A stretch of 64,000 nucleotides of DNA from Oopsacas minuta. Taxonomy: Eukaryota > Animalia > Porifera. The stretch lies in assembly GCA_024704765.1 (NCBI GenBank), contig JAKMXF010000222.1, positions 1,740,400-1,804,399 of the forward strand, written 5' to 3'. This document shows positions 1 through 64,000 of the stretch, piece by piece; position 1 is the first letter of the stretch; each line of letters opens with the position of its first letter. The position numbers were made by a program, and so were the translations under genes. Below the pieces are notes generated by a model. The model did no database searches. It saw nothing but the letters and a program-made list of their open reading frames with translations, and had not been told where the DNA came from.

Positions 1-358
1 ATTTGAATAGAATACTATTACAGAAATCTATACAGTCATAGTTGCTTTATCTGACCCGCTTATTATGAATCAATTCCCATATTCCCATAGGATTCGCATT
101 AAATTCAGTTCGCTTAACCCTAATAAATTAGTGTTCTGATTCATTACGCTCCTAATTAACACATAGACGTAATCAGCGGATATGAAGTCCCTTTATTATG
201 TACAAGATTTTGGTCCGTGGGGGTTCACAATAGGCGATCCAGTAAGTGTCTCATGTCGTGAAGCGAGGCGACTTAGTATAGTAAGTGAAAAGAATCGAAA
301 TAGTATGTATAATAATAAAATCGACATCAGTGTTAACAATTTTCGCAAATTGATCAAA

Positions 359-1744
359 TTAAATAGTAGGATGAGTAGATTGAGCACTGTCCAGTCGAAA
401 TAAGGTTATGTATCCCGCAGAGTTGGCAGCTAACAAGTACTCTCCTGTGTGGTCAAACGTGACAGAAGATACAAAAGTCTGTGGGATAGGACTGTAGAGA
501 AACCGGTTACATACAGGCACTGAAGACTTCTTATTGTACACATACACTCTGTTATCCTCTGAGCCTACAGCTATCAGTTCAGATGTAGAAGATAGACCTG
601 TAAAGTTTCGGTTATTCTTATGAGACGAATATTCTCCGACACAATCTCCTGCTTCAGACCAGCAGCACACTTTAGAGTCAATCCCTGATGAGATTATGTG
701 CTCGCCACTTAGAGAGACATAGGAGACTGCTTTGTTGTGACGTGATCTTGTGAATTGGAGGATTGGTTTCTTGGAGTTACGTATGTCGTATAGTGTGATT
801 GATCTATCAGCACAGGTTACGCATAGTTCGGTAGGCTTGCGAAATTTAACACAGGTCGTGCTATCTACCATCTTAAGACGCGTGACTACCCACGCCCTAA
901 GAAAATAAAACATGTATCTTCACCATTAGTTGTATCTGTGAGTAGCCCAATAGAGAGCTGTGTTACCTTACATTTTGTGGAATATCCTCCTGTCTATTAT
1001 GGCTGCTGTGCCATCGTGAGAGGCAGAGGCTAAGAGACCAGGTTGTTGTACGTGAGAGTCAATGGACCAAACTTTGCCGGGGAAAGATGCAATTTCTATG
1101 GGGTCCTTCTTGCGAGATTCAATCGCGAAACTCTTCACAATTCCGTCGTAGCAGCCAGCGAATAAATTGTCAGAATCATTTGAGAATATTACACTTGAAA
1201 TCTGAATAAGCAGGAATATGTAAAACACAACAAATGTATATTATGAATTTTCTACTCATAAATAGGTACGAACATTCACCTTAGAATTTGCGTAAACTTG
1301 CCAAAATGCTCGAGGAGGTTCTGGGTGGTTTAATGCCACAGAGTTTGCAAAGTCATACAACATCAAGTATTTATTGATTCCGCCAGTCGCGTATTGAGTG
1401 TTAGAATTGTTGAATGAAATAGAGCTGATAATATCTGAACAACCTTTATAACAGTGAACTTCATCCATGGTTAACGCTGGAGAATCAGGGGAGGGGGCTA
1501 TTTGACAAATTTCAATATGATCAATACCTAAAGAAAAAATAGTAAAAGATAATACTCACAGGAGTTGACTCTACTTCTATTCATTCAATCGAAGTAGAGT
1601 CAACTCCCGTGAGCTTCGAGATACTGGAGTTGAATGTATGTATATATTTAATAGAAACTAACCATCTTCTCCACTGCGATATCTTTTTGGTTGAGAAGAG
1701 TAGTTAGGAGAATTATGCCTCTTCAGGTTCATAGGTTGAGACAT
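359..1744 (-). CDS. COP1-like: COP1-type WD40 beta-propeller protein with no RING or coiled coil, about 365 aa; exons 1744-1663, 1527-1280, 1201-972, 896-359
   Basis: The spliced frame is continuous (1098 nt) with GT-AG introns. Motifs follow the COP1 WD40 domain in order: SDIISSISF (SNIVSSIEF), GINK (GVTKK), KVWSIDS (RCWSVDF), LYDIRNSKKP (YDLRNTKQP), HNKAVSYV (HRKAVSYA), NRNFTGL (EKNFVGL), IAVGSEDN (IACGSENN), AANSAGYI (AANSQGTI). Confidence 0.85.
1555..1638. repeat. 17-bp perfect inverted repeat plus a MITE-end-like remnant in intron 1 of the COP1-like gene
   Basis: GGAGTTGACTCTACTTC (1561-1577) pairs with GAAGTAGAGTCAACTCC (1591-1607). The arms resemble the CAGTCAACTCCCGT terminal repeat of the MITE at 38621-38810. 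Confidence 0.75.
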
Positions 1745-1974
1745 GAGTAATTTTGGATAATTTTTGGGAGATGCTAATTTTGTCAAACAAATTGGAGAAT
1801 AATTAAATTTAAATTTTTGTTGCAATTTTAAATTACTTAATGTGAATGCAGTTCGTATTGAGCAATGCTAAAAAGACATACTACAAGTTTGTAGCAATAT
1901 TCACAGGAATAGCGCACTATCAGTGCCTCAATTCAAAAGTTACTGTAGTGACCAGGTTGTAACCTCTTAAAGAA

Positions 1975-4900
1975 TCAAGAAACAGACTCAGATAAAAGTA
2001 ACTCTAGATGATCCAAGAACTTACTCCTTTCCTCAAGTTTAACCTCTATTATACATGGATCTAGTTGATCAGTGATAGCCTCAGCATCCAACCGCTCGCT
2101 GGTGTATTTAAACGCTCTCCCTAAGTCGTTCTTGTTGTCATCAGATGCGATAGGAGGGAGGCCCAGGAGGAGACAGTATCCCTGTGGATGATAAGAGGGA
2201 GCAGACAGAACAAAGGGTAGATTACGTGATCTTTTGCTAAGTAAGCTCCAGGAGTGTCTAATGAAGAGCGCCAGCCTCCGGAGTACAAGGGGGGTGGAGA
2301 GGAGACGCACTCCTGGAGTAGATTCATCTAAACATGCGTACATAAATGTTCCAAGGCAGATGACAAGCCTACGGTCCATACAGCTCTGTATCTACGGGAA
2401 TATTATACAATACAATCCACATTGTAAAGTTCTTAAACAATCCTGTATTTATAGCTAGTGAGAATAGCAATACACTAATGGATTGGTAGATAATTATATA
2501 ATTACAGTAATACTTACAAATCGTTAACTTCGCATTGATGTTTACAGCAATAAATTAATTAGGATACATGCCGTAACTCTGATAATCACATGGTGGATAT
2601 AGACATGCTCTTAACTAAGAATTCGAAAGAATTGGCAGGCTATTTCTCGCGGAAAGCATGATTAAATTTAAAATACTCCTCTTCTATTATTTGCATTAAA
2701 TTTCGAGATCTATATACTTTTGATTAATATTATAATATATAAAATTGTAAATCATTCACACACATTTTTGCGGTGAATGATTGCATTCTCGTAAAATTCC
2801 TGTCATAATTAAATAAATATTCACTGTAAGTTGTACCTTACCTGAGCGCGCATCAAAGATTGTACAATCTTAGCTTGTTCTATTCCTTGAAGTACTAGGC
2901 GCATGCTATCTCTTGCTAGAGCATCTTGTGCTATCAAAAAGTTATTACTTGAGAAATCAGTTTCTGTAGTAGTGCTAGAAGAGGGAGTTTCGTTCTCAGT
3001 ATTTCGTGTTGATTCAATGAGTGCAGCACAAGCTATGGCCATGTCAGCAGCAGAGAGCTTAGCTCTGTATCCATAAGCAGCATTGAAGGAGCCATAAGTA
3101 AGGTCGGATAGACCATACTTACTAGAAAGCTTCTCAAACAGAGACGGAACTTTCTCCCTCAATTGGAAATCCATAGCAGAGTACTTCTGTTGACTCTCTG
3201 TTATAGGTAGACCCATATCAGCTAGACACTCCAGCATGCGGTCTCTGCCTTTCTGGGTCCAGAGACGGAATCTACACGTAGTGTAGTCTGAACTGATCAT
3301 GCTGTCAAAAAAGGTCCAATGGCGATGAAGACAGAGTTTGAGCTCGTTTGAGAAAGAGAGTCTCAGGCCGTGTTCAGGAGCCCCACTGCTTCCGCTTGCT
3401 CCTCCGCTATCGGTTGAGTCTCTAGAGGACAGAGTAGAGGTGAAATCTATATTATTAAATCTCAATTGTTGTTTGTCTGTCTGTTTGTTTGTCCGTTGTT
3501 AAGGAAAGGATTTACGGTATGCAATTTTGAAATAATCGCCTAACTATGTATTTATCGTGTTTATCAAGGAAGTAAATAGAATTCAATAAAACTTCACTAA
3601 ATATATCGCACATGCTGAATCCGATTTTCACACTTTTGGATTAATCATATGTAAATTTATTGTTGTATGAATATAAAGTAAACAAATTATCCAAATCTCA
3701 AAATATACGTACAGGCTTGCTCTAAACGACTACCCAGGGGTAACTACGCTGAATCCGAATTTCGCAAGTTTCTCATATGTAAATTTGTTGTTGTTTTTAT
3801 GATTATACAGTAAACAAATTGTTGAAATATTAATTTATCAATTCAATTTTGCAATTTTAGACTTTGCTAAATTCTAGGCACGAAGTGCCGAGTTCCATGC
3901 GAACACAAACTTTTCGCAACCCCGCAGCGTGAGCAAGCGAACCGGCTCGTGTATTAGAAAGTTCCAGAATAGTAAACAACTTTTAAAGCTTAGGGTTATT
4001 ATAAAAGAGACGAACAATCATTTAATCAAAATAAGAACTTGCGATAACAAGAGTGATACAGAGAAGCATTCTCGAAGCGATAATTGAAATATCCAAAATG
4101 GTCGTTCTGAAGTATTCTCCGAGGAGATGGAAGATAAGATACTTAATTTCCAATTATGTGAATACTGATATCCAAGGTTGCAACCGAATAGTTAAATATT
4201 CGGTTGCAACCTTGGATTAATCATTCGTATTTAAAAATTAAATCTAAACATCATAGTGCAGTGTAAATTTGCATGTATTAACTACATATCTGCAATAGGA
4301 ATCTACTGCTATACTGCTTTTTAGCTAATTGTACAATGAACTAAATTCGGTAGTTAACTGCAACAGAACCAAAGATACCTGAATTTATTATGTCTAGCTA
4401 CATGATGTTGCAACTGCTGTACTTCTGATACATACTTCTCCTTACCCACACGCTGATGCAAATACTGATCTGTTAGACCTATGATACCCCACCAAAGTAC
4501 CTGAGGACCATCTTTACTCAGTTTCCATGCTGTGTCATACAACACAAGAGAACAACAGGTGTCATAATAGGAGAACTCGTAGTAACGGAATAGCAGATCC
4601 TCTCTCTTGTGTTCCCATTCTCTCCTCTTACGCCTACCAGCTCCTGGACCTCTACGTTGTCTCTTGGTTCTTGGTTCTAACGAATCTTCCTCTACATCTA
4701 GCTCAGAGTCAGAGGGAGCTGAGGAGGAGGATATGGGCTCTGGTTCTCCTCTTTCTTCATTTCGGTTTATCTGAAAAATATAATTAACTTCTTAAACACA
4801 AGAACAGCTGTTACTTTTATTACAAACGGAGAAGATTCAAAAGTGCCAGGTCTCCCAAAAATCATAAAAAATTATCACTTTTACTAGAATGAATACTAAA

Positions 4901-5858
4901 AGTTATCATTTCAACTATCAAGTATGCAACTTATCAATTTCTGAGTTGCTCTATAAACCAATGTTCTCAACCAATTTTATACAATTACTCCTTGATGAAG
5001 TGACATTACATCTGATCCCCCTCGCTAATCCGAACAGCACTATTTCAATTACAAAATATTCTCGTTCTGATTAGTAAAATGCATAGAAACAATACTATAA
5101 GATTTAGAAATTTTCGAAAGTTGTACAAAAGATGACAAGGCTTCGGAGCTTCTAACATGTGTAATAGTATTATGTATTCGTCCGCAGTAGAATTGGATAT
5201 AAGTAGTTCTTTTTGAAATTTTAGAATATTCCAAAGGTTGCATAATTTTAGGCCCTGTTAGGATTAGTGAGGTTATACATTGCGCATATAAGATTCAAAA
5301 AGCCCCAAGCTAGTACACAGAATAGTACTTTTGACTCATAGAAATAATTTCGTTTTGGATAAATAAATGTATCCAGAAACTTCTAGTAAAGTGCCTGGTT
5401 GAGAACTATAACCTATACTACTAATTAGATTATATATAATTACGAGAGCATACTTCATCAAGCTTTGGAATGTTTACTGTATCCCCTTCCCTGATAACTA
5501 TCTTCACTTGGTCAGATCCGTAGACATTGTCTAAATCGAGTGGTCTGTGGCTGTCTATCACGAATATTGGCAAAAGTGGATTTTCTGTGAGTGACAGTGC
5601 TTCCTGAAGAGGTGTTACAGCACCACAATTGATAGTGACAACGGAAGTAGCTTGAGAATGATGTTTCTGGAAAGCATCAGTTAGATCTTGCAATGAGGTG
5701 ACTGGTATCAGTGTGTACATAACTCCATCTGCTTGTAACAGAATTTGTAAGATTTTGCTAGCACACAAACTGTCTACATCGTTTGCAGCTAGGATTAGAA
5801 CTCGGCCCCGTTTCAATACTTGATAGAAATTCTGCTTCAGGTTGTCTGAAATGAGCAT
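1975..5858 (-). CDS. CDC45: Cell division control protein 45 (CMG helicase component), about 597 aa; exons 5858-5454, 4770-4379, 3421-2842, 2391-1975
   Basis: Collinear CDC45 motifs: DVDSLCASKILQ, INCGA, IDSHRP, LWWGIIGLTDQ, LHRHW, FRLWTQKG..L..MGLP, NDLGRAF, IEVKLEERSKFLD. All introns are GT-AG and the total of 1794 nt is in frame. Confidence 0.95.
3446..3949 (+). mobile_element. Non-autonomous Helitron, family A, in CDC45 intron 2
   Basis: A|TCTATATTATTAAATCTCAA 5' end, GTTT/GTCT microsatellite, internal GATTAATCATATG repeats, GC-rich 3' end ...GAGCAAGCGAACCGGCTCG|T; five homologous copies in the window. Confidence 0.8.
4170..4217. repeat. Perfect 21-bp palindrome with a 6-nt loop
   Basis: ATCCAAGGTTGCAACCGAATA-gttaaa-TATTCGGTTGCAACCTTGGAT; a related arm TATTCGGTTGCAACCTTG is at about 40691-40708. 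Confidence 0.85.
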
Positions 5859-6096
5859 CTGTAGCAAACAGAAAAATTCACTTGATTTAGCTATGAATAG
5901 CTATACCATACACGTAGTTCCATTTTACAACATATTTTGTTGAAATTTTATATATTTACCAGACATGTATGTAGTCAGCAGTAGTATATCTTGGAGCATG
6001 TTACTCAATTATCATAGATTAGCTGGAATGATGTAGCAATGCATCATTACTGAAATATTTGAATCAAATTACAAACAGTAAGATATCGGCTCGCTT

Positions 6097-6570
6097 ATGC
6101 GCGACATCTTACCCTCTTAAGTCTTAAAGATGTGCGACGTCCGTCCGTCAGTCCTCCCGCGCAATTGGTGCTCATATATATATACTTTGGGGTGTAGCTT
6201 TACACCTGGGGTATGAATTTTGAATTCACAACCTTTTAGTGATTAATCTTATTTTCACACTTTTCTATGTACATCGGGTTTTTTGCCCCAAAAATGCACA
6301 GAAAAAGAGGTAAAATAACCCGTTTCAAGACTAAACCATTAATTCATTGTATGCTTCGAGGGTTAAATTATTAGTCTTTACGTTCACTCTATGTATAATA
6401 AGTATAATAACTAAATTATCAATGTTTAATCATTTTGGACAATGAAAATTTCACTCAAAATCGGGTAATTTTATCAAATAAGACATTAATATGAGCAAGA
6501 TATAGGCGGCAAAATAACTCGAAAGAAAATAATCAGGGAAACAGTTACAAGGGGTTGGTAAGTATGCATT
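6097..6570 (+). mobile_element. Interspersed repeat family B, Helentron/DINE-like non-autonomous element (boundaries approximate)
   Basis: 5' imperfect inverted repeat (CGACATCTT...AAGATGTGCG), then a GTCC microsatellite and a core GGGGTGTAGCTTTACACCTGGGGTATGAATTT...GTGATTAATC shared with copies near 18.6 kb, 35.2 kb and 50.6 kb. Confidence 0.5.
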
Positions 6571-6574
6571 ATAC

Positions 6575-6622
6575 ACTAGTGAATAATTTTCTTGGGAACA
6601 CTATTCACTGTGACACGGTTGA
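6575..6622 (+). repeat. Short dispersed repeat; an inverted copy lies at about 11074-11128
   Basis: CTAGTGAATAATTTTTCTTGGGAACACTATTCACTGTGACAC closely matches the reverse complement of GTGTCACAGTGAATAGTGTT...CACTAG at 11.1 kb. Confidence 0.6.
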
Positions 6623-6933
6623 AGCGAAATTTTCACAGTTTGTTGGCGTTCGTATCAATGACAGTCCACTGTATATCTAGAGCATAAAGAGAAGATATTG
6701 CAATGTAAACCTTCACTCAAGTGAATAAAAATGGTATTTTATAATAAAAATAATAAACGTAAATACTCTACCTATGTATACATTATTAATTCCTAATCGG
6801 TTTATGCTCATAAAGCAGCAAAGTAATCTACTATTTATCTACAACACACCTTTATCGCACACGTAGTAATAGGAAGTTATACAGGAGCGTAGCAAGCGAG
6901 AGAAGTATATACAACATACAAACTGATATACAG

Positions 6934-9900
6934 CTATACAAGATGGTCCCATACTATCTTCATTGTACCAGGCTTGTCGGTAGGTTGAGTATCAGAATTG
7001 CAAGCATCCAGATTGTTATCTGTTTGATTAGAGTTGTTGGTAGAGACAATCTGCCCTGAAATTTCTTTAGATACAACATTGTCTTCCTCAGGAGCTATAG
7101 GATTAGTACTTACTTGTGAAGTACACGGATTGTCTGGGTAGTAGTCCTCGCTGAATTCATTAAAGTCTATCATGTATGTATTTTTGAGAAAAGGGTTTAC
7201 GCTAGGTCCTGTTACAGTAGCGGGAGCAGGACCGTAGAATAACTTAGTAGCTTCCTCTCTCTGTATTCTCTCTATTATCAGTTTAACCAGTTTACTATCA
7301 TTCTCGTTATCTCCTAGCTCAGTAGCTACATTGAGTGGAGGAGGTATATCTCCTCTCTTATGGTAAATAAGAATATAAGCTTCTTTAGTAGTGTCTGATT
7401 GTCCCTCCGGACTGATAACTTCAACTTTATGATCATTAAAATATCTCCACTCGTGAGTTGTCGGGTGCTTAGTGTAAGCAGTGTAGTGGCCACCGTGTAA
7501 CCCTCCGAAATGACAGACACAGCTGATTAAGTCGTATTCAGGGATATTTACTACTGAGGGTTCTGTGACGTCAGAAGAGAACACATAACTACTAAAATCA
7601 GCTGATGAGAAGGGGAAGTTGACAGGAGCATCTATCTTATCTCCTTGACTACCGTGGAATGCGAATCTCTTCAAATGTACAATCAGTGTTGTAGGGAGCT
7701 CCTTGATGCGGATAAACTTCTCTACTGATTTATTATCTTGACAAGTAGGACAGAACCACATATTCTCTGGACCAAGGATCTCCGATTGAGAGAAAGCGTC
7801 TAAACAGTCTGAAAGGGATAGAGGCTCCCTCCTCTCCTCCACCAGTGACACGTGCTCATTCTTCTGGCCAGCACTCTCAATAACAGAGTCAGGAATATCA
7901 CCAAAATCGACCTAAGTACATTGATAAAGAACTAATGAGGATATAAGTATAATTAATAATTCTTACAAAGATGCGATCTGATGGACGTATGATGACGTCA
8001 CTGAAATCTGCAGCAACTTGTCTGGTGTCCTGTAGATCATCAGTTAGACTAATTTGAAAGCTGTCATTCCTAAGAAATAGAGAAGGACGAGGTAGTTCTG
8101 TTACCCAAGAGAACAGCTGATACCCCTTCAAGTGGTTATCTACCTCCATTAGACAGGGGTGTGAGAATGTTTTGTACTTGTTATGTCTCAGATGATTATC
8201 AGTAGAGTCAGTAGGTAGTAAATGTCTGAATATCACAAATGCGGGTATCCTCTTGGTCTCAGGACAGTATGTCTGTAGCTGAGGATAGGGAATGAATGAG
8301 TCTGTAGTAGTAGCTTCTGAGCATACAGGACATGGTGTATCACCTGATTCAGTCACTCGTGAACAGTTCAGACTAAGACATGTCTCACAGAGGGTACATC
8401 CACAAGTGGGGTGTACCAGGAGATCAGTGTCTTGCATGTCTTCAAGACAGATAGCACAGGAGTGGTAGGATAGAGATGCTGCATTAACAGAGGGATTAGT
8501 CTTGTCTGTTTGTTCAGACGGTACATGTTGCATCTCTGTGGTAGTACTCACTACTCCATTGAGACCAGATGCCAGAGGTTTCTTAAGAGCTGACTCATTA
8601 GCAGGACTAGATACTCTCTCTCCCATCTCTAGACTACTAGATGTAGTAACCTTCAACTCTATAGCGTAGACAGATCTAAAGTCATCTTTTATGTAAGAGA
8701 CAAGCAAGGCATCTTGGAGTAGTCGTTGAGGAGCTTTCCCTCCAACTTCCACTATGGCTACATTTTCAGGTGAAATATCAAGATTAATCAGCTGTAGCAG
8801 AGCTTTCTTAAGGTCTGCAACATTCTGGTTCTTGTATACAGTTACCAGACACTCTGTCACTGAGATTAGAGTCCCGTCAGCTGCTAGAGAATCATTTTTT
8901 GAGTGTACAGGGTTCAAAGGACACCACGTTATCTTGAACTAAAATATGAAGCGTTAATAATATATTATGTATTATATTATAAGGCCACTGTTAGTGAAAA
9001 CTTGTTTCAGCTCCACGGCCCGCATTAAGTTTACCTGATGCATGAATATTGTCATATTTCACAACGAACATATCTTGAAGTAGAGTCATTGAAATTCTTG
9101 CATGAATTGGCCGCTTTGTATTATGAAAACCTCATAAAAATAATCAGATAACGATGATAAAATGGCGCCAAATGGATATCATGTGGAGTATAATCGAAAC
9201 CTGTTTCTCATTATTAACAGGGAATAATACAAGGATTATAACTTACCTGTCTCTCAAACCCCCTGGGGAGAGGAACAGAGAGAAAGAAGAACGGTTCCTC
9301 CAATACAGTCTCATTTCTACACTCACAACAAGTAACTTTTGTAGAGAATTTGCCTTTAAAAGTAGTCTCAACTACAGTATCACCATTAAGTGTAGTATAT
9401 TGCTCTAATCTGGGAGATTTCCTAGAAGGTTCAGTAGAATCAGAGTCATCTCGTAGGCTAGATTGTCTCACTCGTCCTGACCTGAGTACAACATTCATGT
9501 GGTCAAGAAACACACCCATAAACTCCTGACAGTCATGAGCCTTATACCCTCTGAAAGGGTGGAAAGCTTCTCCTAGGAGAGCTTTGAATGCAGTTGGTGT
9601 TAGATACGTGTATTTACCCGACCAGACAGAGCGAGCTAGTTTAGAGTAAACATTGAAAAGTAGAGTGTCAACATGTTCCAGTATCTTGTCCAGATCCTTG
9701 CTGTCAAGTTCTTCTGTTACTCCTGGACAATGCTCTAACACTGATGGAACCACATTAGTGAAATACTCAGTTAGTTGTGGTACACTTAATAGAGCCTGTA
9801 TCCCAGCATTCATGTAGCAGGTGTTCCCTAGGTTACGCAGTCCGCACACTCCAGGATATGCGTTCACATCTTCCAGGAAGGGGGGATCAGATTGTTCAGA

Positions 9901-10077
9901 AAGGAGAACATTCTCTACTCTACCCGTGTCCATTACGGGAGGTTCGTGTAAAATGTCGTGAGCAACTTTTCCAATCTCTTCGTCAGTCATCTGTGGCTTG
10001 AAATCTTCTGGGCTTAGTCCAGGTGCGTAATTGCTCTCATTCCACTCGTTATCTTCGCTTGGAGAGTCCATAGCCAT
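6934..10077 (-). CDS. Ubiquitin-specific protease (peptidase C19, USP4/11/15/19-like catalytic core) with internal Ubl-like and C4C4 RING insert, about 926 aa; exons 10077-9247, 8938-7967, 7911-6934
   Basis: Cys box GLRNLGNTCYMNA, Asp box HDCQEF, Zn ligands CCEC and CPTC, LPTTLIVHLKRF, His box CHFGGLHGGHYTAY, WRYFND. RING CAIC-x14-CGC-x2-CETC-x15-CPVC at 8458-8321. Two GT-AG introns keep the frame (2781 nt). Confidence 0.92.
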
Positions 10078-13000
10078 CACGAGAGTATGGCAAATGTAAT
10101 GTGATGCTAATAAATCTGTAACTAAATAAGAATTGATAAACTTCGAATTCGGATTTTAGTGTTTCCTAAGTTATGATTATATAATTATGGGAACGACGTG
10201 TTCAACTTCGGGATTATTAAATATGGTCGTTTGCCAACATTTAAGCCATAGACGTGATGTTTTAAGAAAGCAGAAAGTAAACTGGAGTGGTGAGGCTCAC
10301 TATTTACGTATCTGAGTTATATACAAACATAAATTCACTTATCCCCATACTGTCCATACATATATCTAGACCTACACAAATAAGTAGAATAGTAATAAAT
10401 GTAAGGTCCTAATCAGAAAATTAGCAATTCTAGTTATCTACTATTCACTACTGTATGCCAATTATATAAATCCTGAGTTGTGTTGTCAATGAACTCGTCG
10501 ATGATATGACATACATACAGGATGCTAACGTCATTGCAGCATCTTCATGAACAGTCAGTACAGAAGTGGTTCAAAAATTCTGTTGAGTTTGTGAGTTCGA
10601 AAGTATGTGTATTCTGCCGCAACATACTGAAGACTCTTAATTAACCTTACATGTCGTCACAGGTAGACCGTAGACACACATATAGCACATAAAACATATT
10701 GAGATTGGGTAGCAGAAACTTCAGTGACTCTTCCTTAGTAAACGCTTTTCTAAGAGTAAAAATCTCTTTACTCATGCATTTATAGAGGAAACCAGTTATT
10801 TCTCGCAAACAAAATTGCAAAAGTTTACTAAGAAATTTATCTCCATTATAGCATTCTGCGAGCGTAGCGTGTCGTCTTCCAAACTTGAATACAACAGGAT
10901 TATTGTATGACATTGGGGTGACTTATTGCTTATTGGCAATTTGTTAATTATAAGCAGGGATGGAAACAGCTAAGCTCACGAAAAATTGTGGCTGTTAATA
11001 GCTATCGCTAAATTTCCATTTCATCCTTATCTCATGCCCGTAGGAGACGGTACGGTTGGTCAGGTTTCAACTGGTGTCACAGTGAATAGTGTTCTCCGTG
11101 AATAATGTTGCCCAAACATTATCCACTAGGGATTATGGTCATGGGCGTAGCAGCAACGGGGATTTTAAGGGGCACAGTCTCTAAATCTATCCAGTTTCCC
11201 ACTATCCCTTAATATAATCAATGTATTGAATAATTTGAGGGGACTATTGATAAATATCTATCCGTGAGATTTGTTTAAGATCCATTGAATTTAGCCAATT
11301 TATTAATTACAATTGATGGCTATACTCTATAGGATATCTACACATCAAAATGACGCAAAGGTGTTCATTTCGTTATGGGGCACTATAATAAATTCAATTT
11401 TCCCCAAAATTTGAGAAGGTAAAATGGGAAGTGAGATTGAAAAATTTTGATGAATAGATTTTACTAAAATTTGATGTCCTCCTCTTATAATGCATCATAA
11501 TAGATTAATTCCTTGGAGGTCAACAACAGCAATACAACATCTATGATGTATGCCTCAGAACGTTGAAGTGTACTACCTAATTTTACTTGGATAAAATCAA
11601 ATGTTTGAATGCTCTCATGGGCTTTGTTTCTAGCCCTCTAAGCGCTATAGTTAAAAAAAGAGCTGCTCCATAACACCAATATTTACATATGTGAAGAGCA
11701 TTAAAGTAGCGGCACTCCATTTTTGAAGGAGTGAACACACTGGAGTGCACTCGGTCAAAACCCTCGAACCCTCCCTTTTCGGCGCCTATGCATGATAACT
11801 GTGCGTTTTACCCGATTAACCAGAGCAATTTAATTATCACTATTCGTATGGTTCTCTTTCCAAATGCAACTGTGGATCTATTAAGCGGAATCTACTAAAA
11901 CATATATGCAGAGCATTAAGCGCTCCTCATTTTTTGGACCGCGCTCTGGTCCGAACTCCCACCTCCGCTCATTACTCAAAAAAGGAGCGCACTCCGGATA
12001 CCAGTCCAGGACAAATGGAACGCACTCCAATCGCGGTCTTTTTATTCTTTCAGATTTACATTAGATTTGTATTTTAAGTAATCAGGATTGAATTGTACAT
12101 TCGGGAAATTATTAAATCGGCAAAGTCAAACCATTTCAATAAATTGTGAATTATACAAAAGTGTCCCAGCATCCACTTTTTATAGCAATAATACTGAATT
12201 TTATGCAAGATAACCCTTGGTCAGATAAAAACTGTGAAAGGAGATTTGATGCTCATTTATCATTTCTTACTATAAATATATTCTTCCATACTAATATTTG
12301 TTAGCGGGTAATTAATTATTGACACTTGTTTGATTAAAATCATCTTTAGATTTTGAATATTGACCTTTCAACCACTCGTTTACGGATAGTTGCGAAATTA
12401 TATTAATTTTAATTCTGTTCTAACTGTTAATCAGAATGAATAATGACCGCGGGAGCTGTTTAAAATCGGATAAAATTAAATTTAACTATTTTTTGATTAA
12501 TCTTATGTATATTTATGAACTATACAATATTTTGTATTGCTTAATACATTTACTGGTAAGTGGTAATTATGAGATGTCTGCTAATTGTATTTCTATATAG
12601 AAATATTCGAATGAGTTTTGACGCGGCCAGTTTACTTAGAAAGACTTAATTTTGTGCATCATGAAACTGTCTAGCAAGTAATTACTCTATTGGATCATAT
12701 GATTTTTGAAAGATACTGGTTATAACTTATGGCAGCTCTAGGCATCAAAGAATTCACTGAAAAATTTCTACTTTCTCATCTTTCTGATAAATCTCATTGA
12801 ATCAGCGTAAAAGCTACCCGAAACTTCATTTAAGATATATTTGAGCATAGTAATTCAATTTGTACTCATTCCGGTGTAAGGCTAAAACAATTATCCAATC
12901 TCTTTCACTTCTTCCATATTTAGGAGATTTTCGAATTATACTAATATTTCGTATGTTGATTTGTAAGTTTATCGGATGTCTGATGAAACATCAAGATTGG

Positions 13001-15165
13001 TACTACAGTACACCATCAATAATCCGAACAGCACTCTTGTAATTGCAAAATTAAGAGCTAATAATGAGTTTGTTTCCGATGCACAACTGAGTTTAGGTTT
13101 AGAAGAACTATATAGAATATTCACTATAGGTTTAGATTTTGCACTATTTTGCACGATTTATAGCGTAAAGAATAAACATAAATTGATGAGCTATTTCTAA
13201 GATCATCAAAAATTGATAACCTAAAATTTATGCAAAATTTTTTATAGCAAATAATCTAACCTCTGCTAAATGATTACATAATTTAATCCCAAATCAGAAT
13301 AATTTAGTAAATAAAGAAATAAAAATGTTAAAAATAATATTATTTCTCATTTAAATCATTAACAAACAAATTATTTAAAAGATAACATACATACATATTC
13401 TATAATTTTGGTTTCAGTGGTGCTTCTAAATCCTATATCGTCCGAAATCAATTTCAGTCTATTACTACTAATCTAACAGTATATACAGAATTTCCAAGGA
13501 CAGAGAAAATATTGGGATTGACGGGGATGATAAACAAGCAGTGGCGACATCAAAAGAGTCGTAGGGGCAGAAATAGGGACCTCTAAACAATTTCTGCGAC
13601 TACTGAGGGTTCGCTGATTGTTTTACCACAAAGTTCATGGGTGTGTCTATACTAGTAAAATGTATAATCCTACTATTTTGGCTACTCTTATCTATAAACC
13701 TGCTGTGGATTGCCTTCTTCATTTCGATCTGTCACGATCCAAAGTAAAAACTTGGTGCAGCCCAATGTAAACAGTGTATACGTATACTGTTTCATTTGTA
13801 GATATACCTCTATTTGTTTTAAGTAAGAGAAAATCCCATCTGAAAATTAAAGAAAACAGAGCAGAAAGTGACTTATACACAGTCCAAATGAAAAAGAATT
13901 TAACAACTCGACGGGAAAATTCTTGATTTGTCAAATTTATTATGAATTAACTTTAGGAATATTAAAAATTGAAGACTATTCTGACTATATTGTGAAATCA
14001 AGCATTTGGCCCAAGGGGTAACTAGCAATGGAGGCAGAGGAGACAGTCAAAATTGACTTACTTATTTGTATTTCTGAATTGATATACCACCTCAAGCATG
14101 AGTTTTAAAATGATTCGATCACTATCAGAACAGTTGTATATCCAATAACATAGCAATTAAACATAATATACCATACTTTCCAACTGTCACGATTATTGCT
14201 AGACGTCCCGCATTTTCAAACATGTATGAAGCTAATGTCCCGCCGAAACTTGCAAAAAGCTCAAATTGTCCCCCTTGATATGGTGTAGTTTAATGCATTT
14301 ATGTTACTGCCAGCGATGTCCCGCTAAATCTCACATTCAGTCCTGCTCTTTTCTTCACTCGATTTGGCAAGTAACTAAGTACGTATCAAACAAACTTTTC
14401 AATTTGTATTATTATATACATTAGAGTAAAACAGATGACATATTTATAAGTTCACACATAAAAACATTCTGCATCCGCAAAACTAACTTATTTCATGTAC
14501 AATATATTTTGATTCTGCAAAAGAATACCTTTCTCAACAGCATAATTACAAATTGAATTTTTGTGAATAAATGAATAGGACATGTGTTGAATGGTGAAAT
14601 TTGGAGAAAAGTATGTTTTAACCGACTTCTACTGCATTGCATTATTCACATGTGAAGAAGTCGGGTACAAAAGGACATAATCAAGAAATATTTAATTTGC
14701 AGTTCTTCAGTTTAACCACTCGGACTAAGAGCTAGCGTGAGCAAAATAAAATTTCTTAGAAATTATGATGGCTACATTTTTATTCCTAGTATTATTGTTC
14801 TGTGTCCTGTTAGAATAATTGTTGAATGAATTGCACTCGAATACCTCTGATAATGATTCGTGGCTGTTCTGATTTAAAGCTACAATGAAAATATTCCTCG
14901 AATGGACAGTGCTTTCAATATGTAGACGATTTACAGACTTATTTTCACTTATCAACTACATATGTGGACCTCTATATGTGCTAAATCATTGGAACGATAT
15001 ATTACGAGAATTTAAGTTTTTCTTTCGCATTTGATGATAACTATTTAAGTAAGCATATTGATATAACGGAGTATATTTCGACCTTATTTATACAGACGTA
15101 CAGCTCTGCGGAGAATATATATATATATATACATATACACGATTACACAAAGTAAATATATAACA

Positions 15166-17777
15166 ATGTCAAATGCCGATATTACTAAATGGAAATCGGA
15201 ATCTATAGAAAAGTTTGCTCAAATGAATGCAGAAGAAAAACAGGCTGTTTCTACTCTGTTGCAAATTTCTCAATTCTGTAAAACTCCTCCTCAAAAACCT
15301 GATTGCAAATCTCCTATGCTTGCTGGTGGAGGTGAGGAGAGAAATATCACTTCCATGCTACTTGCAGATGAGAATGCAGATAATTCTGACACAGATGGTC
15401 CGCTAGTTGTAGACGAAGATCCACCAAACAGCATTCCCTTCGACCTTTCGTCTCTCACGACGACAAGTAAGTATTGGCTTAAAATTAATATACTATCACT
15501 AATGTTTATATATTTAGTGGAACTCCGTTAAATACGAATATGATTTAATACGAATTTCCGGAGAAGAATAACAATATTTACAAAAGATCAGGTCACAACA
15601 ATAGTTAATCAATTAGCATTACTCTGGTAATACGAACTCCAGATAAAGCGAATAATTTTTTGACAGCCCATGGATGTTCGTATTATCCAGGTTCCACTGT
15701 ATTATATTATCATTTCGTATTAGATGGAATCCCACATTTGATGAAGAATGGAGATTCAAGTAACGCAGATTTATTGAATGTATACTTCAATACAATTCAG
15801 TTAGAGGATCAGGATAACATTATTATTGAGAAGGAGAATCCAGAAAAACAAGTTAATTCGGAATCCTCTCCTGCAATGAGCGAAGTACAGGCTTCTCCAC
15901 GACCTATCCCCCGCGTGAATAGTGCCTGTTCTGAAGAAATATCTGAGGCTTTCCAAGGACAATTTTTGGAAACTTTGCGCACGAAAAACGTAATCATGTA
16001 ATAATATTTTGTAAGAAATTACTTAAACGTAATTCACATTCCAATTTCCAACAAATATTACAAATTTACACATGTGTAAAATAGATTTGAATTGAACTTA
16101 TCTATTGACCTCTTCTTAGGACGGTAGTGCTCGACGTCCAATGAATGCATATATGCTTTTCTGCAAAATAAACCGAAGTGAAGTGAAGGAGAAAAATCCT
16201 GGACTGTCAAATCGAGAGATAAGTCAGATTCTAGGCAAAATGTGGCATGACTTGGATAAAGAAGAGTGGCAGAAGTATACGAATATGTCCTTTGAGGTAT
16301 GTTTTCGAATTAATGCCATTATACATAGTTATACCTTTGTATCACATCTTAAAACAGATATACATAAATTAGCCCTATTAGAGTTGTGTTCATGAATAAC
16401 ATTGAAAATCAACTAATATATTTTAATAACAGACACATCTTTAGATCTCTGCTTATCCTAATGCTTAATCTATTTATTTTCTAGCTTATTACACGTATGT
16501 TTGTTTGATAAAATCTCATTATTAGTTAAGGAAGGCGCACTATGTTGCTTACCCTGATTTCAAATGGTCAAAGAAGCAGAAAAGGCCTTCATCCATTCCT
16601 TCAAAGAGTAGGTTGAATTAATTACTCGTTTCTTTTATTGAGCATTTAAGGAGACGCAGGATTAGACCCAAAAAATGTTGGAATTTGACCAAAAATAAAA
16701 TTGGTAGTAGGAATTTACAAACAGTTTGCTAATAATTAATCCAACAAAAGTCCATCCATAATCAAAATTAGTATGGAGTCCACATCCCCACCCCTAGGTA
16801 GTTTAATAACGAGTACAAATGAAACTCCCCAGACCAATAAGGAAGTGAACTAAATCCCTAATCCCCTCCCAATGGTAAGGGGTTTCTAATTAATACAATA
16901 ATAACTGTCCTATCACGTCTTCGTTTCTATAAATCCATTTAGAAAACAAAACGGATTATTAAACTTAATTAATTAATAATTATAAAACAGCTCTCCAAAG
17001 CTAATAATTTGGGTCATTTTCCGCGTCCCCCATTTAAGTACAAATGAAAGCAATACCGACAGTAGGTGAAATAATGTATTCATATATATTCACCTGACAA
17101 TGGAGATTTGTATACTGTTATGAACTGGCTTTATTAATTAATAATATTAAATTTAAAACTACGTAACTATACTAGGAACACAAGTAGAAGATGAGGGAGG
17201 GACATCTCTTTATCGGCCTCGATCAACAATATATCCAGACAGTGAGTATTCAGATTATACGTCTGTTAACTTTAAACCAGTTTCTTTTGATTTGAACAAG
17301 GAGCGGAAATTGCCTCACCCATCTTCTCTCCACTCTATTAATTTACAACCCAGAGTATCAGGCATATCTCCGTTCTTGATTGAGAGTCTCCTCAAATCTC
17401 CTGACCTCCAATCAACTCACAAACTCAATAATGCTCCTTACGATGACGTCACTCCTTTAAAGAAAAGAAAGATTACCCCTATCCTTCCTACTGATCAATT
17501 ATTACCACATTACATAGTTCCCAATGCTATATCTACTCTCCCTTCATTATATGCACCACAATTACTTCCCGGAATTCAACAGACTTTGTCTAACTCTTCT
17601 ACACCAAGTATTCCTGACCAACAACCAAATATGTTAGGATTTGTATTACCCATGTATAACACGAATGCTGCTCTATCAAGCGCCAGGATACAGTTCTTAG
17701 CTACTGATCCAAACACAGGTTATTATACAATTCACCAAGGTCCTCTTCTCAATGGAAAGCTAATTAGTGATTCGTAA
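15166..17777 (+). CDS. Sequence-specific HMG-box transcription factor, BBX/Capicua-like, about 462 aa; exons 15166-15466, 15724-15989, 16120-16296, 16526-16607, 17176-17241, 17281-17777 (exon 1-2 junction least certain)
   Basis: The spliced HMG box RRPMNAYMLFCKINRSEVKEKNPGLSNREISQILGKMWHDLDKEEWQKYTNMSFE|LRKAHYVAYPDFKW resembles BBX (KYTDMAKE...NPGYKW) and CIC (AHFKAHPDWKW). Phases are consistent (1389 nt). Confidence 0.75.
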
Positions 17778-18499
17778 ACCTATTAATAGCACATTTTCTT
17801 TAGCTTTTACTGCCAACCGTTCAAAGTACATACCCTGCACATCTTTTGTTTATATATTGCTGTAACAGCCACAATTAGTATCAGTCGTATTTGAAATTTT
17901 AATGCAATTTAATATTTTATACATTTTTTACATTAATGATAATTATGCTTAATATTTTTCGTATGCCATGCGAACTTCCTGTAAATAATTATAAATTAAA
18001 GCAGTCATGAGTATTTGATTAATCATATTGTTGTTTAATTTGCACGGTTATGTAACAATGATTTGTTATTGTATACAATTGCAAATCGCAAACTAACTGA
18101 TTGGGCAGCACAATTCATACGATACTTTCGTAGGGTTGCATTGCTATAGTATGTCTATCATAATTAATCACTGCTCTGTGGCAGTTACTTGATGCATATA
18201 TATGCTATTTGTGCTTTGATGTATAATGTCCTTATTAATTAATATTTACCCATATGATATACAATTCTGATTTATCATAATTAGTTACCTTGTATAGCCG
18301 TGACCCATGAGAACAGATTAGTAAGCATAATTTCAGATTCCTGTAATTAATTTATATTATACCTTATTTTAGGAAGTAACACAATTCCTCCAAATCGCGT
18401 TAATTTTATTGGAATTTGTTAAACACCAATATATATAGCTCTGCTTTAACATAGCCAGCCCAGAGTTCATCATAATTTTTAGAGCAGCTCCTATAGGGA

Positions 18500-18895
18500 G
18501 ATGCCTTAATGGCATAGACGATGTGCGACGTACGGCCATGCGAAATCTAACAGTCCAATTAACATAAAAATTGGCATACATTTACATTTTGGGTCGGAGA
18601 TTTGCATCTCGGGGGTGAACTTCTCTAAAGTGAATATTTCACACCTTTTTGGTGATTAATCATATTTCACATCATTCTATGTAATACAAAAGCGAGCTAG
18701 AGATTAGGTTTCAACATGTTGTCAGGGGTAATTGGGTGCGTAGAGTCCGATTTTGAGATTGGCAGAGTCTGAAAGTTTTTAATTCACAGATTTATCATTT
18801 ATTAGTCATATTTAATATGATTAATCATAACACAAACAAATAATCTGAGCTGCATGATGCACTCCCAGTCTGTCTGCTGGGCATTCTATTTATAT
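18500..18895 (+). mobile_element. Family B (Helentron/DINE-like) copy, boundaries approximate
   Basis: GATGTGCGACGT motif as at 6130, core ...CACACCTTTTTGGTGATTAATCATAT, and a 3' hairpin CCCAGTCTGTCTGCTGGG shared with the inverted copy at 50.3 kb. Confidence 0.55.
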
Positions 18896-21369
18896 GAGTT
18901 AGTGGCCTGTTACTCAATTTAAAAGACACGTATATGTAAGTTGGACACAATAATTAATGTATGTACTATGTAGAAATCTAGCCGCGATTGACAGGATAAT
19001 CAGTAAAATAATAATATACCTACATTTTGGGAAGAGATTAATTTGCACCCATAATATGAATTGTTTCGAAATGAAATTTGTGAATAAACATATTCTCATA
19101 CCTTTCTATGTAAAATTAACAAGCATGCAGGAGGTTAGGTATAAATAAATATGTTGTCAGGGTAATTAGGTGCGTAGATCAGATCCATCTCGATATCAAA
19201 CATTATTTGTATATACCTCATTATTGGGTTATATCATAGACTCTGAATAGTGTTACATATGTATTTAAGGCAAGATAGCAATTATGTTTGCACTTATTTA
19301 ACTCATCAACATAATTGTATTGATTAATTAGTCTATAGATATAGTCAGGTGAACTATCTGTACAATCGCTTAATGAATCATATAAACGCATGCTCTGGTT
19401 GTTCTGGAAGATTTTATCAAAATGTAACTTTAAAATCAATTGCATTAGGTAAAAGTTTCTCAGAATAATCTAACTAATTCACATTTCTACATACCATATG
19501 TTATGTATATCCACAATTTCACATTACTATCACATCATATAGTTCAGTTAGTTAATAATTTTATATTGCTAAAAAAGGAAGTAATTTCTCCACAGAATAG
19601 AACCACAATTCAATTCGTATTGATCATGGTTAGCTGTACCAGTTAGCTATCCAAGTATCATCATACTCAATTTTCATGTCTACAACATCATATTTATACC
19701 CAAAGCCAAATTCCAATTATTATCATTTAATCAATTTTGCATAGCTGTAATTCCCTTAATAGAATGCTTTTATTTTTGGTGTAAATTACTTGCTATTGGC
19801 AGCTTCCAAAACAGAGGTCTAGATTATTAATTTAACTAATCTGTTTATAATAGCATTTATTACAATGATATATGCTGATTTTCTCCAATCGAGCCTTAGT
19901 CTCAATAGTATAATATCTCATTTGTTGATTGTCTGTTTGTCTTTTTGATTTGGAAGTTGAATTCATTTAAATATCGTTTTTATACTTACAAGGATAGCGC
20001 AAACGGTCAGACTAGTCCGACAGTGGTCTGTCCAATTTTTTCTTGTCCTGTTTGAATTGTATGAGGCACCTGACAACCTTAATATAGAATAATAGATTAT
20101 GCATTCATTAGCCAGACCGCTCTTTAACTTGGTCCTCTTCCCGTGACTTGTATAATACACTAATAGTGTTTAATTCAAGTAATAAAGCAAAATTGAAGAA
20201 ATCATTATACAGTATTCGGATAATTAAAAATTAGGATTTACCTGACTACTATACTATTAAACACAGGGCTGGGATTGGTCAACCGAATTCATGGGATGGT
20301 TAAACTTGATTCAAAGAAAGCGGTTAATTGGTTAATTGATGAAATAATTCTATTAAATAAATAATGTTTCGTACGTAAAATTGAAATTATCCATCATTAA
20401 TTACCTGTATGCAATTGTTATGTGATTTTATCTTACAAAAGGATTGAAATTTGAAATACAAACCTAAAAATGTGATATCACACGAATATCATACTAAAAA
20501 CCCTAGAAACAATGAATATATTTCTGGAAATGACACTATTCCGTCAATCGTATATCTTTTCTCATATCAGTTTACTGGATATATCGGCGGTTAACCGTAT
20601 CCAGCCTTGCATGTGGTTGAGACCGCTCCTTTGGGGCAAAGATGCAATTGGGTCACTGACGCATACATGGATCATCAATTGGTCATGCCCATGGCCAACA
20701 TATATTCGCGTATCGTATGTGGGATTCATTGTAGTGCAGCTTTTAAGAATTTAAGTATAGTGTAATAATTCTACTAGTTAATAGGACAGAATAGCCAAAG
20801 AGTGTGCGTGTATTGAATTTGAATATCAAAGTGTGCAAGTGCTGAAAAGGTTAGGAGCGATTGGCATAAAAGGCAAATATGTATTACCATAACCCAAAAA
20901 CACAATTTTAGAATATTACATCTACTCTTACAAAATTAAAATCTATGTATTTACGCAAAATATAAATAGGAATTTGTCATGATACGAGTAAGTTGGTAAG
21001 TTCCTGAGATAACCCAGTATCCATGGTTAGCAGATGGATAGCATTAATATCCAGCTACTTTCTTACCTCCTACTTGTATCCATTGTCATATATCCTATGT
21101 TATGACTCATTTAAATTTGTGGACAATACTTGTTATTGCTGCCCCTATCTTACACCTTCAGCCGTTCATATGGTTTTTTCGACCATTAACGACTCAATAA
21201 CAAAAGTCAAACGATGGAATATTGGAGTGCATAAAATACATGAACCCAGTAAAGATATTTACAACAGTCTATGGCTTATTGAGTGAAAATATAAATTTAC
21301 TACACACATGTCCTTCAAGGTCATGTGTGTAGTAAATTATTTGGTCTGATTGACCGCCCAGACTCCATA

Positions 21370-21612
21370 AGTCAGGGCTGTGTTTGTTTGTTGTCAAGGT
21401 AAGGATTTCGGGTATGCTATTATGAGTTCGAATTTCGCAATCCCGATAACTAAGTATTATCGTGCAATCACTAAAGTAAATAGAATACAATAAAACTTCA
21501 CAAATAAATCGAAATATGCGGAATCCAATATTCACACTTATGAATTAATCATATGTATATTTATTTGTTGTTTTTATGAATGTATAGTAAACAAATTAGC
21601 CAAACGCGCTAG
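21370..21612 (+). mobile_element. Helitron family A copy, 5'-degraded
   Basis: TGTTTGTTTGTTGTCAAGGTAAGGATTT...GAATTAATCATATGT homology to 3446-3949; ends CGCGCTAG|T. Confidence 0.65.
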
Positions 21613-22140
21613 TAGATATAATATCGCCTTCTTTAACTATTGTAGTATTGTTGTATGACAGTTCAACTAATAAAGACAGAATAAATACGTGTAAAATCTA
21701 CAAGTCAAGAGATAAAAGAAATTCAATAAAATGTGTACGAATACATTTAATACATAGCAGACTATTTTGGTAATAGATCTCACCCAGAATCCCAGAAAAC
21801 AGAATAAGTACGATAGGTTACAGTAACACGATATAGCAATTTACACAATACGTATAACAGAAATGGCAGTGTGGTACAGGTGGGCTGTGTTAACATACGA
21901 CATGACTGACATTACATTAGCGTAACATATATTTTCTGTCTTACAATATTGTCGCTTATTTTGCAGCTAGATGTATCATGAAATTTTTAGAATTAGTTGA
22001 CCTGTATAGAAAAATAGTCGCAAAAACTGTAAGATAAGTAACGTATTGAATTCTCTTATTACTTTTGATTGACGCAGCAAATGAATCGAATTCGGATTTG
22101 AATGATATCTACCTTATTCACCTTCAAAAATAGGGAAATA

Positions 22141-22480
22141 TCTATATTATTAAATCTCAATTTGTGTCTGTGTGTCACGCTCCCATATGGAAAACACATC
22201 GGTTCAGTTCATAAAGTCCAGAAACAAATATTACACAACATAACAACAACATAACAACATTGTACTGGGGTAATCGAGTATGCTGAGTCAAATATGATAC
22301 TGTAAACAACATTTAATAAATATTTGTTCACTTATGGGGACATAAGGTAAGCAGATTTAATGATTATGGCAGTATCATGTTTGCTAAAGTTAAGATTATG
22401 AGTTTATGTACTCGAGGCGTGGCCCGGTGCGGACATGAAGTGTTCGCAACTGCGTAGCGCGAGCAAGCGAAGTGCGCTAG
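22141..22480 (+). mobile_element. Non-autonomous Helitron, family A, complete ends
   Basis: A|TCTATATTATTAAATCTCAA ... GCGTAGCGCGAGCAAGCGAAGTGCGCTAG|T: canonical TC start, CTAG end, A|T target and no TSD. Confidence 0.88.
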
Positions 22481-23020
22481 TAAAAATATTAAACTACAAC
22501 CACAATGTAGCATGTGGATCAATTTTCTTGTAAAGGGACAGGCTGAGCCTCTCTCTGACCCTTTTACCCCCACTCATCGTAATCTGAACTGAAATAACTT
22601 GAGAAAATTTCTAAAAGACATTTAGTATTTTGATAAATATGAATATAGGTATCGTAATACTTAGGTATATTTTGGAAATATACCTAACACAGTACATACA
22701 CATGTACATCATTTGTTGATGAGAGAGGACATGTCTAATTGCCCAAATACGATATGACCCTAGTTAATTATCCCAATATATGAGAAGTTAACTGAATAAG
22801 TATATGATACATTCTTTTGATTAAGACAAAATATACAAATATCACAGAAATAGTGTGACTAAGTATTCTAGATGTAACCAGTGATAAAGAAGCGAGTAGA
22901 TATATCACAACGTGTAAGCTCTATTAAGTTGCATGATTAAACGCTACTATTTATATGGTGCAGGCATGGCTTATGCAAATGGTGGTTCTTGAGTTAATAG
23001 CGTTAAAAAGGAATATGAAA

Positions 23021-26000
23021 TTAGCAAGCTGTCGTGTCAGTGACTGAGGACGTACTAGGAGGACTTGAGCTATCAGTGGTAGCGGGGAGGATGCAAACCA
23101 TTGAGTTCATTAACGGGTTATAGGTGAGAAGCGGCTGGGTGTATTTTATATCAGGGATTACTACTGTTTGGAAACCGGGGAGATTAAACGAGGGAGCTAG
23201 TATATAGCCTGCTGGTAGACCAGATAGTGAGTTTGATGTGACAGTTGGTATGCTAGTTGTTGTGATAGTAGTCGGGTATACATTGTCAATGACAGTAGAC
23301 TTGGTGTCAGAAGATGAAGACTCTGTTAAAGAAGATTCTGGGAGTTGAGTAGACATCTGGTTAACAGAAGAAGCACAGGAAGAACATTTAGGATTATATT
23401 TAGTATATGACTGTTTGTTTAGAAAGGGTAGAGACTCCAAATTGAATCTGTAAACATAACGCTGTCCTTGTACTTTATACATAATCTTCTTGTCGTAATA
23501 ATAACGAATAGCTCTGCTCAGTTTATCGTAGTTCATATTTGGTTTCCTCTTCCTTTCGCCCCATTTGCGTGATACCTCATCTGGGTTCAATAATTTGAAT
23601 TCTCCATTGTTGCCGGCCCATTTAATGATGTGTGAATTCTTCTCATCATTCAGCAGTTCCAGGAGAAATTGCCATAGCTGCACATGACCTAGAAGCCAAT
23701 ATAATATAAAACTCTAATGAAATGACACAAATGAATTCTAACAATGCAATTAAATCTCTAGTTACGGGAAATAGCAAAGAAATGTGTGATATCGCTAAAA
23801 CGCTAAACTACTAAAATACATATTAGCTACAAGTTGTTAGGAAAGTTATTTTAAGACGAATATATGTAATGAGATTGGAAACATGCTTAATTTTAGATGT
23901 CAGGATAAACTATGAAGTCACAAGTAAATTATGTCTACATATGTCCAAATAAGATGACGATTCATCAACAACTATAAATCATACTAGTACAATAATCATC
24001 GTGTTACGAATATGTAAGCAAAACCCTGTAGAAATAGAGAGATTACGTAGTATAATGGCTACATTTCCGGAAGAACTACAGAACGCGGAGGAAGCAAATC
24101 ATATTTTTAGATTACTCGTAAGAATTCAATTAAGAAATCCGATATTCCTGTGAGACAGAGGAAACGAATGATGTTGACGATCTGAATAATGATTATAACA
24201 ATTAATAGATTTATTCCTAGGAGGATGTGTTCATATAGATAAGCAGCTTAATCAGGACAGATGGCTTCTAACGTATTGCACAACCCAGTTGTGCATTCTT
24301 AATTATTGTCATCGCAATACGTCGCTACAATATAAGCTACTCACCTCCGTTACTAGATGACCATGAATGAATACATTCTCCTGAATCTTCGCTGCTAATG
24401 AGGTTGTTGTAGCTGTTTCTTGTTAGGTTATGACAGCTCTCAGGGGAGTCAGCGTTTGCTCCAGTCTGAGGTGGTGTTGTAGAAATAGGACAGTAGTAAT
24501 ATTCACCAAATTCCTGCTTCACTTCGAGATTATCTGTAGTTGCAGGATCCATAGATTTGATAATTTTAGTGTCAGTAGATTCTGGAGAGTTGTAAGGCAA
24601 GTGAATGTTGAAAGGGGGTGGAGAGGGGTCCTCAGATGTCACGTTAATTTCTACTGAGTAAGGAGTCGGACTAATCCGTTCCCTGGAATCTGATATTGTA
24701 ACAGTATCACTATCACTAGTGTTATTGCTGTTCAATGTCTGCTCGTTGATTGTGGCTATCGAGTGGTGAGGTTGGAAATTGAGAGGAAATGTATTTGAAT
24801 AATGGAAATTTGGTACCTCGATCGGGCAGAAAGTCCCAAGTTTAGGAGTAATGGGCAATTCAAGCTCCTCTATCGGTTCACTCTTAACCTGAATACTGCT
24901 ATCAGATAAGTTACTGTACTCACAGTCCATCGCATTTGTTCCGTCATCTTCTACGGGGGAAGTTAAGTGGGGGAGAGTTGGAGAAGTGTGAGTGGGTAAA
25001 CTACTAATACCTCGTATAAAAGCATCACTGTTATTAGTCATCATAATTTTATCCCGAGACATGCTTGTGTCTAGTACAGATAGTTGTCCTAACTTAGAAA
25101 CTCTGAATTGAGAAATACCAATAAGAGGAGTGTGATGGGAGAGTCTGTGTTTGTGAGAAGGAGATGTTCCGTGTAGTCTTAATCGCTTTTCAGATTTAAA
25201 CTTGTCACCTACAATATAGCATACACTCATAATATATATTTTTAGATGGTTATGTTATCTTTAGTTCGAATTAGTAATCAAATTATAGTGGCAGCTATGG
25301 TTTATATACTTTTCAAATTGTTAAGCTTCATTGAAAAATGTACTAAAATGTCGGAGGTTATAATATGGACTAAAGTTATTTTTATATTCATTTTGAGATA
25401 ATTCTAAGCCATAAAATTAGTTCCTACTTGCTAAGAAATGAAACAAATCATTATTTTGCATCCATCTAAGGGATGTAAAGTATATAAGGTATTCAATGCA
25501 ATTCAACCAGAAAGTCTGCTTACATCAAGCTAATCGTTATTTCTTTGGCTTTTTTAGGAAAGAGGGTCTTCAAAAGTCTCTAATACAATTTGCAAAGGAA
25601 GTTTGAAGTTGAGTGCAAATAATTTAATCGACCATTTGCGTCAAAAGGAAGAATTTAAAATATTTGAAGACATCCTAAAATTAATTAGCATTTTATATGC
25701 CTCAATTTTAAGAAAAATTCTTATATCATTTCTATAAAAGTAAAAATGAGCGACCTAGAAATAATTTCCAGAATACCACAATGATTGATGCCAGATTCTT
25801 TCTGAAAAATTTAATAGAATACGAAAGAATGTTGATAAGTGGCTCCACTCATGTACCCAGAAGTATGTAATGTAAAGAATTCAGATTGACACAGACATGC
25901 CATTCTTTCAGGAGGCCTCCAAAAATATCTCGTGATTAGATATTCAATTTATAAATCTATTGTATGACACTTTCTACAACTAGATACCATACATTAAGTA

Positions 26001-29000
26001 TAATATATACACATTGAGGTATACGTTGCTACTCCCTCCGAAAACAAATAATTAGAAATATACATAATATAGGAATGCAAAACGGGGCATCAAAATAACC
26101 GCAAATTATAAAAAGTGCTAATTCAATGAAAAAATAATTTCTATATAAATTCTACAGAATTAGGCCAAATCAGTGGGCTTCGCCGATTTATTAATTCTTG
26201 CTCAATTATCCTAAATTCATTTGAGACAATTCGTAGAAATAAATTAGATTTGTCTAGTTGTGAAAAATAAATGTTCCCATAATTAGTCTACTAGTATGTA
26301 TTAAAGTGTCCCAAACGGCAAGTTTTGTTGGCTTGTAAGCTATAACTTGTGATTATCTAAACTACATATAGAGAATAACAAATAACATAACTGCTAATAA
26401 CATCCTAGCAATAATATCCTGGCTAGCGTAAGTGGTCTGCCGGCTGCCTAGAGTATATTAACTAGACAAAACAGATTAGGGAAGTAATATTACTTGTACA
26501 TTTTAATTGCGCCACACACACAAGTTTCCTGTTACACATAAAATTAAAGATCAAACTAACAAACAATGTAGTCAAATTAGTATACAATATGTAACTCAAA
26601 ACAGCTAAGAAATATTAAAAATTATAATATTGAGTTGAAAGGAAATTTATTTGTCAGATTATATTGCTAAAAAGTTGTAAATTGATCAGGAGATATGTGA
26701 GGCAGGAAAATATGCAATAAATCTACTTAAAAGCACCGATCAAGTTCTCTAAGTATTATTAAAGGAAATTGTAGTTCAGAAATTATTGGATAGAGATCAA
26801 GATTTGAAAGAAATATAATCTCAAGGGGGAGTGAATTTAAATTGCAGGAATAATTGTCTATTTATAATAAATATTCGTATTTCCGTGTTTCCTCGATACA
26901 CTAATTCTATGAGCATAAACTGCTGAACTTAGAGAAAGATAATTTATTTCTGTTCAAAAAGATCAAATTAGAAGAAGGCAGTAGATTAATTGCAAATACT
27001 ATTAAGATACTTGTGGAAGAAGTAACGCAACGTATCTCTCAGATTTATACTAAAATAAGATACTAAACTGATTAAGTGATGATAAATCGCAAATTAGCGC
27101 ATAAAATAAGAATAGTGAACCTTCATAATTAATTTGACATATCTTACTTATACATTGCCTGAACAATTGTGGCATAAGTGGCAGATAGCACGAATATGTT
27201 GAATAGCCTGTGGGTATAGCAGAAAAGATAATTAGCTTTCTCAAAGTTGTGATAGTAAAGAATTAATAGGTATTAAAGTGTTCGAAATCATTTCAGTATA
27301 TGAAACTAAAGTGGTATTCATCTTGGTGCCAAATTCCAATTGTAGTTAGGGGTTAGAATACTTTGGCTAGCTCGCGTATAAGTATGTATTAGCTAAGTAG
27401 TATAAATAGAAGATGACTCAGCACTAGTTAATTCTTAATTCATTTTATCTTGATTTCTAATTTCGCAATTCAGAGATATAGCTTAACTACAGTATGCATT
27501 TATTGTGATAACCAAGAAAGTGAATACGATTCATAACTCAACTTCTCGAAACAGAGTGAAAATAAATCGAGCGCATTACTAGTCCATACAAATTAACCTC
27601 CACAAACGGGGTAGCATTTTTGGGAGGCTCTAGCATCCCATTAGTAGAGGTTACACTGTAGTGTAGTAGTTGAATATTGCGAATTTGATTACATAATAAC
27701 AACCATGTGTTTACACAAAATATAGTATATTACATACTTAGCATGTATACACAAACTTAACAGCTCTTTTTTCATGTCATAAGTGTAAATTTCTACCAAT
27801 TTGTTCCTCAATTAGTAACTTCGCATATTAGGAATTGTATAAAAACAAAAGATCCAAGTTAGTAATAAGCAAACTCCATTGTACATAATATAAGGTTAAA
27901 GTAACTCACAGATTTCAAGTTGAGAGATCAGTTAAGTTTATTATTAATAATACAAATAAATCGGATACTTAATTCAATAGATATTTCAAAAGTTGCAATA
28001 CTTATATAATTTACTAAAAATGCATGTAAATTTATACCTGAATGACAAGCCTATAGAATGCTCCATAGTTTATAATAATGGAATTGTGGTTGCATCAGTA
28101 TATCGATCCAGTGACATCCAACTTCCTTCCAGAATAAGATAGCGTGGAAATTTCCCTGAGTGTTCAATCATTGTTCAGAAATTATCAAGTTCGTGTCGCT
28201 TAACTACGCATTGGTGCATGCCATTAGATTTTAAAGCAAAGTTATACCATGCAGAAGATCAATTCATAATATTACGTGTTAAAGTTATATCATGAGGTTT
28301 CTTTTTGTTAAGATAAAAATTATGAACCGTTACTGCTAGGAATTTGATAGGTAGAAATTAAATACAATAAATATTTGACGTTACGCATGAGTACTGATTT
28401 AAGAAGCCATGCTTGGGATAATATAATTCTAATTTTAATATAATAAATAATATAATTTTACTCAGAAATTTGTCACTTAAAATTGGCTTTAGCAACCACC
28501 ATAAATTGATTGATCACAATATGCCAGCAAACTTCAGCACAAGTTAAATAACCAAATAATTGGAAAGAAACCACTTAGATTAGATGATGTAGCAGCATTG
28601 TATTATTCGAAACGAATGAATGTGCTCCACAATACTGTAGTATAAGCTTCAAAGTGAAAAGTTTCACATTTAACAGATTGTAGATATCTTTATCATCTTA
28701 TTAAACCCTTTTTCGCAATAATGATATAATTATTAATTTAATATGATGTCAACCTATCACAAACAGGTGTCATCCAACTACCCAAACCAGTATCATAATA
28801 TAATACTATATGATATAACGTATAGCTATCTCTAGTAAGTGTACTGGCGTTTAGTTTTTCTTGGCCATTTTTTGCTCTAAATATCCTCGCGAATATTAAG
28901 AACAAAAGCATAATTTATCATCTCAATTGGTTACATAGTGAAATAAGGTGTAAACATAGAAAAGTAATCCGGGGGATAAAATAATATATTTATTCACTAG

Positions 29001-29639
29001 TTTGGGTAGGCGCTTATTTAGGGAAATATGCTGGTTTACCAGTCTATGAGAATATAATTGTAGAAGCTTAATTACACATAATCGTTAATAATTTGTATAT
29101 TACAGAAGAACTCGTTAATACGTACACCAAGGGACCGTTGAGATTTGTATTCCTTATCCGGAGTAAAACAATTGAATATCCATTGTACGGACTATAATTA
29201 TGTAAAATTCTGTTCGTAATAAAAGTGTTCGTATTTACGAGGTTTCACTGTATTAAACAAAAAACAAATGCGTGACTTTGGTTTTGTTTTTCCTAATCAA
29301 CAAAACTCAAATAATTCATTAGAATTGTGACAGCAAATATTATAATCTAAATAATATGATAATTACACTTATTTATTTGAAATATCTCATAGCCTCTTTT
29401 TGTTATTATATTGTTTAAAAGTCAATTAATTGCATATAATATGTCTAGCAAACCCTTAATCTACTCTAGACCGTAATAAGGTTTGTAGGTTGAACAGGTT
29501 TGATCATGCATAAACTCATATTGTTAATCAAATTATATTATAATAATATTCATTTTAATAACATGATAACTAGCTTACATTTGGAAAAGTTGAGAGGATT
29601 GGGTTTGTAGCTTAGGAGAGGAATGCTGGGTACTTCCAT
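23021..29639 (-). CDS. ERG/FLI1-like: ERG/FLI1/FEV-group ETS transcription factor, about 530 aa; exons 29639-29579 (tentative first coding exon), 25208-24345, 23688-23021
   Basis: ETS domain [13 protein letters not shown]...NGEFK...[35 protein letters not shown] carries ERG-group hallmarks ([22 protein letters not shown]). The two 3' exons join in phase 1. The first exon is inferred only from a phase-1 GTAAGC donor with an in-frame ATG. Confidence 0.8.
29103..29250. mobile_element. Tc1/mariner-type MITE
   Basis: TA|CAGAAGAACTCGTTAATACG ... CGTATTTACGAGGTTTCACTG|TA terminal inverted repeats; related copy at 34208-34350. Confidence 0.75.
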
Positions 29640-30544
29640 CAATAGGTTTGTGTAATGATATGTTCGGAATTATATTCGAATACTTCCTTGCGATTCTCTA
29701 CAGATGCTTTTATAGGTTGGCTGATTACCAGTCTATATGATAGAGTAAAGTTAATGATAAGCGGAACAATGAAACAGGATATCATTAGACATACTCACTA
29801 AGTGATTATTTCCTAATTAATAATATAATAGATATAGTCAGTGGCAGAACAATGAACGCAATTGTTAATGTATGTATGAAGATAGACAGGATGTTAACAT
29901 TAACTGACTAGTGGACATAATTTAGAGGGATTTATAAGCATAATCATAAGATATATTACACTGTTATGACATCAGAACAATAATTAATTAAGGAAGTAGA
30001 ATATCTGAAAGTATACTTAAATAACCGAGTTCCGTTATAACTATTGCATAATACTTAAAACAATCCAAATGTAAGAGGGTTGTAAGAATAAATAAATATC
30101 AAATTGTGTTGGCAAATGCTTGTATACAAGAAAATTATTTCAAAGTATTGTGTAATTGATGGAATAGATTCATGTTAGGAATTACATGCTACTATCCGTA
30201 CTGTTTATTGTATTGTATTCGCAATATTTATCGGGGATTATTATAATGGTTGCAAAATTGATAAGATTATGTGTATTTATTACTTTAATAGTCTAAACAT
30301 GTCAATCACTGTATTAGGATTGTTCTAGTAGTTTATTTATATGTCGGCGAGAATGTACATTTTAGCAAAGTAGATTGAATTTTAGTTATCTGGCTAGACA
30401 TTTAATAGCGTCAAAATCGAATTCTATGTCCCTGTTTACCCCTATTTAATAAGTGGAAGCTAATCTCTAGGATATTTTTAAAGGTTCATCAAAAGGTGTG
30501 GAAATATGATTAATCATATGATAAATCAATGTGTATGATATAGA

Positions 30545-30660
30545 CGAGCCTTGGCCCGTCGCTTCGCGATGAACTCGCCGCATTGCGCATCGAGGTATTT
30601 AACGGACAAACAAACAAACATACAAACAAACAGACAATCATTGAGATTTAATAATATAGA
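30545..30660 (-). mobile_element. Minimal 116-bp Helitron family A element
   Basis: Minus strand A|TCTATATTATTAAATCTCAA, microsatellite, TCGCGAAGCGA hairpin, ends GGCTCG|T. Confidence 0.82.
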
Positions 30661-33600
30661 TTGATAGAATGTATTGACCAATAGAATTGTAGTCTACATC
30701 AATACAAATACTTCACAGCACTAATTAGATTACATACACTCCACCAGAACTATTTTAAGCATTTATGCCTAATAGCACAATCTGATGGGGCTAAATACAG
30801 AGGTGTCAAAAAAGTGTAAAATATATTCTCAAATGTCAGGTGCACAATTAGATGTCACTATGATTTCGACCTGAATAATTAATTCATAATCTGGCTAAAA
30901 GGAAATTGAAAAAAATGTTGTGTCATGAATACTTTCTTGTCTTACAATATTTTACACTTCCATACCAACCTGGAACTTGAACTATTCCCAATTCTTGCAA
31001 ATAAAGTTGAAATAAATGCAGCTTATGCTCACACAATTTATAAGAAAAAATGATTGACCAAAATACAAATATTCCATATTATATCGATTCTATAACAAAT
31101 ATTTTACCATTAAATGAAATGCTACAAGAGCCCAGTAGAATAGTAGAGCCAATTATCAGCTCAGACAAAGTATGAAGTCAGTGCAATCATGCGAAAATAT
31201 TTTGTTATAATAAAGGAAATCAGCAAATTTAAATTCAAGTATATATTCTGCATTATTACAAATTTACAACCCAAATATCAACAGAGATTGGTTGGTGTAA
31301 CACACACTAATAATTTCTGTAATACAGTTAGATATGAATTATTAAAGGAAAGTGGAAACCGCCTATTAGCAACTTTTACATGGACATAGAGTACAGTTTG
31401 GTATGGGAATTGTGTACAAAATAGCAAAAATTCGCGATTAGCTAAGAAAATTCTTGCAAAATACGACTTACTATTAGGCGTTCCACTGTATTCTGAATTA
31501 TTTGAATATATTTATGCTATCGAAAGTTCAGGTGAACAGAAAGATCTTCGGGAAATGGTTAAGTTGTTAGAGAATTATGCAAACAGCCATATCTGAATCG
31601 CAAGACCGCAGGAATAAGTCTTACGATAAAATACCATGAAAAATGCTCGCTTTTCCATATAGGTATTATAACACTGAAGTGGAAATTTTTGCTATCAGTA
31701 ATTCTCAGAGAAATATAAATAAAGGCTCACAGACTGGATAAATATGAAAGATATACCACAAGTACTTCCGAGTCATATGTTCACTAGACTGAAATAAGGA
31801 TTACGTAACTAGCACTATATTTGGAAATGAGTTGTAATTACAAGAATTTAGTAATAGTGAATTATTCCTATATTTCTACCATGAAATGATGGGTAGCTGA
31901 CCAATCGTAGAGGAACTCAGTGAGAAAGTAATTGCATATGTCAGGGTAAGGTACTGAATCACTGGCAAGCTGTATTCGTGGAAATAACTACGAGAATAAT
32001 CTACTAACATTGATGTTACTTTCTCGCTTGTTCATATGGTATTACGATAACTAGCTCGTGATAGGAAATGTGGAAATTCCTCAGTTGCTCTTCACCATAC
32101 TACCATGTTGATTCTTAAACAATGTAGTTCAAAGAGATTAAACTAAACAAAATTACAAATAATCAATCAGGCAGCCCCTTAATATATTCGAAATACAAAG
32201 AATTACTATGAGAAAGGACCAGTAAGGCTCAGATATAGACAGGGAAGAGCAACATACAGATTACCACATAGTATTGTAATTATCCTGATTTGATACTACG
32301 ATAGAGTATATTTGATAATAGATAGGACAATTATTAGCAGAATTGAAAATCCAGTAAACTCACTTGAATCTGAGATAAATTGTAGTGAAAGTTGAATCTT
32401 TATTGAAGGATATAGAAGGTTAAATTGTGTCAAGCAAATTTATAAAGTTAACTGCATTACATTCAACAATATCTCCTTTATAGAAATCTATGAATTCCTA
32501 AACTGGAATGAATCTTACCTAGTGCAATAATTTGCCTCAAACTTAAGTTATAGAGACTCCATAAACAATGCCTGAATGCTTCCGTTATCATTTGAATGAG
32601 CTTATATTCAAGACTATGATACCGTAGAGTGTAATACTTCTACCAGTGGAAGCAATGACCGTCTGTCTGAATAAGAAGTAATTCTTCCTTCATAGGATGC
32701 ATACTAACTGGTGAGTTAGTAAATAAAGTGAATGAATAGCAATATCCACTGTTATCTAAAGCTGTGAAATTTGGGCATGAGAGAGTACTCAACGATATGA
32801 AGAATGGTATACGTGTAGTTGGAATACACAACTACCCGTACACCATTCTCCATTTAGTTTTTGAAATCGTACAAATATGAATGGTAATTCTCAGTCTAAA
32901 GTAGAAAAGAATTTCATTCATTCAGTAGTGCATTCATTTTAATGTCTATTTCATTCATTAATAGAATATGAATTATTAAATAATATACAATGAATTGTCT
33001 AAACTTCATTAGAATCATTTCTTACTGCCAATAATCTAGTCTACTTTTCGACATACCATGTTTGTGTACAGTGACTTTCGAATATAATTATTGTGTGATT
33101 ATTGTAAACTGTACAACGTTTGTGTACAAATCTGAATGGCGGAACTTTCCTCCTGTAGCTCGAATAGTACGTAAAATACGCTGGACCAACATCCAAGGTA
33201 CAAATGTCTCCCTCCGCGTACTATTCTGACATCATCAATAATAAACAGACAGAATTATCATACAGGTTAGTTCATTTGAGTACTAGGTTAATTTAACAGT
33301 GACAAATACTACAGATAGATACAATACAATAAGCATGTGACAAGATCTGATGTGAGAGCTTCTCCAATATGTCTATAGTGTATACTGATATTTTGATTTT
33401 GAGGTAGGGAAATATTAAGAAATCGCAAATTGTAAAAGAGCTATCGTATACGTAGTAGACCCATAATTTTCCTATTTCTCTACGATCAAATTTCCCGATG
33501 AAATTTACATATTTGAACACAGAAGAGAATTTATGACGTAAGCAAATAAAATAAAGGGAAATCGTATTTTTTCGAGAATCACAAATGAATTTTGGCAGTA

Positions 33601-34207
33601 CGTAAGAATAGGAGGATCTACATGAGAAATAGTACTAAATATCATGTCTGTAAGCGAGACATGACATTTAATACTATTTCTCTTCATTTCCTCGAATTAT
33701 TTACTGTTCCTATGTTGGATTGTCGAACCATTACTTCTCAATCAGTTACACCCAAGTTTTCCTGTTTATACATCTATATATTAGTTGTAAAGAATTAAAC
33801 TTCACGGCCGATACGCCCCCTCCCGAAGGGGTACGACTTATCCGAGTTCTGCTGTATACAACGGCTTATGGAAACAAAAATCAAATCATTTAGTTTCGAA
33901 TAGATCTACACGACCTCAATAATTATTATCATCAAACTCGATACAGATCTAATAAATTATATCAATAATACAATATTGTATAGTAATTTGTATTTAGAGG
34001 GTTTAGGTAGCTAATCTTAGGATGGTCTATCATGCAGGAAATGGTGAGTCACATAATAGATAAGATGTGATTACAATATTTCTACAGAATTTCTATATGT
34101 TATACATAGAATAGCATTAATAGTTATATAAATCGTGATTCTTAGATTATGTATCTAACTTGTAACGATTCGTGTTTGGTTAAGGTTAAGAAGAAGGATG
34201 GCATATA

Positions 34208-34350
34208 CAGTCGAAGCTCGTTAATACCTACAAATTTCTGGATAAGACTACAGTAGATATCCAATTGGTATTACTCCGGTTAATACCAACTCCGGATAAT
34301 GCGAACAAATCTAACCGTCCGTTGCTGTTCGTATTAACGAGGTTCCACTG
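34208..34350. mobile_element. Tc1/mariner-type MITE
   Basis: TA|CAGTCGAAGCTCGTTAATAC ... GTATTAACGAGGTTCCACTG|TA. Confidence 0.78.
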
Positions 34351-35149
34351 TAACTAGATTTATGACATTGAACTGAAAGTACAGAAATAATCTACTATAT
34401 TTTGAATACGAGTATGAAGTTAGCAGCGCGCTGCAGCAGCAAGTTATAGGCATGACTTATCGCATTATATCTCAGTTACCTCTTGGTTAATCGAGATGAA
34501 ATCTCGTATGTAGCATTGTCTCGTGTGGGGCTTTTCTCATATTCAATAATTAATCTCGATCACACCCATTCTTCACACAATGACGTTGCAAATTTTGTAA
34601 TACAAAATCCCCATAGGGAATTTTGAGCACAACTTAACACCTATTATCAGTCAATTTTCCATCAATTCACCTGAAATCTGTTGAGTACTTCAGTCAGGTG
34701 TGAGGCTTTTCTCACATTCAATAATTAATCACGATCACACATAAATCGGAGAAATTTACAATCAATCCTGGAAGAACAATCTATTATGATTTCACAAATT
34801 TAATTATAAGAAGTTAGATTAATGGAATTATCAGTTATTTAAATAACTGATACATTAATTAATAAGATTAATCAAGCATTAAATTAAAACTTACACGGAA
34901 AATAGTATGCATTCTTGTATTGATAATAGGAAATGCTAAATAAAGAATCAGCTAAAGGTTTCAGTAGAATAAAGTTCAAAATTATCGCATTATTTCGGAG
35001 AGAACAAGCTTCTCTATGTGATTAATTAATCATGCTATTAATTAATGTATCCGTTATATCTATCAGTTATACTAAGTGCAATCAAGCTATCGAATCGTGG
35101 CACACTTTGAGCACAAATCATATAGGGAAAGGCCCTGATAGCATGGAAA

Positions 35150-35560
35150 ATGTGTGATGTCTGTACTCCTGTGGGGGTGCTGAGAGATCTAGCATAACGA
35201 ATATTAAAATGATAATTGGTACTTAGGTTCTATTAGGGGTGCAGATTTGCACCTGGTGTATGAATTTCGAAAGTGAAATTTTCATACCTTTTTGGTGATT
35301 AATCATGTTCTCACCTTTCTATGTTAAATCGTGACATGGTAAAATAAAAAAAGATTAGCTTCCAAAGCCTCTTCAGGAGTAATTGGTATGTAGAAGCCAA
35401 TCCTGGGTTCACATATTGTTTATACACATATTTATCATATGATTAATCATATTTTCACGCCTTTGGGCGTATAAATAAAAATGATACTAGAGATTTCATT
35501 GCACGAATAGTCAGGACAATAAATTCGAAAATAAATTCTGAAATAACTCGATGAGTGAAA
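35150..35560 (+). mobile_element. Family B (Helentron/DINE-like) copy, boundaries approximate
   Basis: GGGGTGCAGATTTGCACCTGGTGTATGAATTT...TTGGTGATTAATCATG core homologous to the copies at 6.2, 18.6 and 50.6 kb. Confidence 0.55.
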
Positions 35561-36006
35561 TTCTATCAAAGAAAATTTAGAATGGTAAATAGAATATGAA
35601 CAATAAACTGCCTCCATTTCTAGCATTCTTGAGGGAAAAACACCACCTATACTAATTATCTAAACGAGATATAACAGGCTTCTTCATTATTAGTAATCAA
35701 TATACTAATCACCTACATGTTGTATGGCTTTGGGGCCTCTTGAAGCTGATAGAAAGTTATTTGAAATCAGCCTCCAAATACTGGAGAAACAGTCATATCT
35801 GACAAGACGATATTCTGTCATCTTTCAGAGATGTGTTAGCACTCTTCTTAGATATTTGTTCTATAAGGGTAACACTCCTACCTCGAGGATGATTAAATTT
35901 GATCTTGGCCACGTATGGTGGTCATTTGAATTGAATAGACTGTACAGTACTGTATAGCTTGGTTAGTTCTACCTTGGATAAGAAGTTATTTAAGTTCATT
36001 AATGAA

Positions 36007-36159
36007 TAGTCAACTCAGTTATATCGAAATACCCACTCATATCGAAGTTATAAATTGTACAAATAAATTATCCAAACAGTCAAAGTAACTTATATTCCAT
36101 CGGTTATATAGAAGTAATTATCACGGTCTTTTGAGCTTGGATATGACGAGATTTGGCTG
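36007..36159. mobile_element. Degenerate Tc1/mariner-type MITE
   Basis: (T)AGTCAACTCAGTTATATCG ... GATATGACGAGATTTGGCTG|TA imperfect TIRs. Confidence 0.5.
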
Positions 36160-36693
36160 TAGCTTTAATAAGTACTACCATAGCTATTCACATTATAAAT
36201 CTACGTATAATAATACTATTTAGGTATATTCCATTGGTTAGTAAACAGGTATATATTAACCAATTCTATTCCTGTAATCATTATGTGATTATTTGTGTTA
36301 CGAGCCGAAGGGAATTAAAAGATTTAAACTCATTATTCGAGTAAATACCATATGCTAAAATACAAGCTATCCTGGAATCTTAGCGTATTACGATAGCAGT
36401 AAGTAACAATAACCTCAGGGGACTAGTGACTATACATATTAATAAATATTACTCAATATCACATACACAAGTCCAGCATTATTTCATGACCAACTCAACA
36501 AGTCAACCATTTCAGATGGAAATGATTATAGAGAGTTAACACTTAGTAAAATATAGAAAATACAAGGTAATAGATTGTATACAAATCAGATTCTAACGCA
36601 TTAAAAGGAACAAAACACCAATGGTCGTAGCTTAATGACGTGAGTATGTGATATGACATGATGCGGATGTGAAGAGATATTGGAAGGGGACAG

Positions 36694-39600
36694 CTATTGA
36701 AAGTAAAATCCATGGTTAGGACTAACGACTGAATGGTGAAGAGAAGCCGGAGAGTTTAAAGGACTCAAACTGAAATTAGTTGGAGCTGACTCATTTATTT
36801 GTATTTGGTTATGAACAACTGTAGGAGAAGACGGATAAGCTATAGGGGAGGGAGGATAATGGTTAGGATACGAATAAGGTGTAGGAGAAGGACAGAATAG
36901 AGTTGGAGAGGGGCAAAATGTAGAAGGAGATCCTCGAGAGATGAGATACTCAGGGGTGAATGTAAAAGCTGGTTCAGCTGATATTGAAGAGGGGGGATGT
37001 GAATGTACAGGAGAGTGTACCAGCTCACTCTCTCCTTTCAACTTCAGAATTAACTCCTCAAACGGACACCCAACATGTCTCTGTACATCACATACAAATC
37101 TGTACACATATCTCTTGCCAGGAACTTTATGGATAATATTCTTATCGTAATAGTAACGAAGACCTCTACTTAATTTCTCATAATTCATTTTTGGTTTGTT
37201 TTTCCGTTGTCCCCACTTCTTGGCAACCTCCTCAGGGTTAACTAGTTTGAATTCCCATTCTTTATCGGTCCAGTGAATAAATGATTGACATTTAGAGTCC
37301 AATAAGAGTTCTAGAAGAAACTGCCATAACTGAATGGGGCCGCATCCTACAAAATTGGATATATAATAAACAACAACAAAATAACAAATACTCGTACAAG
37401 CGTTTGCTGGTATATTAAGAATAGTCGCTACCAACGCATCCCTGGCCATAATCCTCCAGTCATTGGGTGCTATGTAGTGGTTGTATTGGCTACATATTAT
37501 TATTGGAGTGCTATGCACCCTGGCACCCATAAGATCATGTCAATGGCAGCTACAAGAGTATATATAGTATGTGTTCTTTATTAATCGTATTCAGATTTAT
37601 TTATATCCTGGGATGGTGATCGCGATCGGATCTAGAACGCTGTGTTCAAATTTCTCATCAAAACATGACACAATGGACAAGTATAATATCACTGGACCAA
37701 CACGAATCCTCGATCCTAATACAACACGAAGTTGTTGTTTGTGGTGTATTTCGCTCACCTCTAATCGGATAAATAGTACGAAAGTTACGACACAATTGGA
37801 GCATTGACTGTATTGAGTTGTAAATATGTGTCAACCTCATAGATAAGGATATAACTAAATTATATAATGTAGTTGGTAGAGGGCTATATAGTCATATGGA
37901 TAAACGTACGTACATGGAAACTGAAAGTCATTCACTAATTGACCAAAACTTATGCCTCCAACTATAGAAAAATATGCCAATAAAAAGTCAATCAGCTGGT
38001 TAGATTCAAACAGTGTATCTCGACCTTTTTCGAACTGCGGAAAACTAATTATACCAAAAATTTTTAAACCATAAATGTCAAGTGTGAATCAACTTTAGTA
38101 ATACCGCTGTAAACAAATTTGCCAGTGACTTTTGGGAATAATTAGTAACAAAGTTCTGAGGCACACTGGTTGAGAACCTATGGTAGGATTATAATACTTT
38201 ACCTGTAGGAGAAGAATGCGGATTGAGAAGATGTAGAGTTGGAGAGGGACAAGGAGAGTGGTGCGGAGAAGCCTGTGGGGACTGCCCAGGGGTAGAAAGA
38301 GGAGTTGAGATAGGGCTCGGAGTCATTGGCGGACCACACATTTCCTGACCTGGTATATGATTGAGGCCTGTGAGATGATAGAATAATTAAACAATTAGAA
38401 TTTATTAAATTTGAAATAACTTGAGTACAATTTAAAAATAGATTCTGTCTTGCAGGATGGTTAACAACAAATCTATCTGGATGCAGGAGATTGTCTTGAG
38501 TTAATTTTGGGTGTAGATTAGGTGAGTGTGGAGGTTCATTGTTGTCAGAGATAACCAGTGTAGGAGCTATAGAGAATAATTATTGGTAATCATAACTCCT
38601 CACAGAGTAAGGAATAAATACAATCAACTTCCGTTGTATCTAAACTTAAGGGACAACGAATTGTACTCCGATACAACCGGAGTTCGATATAAGCGAGCGT
38701 AATATTATTATACTTAAGTACGTTGTAGCTAGGTACCATTTACCCAATTTTAAATTCTATATCAGAGGGAATTCGTATCTATCTCTGTTCGATAGAACGG
38801 GAGTTGACTGTACTATACTCAATCGAGTCAATTTTGAAATATTGTCCATGGCCTGCGGCTGATTAACTCATTTATTGATTAGTCCCGATTTAGCGGAGCT
38901 ATTTAACTAATGTCTAGTGCTGTCCTTTCCTTTATCTATATTTATCAGGTGATATGAGTAACCAGTGGACCGATTAAGCAGAGCAGGTTGTAACTAATAT
39001 AGTAAACATACGTGTTATCATGTTTGATCCAGGATTAGTCATATTCATAACATTCTCAGAGTGCCGGAGGAGGCTTGACCAATCATTTCGTGGAATAGTG
39101 TCAGTTGTTTTGTCTAAATATTATTAATTAATTAATAATAGAAAATATATCAACACATGTATTTATGTTGTCAATTAAGTTGTATTAACATATTTGAAAT
39201 AATAATTTGCTGAATCGAAATTTCAGTCATTTGAGTTAGCCACATATAAATAACACAGTATACTATCATTAATATAAACACGGGTAAGCTAAAACTCAGA
39301 CTAATGAGCACAAATTACGATGGGTCATTGTTATTGTTCTTAATAGTTCGCTATATCTTATGAAAATCTCGCAAATATTGAGCAGTGTCTTGTATGATGT
39401 ATGACGTTAAGTATTCAACGTGTTCTATAATGAACTAACATTTCTTCTTAAAAAACTGTAGTAACTGGTACATTATCTGCCATCTAGCAGCAGAATCTGG
39501 ACCTAGGAGATCAAGTAGCTGGTGACCTTCTAGATGACAGAGTCGTGCTCCGTCGAAGTTAGCGAACCTCTTAATATCTGAATTGAGATTGAATTTCTGA

Positions 39601-41059
39601 TTGCACCATGCAACGAATAGCACTACTCCGTCATAACTCCACTCATATGGATCTAAATAGATAAATATATACTACTACTAGTAGATAATTACGACATACT
39701 ACAGTAGAACACGGATAAGACGACCCAGAAATTGGTTCCCTCTATCTGCTATTAGCAATATACTGCATGGATGTTAGATTGAGTTTATTTTATGTTATAT
39801 ACAAATCCCAACAATTTTGTGATTATCGTCACTTAATACTGCGTTGCTATAGGTTGCTAGATGGCTTGCAGCAACGTATTTAGTGACGATAATCATGGGC
39901 TTTCGGGGAATTGTATATAACATAAAATATACCAATTATATCATCCATGGTTCAATAGAATATGGGGACAAACCATAGGCTATGGCAACAACATAGTCAC
40001 CCATGTCACTCATGAATATCAGTCCTGTTATGTAGTAAAATAGGTAAATTAGTACTCACTTTGTGGAATATTATGATCTTGCATGTGTCTCTCGTAATCG
40101 TTTAGTGATGTCTTTAGGATCTCTTCAACAATGTCCATGTCTTCTATAAATATTGAATAGTTATTGAATTTATAGAAAATAGTTTTATATAAATCAAATT
40201 AAAAACACCTTCGTAATTCGGATAAATCAAAATGTTACCCAAAACTAATGTAATTCCCTCCACGACAAGGATTATATCTATTAGCTGATGAGTATTTTTA
40301 AAGAAGCTATGTTATAAATAAGCAACTAACATGTATACAGCTAATAGAAGTTTAATTTAGCATTCCTACAATTAAATACATATAATGCAGTCTCCTCCCC
40401 CTAATGTCAAGAAAGAGATGAGAAATAACTACCTGTGTAGTTAGCTTATTTTTAGGAACCATACGGAATAACAATATTGTTTATAATAAAGAGATCGAAT
40501 ACTAATGCTATGAGGATGTTTATTAGGGCCGATTGAAGAGAATGTTCATGTTAAGCAAGGTTAACACCGATCGAACTGAATATCAATATTCATGAATAAC
40601 AGCCTTACAGAATACTGATACGAATACTGATTATGATCGGTTTGGTTAAACCGAATAGTGAATACGGATTATCAAAAATTAGCGACAAATTATTCGGTTG
40701 CAACCTTGATAATTATGGCGTCCAGGCGGACAACGAGCAGGACAAATTTTACGACGCCCATGGTTCTGATAAAAGTAAATACCTGGCATTACTGTACTGA
40801 ATTGTTTATTATTTTGTTCTATTCCTGGATCTTCATACATATTGGAAACAATTTCTTGAGAACCGAAGTCAGATACACTACTATTCTCATTCAAATGATT
40901 ACCAACTTCTCTCAAAGTCATTCTACGGAAATTAGAAGGGAGACTCTTTGAGTTAAAGGGAGAGTACCGCTGTCTTGTCCTTTGTAACATAATGTTAGGA
41001 TTAGAAATCTCATGGTTAGGAGTTGGTACTTGATAATTGAACCGGTTATCATTATCCAT
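36694..41059 (-). CDS. ETS1/2: ETS1/ETS2 (Pointed)-group transcription factor with PNT/SAM and ETS domains; exons 41059(or further 5')-40783, 40143-40060, 39652-39440, about 38567-38429 (donor uncertain), 38367-38203, 37346-36694
   Basis: ETS domain [15 protein letters not shown]...CQSFIHW...WEFKL...[37 protein letters not shown] is nearly identical to ETS1/2. PNT domain [27 protein letters not shown]...FDGARLCHL. Phase-1 introns throughout; the 5' end is unresolved. Confidence 0.88.
38621..38810. mobile_element. Tc1/mariner-type MITE in an ETS1/2 intron
   Basis: TA|CAATCAACTTCCGTTGTATC ... GATAGAACGGGAGTTGACTG|TA. Confidence 0.75.
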
Positions 41060-41645
41060 ATTGACTTCCCAAGAAGGGTATCTATCGTGTGCAGGGGGTT
41101 GCGGAGAGGATATACCATTGCCATTGACACACTCTACAGAGGCACTTCTCTCTATCGGAATGATGTTAGGGATTTCTAGGAGGTTATTGGTAGGACTGGA
41201 ATTGTAAACAACTCCATAGTTCCAAGAATTGGAACGTTTGCGAGAGAGATTGATCGGCTCTGTTAGATAATCCAGTTTGTAAGTTGTTTCTTATAATTCG
41301 TGAAGTAGTAATTCTAGTTTGATACCAACTAAACTAAATACACAGAGAATACACAATCATAATTATAGTAGTACTTAACCAAAATGATTTCCCTATGCAT
41401 TTGAGTAACTGGAGACACTAAGGATAATTTAACAACAATATATTCCGTAGAAGTCTCTAGTTTGAAAGTTATCATCCTGTGAGATAACAATTGATTAGGT
41501 AATGTGAAATTATACGATTATTGAGGGTACCCGATTATCTAGTAATGTTATATGGTGAATTAATCAATGTAAGACAAATAATTATAGAAAAGGACACATA
41601 TATAATGAGAACATTATTTCATCAACAATTAAACATGTCAAACAA

Positions 41646-42128
41646 TCTATATTATTAACTCAATTGTTGTTTGTTTGTCCGTTGTCAAGGAAAGGATTTG
41701 CGGTATGCATTTTGAAATTGGCGCATAACTATGGATTTATCGTGTTTATCAAGGAAGTAAAAGAATTCAATATATAACTTCACTAAACATATCAAACATG
41801 CTAAATCCGATTTTCACACTTTTGGATTAATCATATGTAAATTTATTGTTGTTTTTATGAATACAAAGTAAAGAAATTTCAAAATTGAGGTAGAAACATG
41901 CATTCAATGGTTGTACTGGGGTAATCGAGTATGCTGAGTCCAAATATGATACTGTAAACAACATTTAACAAATATTTGTTCACTTATGGGGACATAAAGT
42001 AAGCAGATTTAATGATTATGGCAGTATCATGTTTGCCACGGTTAAGTTTATGTACTTGAGGGCCTTAGGCCCGAGTGCGGACACGAAGTGTTCGCAACCG
42101 CGTAGCACGAGCAAGCGAAGCGCGCTCG
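41646..42128 (+). mobile_element. Non-autonomous Helitron, family A, complete ends
   Basis: A|TCTATATTATTAACTCAATTG ... GAGCAAGCGAAGCGCGCTCG|T; shares its 5' half with the 3446 copy and its 3' half with the 22141 copy. Confidence 0.87.
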
Positions 42129-42715
42129 TACAGATAAAATATTCAAGCTGTTTGATAACATCTGTTTCGCAAAATTATAGCTATCCCTCCTCATAGGGCA
42201 TTGCAAGGTCATTTCTTGTGTTATAGAAATCCACAATTTATCGAAAAGACCATTTAGTCTACAAAATTAAAACTCTGGGGTGGCATCCCGGTACGGTGCT
42301 CGCCGTACCACTTTAATGATTGCTAGCTCTGCTATACTACCATGGTCTGTTCGAAACATATAATTTGTTAATAATTTACTAATTTTTTATATTTTGATAT
42401 AACTGTACACATAGTAGACAGGTTGTTAGTTAAATTCCTTCCGTAACATTGCAGTTAATCGCCTGAACATATACAAAAACTGGTGCGGCTTCGCCGGACT
42501 ACCATTCGAACACTATATATTTCTCGCTATGTCACTTTCGAAGGGACGTGCCGCGCCTGAGAACTGTGTCATAGGAGCTACAATTAGAACCTCATAGCCC
42601 ATATAAATCAGAACAGTTCTAACAGTTGAGAAAACCAGATATACAATCACATTCAACAATCTTGAATTGTGACTCGAGTGTACAAAAAAATTGGAAATAT
42701 ATTAATGAATGAATA

Positions 42716-42934
42716 TCGTATTATTTCGAATAATCGCCCTTCTGAGGTTCCTAAAAATAATAACTGCTTAAAGTGAATGATATTTCCCTTACATTTAAGA
42801 TAAATAAACATAATGCAAGCACATAGGTATGATTATATTGAGATTATCGTGTTTATAAAAATCGAAACTTCCCTCTCAAGGCGGCTTGAAATTAATAATT
42901 ATAATCGCCCCGGTTATTATTCGAGGTAATACGG
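42716..42934. mobile_element. pogo/Tigger-type MITE
   Basis: TA|TCGTATTATTTCGAATAATCGCCC ... TTATTATTCGAGGTAATACGG|TA. Confidence 0.65.
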
Positions 42935-43557
42935 TATCCATGGTCCGAATTGAGTTTACATTTTGGTACCCTACGTTGACCATATATAGCCAGCTATTGA
43001 GCATTACGTCAGCCCTGGTGTCCTCGAATTTCTTCAATCAATTCTGGACATATAACAATATATAGAAAATAGATATGTTGCAGTCATACCGTTTCCAGTT
43101 GAAAGGTGTTGTTCATTGCTTTTAACATCAAATGAACAACATACAATAGTACGTAAATTATCCGAACATGATGGGACCGAGGGGGTTCGGACAACTGACA
43201 CTTATTGCATTATATGCTAGGTGTGGCTAGATAATTAACAATGCATATTATTTTCATAGATTTAGTATAAATAATGTAAATATGGTCAAATAGCTTTTTC
43301 AGGTATATTATCATATTTCAGAATTCAGACCATATCGCCAGTACATATAATCAATTATATTTAGTGGTAAACAGGTTAGAGAAAGAATGAAACACTAGAG
43401 GAGTGGAGAATACAAGCGTTCGGTTAACCGAGCGAGGTGTTCGGATAACTGACGTACTAATGTATATTAATTGCATGACACTATGACTCATCACCTAACT
43501 GGTGAAATTATCAGAATAAAGAACCGTAATTGAAATCCGTTCGATATGACAATACTG

Positions 43558-43837
43558 TAGAGTCTAGACCCTCGATTATCCAACACCTCAGATATTCGAA
43601 CAGCAGGAGACATATTTAGCCTAGAAAATTTGACCTAATTTAATTTGATATTGGAGCTTCAGACAAATTAAGTACTCATTTATTTTTTTCGAACCAAATT
43701 GTAGTGATATTATGGGGATATTTGTATAAATCGAATATATTAGAAATGAATTTCATATATCAAATAGACTATTTCAGTTATCTGAACACCAAACTGAATT
43801 CAAAGACGAAGGTGTTCGAATAACAGCGGGTGAACTG
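43558..43837. mobile_element. Degenerate Tc1/mariner-type MITE (left end approximate)
   Basis: ACCCTCGATTATCCAACACC ... GGTGTTCGAATAACAGCGGGTGAACTG|TA. Confidence 0.55.
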
Positions 43838-45218
43838 TATTTTGGCTCGATTTCAACAAATAATTCGAACTCTTTGAGTCAATTCATTGAATATATTATC
43901 AAGAAGTGTATACATTTATAGGTGGTACTCGTTGTTTTGTTAGAAATTGTGGTGGAATTGTGAAATTCTAGAGATGATAGATAACAATCCCGGTTGTTTA
44001 TTTGATGTTAAACGTATATGCCTAATTAGTAAGCAAAGTTATGCATGCATTATTACCATTCGAAATTCAATCGGTGGAATAGGGTTGCCGCATCTGGGAG
44101 GACTGGTGCCTGGTGCATTTTGGAGTTTTACCTGTAATAAAATTTATATTGATAGACAGGTGTTATTTAGGTGTTGGGCAACGTTGGGGTAAGATTTTCG
44201 GCAATTTTATCATGATAAGAGAATGTAAAGTAATATACTTGTTTCTTATCCCCGTTAGGAAAGATTCTATTTGTATTTTTGCCAAATTTTTGCATAATTC
44301 TTTGGTCACAGATTGTGCAATCCACATTTTACTACTTGTATAGTTGAATAATTTAATCCTTTTATTCCCAGAGAGGTGATGAGATAATTGAAGGGTCAAA
44401 ATATTTACATATTAACTGACCTATAAAAATTAAAATAAAATACCGTCCGCCATCCCATTTTCAAAAAAATTCCGGATGACAAACAAGTAATGTATTTTAC
44501 ATGGCCTAACTGGGAATAAGGACCCCAAGCAGGCCAAGCTGTACTTCCTGTCTTTCGACCGATATTTTAATTTCTCATTCAAAATTTTAAATAAATCTAC
44601 ACAAACTTTTCCCTTTTTAGCTACCGTCATGAATTACATATTAATTTTGAGATATCTCAAATGAAATAAATAATTCACTAAAATATTTTAATAATTAGCA
44701 TATGCTTGTATTAGCTCAGTCCTCAATAAAGAAAGTATATTTTCGTTTTTTAATAATTCGATACAAATTAATTACTAACATCTCATCACTCGGTATTTCT
44801 ACCACTCGATCTTCTCAGTGTAAAATCCAATTTCGCAGAAAGAAGCGAAAATCAACTCCAGCACGAGCTCCACATTGTAGTTTCAGAACAGTTTCGAAAA
44901 TCAAAATTACGGATAAAACTTGTCTTCACAAGCACTATATCTGTAAAGTTAAAAGAAAACACAAAGAATTACCAAGTATTGATAATAGCGATGTGCTTAT
45001 AATAAACTTAACATTACTAACAATAGAATAGTTTGTGAAAATGATGACAAAATTAATCGAAGTAGAACAATCTGTAATCACTACCTCCTAGCCAAACTAT
45101 ACGAGGTGAGTCCAGCACTGCTATAGCTTGCTAGAATTGAATAAAATCTATATTTGCATCTGAAGATTGGTGGCTGCTCTGATGTATGAAGATTACCAAT
45201 GATGATGTTAGCCTTGTT

Positions 45219-48200
45219 TCACTGCTGCGATTTGTAGCTGTGAGATGAGAATACAGCATCTTCCATGGGAGAGTTGATGTCCGAATGTTTAGAAAGATGA
45301 CTCTTCACCTCATCAAAACAATCTTCTGAAGATAGAGGGAACCTTCTGGGACTCCAGCCGTAGGATGAAACAGATATCTTCTGAATATCAGCATTAACCT
45401 GATGTCTTTTCAATCTCTTACTGGAGGCAGAATAATGTAGAGCGTCTTGATAGTTTCTGATCTCTAACTCCTCACATTTAGAGTGCATGGCTTCGTATGG
45501 AGTGTCAGTTGTATCCTTATAGAGAAATAGGTTATTACAAATAACAATAATGAATGGATTCACTATAGATTATTCATATACCTCATGAGTATCAGTATTA
45601 AATTTATGCACTCCTTCAACAGGCCTCCAACCAGGGATAATAATCTCTTTGAAGCTAGGTTTCTCAGGTTTAGGAAGATAACTCCCTGGGATAATAATGC
45701 TAGTTGTGTCGTAGCTCCTGGCACGTCTCTGTCGGGATCCTCCGTGGAACAGAGGTTTACTCTTCTCGGGTTTATTTTGTGACATCTCTGCAATGGAAAC
45801 ATGTCTGTACTTGCTACCTAATAGAAATACATCAATATGATCGTTATAATACCAACAAAACTGGGTATGAGCTAACTTGAAGTTTGTGAGTTGTTTAGTT
45901 TAGGTCTATGTCCTATTTTCTTGCTCTCCATCCTCATCGCCTTGTAACGACTCTGTACAGCTGGAGAGGATTTGTTGTGAGATATAGCGAGCTCTAGCTT
46001 TCTAAGATCTTTAGAATCTAACGGCAGATCCTTGGAAGGAACTCCCATAGTAGAATCATACATGAGGAGAGTACTGGGAATATCTAAAAAGCAATTTAAG
46101 ATAATATATAAGTCAGTTATTAAGATCCTAGTTTGTAAATGATCTATGGTCAAATTCTATTCAATTTATTGTATAAATTATTACGTAGATGTTTTGAAAT
46201 CTTTGTATTGGGAATTTTTGCTATCATGATCAATTGATCATTTAAAAACTTGCAATATCAATGAGTTTCCTTCGGGGTATTTCGTCGTGAAGACTAAGAA
46301 TTTCATCTTCGAAGGATATATGGTTGTAATTGAATCGGCTATATGCTACGAATTTGCATATTTTGCTGATTGGTTTTTCTGGCTCTATTCCCGTGCATTT
46401 AGAGGAAAAAACTATTTCAACTGTAATACAAATATACCAACTTACCGTCTCGTAAAGATAGAATAGAGTGGTGGTGAGGAGTAGATTGTAATATATTGTT
46501 AAGAGAGCTGAGTTTTAACGAAGCAGACTGATGGATAACATGTGAAGGCTTAGAGGGAGCATAGGGGATACAGCGAGATGCTGTGTCTAGTGGGAGCACT
46601 TCCTCTTGTGTAGAATGAACATTATGTAGATCCTCTAGTCTCTTGTTAACATAATCTATCTCATTGTCTATCTGAGCAATTTGTAAGTCTAACCAGTTCC
46701 ATCTCCCACCAATCTCAGCTCTATCATTCAGCCAATTACGATACAGTCTTGTAAGTCTATTAATAAAACGAATTAAACATATCCAGCTTGTACTTGTATA
46801 TATATATTTTGGGAAATATGAGATATCGTCTCTTATCCTATTAGAATACTTACATTAAATAGTACTAACCTCCTGCGTTTGGGACCGCCCAGATTAGTAC
46901 TGTTAAGATAACACTCATCTTCAGAAGAACTCTCAGTCTCATACCCCGTATTCATTCTATCATGACAGTTCTTGATTCCTGATTTAAGAAGGCGAGCTTG
47001 TTTCTCACTCTCCCTAACAGAGCGAAATATCAACATAGTATTTGCCATATAGATTTGAAATATTCGGCTAATGCTAATAGAATACGCTGTGTGAGAGTGT
47101 GGAATAATATAATGTTAATAATTTCCGCAAAACTCATTGCAGTTAAAACTGTCATTAACGCCCACCCGGCGAATAATCAGTCGTATAAGTGGTCGCTCAT
47201 GGCAGGTCATAAAGACAGGTATCACTATAATGTAATCTCACAACAAATGATATTCGCTTGAGTTCTAATGAACTACATACTTTTAGTGTTTAGAATACGA
47301 ATTTACTAGAACCGGTATATACAATGAGTGAGGCAGATCCGAGGTAATTACACGAGTATGTACACAATTTGTACATACATGTATATTACACATATTAATT
47401 TGTATACATACCTCGTGTGGGTTAGCTTCAATAGATGCGAGTGTGTCAGTGGGGGTACTTTGGAGCAGTAAAATTGTTGTTTATTTTGTGTGACAGATAA
47501 CAACGTCTGAGATTGTTGAAACAAGATTTTCTCTTCCATCTGAGCAATAGACTCCTTCAACTCTCTACTCTTCCTCAATAGAGTTTGCTGCATAGAAAAA
47601 ATATACTCATATTTCTTCATATGTAATTTAGTTGTAACATCTTGTCTGGGATCATCTATGAAGACCTGTAAGGCAGGAGGGATATGAAGAGAAGGAAAAA
47701 TGGATGTCTCCCCAATCGTAACACCATCTAGCTGACTATGAGGTTGAATTGTACTGAATGTCTCTATCTCTGATACAAGAGTTACCTCCCCAGTAGTAGA
47801 GTACTCTATATCAAGTTCAAGTGGAGGTTGTGAAGGTGAATGAGACGGAGATATGTCTGCTGTTGCAGGTTCCTGTTGACAGTCATGGAACTCACAGGGA
47901 CTAGAACATACTTCCGGTTGTACATCATTCTGAGTAGAGGGATTAGGCAGCTGGAGATCTGTAACATCGTCTGGCGGAGTCTCTAGCTCGTAGTTAGGAT
48001 TCTTATTCTCTATCTCAGCTTGAGATTGTTTGAGGCAGATTTCTCCTGAGCTAACCTCTTGATTACTCTCTGACTCGGTTTCTCCCTCTTTTTCTGGGAG
48101 CTGGTTAGTACACTGTGAAGCTAAACCATTCGTTTGGGTATCAGAAGATAGAGTGCTGAAGGGGTCACTGGTAGGATCTTCTGGGGTAGTAGAGCTGAGA

Positions 48201-48919
48201 GGGGGTGTGTCAAGAGAGTGAGGTTTGATAGAGTCCTTCAGCTGAGAAGAAGCGTCTGATCCTACGTCATGTTGTGTTCCATTAGTAATTACTGGAGAGG
48301 GAACATGCCTACAAACTGTGTGACGACTAGTATCAGCTGGTGTGTCAAGTTCTAATTTCCTGACTCTCTCAGATTCCAATTCTCCCGTATTGTTGTTTAT
48401 AGATGTATTAGAACCAGTAGGCGATATATCCGAATTCTTCTCACAATCTGGGTCCCCATGTAGCTGAGAAGGATCAGTGTTGGAATTCAAAAAAGATGTG
48501 TTTTTATAGAATGAATTAATTTTGACTTTATCCATAGGTTCCGCGTACGGGGGTGTGTCCTTGTGTTGTTGGGAGGATAGAGAGGAGAAGGCACGGCGGG
48601 GAGAAGTCAGGAGGGGTATATGGGGGTTGTTGGTCGGGAGAGATACGGGTGCTTGGGATTTTATAGAAATAGTTTGAGTGATTAAAACTTCGTCGGAGTG
48701 AGCAGGGTGTGGCCGGATGTTCTCGCCGATAGTTAGCTGGTCCTCAGAAGTTAGAGAAAGTATTTTAGCTCTAGTTTGATCTCGTGAATAAGAGAATTGT
48801 CCTAGAATAATATCTGGATCTTCTTCAATTGGCCATTCACCAGTGACATCCTCAGGCAAGAGGGAAGGTGGGTGTCCTGTTTCAAGTTCCATAGGCTCAG
48901 GAGAGCTGGTAACAGACAT
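45219..48919 (-). CDS. KANSL1: KAT8 regulatory NSL complex subunit 1 (PEHE domain), about 900 aa; exons 48919-47412, 47013-46870, 46756-46446, 46083-45877, 45817-45582, 45515-45219
   Basis: WLNDRAEIGGRWNWLDLQIAQID resembles KANSL1 [37 protein letters not shown]...PEKPSFKEIIIPGWRPV resembles RRRGESSFDINNIVIP...EKLQYKEILTPSWREV. PEHE-like YEAMHSKCEELE. Splice phases are consistent (2703 nt). The start ATG is inferred and an upstream coding exon is possible. Confidence 0.82.
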
Positions 48920-49593
48920 GTAATCAGGTTTCGTAGTCAAGAGGCCTGCAATAGAACAAATACAATAAAACTCTTCAATAGTTATTGTTTAGAATAAGAT
49001 ATATTTTTGGTTCACTATAATAATATAATAAATTCTAAAACATTCTTTCATAATAATAATTTTATAAACGAAATATAAAATGGTACTTGATATAGGTATG
49101 CCAATGCTTGTAAGTATAGAAATGGAAAGAAAATGGAATATTTGACTATATTCTATTTTGAATATTAGTTGTTTTGGCTAGTCAATAATACAATGTGAAA
49201 TTCAATACATAAAAGGAATTATTACAAACAAAACAGAATTAGGAGAATATCATTGGCTAAATAATACTTTATAAATTCACGTTGACGATGTAAGGAAGGA
49301 TAATTAGAAGTATAATTAGTGTGTATCTATAATTTATATTAGATTGAATATATTGATTAAAGATCTAACGTACTGTAGAGGGTATAACCAAGAGTACATA
49401 TGATGATGCAATGAAAATCAAACGTACCATGATTTTAAGAATATTTGCAGTGTACATTGGAGATCAAATGAAATATCGAAAGTTGTAAATCAGTGACTGG
49501 TCTGATTCATGATGTTTCCACCATCTTCAAACTGCACGCCACAACACATATACATATTGATAGCATTCACATGATTACTTTTAGTAACCATGG

Positions 49594-50226
49594 TAGGGAT
49601 TCCAATCCCGGGATCCCAGGATTTACTATGCTTAATTAATACATTAAAATTTTTACTTCTATATATGTACATAGCTTATACTAATACTATGATTGATGGA
49701 TTATTCTTTGTAATAGTTACAAGTCATTTGCTTGCTTTCGTTTATACGGCGAAGAATGAGTATATATTCACGTTCTTCAATACTGAATTAAATGGAAATG
49801 AATGAGAATAATAATGAAAGTAGCATAGAAAAATGAAAATACGACAAAGTATCACGATCCGATACCCAAAGCGTATACTATTACTAATCAGTGATGTTAT
49901 TTCTAATAAACACCAATGTGTCCAAATTGTGCACCTTCAAATTCTCGAAATCTAACGTGGTCCACTGCCAGGTAGCTAAAGAATAACAATATCGGTTCTG
50001 TTAAGAATGTACTATAATAATATGCAGTATACGTTATGTGTATGCATTGGTAATATTAAATTATGTAGTACTACGAACATCAGATTGCTATTGTTACATA
50101 CAATTTCTGTAGCTTCCTAATTAGGTAGACGTGATATAATTCAATGGAAGCCAATTTTTAGGGTGTGATCAATTCGTTTGAGAATCCCGGTTGGAAAAGT
50201 TCCGGGATCCCGGATTGGAACCCCTA
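49594..50226. mobile_element. hAT-superfamily non-autonomous element with intact 8-bp TSD
   Basis: TIRs TAGGGATTCCAATCCCGGGATCCC / GGGATCCCGGATTGGAACCCCTA flanked on both sides by AACCATGG (49586-49593 and 50227-50234). Confidence 0.9.
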
Positions 50227-50329
50227 AACCATGGAAACATAAGTCATTATGAGAGGTATAAATTTCTACCATGCAGTAAAAATGCTGTTTCCTTCTAACC
50301 GTTGATTCCTTTATGAGGAAGGATAGTTA

Positions 50330-50680
50330 GAAAATGCCCAGCCGATAGACTGGGAGTGCAGCTCAGGGTCATCTACCCAATAAACCCAGATTAGTCGTTG
50401 AGACTAATGATTAATATCATTTAGAAAATTTAATCCCAAAGGTGTGAAAAACGATTAATTAATCATATGGTAACTTTGTGTTCGTAAATTCAATTATACT
50501 CTAAAATGTCCGAATCGGAACCTAGCCCTATACACCTAATTACACATAACATAATGTTGAAATATAATCTCCAACATGATTTGAAGTTACATAGAAAGGT
50601 ACAAAAATACGAGTAATGACCAAAAAGGTGTGAAAAATCAGTTTAGAAAATTCATACTCCCAGGGTGCAAATCTCCATAA
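50330..50680 (-). mobile_element. Family B (Helentron/DINE-like) copy, inverted
   Basis: The reverse complement contains GGAGATTTGCACCCTGGGAGTATGAATTT and CTGAGCTGCACTCCCAGTCTATCGGCTGGGCATTTT, homologous to 18.6-18.9 kb. Confidence 0.6.
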
Positions 50681-51575
50681 AAATGTATAGCAATTTTGGT
50701 GTTAATTCGACTGCTAAAATTCTTAGCGCATACTCCCAGTAATTTTCACTAACTCTTACTAATAAGTAGGATATGAATGTATAAAAGATTGAGAAGCTTG
50801 GACAATTTGAGAAATTGATGTTCACCACGTACCACGTACGTTATTCACTGTCTAATAAACTATCACAGCAATAGGCTGTCCATGCCTGTTTCAACACATC
50901 TTAATAGCCTTGGAATTGGAAGAAGTTTTTCTGGGATTAATTAATGGCAGGCTCAATGCCACGTAAAGCTTCCAGAGGAGGGTTGGTAATACCATGTGGC
51001 ACGTGTGAGAGGTTATTCCGCGTCATTATTCGTAATGTTACATGTTGATTGAATGAATTGAAGCCTTATGGCTATTAATAATGTCTAGATGTAACAAGCA
51101 AAGAATCAGGGAGCCATTTCTAATAAACAAATTAAACAAAAGAATCACTAGCAAACCTAATGGAAGAAGACGCGTTCCAGTAATACTTTAATAATATGTA
51201 GAATGCAATTAATTCAAATGGCGCTAAATTTAGCCAAAAATCGAATCAATAATAGCTATAGCTAGATTATCATTACAAGGTAACAACAGAACAGAAGCGG
51301 TCTGCATCCCTGGGGACCAATATGAGATAATGATCTGATAATTTGAATCAATTCAGTTTCAATAATCCAGAATAGCATGACGGTACTATTTTTCATACCA
51401 TTTAATTAAACACTAAATCAGTCTTTAAAAGAAATTCTAGAATATTTGTAAATTGTAACATATAGGTCAAGGTGTGAAAATATGATTAATTATATGATAA
51501 TTTTGTGCTTGTTTGTACAAAATTGTAGCCAAGTGTCCAGGTAGCGTTCTGTCCATTTCCCATGTAACATTCCCA

Positions 51576-51719
51576 CAGTAAACTCTCGTTATACTGAAGT
51601 GCTCGGGACCCGGTTTCATATCGTTATAAGCGGCATTTTGTTTGCAAGCGGCGGAGAAAAATCAATTACTTTCAACCTATAGGGGTAAAGAATCACTTTG
51701 TTATAACGAGAGCTTACTG
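51576..51719. mobile_element. Tc1/mariner-type MITE
   Basis: CAGTAAACTCTCGTTATA ... TATAACGAGAGCTTACTG|TA. Confidence 0.75.
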
Positions 51720-51929
51720 TACAATACAACTAAGCTACATCGTAAAAGCTATATAGCTGATAGAGTATTGCTCCTGTATAAGAGGTGAGTGAAGTAATTG
51801 GCTGGTGAAGCCAGGGCCCGAGCCCTTAGGGACCCCTCCAGAGAATTCTCCAGTGTATATACGCAAACAGCAAACAGAAGGCCCTAAATATTTGGATAGC
51901 ACCAGGACCAGAGGACTCTTAATGCAGCC

Positions 51930-52416
51930 ATGGGTGACGAGGTAAGTAAGAAAAGAAAATACAACTCTCATACCCGAATTTCGATTAACTAGTCATGCCA
52001 ATAGATCCTAATTCACTGTTTCCTAACCTGGCAACAGAAAGTATTGTGGTCTATGGGAGGGAGTCCACATAAATGAATAAGCAAAAAGTTGGAAACATAG
52101 TCCTAGTTAATATTAGGCGATATGGTGACATGCCATATTTAACAACTGTAGGCGGGACAGTATCGCTTCTGAGGATATAAGTTGAGTGTAGTATCTGACT
52201 AATCGTGCTAAAAATGTAGTTGGCCTGTCCTTTCCGGTAGACCAGATAATCAATATGTTACAGCACATGCAGCGGCGTAGCTAGGACAGTAAGATGGTGC
52301 GGCATTGCCGCACTTGTAGTACATTTCTATGTAAATTTTGGGTGGGCACACACAATACTAGGTGTGGCATGTACCACATGACTGTACCCTGGTTACGCCC
52401 AACCCACATTGTGTAG
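51930..52416 (+). pseudogene. Probable decayed TRIM-like RING + B-box gene
   Basis: ATG and GAG|GTAAGT donor at 51930-51942, CAG acceptor at 52037. Fragments in order, with stops and frameshifts: KYCGL(W), S(W)KHS, VECSI(*), VVGLSFPVDQIINML, HCRTCSTFLCKF(W)VGTH. Several expected Cys codons read TGG or TGA. Confidence 0.45.
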
Positions 52417-52470
52417 AAGTTTTCACCAGCTGGAAAAAGCGGGTTACAAAGATGTATTCGCTGAAACATA

Positions 52471-52676
52471 CTGTATTTACCTGAATAAGCACCGGGGGGG
52501 CTAGAAAACGGGACAATACTTGTGAGTTAAAGTTTTATCACCACCCTCTAGAAAACACTTTTTCATAAAATTTATGCCTCATTTCACTATGAAACAAATT
52601 AGAGTTAGTTTCCAAATATTTAGACCAAAACCGACGAAAAGAATAAGCGGCAGGGATGTATTCAGAGCAAATACAG
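52471..52676. mobile_element. pogo/Tigger-type MITE
   Basis: TA|CTGTATTTACCTGAATAAGC ... TATTCAGAGCAAATACAG|TA. Confidence 0.72.
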
Positions 52677-53868
52677 TAAATCAAATACAGTATTTAGTGT
52701 GTTTGGAATGCATAGAAACTAATTTGGTGGTTGAGAGAAGCCGTGAAATAGAAACAGCATAGATAACATTATGTTGAATTCACTGCTTGTGAAGAAGCAA
52801 TACATAAATAATGGCTTCAGCTAATGAATAATACTGTAATAGTAGATGCATTAGGTAGTAACTAGTAGCCTATTCTGTAATACAATACTCTGAATAATGA
52901 ACTCACCACGGATAAATGTAGCCTTATTCTCAATCTAATAGCCTCAAAAAGCTAAAAATAAGCGTATCTTTGACTGGGATAAGTAGGCGTTGTGTGAGAT
53001 ATTGTTACTCCGTTACTCGAGCTCTGTGTACCGACAAGGGTTGGGCGCCAGAAGAGCGAATTTTGACAAAAGAAAACCCAAAATTGAGTGAGAAATCGTA
53101 AAATATTACCAATGAGTATTTCTGATTTTGTGAAATAGGAAAATAGGCATATAGGCAGTATAGTAGAAATTGATCACTTGAAGGTAACTGAATCTTCCTT
53201 TATATACTTGTTCTACAGTGTAGTATTATATAGGAGGGCCATGAATTAGCCCCTGTACTAAAACAAACATGTTTTGAGTCTTGTTTTCACATCTAGTTGA
53301 TGGAAATCAGTGAAAATATTTAAGAAATGAGATAAAATATTTATTTTAACGTTCTAAAATTTTCATTTAGTAACAAATATGTAACTCACTTCAAACGGGT
53401 GTAATATGAGTAGGAAGAAGAACAGATATTTATTTGCCACGTGAACTACTTTGGAACTCGTGTGATCTTCAAGATAATATTCCAAACTCCAATAAACTCT
53501 AAAACTCGTACAATTATTGAGAAACAACTAGCCAGGAAGCAAAAGCCAATAGTTAGGTTGTATATTTATGAAGTTCCTTGATAAACGATAATAGAATATG
53601 AATTTACATCATGGTTGTCCTGTAACCCCTATTAGCAATGGGAGGAGGTATAGTAATCATAAGATTATGAGTGTACCAGTTTCCGAGTATAACATGGAAA
53701 TATGATTACACAATAACTTCTGACTATCCAGAGGATACAGGAATGACCGTAGATTATTATGGGGCTATAATGCCATATATTTTAATAAGATAGAATCGTT
53801 CTTTGAGATCAAGGCTGATTCGATATTATTGTTAGATTGTTTCAAAAACTTACGTGGAAGTATTATGC

Positions 53869-53955
<87 letters not shown>
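53869..53955 (+). repeat. (AAT)29 perfect microsatellite
   Basis: Direct reading; it explains the spurious poly-N and poly-Y ORFs. Confidence 0.98.
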
Positions 53956-53959
<4 letters not shown>

Positions 53960-54741
53960 GTCTGTCAACTTTAACTGAACCTATAACTACCTATCATAAC
54001 ATGACATTCCCGGTGGCGTATTCAAGATCGGAATGAGTCTAGCCAAAGTGCTTTGATTTTATGAACTTTAGAGTTATAATACTGGTATGCTGTGAATGCA
54101 TTACGTTTCTAACTATTGGTCCTTGATCATACAAAGAAATTTGTCTCCGACAGAACGGTGCAATACATCATCGCAAATATTTCTCACATTTGTGGGATTG
54201 AATAATAAGAGCGATGATTATAACCAATCAAAATGGGGTTAAAATGGAGAGGGAAATCTATTGAATGATAGTTCTTATTCTGCAATATTATTATTAGCTC
54301 ATATTTTGTGCTCCTCTACCTCTAATTCTCTATGGACAGCTAACTGTAATAAACCAAATCACTAAATAGTTGCCTGTATGATATTACTGCAAATCTAAAG
54401 CTAGTTGGTATACAAACAAGGTAGTTCTAGCTAATGGTTTGTACAATTTTCACCAGGGTTTCACCGTTCCATGCCTCCATATAGCCTCTCTGCTAAAATA
54501 TCTCGTCTCTTATCTCTTTCTTCATCATGGACAGATGGACTACGTAGCTAAGAAATTAGAGATAAAACGTGTATAAGCATGCAGGGTATATTCAGGGACA
54601 GCTACGCTCATATAGGCATATGAATATGACTAGATATAGTTAAGAGCGGGAAATATTGGACCATTCCCCAATCGGTAACATTAATTTTCTTATTTAGACA
54701 AATTATGACAATTTAGATAGAGTTATTGAAGGCATAGTACG

Positions 54742-54850
54742 CAGGGCTCTCAACTTGGGAACTTTCAGAATCGTGAGATTAGTTTTCTAATAAAAGACAA
54801 AGGATTACGTTGTGACTTTAGAAACGAAATCGTGAGAATTGAGAGCCCTG
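54742..54850. mobile_element. hAT-like MITE (no intact TSD)
   Basis: TIRs CAGGGCTCTCAA / TTGAGAGCCCTG; the flanking 8-mers do not match. Confidence 0.55.
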
Positions 54851-54982
54851 AGGACGGTAGGAGCGTGTTCTCATGGCCCGGTACATGCATTATCCTGTTA
54901 AACTAAATAATTGAGTTTCAGGTCAGCCAAATTGTGCAAATGCAGAGTTGCCCAGGTTCGTTGACTTGGCTAATACGAGCAT

Positions 54983-55213
54983 GAAAGTCTTCAAACGTTA
55001 CGTAACCTTACCCTGGGAGGGGGTTATTTTTCGCGAATTTTGCGTTACGTAACGTCTGACGCCCCACGCCATGTCACACCAAAAACAACCAGCTGAAATC
55101 TGCCCTCAAATTTCGTTACCCATGTTGGCATATAGGCTCACGTAACTTTGAAAGTGTCATAGAGATGCATAACTTTGGGTAATTAGCGTTACGTAGCGTT
55201 TGAACAGCCTCTT
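54983..55213. mobile_element. MITE-like element of unclear superfamily
   Basis: Imperfect TIRs TTCAAACGTTACGTAAC / GTTACGTAGCGTTTGAA with internal ACGTAAC repeats. Confidence 0.45.
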
Positions 55214-57151
55214 ATCTTTTGATGGAATCAAATATCTATAGAAATAGTGAGTATTAGCTGTGTCACTGGTAATACTTACAAGTGATGGCGGAAAAAAGCT
55301 CCCAAAAATTGTTCTCAATTAATCATGACAGGTCCTTGTATGCTTCCAAAGTATAAGCTTAAGATCAACACAATAATGATCACATAACAAGACCTCGAAG
55401 GGAGGCGAACAGATACCCAAATGTTAAGGCCGATGTATTTTAGGCATAAGTCGAAGAATAGTTTCGTCTTGGAAAATAGTCAGTTTCTCGTTGCATTTAA
55501 TATTTCATAGATATTGTGAATAAGAAGCATCTCGCACTCATATAATAATAATTTAGAGAATTTAAACTTAACTTACAAAGATAATTCATTCATCAACTAA
55601 TTAGCCTTCAGATACATTCTTAAAGAGAAACTAGCAACTAAATGGGCAATCAGTCCCAAGTGTATGGTATATTGAATAATTGTAATTAAATTTAGAAGAA
55701 TTGAACTATGGATATTATCGATCGTTGCAACTAGTCTGAATGATAGAATTAATAGAAGTAACAGAATTCAAAATAATATGTTAAAACAGTGGATAAATAT
55801 TGTTAAATCATTTCTAATAACTACGTTCTTGGTATTTCTAATGAATAATACATGGGATTTGTATGTTTATAGTAAATCCCAGATGGTATTGTTGGATACA
55901 AAAGTTTCTGTTAGACTAGATACTGAATTCGCTTAGCTATGGTGCCTTGATTAGTGATGTATTAACAAGAGCAGCACAGGCTTTATGGAAGAGTTAATAC
56001 CGCAGACCTCAATTAAATTGTAAAGTAACTGAACAAAAGGAGTAGTTTCTTGGATACCGGTTGTCATGTCAGAAAAATTTAATTAAAATAGAATTATGCG
56101 TACAAGGAATATCAAGGATCATGCTTGTGCTAAATGACTTGATCTGACGCAATATATGCTGTAAAACAACAAAACGTTATTAAAGTGTTGTAAACTCCCA
56201 GTGAGGTCAAGTGGCAAATGCCTGTAAGCAGACAGTATTATATTTACAATAAGAAAAATAAAATAACACATGAATATCATGGAATGATGGAATATGCTAT
56301 TATTGGTCTAGGCAGTCAGCTGATATCCATGACATCAAGTGTTAGCAACATGTCTTGAAAGTAACATTTGATAATACCTATTTTCCCAATATACATGGTC
56401 CAAGTCCGTACTGATTATCTATGATTGTAACTCTAGAAAATGAAAATGAACGCAATTGGAGTGTGTGTTCCATTTTTAAGGAGCAGGTGCGAGGTACGAC
56501 CCAATAAATTTAAAGCACTTAATGCTCTGCCTATTCAATCCTACTGGCCGGGCAGGACCACTTTACCCTAAATCAAACCAGTGACCTGACTGCTATAAAA
56601 TTGACCCCGCCGCCCCTAGCTACACATTAGGAAAGCAGCAAAATACGTACGAATTGCAATGTTTGCTAAGACGATCAAATGAACAGAACAAATATCATGG
56701 ATATTTATGGCGAACAAACACTACTAAAGTAAGGATAATATCTACCTACTGCTCCACTATATTTATCAAAGCAAAATTGTAGAATTAACTAACAGAGCCT
56801 TTGTCATGATATTAGAAGATTCTTACACAGAAATTTGTATAACGTATGCTAAGGGTTGCATGAAAATAATAGTTTTTAATGGAACATGGCCTGATTGAAC
56901 TTTGTTGCATACACTATTATTTGATGCAACCAAATTGCATCTTGTATGTCACTGTATATGTATGGTGGGTATACTCTTAATTATGACTAAAATAGTTCTC
57001 TCAATATGTATAATCTGTATTTTAGGCTAATCAACATAATGTATAACAAATAAAGTATAATAATTAACAATAATGTATATCGCCTATTGTATCATATCAC
57101 CAGTGAGAATACAATATTCTATTAGCAAATTATTCTACACTCTATCAGAGA

Positions 57152-60100
57152 CTAGACTGATATATCCTTCTTCTGACTAATATTGATTTTATCTCCTAAG
57201 CTGAGTGCCATGCCTTGTGACTTAGCTCTGATTCTGACATGTCCAGTAACAGAGACATCCTTATCTTGAGGCTTCTTGAGAGATATGTTAGCAAGAGCTT
57301 CCTCTCCAAATATACTCCTGGCGTAAAGATTAGCAGAGAGGAAGTCACACTCTCCGGAGAGAGCCTTTGGAGGTGTGAGACATTTCATGTTAGTAGATTT
57401 GACTATGTGTTCTAGATAAGTTTGCATATTCTTGATTGAAGTGTTAACAGACAGTTTATTCTCCCACTCAAACTCAGTCCATTTCTTCCTGAAGTCCTCC
57501 TGCATCAGATGGCCAGGCCTTATGTAGTCCATAATATCAATGTGTATATCATTCAATACGACACAGTTCTTGTCAGAGGATGCAGTACCGGCTACATCAT
57601 ACACAATATTACCGAAAATAACTCCATTTTCGGTGGATGAAACTTTCACTGCTGCTTTGATATTAGCGAAGTCTTGTGGAGCTAGATTTATCTGAGATGG
57701 TTTCTCGACTAGTTTCAGATCTCCATGAGTAGCTAGTTCCAACAGGACTCCTTGTAGAGTATCAGGAGTCTGGTTAACAATCAGGATATCAAGAATGATG
57801 TCATACTGATGTACATATACATAAGCTTCAGCGTAGATAGGATCAGAGAATCCAGTCATCTGGTAGACACGATCTAACTTGCTCTCTGATGAGCTGTTAG
57901 TATCCTTTTGGTCTGAGGATCCTACTGCTTGTAGGAGACTTGCTTCGAACCTACAAGTATATGAAGCAATCATTATAACATATATGGTCATTTTCAAGAT
58001 TTCGTCAGCATTCTTAGAGATACGACACCAATATATTATCAGGGTATGGGAAGAAGTCAAGAAGGGGATATAGAACATATATGCAAGACAATTAATTCCT
58101 CTACAGTGCTTACAAATTGGAGCATTTTTGTTAACAAATTTGCTTCGTAAGCATTTAGATGACTCATTTCGATCTGGGAAATAGATTGTAGGCAGCGTTT
58201 CCCACATTATTTTTGGGATTGAGGCAGCCTCTGTCGCTTATACACGTACCAAACCTTATACATAGAGTCTTCATTTTAACTCGATTTGGGGGAACACTGA
58301 TTGTAGGTATAGTTTGTCTATTGTTAAGAATCAATAATACATACATATAGTCGGGGAAAATGCTACATTTTGACCGAAACAAATAAATTAACTGAATCAT
58401 CACTAGTCAATTGTTGGGCGTGGCATTGCTTTTTGTATCGAATGCTGAGTCAAAAGTAATGAATAAAGCTTTCTAATAGTACTTACTCAAAATGTATGAA
58501 ATGTATACACCCAGAAACGGTTCAAACAAGGTAATAATTAAAGTATATACGAGGGTCACTAGGAAAGGTTTGCGACTCGGGTATAACTATTGTTTGAAGT
58601 CAATTGAAATAGTTTAGAATTTTATAATATGGAATATAATTGTTCAAAGTAACCACCAATGTGGGAAATATATTTATGCATCCGCTCAAACCACTTTTCA
58701 AAGTAAGCGGTCCAATCTTCAGGTTTTACCTGCTCTAAGCAGCCTCTATATGCCTCGACAGCACCCCGCTGGAATGTCGAAAGTAACTCCACGTATCTGC
58801 ATTTTCATCCTCGGGAATAGATAGAAGTCGCACGGTACAAGATCCGGTGAATATGGTGGGTGGGTGACGAGCTGAATGTCATTCTCTACAATGGCGTATA
58901 ATGTTCTTGCAGCTGTGTACGCGTTGCATTATCATTAGGTCATAGAATTGGTCTTCTAATTCGTTTTTAGTACTTACAAAGCCACTCCTGTATTAACTTT
59001 GGTACACAAACTTCGGAATACCATTCTGAGTTGACTGTTTTCGCTTAACTAATGGAATTGTAGAAACATGACCCGATTTTCGCAAAAAATGTCGCAACCA
59101 TCTGGTTTCCCACACTTTTTTGGCGTCTCACTTTCGTAGGATAGTCTTCCCCTGGAAATGTCCAGACCAATGGATGTTTTTACGCTCAGTATCATACTCG
59201 TTGATCCACGTTTCATCATCCATAACAACATGATCCAATAATTTAGACTTTCAATTCATTATCGAATTTCATGATCATGAACTTGCAACATAAATCACTC
59301 ACTCTCTTTCAATTTCCATTTTGCTACAATTATATAGGTGTAAGATAAACTTATGAGAGTTAATACGTGATCAAAGTTATCACACACATCTACAAATATG
59401 AATCTCATTATACATACTGTTACTAATTGATACTGAATACAACCTGTCCAGAAAATATAATTTAAAATCAGCGCCCAGACGTTAGTAATTACTCTACACT
59501 TCTCCCCATTAATGGTAGATATTCATCCCCACTGATCCTTCCTGTCCGTATATGTACGCAACATACCCAACAGAATACGGTTCGATCTCTCTGCCAAACC
59601 ATCTCTTTGGGGTGATATGAACTTGTGTGAGTCTTTGTAACACCAAATGAGCTACATAATTCTGAGACTAATGCACTCTCAAAGTTTCTCCCCTGATCAC
59701 TATACAATTCCTTCGGAATACCAACATGGCAAAACAGCCTCCTTAGGATCCGTTCTATTCTATTTGCTCTTTGGTCTGGCATAGGAAACGCTTCCAACCA
59801 TTTGGTGAAATAGTCCTGAACCACTAAGATATATTTGTTCCCTGTGCATTCATAGGTACCTCTAGGACATCAACTGCGATTCTTTGCCAAGGGTTCCCAC
59901 TGGAGAGATAACTAAAGGAGCCTATACTGATCTAAGTTGTTTAGTGATCATACATTCGTCAAATGTGCTGCAAAATTGTCTAACATTCCATGCCATTCCA
60001 AACCAAAATGCACTATTGTTAAGTCTCTCAAACGTTTCCGCCATCCGAAATCCCCAGAACCAGGTATATCATAATTCTTATGTAAAGAAATATTCTTCAA

Positions 60101-63100
60101 TTTGGTAGGATCAAATTATAGTTCTTCTTTCACCGAATCCATGAACTCTATATTGCTGCAAAGCAACCCGATCCTAGAGTTGTTTCCATATTTAGAAATT
60201 ATGATTGAATAATACCATCGTTATTAAGAGCAACAAACAAATTTTATACATCATGCAAGTAGATCATTGCTGAATAATACGGACAAATATTCAGCATAAA
60301 TCTACTTGACTGAAAATCGCCTAGTGCAAGTAGAGCAAAGCAGCCTATTAGTGGGATGCTCGTATTTATATATTAGAATCACATATATAAAGGAACTAAA
60401 AAAAGAATATACATTCACATTTTCTAAAACAATAGGATTGCTCAAAGGAATGGCTAGCGTAGAAGTAAAAATCCACTTTATCGAACAAGGAAAAGAGAAC
60501 AAAAAGAAAATTCGAGACTGCTTCAAGAGGTTGCATGAAGCTCTACGACTCAGAGAGAGTAATCTCATATCTTACCTTGATCAAAATGAAGAGTATATTA
60601 GCAATAATCAGGAAATAAAGAAATTACTAGAGAACTTGAACAAATACAAATTGATCAGTGCAGAAACACTAAGTTCAAATGAACTGGCAGACATTCATGG
60701 AAAAGTAGAAGCATTGATAAATAACAAAATCGAGGGACTAACAGCTGAGACAGACAGGTGTATTGAATTTGAATGGAACAATCAATTCGAGACTCAAATA
60801 GAACAGCTAGGGAATATTAAAAGTTTAACTGTAAAGGATTACAGGATTGCAAGAAACAAATTTAGAAAAATATCATTCGTTTCGATATTTTTCATTTGTC
60901 TATACTTTATAAATTATGTCATATTCCAGCGGTTTCCAACCTGGGATCCATAGGATCTCAAATTTGTATTGCAGTCTATAAGATAGGGTCCACAAAGGAG
61001 AAAGGTTGGGAACCGCTGTCCTATTCTATCATTGTTATAAGATTATATCATACAACTGTGTTAAATACTGTAACATTAGCCACACATGTTGGTATTAACT
61101 ACTATTTGTAGTTCATTGGTTATAATATTACATAACAATAGTAGCTAGAGAATAGACGGAGAATAATCGCATTTGCCAGAAAGTAGGGGGGGTCGATACT
61201 CAGCCTTCAGCCAATAGGAAATGATATAATAGATACATATTGGTATCTAGACGAAGCTAGGGGGTTGCTGGTAACGCCAGGACAACTGTCAGCAACCCCT
61301 GGATTACTGAAGATTCACACAATTGTATATTAATGAGGTTGATACCAACCCCAAAGGCGAAATGCTAGTTACGCCTCTGATTGGTATTGAATTAGAATAT
61401 TCCAGTTGACATAACAAATGGTAGCTACTCACTACTGTCATATGAACGAATATCTTAGACCACAAGAGAATAACGAAATATGGAACCCCTGGCCAACTTT
61501 GAGTGATTTTTGAGGAAATAATTAAGGAATTCCAGCATAAAGTTAGAGTTTGATTAGAGTTTCGTATAAAAACAACGCGTAAGCTAATTTAAAAGAAGGA
61601 CAACATCATAGTACTAGCTTCTAACTATAATCCCTCCTATTCAATTTTCTATAAATCTCCAAAGGTGTGAACAGGAGAACGAACACGTATATATGTTAGG
61701 ACAAATTTACGGAATCAACAATTATGCATAATTACAGATTTTTGGTATGAATTACAAGCGATCTCTAAGTGTAAGCGAGTGACTTAAAATCAATATCTGT
61801 AAACATTGAATATGTGAACACGGTCGATGACATCATCATCTGCTTCATAACAACGAAGATGTGTCCATGTCATACACAGTAGAGAATTGCTTCAATAATT
61901 GATAGAATGACTCTACCTATTCTCTATTCTCTATTCTCTATTCTCTACTATGACTTGTTGAATAGCGCAAGAACTTCAATAAACTAAATATTTGTAATAC
62001 TTGCGGATGAAACTAAAGACTATGTAGTGAAAAGAACAACTATCACTATGATTCCGTAACATAAATAAATCGAAAATAATTTTACTGGATATAAGCATGC
62101 ATCTGAATTGAATGCTGCTGCTCTTGTTGAGTACATCTTCCAAAGGAATTCGTATTTCAATTTATATTTATCAATGCGTTAATCAGTGCTATGATGGTGT
62201 ATCTGTCAAAAAGCCCTCTGGTCAAAGAGGAAGACAATATTGAAAAACTCTCCGATAGAAGGTGTTCCCGTTCGTAACATGTCTTGCTGTTGAAAATATT
62301 GTTGAAAATAATTTGTCGCTTAATATGAGAGATTTTGATCTCTGAATTCAGTATACACAAACACACATGAGCATCGGTATGGGGAGAGACCGAGGCACGT
62401 ACCATAGATGCAGCTTCGTAGGGGGAGGCCGGGAATGCTGGATGCTTAGGCGGGTGGTAATGGACGTGACGGCCTTGTACACACTAAATCTATATTATTA
62501 AAACTCAATTATTGTGTGTGTGTTTGTGTGTGTTTGTCCACTTTGTATTATAATAATAGGGGAAGATAATCTGCGATATAATACAGGGAATAACATATCC
62601 TTCTGTTGACGTTATAGGAAAAGTAAACAATGAAATTGGCTAATCGAGTATGCTGATTCCGATTTTCACGTTTTCGAATTAATCATATGGAAATGTATTT
62701 GTTGTTTTTATGAATATAAAGTAAACAAATTGTTGAAATAATAATGTATTATTTCAATTTTGCAATTTCATACGTTGCAAAATTCGAGACACGAAGTGCC
62801 GAGTCTCATGCGAACACAAAGCGTTCAAGCTGCAAACAGCTCGTAGTATATTAAGTGTATCTCAAATCTAGCAATAACTAATAACCTGTTCTCTGCATCT
62901 AGAGCATCTCCAGTTACAAGCAATCCAAACAAAATAGCATCATCTGCATGAGTCTCACTCTCCTCCGGTATACCAGTGTCCTTCATCTTCCTTTCCTTTG
63001 ACTGCTCACTGAGTAGTTCGTCTACTGCTTTTCTTGTTTTATCTAGAACAGCTAAGCCTATGGAAGGGTCAGGAGAGGATAGCAATCTCAAACACAACCA

Positions 63101-63979
63101 CAAGTGATCTAGCTCAATGGCAGGAACTGGTTTCTTCAACAGTTTAGATCTTCCTAGTCTGAGCATTGAGGATATGATTAGCATAGCTTCTCCTTTAAGT
63201 GCATTACAACTCTGTTGGTTATTACACAAAGAAGCGTAGGTGATGGCTAGCTTACTCAGAGCTCCAGCTAGTGAGCAGGCTAGAGTGTAGTTACCTTCTA
63301 GAAGCTTCTTGCGTAGAGTAGGAGCATCATCCAGCTTCTTAGCCTTAGGGGTTATATATAAGATAAGTAAAGTACAGTAACGCCTGTAATGGTCACTTAC
63401 TATTAACATTACGTAATAATCTTTGATGATCAAATTCCAAATATTTCCCAAAGCATTGTAATAATCCAATACAAATACACTGGAACCAACATAACCCAAC
63501 ATCTGTATTGTTAAGAAGACATCTATAATCAGACAGAGTTAATCTAAAAGCTTCGTACAATACAAATTCAGCTGGATAATCTTACAATTTGCTAACCCGA
63601 CACAATTTCCATATACAAGCCACCAATGATTGTCGGATTATGCATGTTCCCCACTGTATATTATAGTTGCTATTTCCCCTTACTGTATATGCATAAGCTT
63701 GACTTAATGTAATACCTGAGAAGTAGCAGAGCTAAGAGCACTTTGAGTTGCATATGTCCCATCAGCAGTGACATATGAATGAGATCCAGTAGGCACAGAC
63801 TCTATAATATTCAGAGAATCATCCTCTCCAGCAGCCTCCTTTCTTTGCTCGCTCTCCACTATAGGGAGCTCTCCCACCAATAATCTTATCTCCTGCATCA
63901 CTCTAGTTATTTCTTCCTCAGTCATACAGTGCTGACCTAGCACCCATAATAATTGACGGAGTACTTCTCCATTTTCAAC
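57152..63979 (-). CDS. COPB1: Coatomer subunit beta, 3' partial (continues beyond the window); exons 63979-63716, 63343-62886, 57950-57152
   Basis: [131 protein letters not shown] are hallmark beta-COP motifs; splice phases fit. Confidence 0.96.
58548..59240 (-). mobile_element. Mariner (DD34D) transposase relic with one TIR
   Basis: [37 protein letters not shown] and C-terminal [18 protein letters not shown] with stops and frameshifts; TA|TACGAGGGTC TIR at 58548. Confidence 0.88.
59489..60200 (-). mobile_element. Gypsy/Ty3 LTR-retrotransposon integrase relic
   Basis: [13 protein letters not shown]...[22 protein letters not shown]...[16 protein letters not shown]...TSSYHP (rve core); frameshifted, no LTRs identified. 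Confidence 0.9.
60450..60953 (+). CDS. Orphan coiled-coil ORF (about 167 aa) resembling the B-box C-terminal coiled coil of TRIM/NHL proteins, antisense inside a COPB1 intron; may be a truncated copy
   Basis: [26 protein letters not shown]...[19 protein letters not shown] shows the typical I...F..LH.AL..RE..L coiled-coil pattern and LG.I ending. A TAG acceptor lies about 15 nt before the ATG; no downstream NHL exons are visible. Confidence 0.5.
   Translation: MASVEVKIHFIEQGKENKKKIRDCFKRLHEALRLRESNLISYLDQNEEYISNNQEIKKLLENLNKYKLISAETLSSNELADIHGKVEALINNKIEGLTAETDRCIEFEWNNQFETQIEQLGNIKSLTVKDYRIARNKFRKISFVSIFFICLYFINYVIFQRFPTWDP
61918..61947 (+). repeat. Short (CTATTCT)n tandem repeat
   Basis: About four direct copies read in the sequence. 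Confidence 0.8.
62489..62843 (+). mobile_element. Non-autonomous Helitron, family A, in the COPB1 intron
   Basis: A|TCTATATTATTAAAACTCAATT ... GAATTAATCATATG ... CACGAAGTGCCGAG ... CAGCTCG|T. Confidence 0.8.
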
Positions 63980-64000
63980 CTAACAATAGAGCCATTCAAA

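Follow-up and report, generated by a model that had tools for sequence, protein, structure and literature searches.

A WD40-only COP1 relative of glass sponges as a candidate stand-alone reader of VP motifs

Gene structure and expression

The window, which is the whole 64,000-nucleotide stretch of Oopsacas minuta DNA that was analysed, contains an expressed and correctly modelled gene of four exons on the minus strand. Its product has 365 amino acids, from the ATG at 1744-1742 to the stop codon TAA at 361-359. The gene and its upstream surroundings comprise the following features.

1975..2379, minus strand: last coding exon of CDC45, an open reading frame with its stop codon at 1977-1975; the upstream neighbour, outside the gene and setting its upstream limit
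1946..1960, minus strand: conserved 15-mer acaacctggtcacta, just past the CDC45 stop codon
1841..1876, minus strand: conserved non-coding, acceptor-like block tctttttagcattgctcaatacgaactgcattc upstream of the ATG, with its TAG in frame with the ATG
1663..1744, minus strand: exon 1, residues 1-27 plus base 1 of codon 28; disordered tail with the MSQP start, placed by the X4 joint and the identity to P0198
1528..1662, minus strand: intron 1, 135 nt, GT..AG; joint 1525/1661 in run X4, with the cut moved by +2 to 1527/1663
1280..1527, minus strand: exon 2, residues 28-110; closing strand of the propeller and first blade
1202..1279, minus strand: intron 2, 78 nt; joint 1201/1280 in X4 contig record 26
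972..1201, minus strand: exon 3, residues 111-187
897..971, minus strand: intron 3, 75 nt; joint 895/971, with the cut moved by +1, in X4 contig record 26
359..896, minus strand: exon 4, residue 187 (last base) to residue 365 and the stop TAA
327..358, minus strand: 3' untranslated stretch; X4 contig record 25 begins at 327, and contigs cannot fix the true 3' end

All three introns were backed by spliced contigs of run X4, the joints reading CT..AC, equivalent to GT..AG for a minus-strand gene. Runs X1 to X3 were unspliced at the gene. The database record types no run as RNA; X4 was treated as RNA on the strength of its spliced contigs. The depth of X4 was absent across 1-200. The product is identical, letter for letter, to NCBI protein P0198, "WD40 repeat-like protein [Oopsacas minuta]", a record that carries only this generic annotation and that supplied the sequence for every full-length analysis. 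When the full-length protein was used as a word-index query, the matches were its own record and one fragment. Exon translation, X4 joints and P0198 identity agree, indicating that the gene coordinates and the 365-aa model of the initial annotation were right.

The CDC45 stop codon lies 230 bp before the ATG, as had been proposed, and PF02724 (CDC45) was detected on the syntenic genes of the glass-sponge loci L001, L002, L005 and L007. The 15-mer is identical in L001, L002 and L005. The acceptor-like block, which is unique in the window, aligns with L001 and L002 and occurs in L005. A hairpin of 24 bp lies in intron 1, at about 1551-1618; its fold scored -45.4 kcal/mol with a z of -6.65, and its arms are unique in the window. 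An Rfam scan of 300-2100 gave sub-threshold hairpin look-alikes only.

Absence of the RING and the coiled coil

The protein is truly without a RING and without a coiled coil. The propeller begins 45 residues after the protein start; in the AlphaFold2 (AF2) model, residues 1-36 were predicted to be disordered and the propeller extends from 46 to 357. The MSQP start is common to the window, L001, L005 and L007, that is, to four glass-sponge assemblies. An uninterrupted C3HC4 pattern was not found by regular expression in any frame of window positions 1-12000 or in the eight related loci. A tblastn search of the entire 64-kb window and the eight loci, with 12 COP1 N-terminal regions as queries, gave no COP1-like match and no homology to the coiled-coil region, and AF2 gave no helix of at least 4 residues before the propeller. 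The sole tblastn match was the RING of a neighbouring deubiquitinase (8288-8458, E 0.015), a separate and unrelated gene. The claim that the protein is RING-less therefore holds, on the conserved MSQP start, the stop codons upstream of the ATG and the lack of a COP1 N-terminal match.

It is very improbable that the model is incomplete and that RING and coiled-coil exons are spliced in from further upstream, within or beyond CDC45. For such exons it can be said that the frame in the window is open for 41 codons 5' of the ATG, up to a conserved acceptor-like tttttag, and that contigs cannot reveal the true 5' end. However, this open stretch contains no ATG (1745-1866), and in the related loci the frame is closed close to the conserved ATG, by a TGA two codons 5' in L001 and by a TAA three codons 5' in L005. 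COP1 N-terminal homology was nowhere in the 64 kb or the eight loci, and X4 lists no joint into exon 1. By depth arithmetic the RNA contig stops about 12 nt 5' of the ATG, leaving approximately 1756-1930 uncovered by RNA contigs, and the NCBI model is likewise 365 aa. The incomplete-model reading is largely refuted.

What remains of the N-terminus is basic and appears to bear a nuclear localisation signal (NLS) of the bipartite type.

1676..1723, minus strand: candidate bipartite-NLS-like motif, codons 8-23, KRHNSPNYSSQPKRYR; a pair of basic clusters spaced 10 residues apart

This function is read off the classical bipartite consensus. Comparable basic clusters occur in orthologues (KR..KRRH for L001 and L005, RKRK..SPKRQ for L007) and in a paralogue described below (MAKRQR..NKRS).

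Propeller family and VP-peptide pocket

The protein is clearly a COP1-type member of the COP1/SPA/RUP family of seven-blade WD40 propellers. In phmmer searches against the PDB, human COP1 (2.1e-32), Arabidopsis COP1 (2.4e-31) and RUP2 (7.8e-26) were well ahead of the next family (5.8e-14), and the COP1-type identity far exceeds chance. The AF2 model (pLDDT 88, pTM 0.84) has 29 strands in 46-357, and Foldseek ranks 1-30 were COP1 or RUP2 throughout, with a target TM of about 0.9 and an rmsd of 1.5-2.5 Å. The structural neighbours in the ESM Atlas were RFWD2, COP1 and SPA, and the best single-stretch (non-repetitive) matches among 1.84 billion proteins carry RFWD2/COP1 annotation. The family assignment made earlier is thus borne out, with phmmer, Foldseek and the ESM Atlas all ranking this family above other WD40 proteins. 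Some WD signatures are eroded: HEKR has become FPGK, and the end of blade 3 has changed from SDD..W to SHD..ID.

Four of the five residues of the VP pocket are kept.

1282-1280, minus strand: K110, equivalent to Arabidopsis K422, in ANSK, last codon of exon 2
1150-1148, minus strand: Y128, equivalent to Y441, exon 3
1069-1067, minus strand: W155, equivalent to W467, exon 3, in WSID
604-602, minus strand: F285, equivalent to F595, exon 4, in NFTGL
805-803, minus strand: R218 in place of H528, exon 4; fifth pocket residue, basic but not His

The initial annotation had mapped the tryptophan (WSID) and the phenylalanine (NFTGL) rightly, but the pocket lysine is K110 in ANSK and not the K of GINK. 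The residue roles are those described for the VP pocket of Arabidopsis COP1 (PMC6745501). K, Y, W and F did not vary among the orthologues and paralogues examined, at an overall identity of only 45-50%, and the fifth position is occupied by Arg in this protein and by Lys in L001. The invariance of these four VP-core and anchor residues, together with the modelled fold, suggests that the top face of the protein has most likely retained its binding of VP-type linear motifs.

Equivalents of DET1- and DDB1-binding features

The positions through which human COP1 contacts DET1 are changed, and a WDxR-like motif is retained.

1090-1076, minus strand: ASFPG, replacing the human QEHE(K) DET1-contact loop, exon 3
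790-779, minus strand: YDIR, residues 223-226, exon 4

Human COP1 contacts DET1 by its WD40 domain alone, the RING and coiled coil being unresolved in the dimeric complex (PMC12808801). The contact loops QEHE (510-513) and VLD (686-688) of this domain are important (PMC11864197, PMC12808801), and mutation of E511 abolished DET1 retention, indicating that Glu511 is critical (PMC11864197). The coiled-coil dimer of human COP1 fills two DET1 sites (PMC12808801, PMC11864197). In the sponge protein ASFP takes the place of QEHE, and the loop of VLD686 is deleted (exon 4); the position of Glu511 is occupied by Ser in this protein and by Trp in the paralogue, but by Glu or Asp in nearly all canonical sequences aligned. 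The replaced and deleted loops suggest that human-style docking, and with it membership in a CRL4-DET1 complex of the human kind, is probably not to be expected. This argument is built on human contacts, and sponge DET1 could have co-evolved.

The stretch LCVTCADRSITLYDIR and human LAFGCADHCVHYYDLR match the 16-residue DWD pattern about equally well. The YDIR box had been located correctly in the initial annotation but is not diagnostic, and it is kept only as well as in canonical COP1. AF2 predicted no N-terminal DDB1-docking helix (H-box) in residues 1-45. The suggestion that the protein works only through CRL4 gained no support, given the replacement of QEHE by ASFP, the deletion of the VLD686 loop and the missing prediction of an H-box helix.

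Paralogue, synteny and selection

Two RING-less paralogues are present in glass-sponge assemblies, each at its own conserved locus, and both co-occur in one assembly. The locus of the studied gene has the order CDC45, WD40, TUG-UBX, porin, and that of the paralogue (type B; L003, L004 and L008) the order peroxiredoxin, WD40, MATH/TRAF. A four-exon layout with a basic first exon is common to both.

The open reading frame and intron positions of the studied gene are intact in four assemblies. The dN/dS ratio was approximately 0.2 for the studied gene and 0.02-0.06 for the paralogue, indicating purifying selection on both. The studied gene is the faster-evolving paralogue, with a change rate 3-10 times that of the other, and HEKR and H528 were lost in it only. 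In a tree of 185 columns of the exon-4 region, in which the bootstrap was unsettled, both paralogues fell in one clade with a support of 100/99 and the stem branch of the sponge clade was 0.95; in this tree the sponge clade and all RUP-like rows leave one polytomy.

The initial annotation had raised a lineage in which COP1 lost its RING. The truncated design is supported as a feature of the lineage, not an artefact of modelling, by the orthologues at four loci, the further RING-less paralogue and purifying selection. The truncation appears to be older than the duplication, and convergence with plant RUP is plausible.

Probable role and alternatives

COP1 is a RING-coiled-coil-WD40 ligase, acting in light signalling in plants and on ETS, c-Jun, C/EBP and Tribbles in mammals. 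To our knowledge, WD40-only relatives of COP1 are known only from plants (RUP1/2), and our literature search gave no publication on sponge COP1. The reading that we favour, with reasonable though not strong confidence, is that the sponge protein acts as a stand-alone nuclear reader of VP motifs without ligase activity of its own. Since it has no RING, it would be unable to recruit an E2 itself, and since it has no coiled coil, it would not form the COP1 dimer. Such a reader may sit on degrons or shield them, in the way that plant RUP1/2 occupy UVR8, or may instead pass them to a partner. Its VP binding is deduced from the conservation of four residues and from the fold prediction, and the altered fifth pocket residue, the eroded signatures and the 3-10 times faster change speak against it.

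Plant RUPs are reported CUL4-DDB1 receptors, and the sponge propeller might similarly dock on DDB1, directly or through DET1, and deliver VP-motif proteins to CUL4-RBX1 after losing its own RING. That human COP1 needs its WD40 domain alone to bind DET1 (PMC12808801) and that YDIR is retained to the same degree as in canonical COP1 would agree with this role. We nevertheless regard it as unlikely, given the Ser and Trp at the position of Glu511, the missing VLD686 loop, the lack of a predicted N-terminal helix able to act as an H-box and the human mode of binding, a coiled-coil dimer on two DET1 sites, which is impossible here. Less likely still is a propeller that has kept the COP1-derived fold while its face binds a non-VP ligand, the pocket residues being mainly structural. 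The eroded signatures and faster change imply that the surface may be retuned to other ligands, and the long stem branch (0.95), a dN/dS above that of the paralogue and the loss of HEKR and H528 from the studied paralogue point the same way. The acidic-VP-acidic motif was not found in the open reading frames of the neighbouring ETS region (22-42 kb), a result that is uninformative given a loose motif and raw reading frames. Against retuning stand the invariant K, Y, W and F and the mutations of Arabidopsis W467 and Y441, which specifically affect VP binding (PMC6745501). The chance that the gene is a decaying, functionless COP1 remnant is negligible. Although two of three domains are lost and some WD signatures are eroded, the gene is expressed and spliced, its reading frame and intron positions are intact in four assemblies, dN/dS is approximately 0.2 and the AF2 propeller is confident, so that this reading is disfavoured.

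The truncated layout of both sister genes, found in several glass sponges, means that an animal lineage has split the recognition module of COP1 from its enzyme. The conserved, expressed and selected WD40-only pair in early-branching animals suggests that a degron reader can persist alone in animals. These small, intron-poor proteins are suited to asking which of the functions of COP1 belong to the propeller by itself, and whether VP-degron recognition in its present form predates the animal-plant split. More tentatively, and with the odds somewhat against it, glass sponges may be a class without any RING-bearing COP1, in which the ligase was cut to NLS and propeller and then duplicated. If this is true, COP1 degron recognition would be run there by two ligase-dead readers. 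Animals would then have arrived independently at an equivalent of the plant RUP solution, and nature would have provided a test of how the COP1 propeller functions in the absence of RING, coiled coil and DET1 docking.

Comparison with known systems

COP1/RFWD2 (human Q8NHY2 and Arabidopsis; 5HQG, 5IGQ, 5IGO, 6QTO, 9LTR) and the sponge protein share the seven-blade fold (target TM about 0.9) at 28-29% identity. The pocket K, Y, W and F, YD[IL]R, KAVSYV, GSEDN and LAANS are kept, and a basic cluster precedes the propeller in both. The sponge protein, however, has 365 aa compared with about 675-731, is without the RING, coiled coil and G/S-rich N-terminus, has ASFP for QEHE, lacks the VLD686 loop and has Arg at the position of Arabidopsis H528. 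It cannot act as an E3, or dimerise, by the COP1 mechanism.

Plant RUP1/RUP2 (8GQE; about 370-385 aa) are likewise WD40-only and come from the COP1/SPA/RUP family of propellers (phmmer E 7.8e-26), and Arg at the H528 position is also seen in a Prunus RUP2-like sequence. The sponge protein is probably not orthologous to them. Its clade was not grouped with the RUP-like rows in the polytomy, it scores nearer COP1 than RUP2, and no UVR8 context is known from animals.

The type B paralogue is the sister of the studied gene (100/99). Both are RING-less, have the four-exon layout with a basic first exon, agree in their pocket residues and lack the same loop, but the paralogue keeps HEKRVWSID and CADH, evolves 3-10 times slower, has a longer pre-propeller segment and lies at another locus.

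COP1 reaches CRL4 via DET1. The DCAF/DWD receptors of CUL4-DDB1 share with the sponge protein a WD40 propeller and a WDxR-like motif; in the sponge protein this motif is no better than that of COP1 itself, and the N-terminal helix-loop-helix (H-box) is not predicted.

Gene model and transcription

The WD40 gene comprises four exons with phase-consistent GT..AG introns; each exon was searched separately:

1744-1663, minus strand, exon 1
1527-1280, minus strand, exon 2
1201-972, minus strand, exon 3
896-359, minus strand, exon 4

The model matches, letter for letter, the 365-aa NCBI/UniRef entry P0198, which bears the generic name "WD40 repeat-like protein [Oopsacas minuta]". Four sequencing runs (X1 to X4) from one sample and study were compared with the window; none is recorded as RNA, and X4 was classed by its spliced contigs. 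The X4 contigs skip all three introns exactly (joints 895/971, 1201/1280, and 1525/1661, with plus-strand intron ends of CT..AC in each case), and X4 depth in the CDC45 introns is zero, indicating that X4 behaves as RNA; the X1 to X3 contigs are collinear with the genome. The WD40 gene is thus transcribed and spliced as modelled. A CDC45 intron also holds a high-copy repeat (3440-3880), with contig depth hundreds to thousands of times that of its flanks in all four runs and numerous loose ends and internal joints.

The ends of X4 contigs were calculated from depth (bin mean = depth x covered length, verified on contig 25). By this measure, the contig covering exon 1 stops about 12 nt ahead of the ATG and the CDC45 contigs stop near 1931, leaving about 1756-1930 uncovered. 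Since a 5' end is not provable from contigs, these ends are supporting evidence only.

Absence of the RING and coiled coil

In a search of 1.84 billion proteins, the closest relative was a 173-aa ORF (67% identity), whose ENA assembly (locus L001) has the same gene order: deubiquitinase, CDC45, WD40, TUG-UBX, porin. Three further orthologous loci were found (L002, L005, and L007), and the boundaries of exons 2 to 4 are identical in all orthologous loci. The first exon, read in L001, L005, and L007, starts with M-S-Q-P and bears two basic clusters; that of L007 starts with repeated MSQPMSQPMSEPMNEPMSQP. L001 has an in-frame stop (TGA) two codons ahead of the ATG, and L005 has one (TAA) three codons ahead; at these loci an upstream coding exon cannot be joined. 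The window itself has 41 open codons upstream of the ATG, with no further ATG among them. L007, the most distant orthologous locus, carries ORFs between CDC45 and the WD40 gene (4550-4952, minus strand) that we take to resemble transposase.

No C3HC4 RING pattern was found in window positions 1-12000 or in eight loci. When twelve COP1 N-terminal regions were searched by tblastn against the 64-kb window and the eight loci, the sole match was a RING in another gene:

8288-8458, minus strand, match to COP1 N-termini (E 0.015), located in the deubiquitinase gene, the second gene upstream

The deubiquitinase-CDC45-WD40 order is kept in L001 and L002. As a positive control, the COP1 propeller matched every locus. 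The conserved start, the upstream stops, and these searches indicate that the RING-less, coil-less architecture proposed in the initial annotation is genuine. RING exons spliced in from upstream, which would have overturned it, found no counterpart: none of the contig joints listed leads into exon 1, and tblastn recovered no COP1 RING in the window or the eight loci.

Family, fold, and a second RING-less paralogue

The full protein scores best with human COP1 (2.1e-32) and Arabidopsis COP1 (2.4e-31), followed by RUP2 (7.8e-26), and the next family reaches 5.8e-14; exon 4 alone gives 5e-22 for COP1 versus 7e-15 for WDR5. AlphaFold2 (54-row alignment; pLDDT 88, pTM 0.84) predicted a disordered segment (residues 1-36) and a 29-strand propeller (46-357). 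Foldseek ranks 1 to 30 are COP1 or RUP2 chains only (target TM about 0.9, rmsd 1.5-2.5 Å), with WDR5 next, and the ESM Atlas neighbours are RFWD2, COP1, and SPA. The assignment to the COP1-type propeller therefore holds.

Matches of 45-53% identity form two groups, the distant orthologue L007 with CDC45 synteny (type A) and a paralogue elsewhere (type B). The type-B loci (L003, L004, and L008) share the order anillin/PH, peroxiredoxin, WD40, MATH/TRAF, CAP-Gly. Like type A, the type-B gene has four exons in the same layout; its first exon is MAKRQR..NKRS, and it retains HEKRVWSID and CADH. Only about 1.4-2.1 kb separates its stop codon from that of peroxiredoxin, and the whole gene fits into this space, indicating that type B is also RING-less. 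Both types occur together in ERZ25072730 and likewise in ERZ20067936.

When the exon-4 region was analysed by maximum likelihood (50 rows, 185 columns), all nine sponge rows formed one clade (support 100/99, stem 0.95) with types A and B each monophyletic; with these 185 columns, its attachment inside the COP1 family is a polytomy. Exon-4 dN/dS (Nei-Gojobori) was about 0.2 for type A (L001 versus L005, dS 0.69) and 0.02-0.06 for type B, where dS is high, indicating from sequence that the window gene is the more derived copy yet clearly constrained.

VP pocket

When the Arabidopsis chain is numbered with an offset of 345, its K, Y, W, H, and F fall on 422, 441, 467, 528, and 595. The aligned residues are:

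At K422, K110 (ANSK)
At Y441, Y128 (GCYDG)
At W467, W155 (VWSID)
At H528, R218 (CADRS)
At F595, F285 (RNFTGL)

Lau et al. (PMC6745501) showed for Arabidopsis COP1 that the VP core is held by W467 and F595 and the anchor residue by K422 and Y441, with H528 forming a salt bridge to HY5 Glu45. The core K, Y, W, and F are invariant across every orthologue and paralogue examined. The retained pocket described initially stands for W in WSID and F in NFTGL; the lysine had been misplaced in GINK, whose K aligns with the Arg of Arabidopsis SRCIK, and the true residue is K110.

Proposed role

The gene is expressed and under selection, and its product is a stand-alone COP1-type propeller whose VP pocket looks intact, preceded by a basic, disordered tail. 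The tail motif KR-x10-KRYR, which we take to fit the classical bipartite NLS consensus, may direct nuclear import. Judged by sequence and model, the protein would bind VP-type motifs, and it presumably has neither intrinsic E3 activity nor a COP1-type dimer. The propeller would then occupy VP-type motifs without adding ubiquitin.

The main rival is a CRL4 adaptor. The WD40 domain of human COP1 is its DET1-docking part; Glu511 of the QEHE loop is essential (PMC11864197), and V686-D688 provide a second contact (PMC11864197; PMC12808801). In the sponge protein, by contrast, QEHE is replaced by ASFP, so that the E511 position is Ser (Trp in type B), and the VLD-bearing loop is deleted in both types. 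Human-style DET1 docking is thus probably absent. YDIR is kept, as initially described, though no better than canonical COP1 keeps it, and AlphaFold2 predicted no H-box-like helix. Action only through CRL4, as first suggested, gains no support from these features, and an adaptor role appears unlikely. A retuned binding face ranks after it and is more doubtful still; the core pocket is invariant, whereas Arabidopsis H528 is Arg here. The proposed import and VP binding, the presumed lack of E3 activity and dimer, and the probable lack of human-style DET1 docking together favour a ligase-independent reader or competitor, which we consider fairly probable.

Non-coding elements and neighbours

The interval from the CDC45 stop to the WD40 start holds two conserved non-coding blocks, and intron 1 holds a hairpin:

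1841-1876, minus strand, conserved block with acceptor-like tctttttag (relatives: L001 8411-8445, L005 5969-6000)
1946-1960, minus strand, conserved block (relatives: L001 8338-8352, L005 5902-5916)
1551-1618, near-perfect 24-bp hairpin (-45.4 kcal/mol, z -6.65)

The blocks are near-identical across glass-sponge assemblies though the proteins are only about 67% identical. Candidate functions are a promoter element, a 3' signal for CDC45, and a trans-splice acceptor; for Aphrocallistes, spliced leaders have been reported (PMC10282587). The hairpin occurs once in the window and gave only sub-threshold miRNA-precursor look-alikes in Rfam; the orthologous L001 intron, 60 nt long, lacks it. It may have arisen as a palindromic insertion, or it may be an intronic hairpin RNA specific to the lineage.

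Besides the propeller gene, the window contains two ETS-domain exons on the minus strand (23024-23713 and 36697-37539); mammalian COP1 has ETS factors among its substrates. When ORFs in the 22-42 kb ETS region were scanned loosely, no acidic-VP-acidic motif was found.

Comparison with known COP1 relatives

A literature search found no papers on sponge COP1. An intronless gene at L006 (480-1550) encodes a 356-aa WD40-only COP1-like protein (P0135/P0165; 44% identical to exon 4) and adjoins a Ctf4/WDHD1-like gene on a very compact eukaryotic contig with 30-bp spacers; it is another RING-less, non-plant COP1 relative. The named best matches of the sponge protein are COP1/RFWD2 of fungi, choanoflagellates, algae, and vertebrates, which have RINGs, whereas the sponge protein has the same propeller type without one. 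WD40-only COP1 relatives are known in plants as RUP1/2; the sponge protein shares their architecture but scores closer to COP1 than to RUP2.

What the first reader, a model, noticed from the sequence alone, without database searches (positions are those of the whole stretch)
6934..10077. Deubiquitinase with a C4C4 RING finger inside its catalytic domain (possible DUB/E3 ubiquitin editor)
Seen: one 3-exon gene encodes an intact USP (GNTCY Cys box, GGHY His box, FND Asp, split CxxC...CxxC zinc ribbon). Between the two zinc-ribbon halves lie a Ubl-like segment and C-x2-C-x14-C-x-C-x2-C-x2-C-x15-C-x2-C (8458-8321), all within one exon, so this is not a mis-join. Known: USP4/11/15 carry a Ubl at this insertion point and USP19 carries a MYND finger there; C4C4 RINGs such as CNOT4 are E3 ligases; A20 is the classic DUB/E3 hybrid but uses OTU plus ZnF. 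I know of no characterised USP with a RING at this site. Inference: an E3-DUB editing enzyme, or a RING reused as an E2 or substrate adaptor. Caveat: the residue after the last Cys is Ser (CPVCS), not the usual linchpin Arg, while the E2-contact Ile (CAIC) and Pro (CPVC) are kept.
Basis: partly seen in the sequence, partly recalled or inferred. Interest (0 to 1): 0.8.

Follow-up and report, generated by a model that had tools for sequence, protein, structure and literature searches.

The report
Deubiquitinase with a built-in RING finger
An expressed gene of this animal (a glass sponge, according to earlier scan notes) encodes an intact-looking ubiquitin-removing enzyme that carries, inside its catalytic domain, a RING finger of the type used by ubiquitin-adding enzymes. 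The same design is conserved in every one of the 120 closest relatives, all invertebrates, and I found no paper on it.

Summary
Three phase-0 exons on the minus strand (10077-9247, 8938-7967, 7911-6934) encode a 926-aa USP. It has a catalytic Cys87/His743/Asp761 and a split zinc ribbon. Contigs of one public run skip exactly both introns and cover exon 2.

The insert is not a stray finger. It folds as a USP7-like double ubiquitin-like unit with a RING between the two halves. The finger matches RING profiles and folds as a RING/U-box. No PHD, MYND or B-box appears among the best structural matches.

It is not unique to this genome. The same finger sits at the same place in a USP family found from sponges and jellyfish to sea urchins, insects, ticks, molluscs and amphioxus. 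No vertebrate is among the 120 best hits. Database names are "uncharacterized" or inconsistent, and I found no paper on it.

The RING is the most constrained part of the protein (dN/dS about 0.02 against a related species).

Two corrections:
- The family-invariant ligands are C2-H-C5.
- The linchpin position is variable.

E2 recruitment (a DUB/E3 editor) is the best-supported reading but remains inference.

The parts
6934..10077 (-). Whole coding region of the 926-aa USP-RING gene (3 exons: 10077-9247, 8938-7967, 7911-6934 including the stop)
   Evidence: Sequence and in-frame translation. Both junctions are seen in contigs of run X4. The same three-exon gene lies next to CDC45 in a related species (L001/L002).
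9247..9849 (-). USP catalytic domain, first half (aa 77-277): Cys box GNTCYMN with Cys87 (9828-9808) and the first zinc-ribbon pair C250/C253 (9330-9319)
   Evidence: Pfam UCH E 2.2e-24. Closest solved chains are USP15, USP11 and USP4, E 6e-31 to 1e-24. The Cys box is invariant in the family alignment.
8645..8938 (-). Ubl-a (aa 278-375), the first ubiquitin-like fold of the insert
   Evidence: AlphaFold pLDDT above 90 for most of it. Ubiquitin, RA and USP7-UBL matches reach Z up to 13. The motif AEV..h..R.L.D is conserved in the family.
8480..8644 (-). Disordered, fast-evolving linker (aa 376-430)
   Evidence: pLDDT below 50. dN/dS 0.42 and 53% identity to the ortholog. Its length varies greatly across the family.
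8285..8467 (-). RING finger (aa 435-495). Ligand span C438..C483 = 8458-8321. Family-invariant residues are C438, C441, H453, C456, C461, C464, C480, P481 and C483
   Evidence: Pfam RING families. Profile against PDB: RNF4 2.7e-8, TRIM32 4e-8. RING fold in AlphaFold with Foldseek and VIA-align. dN/dS 0.018.
7967..8272 (-). Ubl-b (aa 500-601), the second ubiquitin-like fold. It runs at constant length into the second half of the USP domain
   Evidence: USP7 UBL4-5 aligns over the whole insert, Z 13.0 with 162 residues. RING-to-His-box spacing is constant across 23 full-length relatives. The window protein lacks the CSRC..HCxGC zinc knuckle that most relatives carry here.
7345..7911 (-). USP catalytic domain, second half (aa 602-790): second zinc-ribbon pair C655/C658 (7752-7741), His box GGHYTAY with His743 (7494-7474), and YFNDHK with Asp761 (7443-7426)
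   Evidence: Pfam UCH E 2e-28. USP15, USP11 and USP4 at E 2e-30. Conserved in the family.
6937..7344 (-). Low-complexity C-terminal tail (aa 791-926)
   Evidence: No Pfam match. dN/dS 0.39.

Best explanation
Shown. This is a real, expressed, selectively maintained gene for a USP4/11/15-class deubiquitinase with all catalytic residues. The loop between the two halves of its finger-tip zinc ribbon has been replaced by a module Ubl-a / flexible linker / RING / Ubl-b. The RING-Ubl-b part is joined at fixed length to the second half of the catalytic domain. The gene belongs to an old animal family that keeps this design.

Inferred. The RING is a working E2-docking site, so the protein brings an E2 (probably charged with ubiquitin) next to a deubiquitinase active site. 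That would make one polypeptide that both writes and erases ubiquitin. It could be an editing enzyme that trims one chain type and builds another. It could also be a ligase that removes its own auto-ubiquitination in cis, as separate E3-DUB pairs do in trans. The missing conserved linchpin suggests E2~Ub activation is weak or needs a second element, such as the neighbouring Ubl or dimerisation.
For: - Gene and splicing.
- Intact USP motifs, conserved family-wide.
- RING by sequence: (43 of 57 members match zf-RING_2).
- RING by fold: all 50 best matches in each search are RING, SP-RING or U-box. RNF4 gives Z 6.9, rmsd 2.0 over 55 residues.
- E2-contact positions are nearly invariant in 57 sequences: Ile440 (I52/V5), Leu465 (L/I/V/M 56 of 57), Pro481 (57 of 57).
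- The RING is the most constrained segment. dN/dS is 0.018, against 0.05-0.08 for the catalytic halves and 0.4 for the linker and tail.
- Among the differences listed for a second relative's contigs (40 of 87 shown), the RING has only two, both synonymous.
- All 120 best relatives of an amphioxus member carry the finger, from sponge to cephalochordate.
- Spacing from the RING to the catalytic His box is constant.
Against:
- The residue after the last Cys (the linchpin that locks E2~Ub in many RING E3s) is Ser here. Across the family it is S/R/L/G/N with no consensus.
- The canonical fourth ligand is missing in about half of members, so the second zinc site is atypical.
- Pfam scores are marginal: 26.9 against 25.2 bits on the isolated piece, and below cut-off in exon context.
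- Structure matches have modest scores (best Foldseek E 9e-3, best Z 7.5), as expected for a 60-residue domain.
- Model coordinates and PAE were not available to me. I could not check whether the E2 face is exposed or buried against Ubl-b or the USP body.
Confidence: 0.5

Rival explanations
1. The RING is a non-catalytic module. It folds as a RING but serves as a protein-interaction, dimerisation or autoregulatory element of the deubiquitinase. It might pair with another RING protein as BARD1, BMI1 or MDMX do, or dock substrates, or control access of ubiquitin to the fingers as the USP4 insert Ubl does. It would not itself promote ubiquitin transfer.
For: - The linchpin position is not conserved.
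- The canonical ligand 4 is dispensable and an unusual invariant His453 is present.
- Conserved flanking aromatics (Trp/Tyr435, Phe492) occupy positions where dimeric RINGs such as RNF4 and the TRIMs form their interface.
- The RING is embedded between two Ubl folds like the regulatory USP7 UBL4-5 unit.
Against: Inactive partner RINGs usually lose the E2-contact residues, whereas Ile440, Leu465 and Pro481 are kept across very distantly related animal groups, sponges to amphioxus. The very strong constraint on the whole finger fits either reading.
Confidence: 0.36
2. RBR-like relay. A linchpin-less RING holds E2~Ub in the open state, as RING1 of RBR ligases does, and hands ubiquitin to the USP catalytic Cys87. 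The USP thioester intermediate is then resolved onto a lysine, so the protease runs in reverse as a ligase.
For: - There is no conserved linchpin.
- The RING is joined at fixed length to the second half of the domain that bears the nucleophilic Cys.
- RBR RING1 domains are among the profile hits: RNF144A at 2e-5 and RNF31/HOIP at 1.5e-4.
Against: This is purely speculative. There is no IBR or Rcat-like element. Canonical RINGs (RNF4, TRIM) match better than RBR RING1. No geometry is available. USP thioesters are normally hydrolysed.
Confidence: 0.05
3. Artefact: a mis-joined gene model, a skipped exon, or a chance cysteine pattern.
For: None found.
Against: - Both junctions are present in transcript-like contigs, and exon 2 is covered throughout.
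- The finger and both Ubl folds lie in one exon.
- The same gene occurs in related species and in all 120 closest relatives.
Confidence: 0.01

Closest known systems
USP4 / USP11 / USP15 (DUSP-Ubl USPs)
   Same: These are the closest catalytic domains by sequence (E 6e-31 to 2e-29). They also carry a Ubl domain inserted between the zinc-ribbon halves (established knowledge; the Ubl-a motif is seen).
   Different: There is no N-terminal DUSP-Ubl: only 76 residues precede the Cys box, with no Pfam DUSP hit. The insert also holds a RING and a second Ubl. Database names of family members are inconsistent (USP4-, 6-, 9-, 10-, 11-, 15-, 19-, 32-, 43-like), so no orthology to a vertebrate USP is evident.
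USP19 (MYND finger in the catalytic-domain insert) and CYLD (B-box inside the USP domain)
   Same: Both are precedents for a cross-brace-type zinc finger embedded in a USP catalytic domain (established knowledge).
   Different: Here the finger is a RING by profile and by fold. No MYND or B-box structure is among the best 50 matches in either search, and only one of 57 members has a weak MYND-like Pfam hit. MYND and the CYLD B-box are not E2-binding domains.
USP7 C-terminal UBL4-5 di-Ubl unit
   Same: This is the best structural match to the whole insert (4yoc_C, Z 13.0, rmsd 2.8, 162 residues). In USP7 the C-terminal Ubl region activates the catalytic domain (title of PDB entry 2ylm, listed; otherwise established knowledge).
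   Different: Here the unit lies inside the catalytic domain, not at the C-terminus. It has a RING and a disordered linker between the two Ubl folds. Sequence similarity is negligible (Pfam USP7_C2 E 0.15).
RNF4 and TRIM-type RING E3 ligases (TRIM5, TRIM21, TRIM32)
   Same: These are the best sequence-profile and fold matches to the finger. The shared motifs are CxIC(L/M)(E/D), CG(H/C)xxCxxC(L/I) and CPxC.
   Different: There is no SIMs, B-box or coiled-coil context. The linchpin Arg is not conserved. Ligand 4 is variable and there is an extra invariant His three residues before ligand 3.
A20/TNFAIP3 and other DUB/E3 hybrids or pairs (e.g. BRAP, which has a RING plus a ZnF-UBP; USP7-MDM2 and USP15-TRIM25 as separate proteins)
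   Same: The concept matches: ubiquitin removal and ubiquitin addition are coupled in one protein or complex (established knowledge).
   Different: A20 uses an OTU protease and a zinc finger (ZnF4) rather than a USP and a RING. BRAP has no catalytic USP domain. The pairs are separate polypeptides.

Membership tests
USP (peptidase C19) deubiquitinases | Pfam UCH domain above the gathering score | tested here: met
   86.9 and 100.1 bits for the two halves, against a cut-off of 23.9.
USP (peptidase C19) deubiquitinases | Catalytic Cys box, His box and Asp/Asn present | tested here: met
   Cys87 in GNTCYMN, His743 in GGHYTAY and Asp761 in FND. All are conserved in 23 full-length relatives.
USP (peptidase C19) deubiquitinases | Hydrolysis of ubiquitin conjugates | not testable with these tools
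   Needs a Ub-AMC or di-ubiquitin assay.
RING-type E3 ligase domains | Eight Cys/His ligands with cross-brace spacing | tested here: met
   The window has C-x2-C-x14-C-x-C-x2-C-x2-C-x15-C-x2-C. At family level the invariant set is C2-H-C5, and canonical ligand 4 is present in only about half of members.
RING-type E3 ligase domains | Match to RING profile HMMs | tested here: met
   zf-RING_UBOX scores 26.9 bits against a 25.2 cut-off on the isolated piece, but 23.0 in exon context. 43 of 57 family members match zf-RING_2 at E up to 0.01. The family profile hits RNF4 at 2.7e-8.
RING-type E3 ligase domains | RING (beta-beta-alpha cross-brace) fold | tested here: met
   The AlphaFold model has mean pLDDT 79.7, and about 91-95 over most of the ligand-bearing core. 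All 50 best matches are RING, SP-RING or U-box, by Foldseek and by exhaustive VIA-align. This is a prediction, not a solved structure.
RING-type E3 ligase domains | E2-contact residues: hydrophobic residue after ligand 1, hydrophobic residue on the central helix, Pro after ligand 7 | tested here: met
   Ile440, Leu465 and Pro481 are nearly invariant in 57 sequences.
RING-type E3 ligase domains | Linchpin Arg/Lys/Asn after the last ligand | tested here: not met
   Ser484 in the window. Among 89 family members scored for this position the residue is S28, R21, L11, G10, N9. It is not a universal requirement for RING E3 activity, but it lowers the claim.
RING-type E3 ligase domains | E2 binding and E2-dependent ubiquitin transfer | not testable with these tools
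   Needs E2-panel assays.
USP4/11/15 subfamily | N-terminal DUSP-Ubl unit | tested here: not met
   Exon 1 gives only UCH hits, and only 76 residues precede the catalytic domain. Transcript-like coverage ends by about 10193.
USP19-type (MYND in insert) | MYND zinc finger | tested here: not met
   The window has no MYND Pfam hit. One of 57 members has a weak zf-C6H2 hit. No MYND structure is among the best matches.
RBR ligases | RING1-IBR-Rcat triad | tested here: not met
   Only one RING is present, and there is no IBR Pfam hit. The CSRC..HCxGC knuckle of relatives has four Cys and one His only, and it is absent from the window.

The most novel reading that the evidence does not exclude
The linchpin-less RING works like RING1 of an RBR ligase. 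It holds E2~Ub open and passes ubiquitin to the USP catalytic cysteine, so that a deubiquitinase fold acts as a thioester-forming ligase (a 'RING-USP relay'). This would be a ligase mechanism present early in animal evolution and apparently missing from vertebrates.
Probability: 0.05. Interest if true: 0.92.

Novelty: new variant of a known kind. Interest (0 to 1): 0.62.

Why it matters
Ligases and deubiquitinases are known to work in pairs, but almost always as separate proteins. A20 is the textbook exception, and it uses unrelated domains.

Here a RING and a complete USP are fused at a fixed geometry. The fusion is kept in animal groups as distant as sponges, cnidarians, arthropods, molluscs, echinoderms and amphioxus, and the RING is the most constrained part. 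No vertebrate, fly or nematode sequence was among the best 120 relatives, which would explain why nobody seems to have studied the family.

It offers a natural, compact system for asking how writing and erasing of ubiquitin are coupled. It is also a 'Rosetta-stone' hint about which RING type (RNF4/TRIM-like) partners with USP4/11/15-class enzymes. If the RING proves non-catalytic, it is still a new way of regulating a USP from inside its finger domain.

Tried and rejected
- **Spliced protein.** The 926-aa spliced protein has no reference, so it could not be handed to the search or fold tools as one piece. The exons, all phase 0, were searched apart. I made no full-length model of the window protein.
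- **Word-index search.** Searching with a hemichordate member's RING-Ubl-b region found only three proteins, too insensitive to map the family. The exhaustive search and a full-length amphioxus query did the job.
- **ESM Atlas.** The search by features gave only sub-threshold leads, Ubl+RING-like clusters at 0.87-0.89.
- **First motif regex.** It missed 31 of 120 relatives. A profile search showed that all of them carry the finger with slightly different spacing, or have truncated gene models. 'RING lost in Hymenoptera' was therefore rejected.
- **Readings rejected.** MYND, PHD, B-box and RBR readings were considered and rejected. An upstream DUSP exon was looked for and not found.
- **Literature.** Seven of the eight literature searches, plus four papers read for this point, gave nothing on a USP with a RING. 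The library lacks most subscription journals, so this is not proof of absence.
- **Intron 1 repeat.** It has no inverted arms and no second copy in the window.
- **Zinc ligands.** I could not decide whether His453 or Cys458 binds zinc, because model coordinates are not exposed.
Full report
**1. The gene**

On the minus strand an ATG at 10077 opens a reading frame that continues through two GT..AG introns (9246-8939, 308 nt; 7966-7912, 55 nt) to a stop at 6936-6934. The three exons (10077-9247, 8938-7967, 7911-6934) are all phase 0 and give a 926-aa protein.

Public run X4 has no library type on record. Its contigs join 8938 to 9247 and 7911 to 7967 with CT..AC ends on the + strand. It has zero depth at the intron 2 positions checked, much lower depth across intron 1, and depth across the whole of exon 2. 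Depth stops by 10193. I therefore read X4 as RNA. Both junctions are confirmed, exon 2 is included, no exon-skipping joint was reported, and there is no sign of an upstream exon.

Runs X1 and X3 hold the locus as uninterrupted DNA and may be the source of the assembly. X5, a second organism, holds a diverged copy. Most of its laid contigs are 90-95% alike, and all listed indels fall in introns or the 3' UTR.

**2. The deubiquitinase**

- Pfam UCH matches both halves (E 2e-24 and 2e-28).
- The nearest solved chains are USP15, USP11 and USP4, then USP8 and USP2.
- The catalytic residues are Cys87 (GNTCYMN), His743 (GGHYTAY) and Asp761 (FND). The finger-tip zinc ribbon is C250/C253 and C655/C658.
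- These residues are conserved in 23 full-length relatives.
- Only 76 residues precede the catalytic domain and no DUSP domain is found, so this is not a USP4/11/15 orthologue in architecture.

**3. The insert**

Exon 2 (aa 278-601) lies between the two zinc-ribbon pairs. I modelled it with AlphaFold2 on a 26-sequence alignment. The result had mean pLDDT 78.8 and pTM 0.65, with disordered stretches at exon residues 12-23 and 107-148.

An exhaustive structure comparison gives USP7 UBL4-5 as the best match over the whole insert (4yoc_C, Z 13.0, rmsd 2.8, 162 residues). Many single ubiquitin-like folds match residues 1-97. The insert is therefore Ubl-a, a flexible linker, the finger, then Ubl-b.

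In 23 full-length relatives the distance from the finger to the end of the insert (about 107-110 aa) and on to the His box is almost constant. The part before the finger varies by hundreds of residues. RING-Ubl-b is thus a fixed unit continuous with the second half of the catalytic domain.

**4. Is the finger a RING?**

- **Pfam.** zf-RING_UBOX reaches 26.9 bits (cut-off 25.2) on the isolated 85-aa piece and 23.0 bits in exon context. zf-RING_2, zf-RING_5 and zf-C3HC4 follow below their cut-offs.
- **Family members.** Of 57 family fingers scanned singly, 43 match zf-RING_2 and 39 match zf-RING_UBOX at E up to 0.01.
- **Profile against PDB.** A profile of the 57 hits the RNF4 RING at 2.7e-8, TRIM32 at 4e-8 and TRIM5 at 2e-7, with 87 distinct chains at E up to 0.01. 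The 60 listed are RING proteins except one designed zinc-finger protein.
- **Fold.** The finger modelled alone has mean pLDDT 79.7, and about 91-95 over most of the ligand-bearing core. It has the strand-strand-helix order of a RING.
- **Structure searches.** The best 50 Foldseek matches are all RING or U-box domains, including TRIM21, Rad18, RING1B, RNF4, TRAF6, BRCA1 and TRIM25. The best 50 of an independent exhaustive search are likewise all RING, SP-RING or U-box, with RNF4 at Z 6.9 and rmsd 2.0 over 55 residues.

Scores are modest, as for any 60-residue domain.

**5. The family**

I searched 1.84 billion representative proteins exhaustively with exon 2. The search found 150 proteins at E up to 0.001, among them many 800-2000-aa proteins matched in mid-sequence. 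Those I scanned are USPs with the finger in the same place.

Source names place them in the following groups:
- a homoscleromorph sponge (Corticium)
- jellyfish and Hydra
- molluscs and a brachiopod
- hemichordates and echinoderms
- amphioxus
- chelicerates, crustaceans and insects

A full-length amphioxus member used as query returned 696 proteins at E up to 1e-10. The best 120 (E up to 1e-137) are all invertebrate animals, now including sea urchins, nemerteans and Hymenoptera. No vertebrate is among them.

All 120 carry the finger. Two of them have gene models that break off within it.

Names are 'uncharacterized protein', 'ubiquitinyl hydrolase 1', or contradictory automatic labels (USP4-, 6-, 9-, 10-, 11-, 15-, 19-, 32-, 43-like). 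This suggests the family has no recognised vertebrate orthologue.

I found no paper that mentions a USP with a RING, nor any of six locus names. The two evolutionary surveys of DUBs that I read start from the human set and would miss a family absent from vertebrates. The searchable library is incomplete, so 'undescribed' is provisional.

**6.

In a 26-sequence alignment chosen without reference to the finger, the invariant residues are C438, C441, H453, C456, C461, C464, C480, P481 and C483.

In a further set it is Cys in 44 and Gly in 42 of 89. It is Phe, Leu or Val in Hymenoptera.

The family pattern is therefore C-x2-C-x11-H-x2(-4)-C-x4-C-x2-C-xn-C-x2-C.

By homology to RNF4 and the TRIMs, C458 sits where their ligand-4 His sits. 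I infer that His453 can supply, or always supplies, the fourth ligand of the second zinc site. I could not test this because model coordinates are not exposed.

Most relatives also have a small CSRC-x4/5-HCxGC zinc knuckle in a loop of Ubl-b (88 of 89 tested). The window protein, its close orthologue and the Corticium protein lack it.

**7. Selection**

Contigs L001 and L002, from a marine metagenome assembly, carry the orthologue of a related species. It has the same three exons and the same CDC45 neighbour. Overall identity is 78% and dS is about 1.2, which is near saturation, so the ratios are rough.

| Segment | dN/dS |
|---|---|
| Whole protein | 0.11 |
| Catalytic halves | 0.05-0.08 |
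| Ubl-a | 0.08 |
| Linker | 0.42 |
| Tail | 0.39 |
| RING (67 of 70 residues identical) | 0.018 |

Forty of the 87 single-letter differences of organism B's contigs were shown. Of those that fall in coding sequence, 24 are synonymous and 12 are not. The two inside the RING are both synonymous.

**8. How it most likely works**

Shown: an expressed, constrained gene; an intact USP; a RING-fold finger flanked by two Ubl folds and joined at fixed length to the second half of the catalytic domain.

Inferred: the finger docks an E2. The three classical E2-contact positions are nearly invariant across the family: Ile after ligand 1, Leu/Ile on the central helix, and Pro after ligand 7. Non-catalytic partner RINGs tend to lose these residues.

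The protein would then bring E2~Ub next to a deubiquitinase site. It could edit chains, or act as a ligase that cleans itself in cis.

Against a strong stand-alone ligase:
- The linchpin position is Ser here and has no consensus in the family.
- Ligand 4 is atypical.

My estimates are:
- E2-recruiting editor: about 0.5
- Non-catalytic regulatory, adaptor or dimerisation RING: about 0.36
- RBR-like relay to the USP cysteine: about 0.05
- Artefact: about 0.01

**9. Organism**

Earlier notes of this scan call the genome the glass sponge Oopsacas minuta. I did not verify this. The window's 30-42% G+C (mostly 31-38%) and few, short introns agree with the published description: 36% G+C, 1.59 introns per gene, mean intron 341 bp (PMC10280926). 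If correct, sponges of two classes carry the family, which would place its origin at or before the last common ancestor of living animals.

**10. Verdict**

The finding is a member of a large, conserved, apparently unstudied USP-RING family: a new variant of known kinds of domain rather than a new kind of system.

Noticed in passing
window 8998-9116 (inside intron 1 of the USP gene): This is a short dispersed repeat. Summed contig depth rises about 5- to 25-fold here in the runs that hold the locus as DNA, and many contigs run on into unrelated sequence. It has no inverted arms and no second copy in the window. The orthologue's intron 1 is only about 48 nt, so this looks like a lineage-specific insertion.
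   Followed up: partly
window about 2800-5900, minus strand (e.g. ORF 5430-5867); L001 4994-5467, L002 4994-6135: The next gene downstream on the same strand is CDC45. The USP-RING/CDC45 neighbourhood is conserved in the related species' contigs.
   Followed up: partly
relatives, e.g. P0003 about 1120-1140 and P0004 about 930-950; missing in the window at about aa 566 (window about 8075): Most family members have a CSRC-x4/5-HCxGC zinc knuckle in a loop of Ubl-b (88 of 89 tested). The window protein, its orthologue and the sponge Corticium lack it. Either eumetazoans gained it or sponges lost it.
   Followed up: partly
Hymenopteran relatives, e.g. P0296 (Nasonia) 665-739 and P0272 (Formica) 692-766: The hymenopteran fingers have H-x4-C instead of H-x2-C, and Phe, Leu or Val at the canonical ligand-4 place. 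They keep the other eight invariant residues.
   Followed up: partly
public annotations of relatives: Automatic names for one and the same family range over USP4-, 6-, 9-, 10-, 11-, 15-, 19-, 32- and 43-like and 'uncharacterized protein'. The family has no consistent name or orthology assignment.
   Followed up: no
window 10100-15100: The stretch upstream of the USP gene has no long ORF on either strand and is AT-rich (30-37% G+C). That is unusually empty for a genome described as compact.
   Followed up: no
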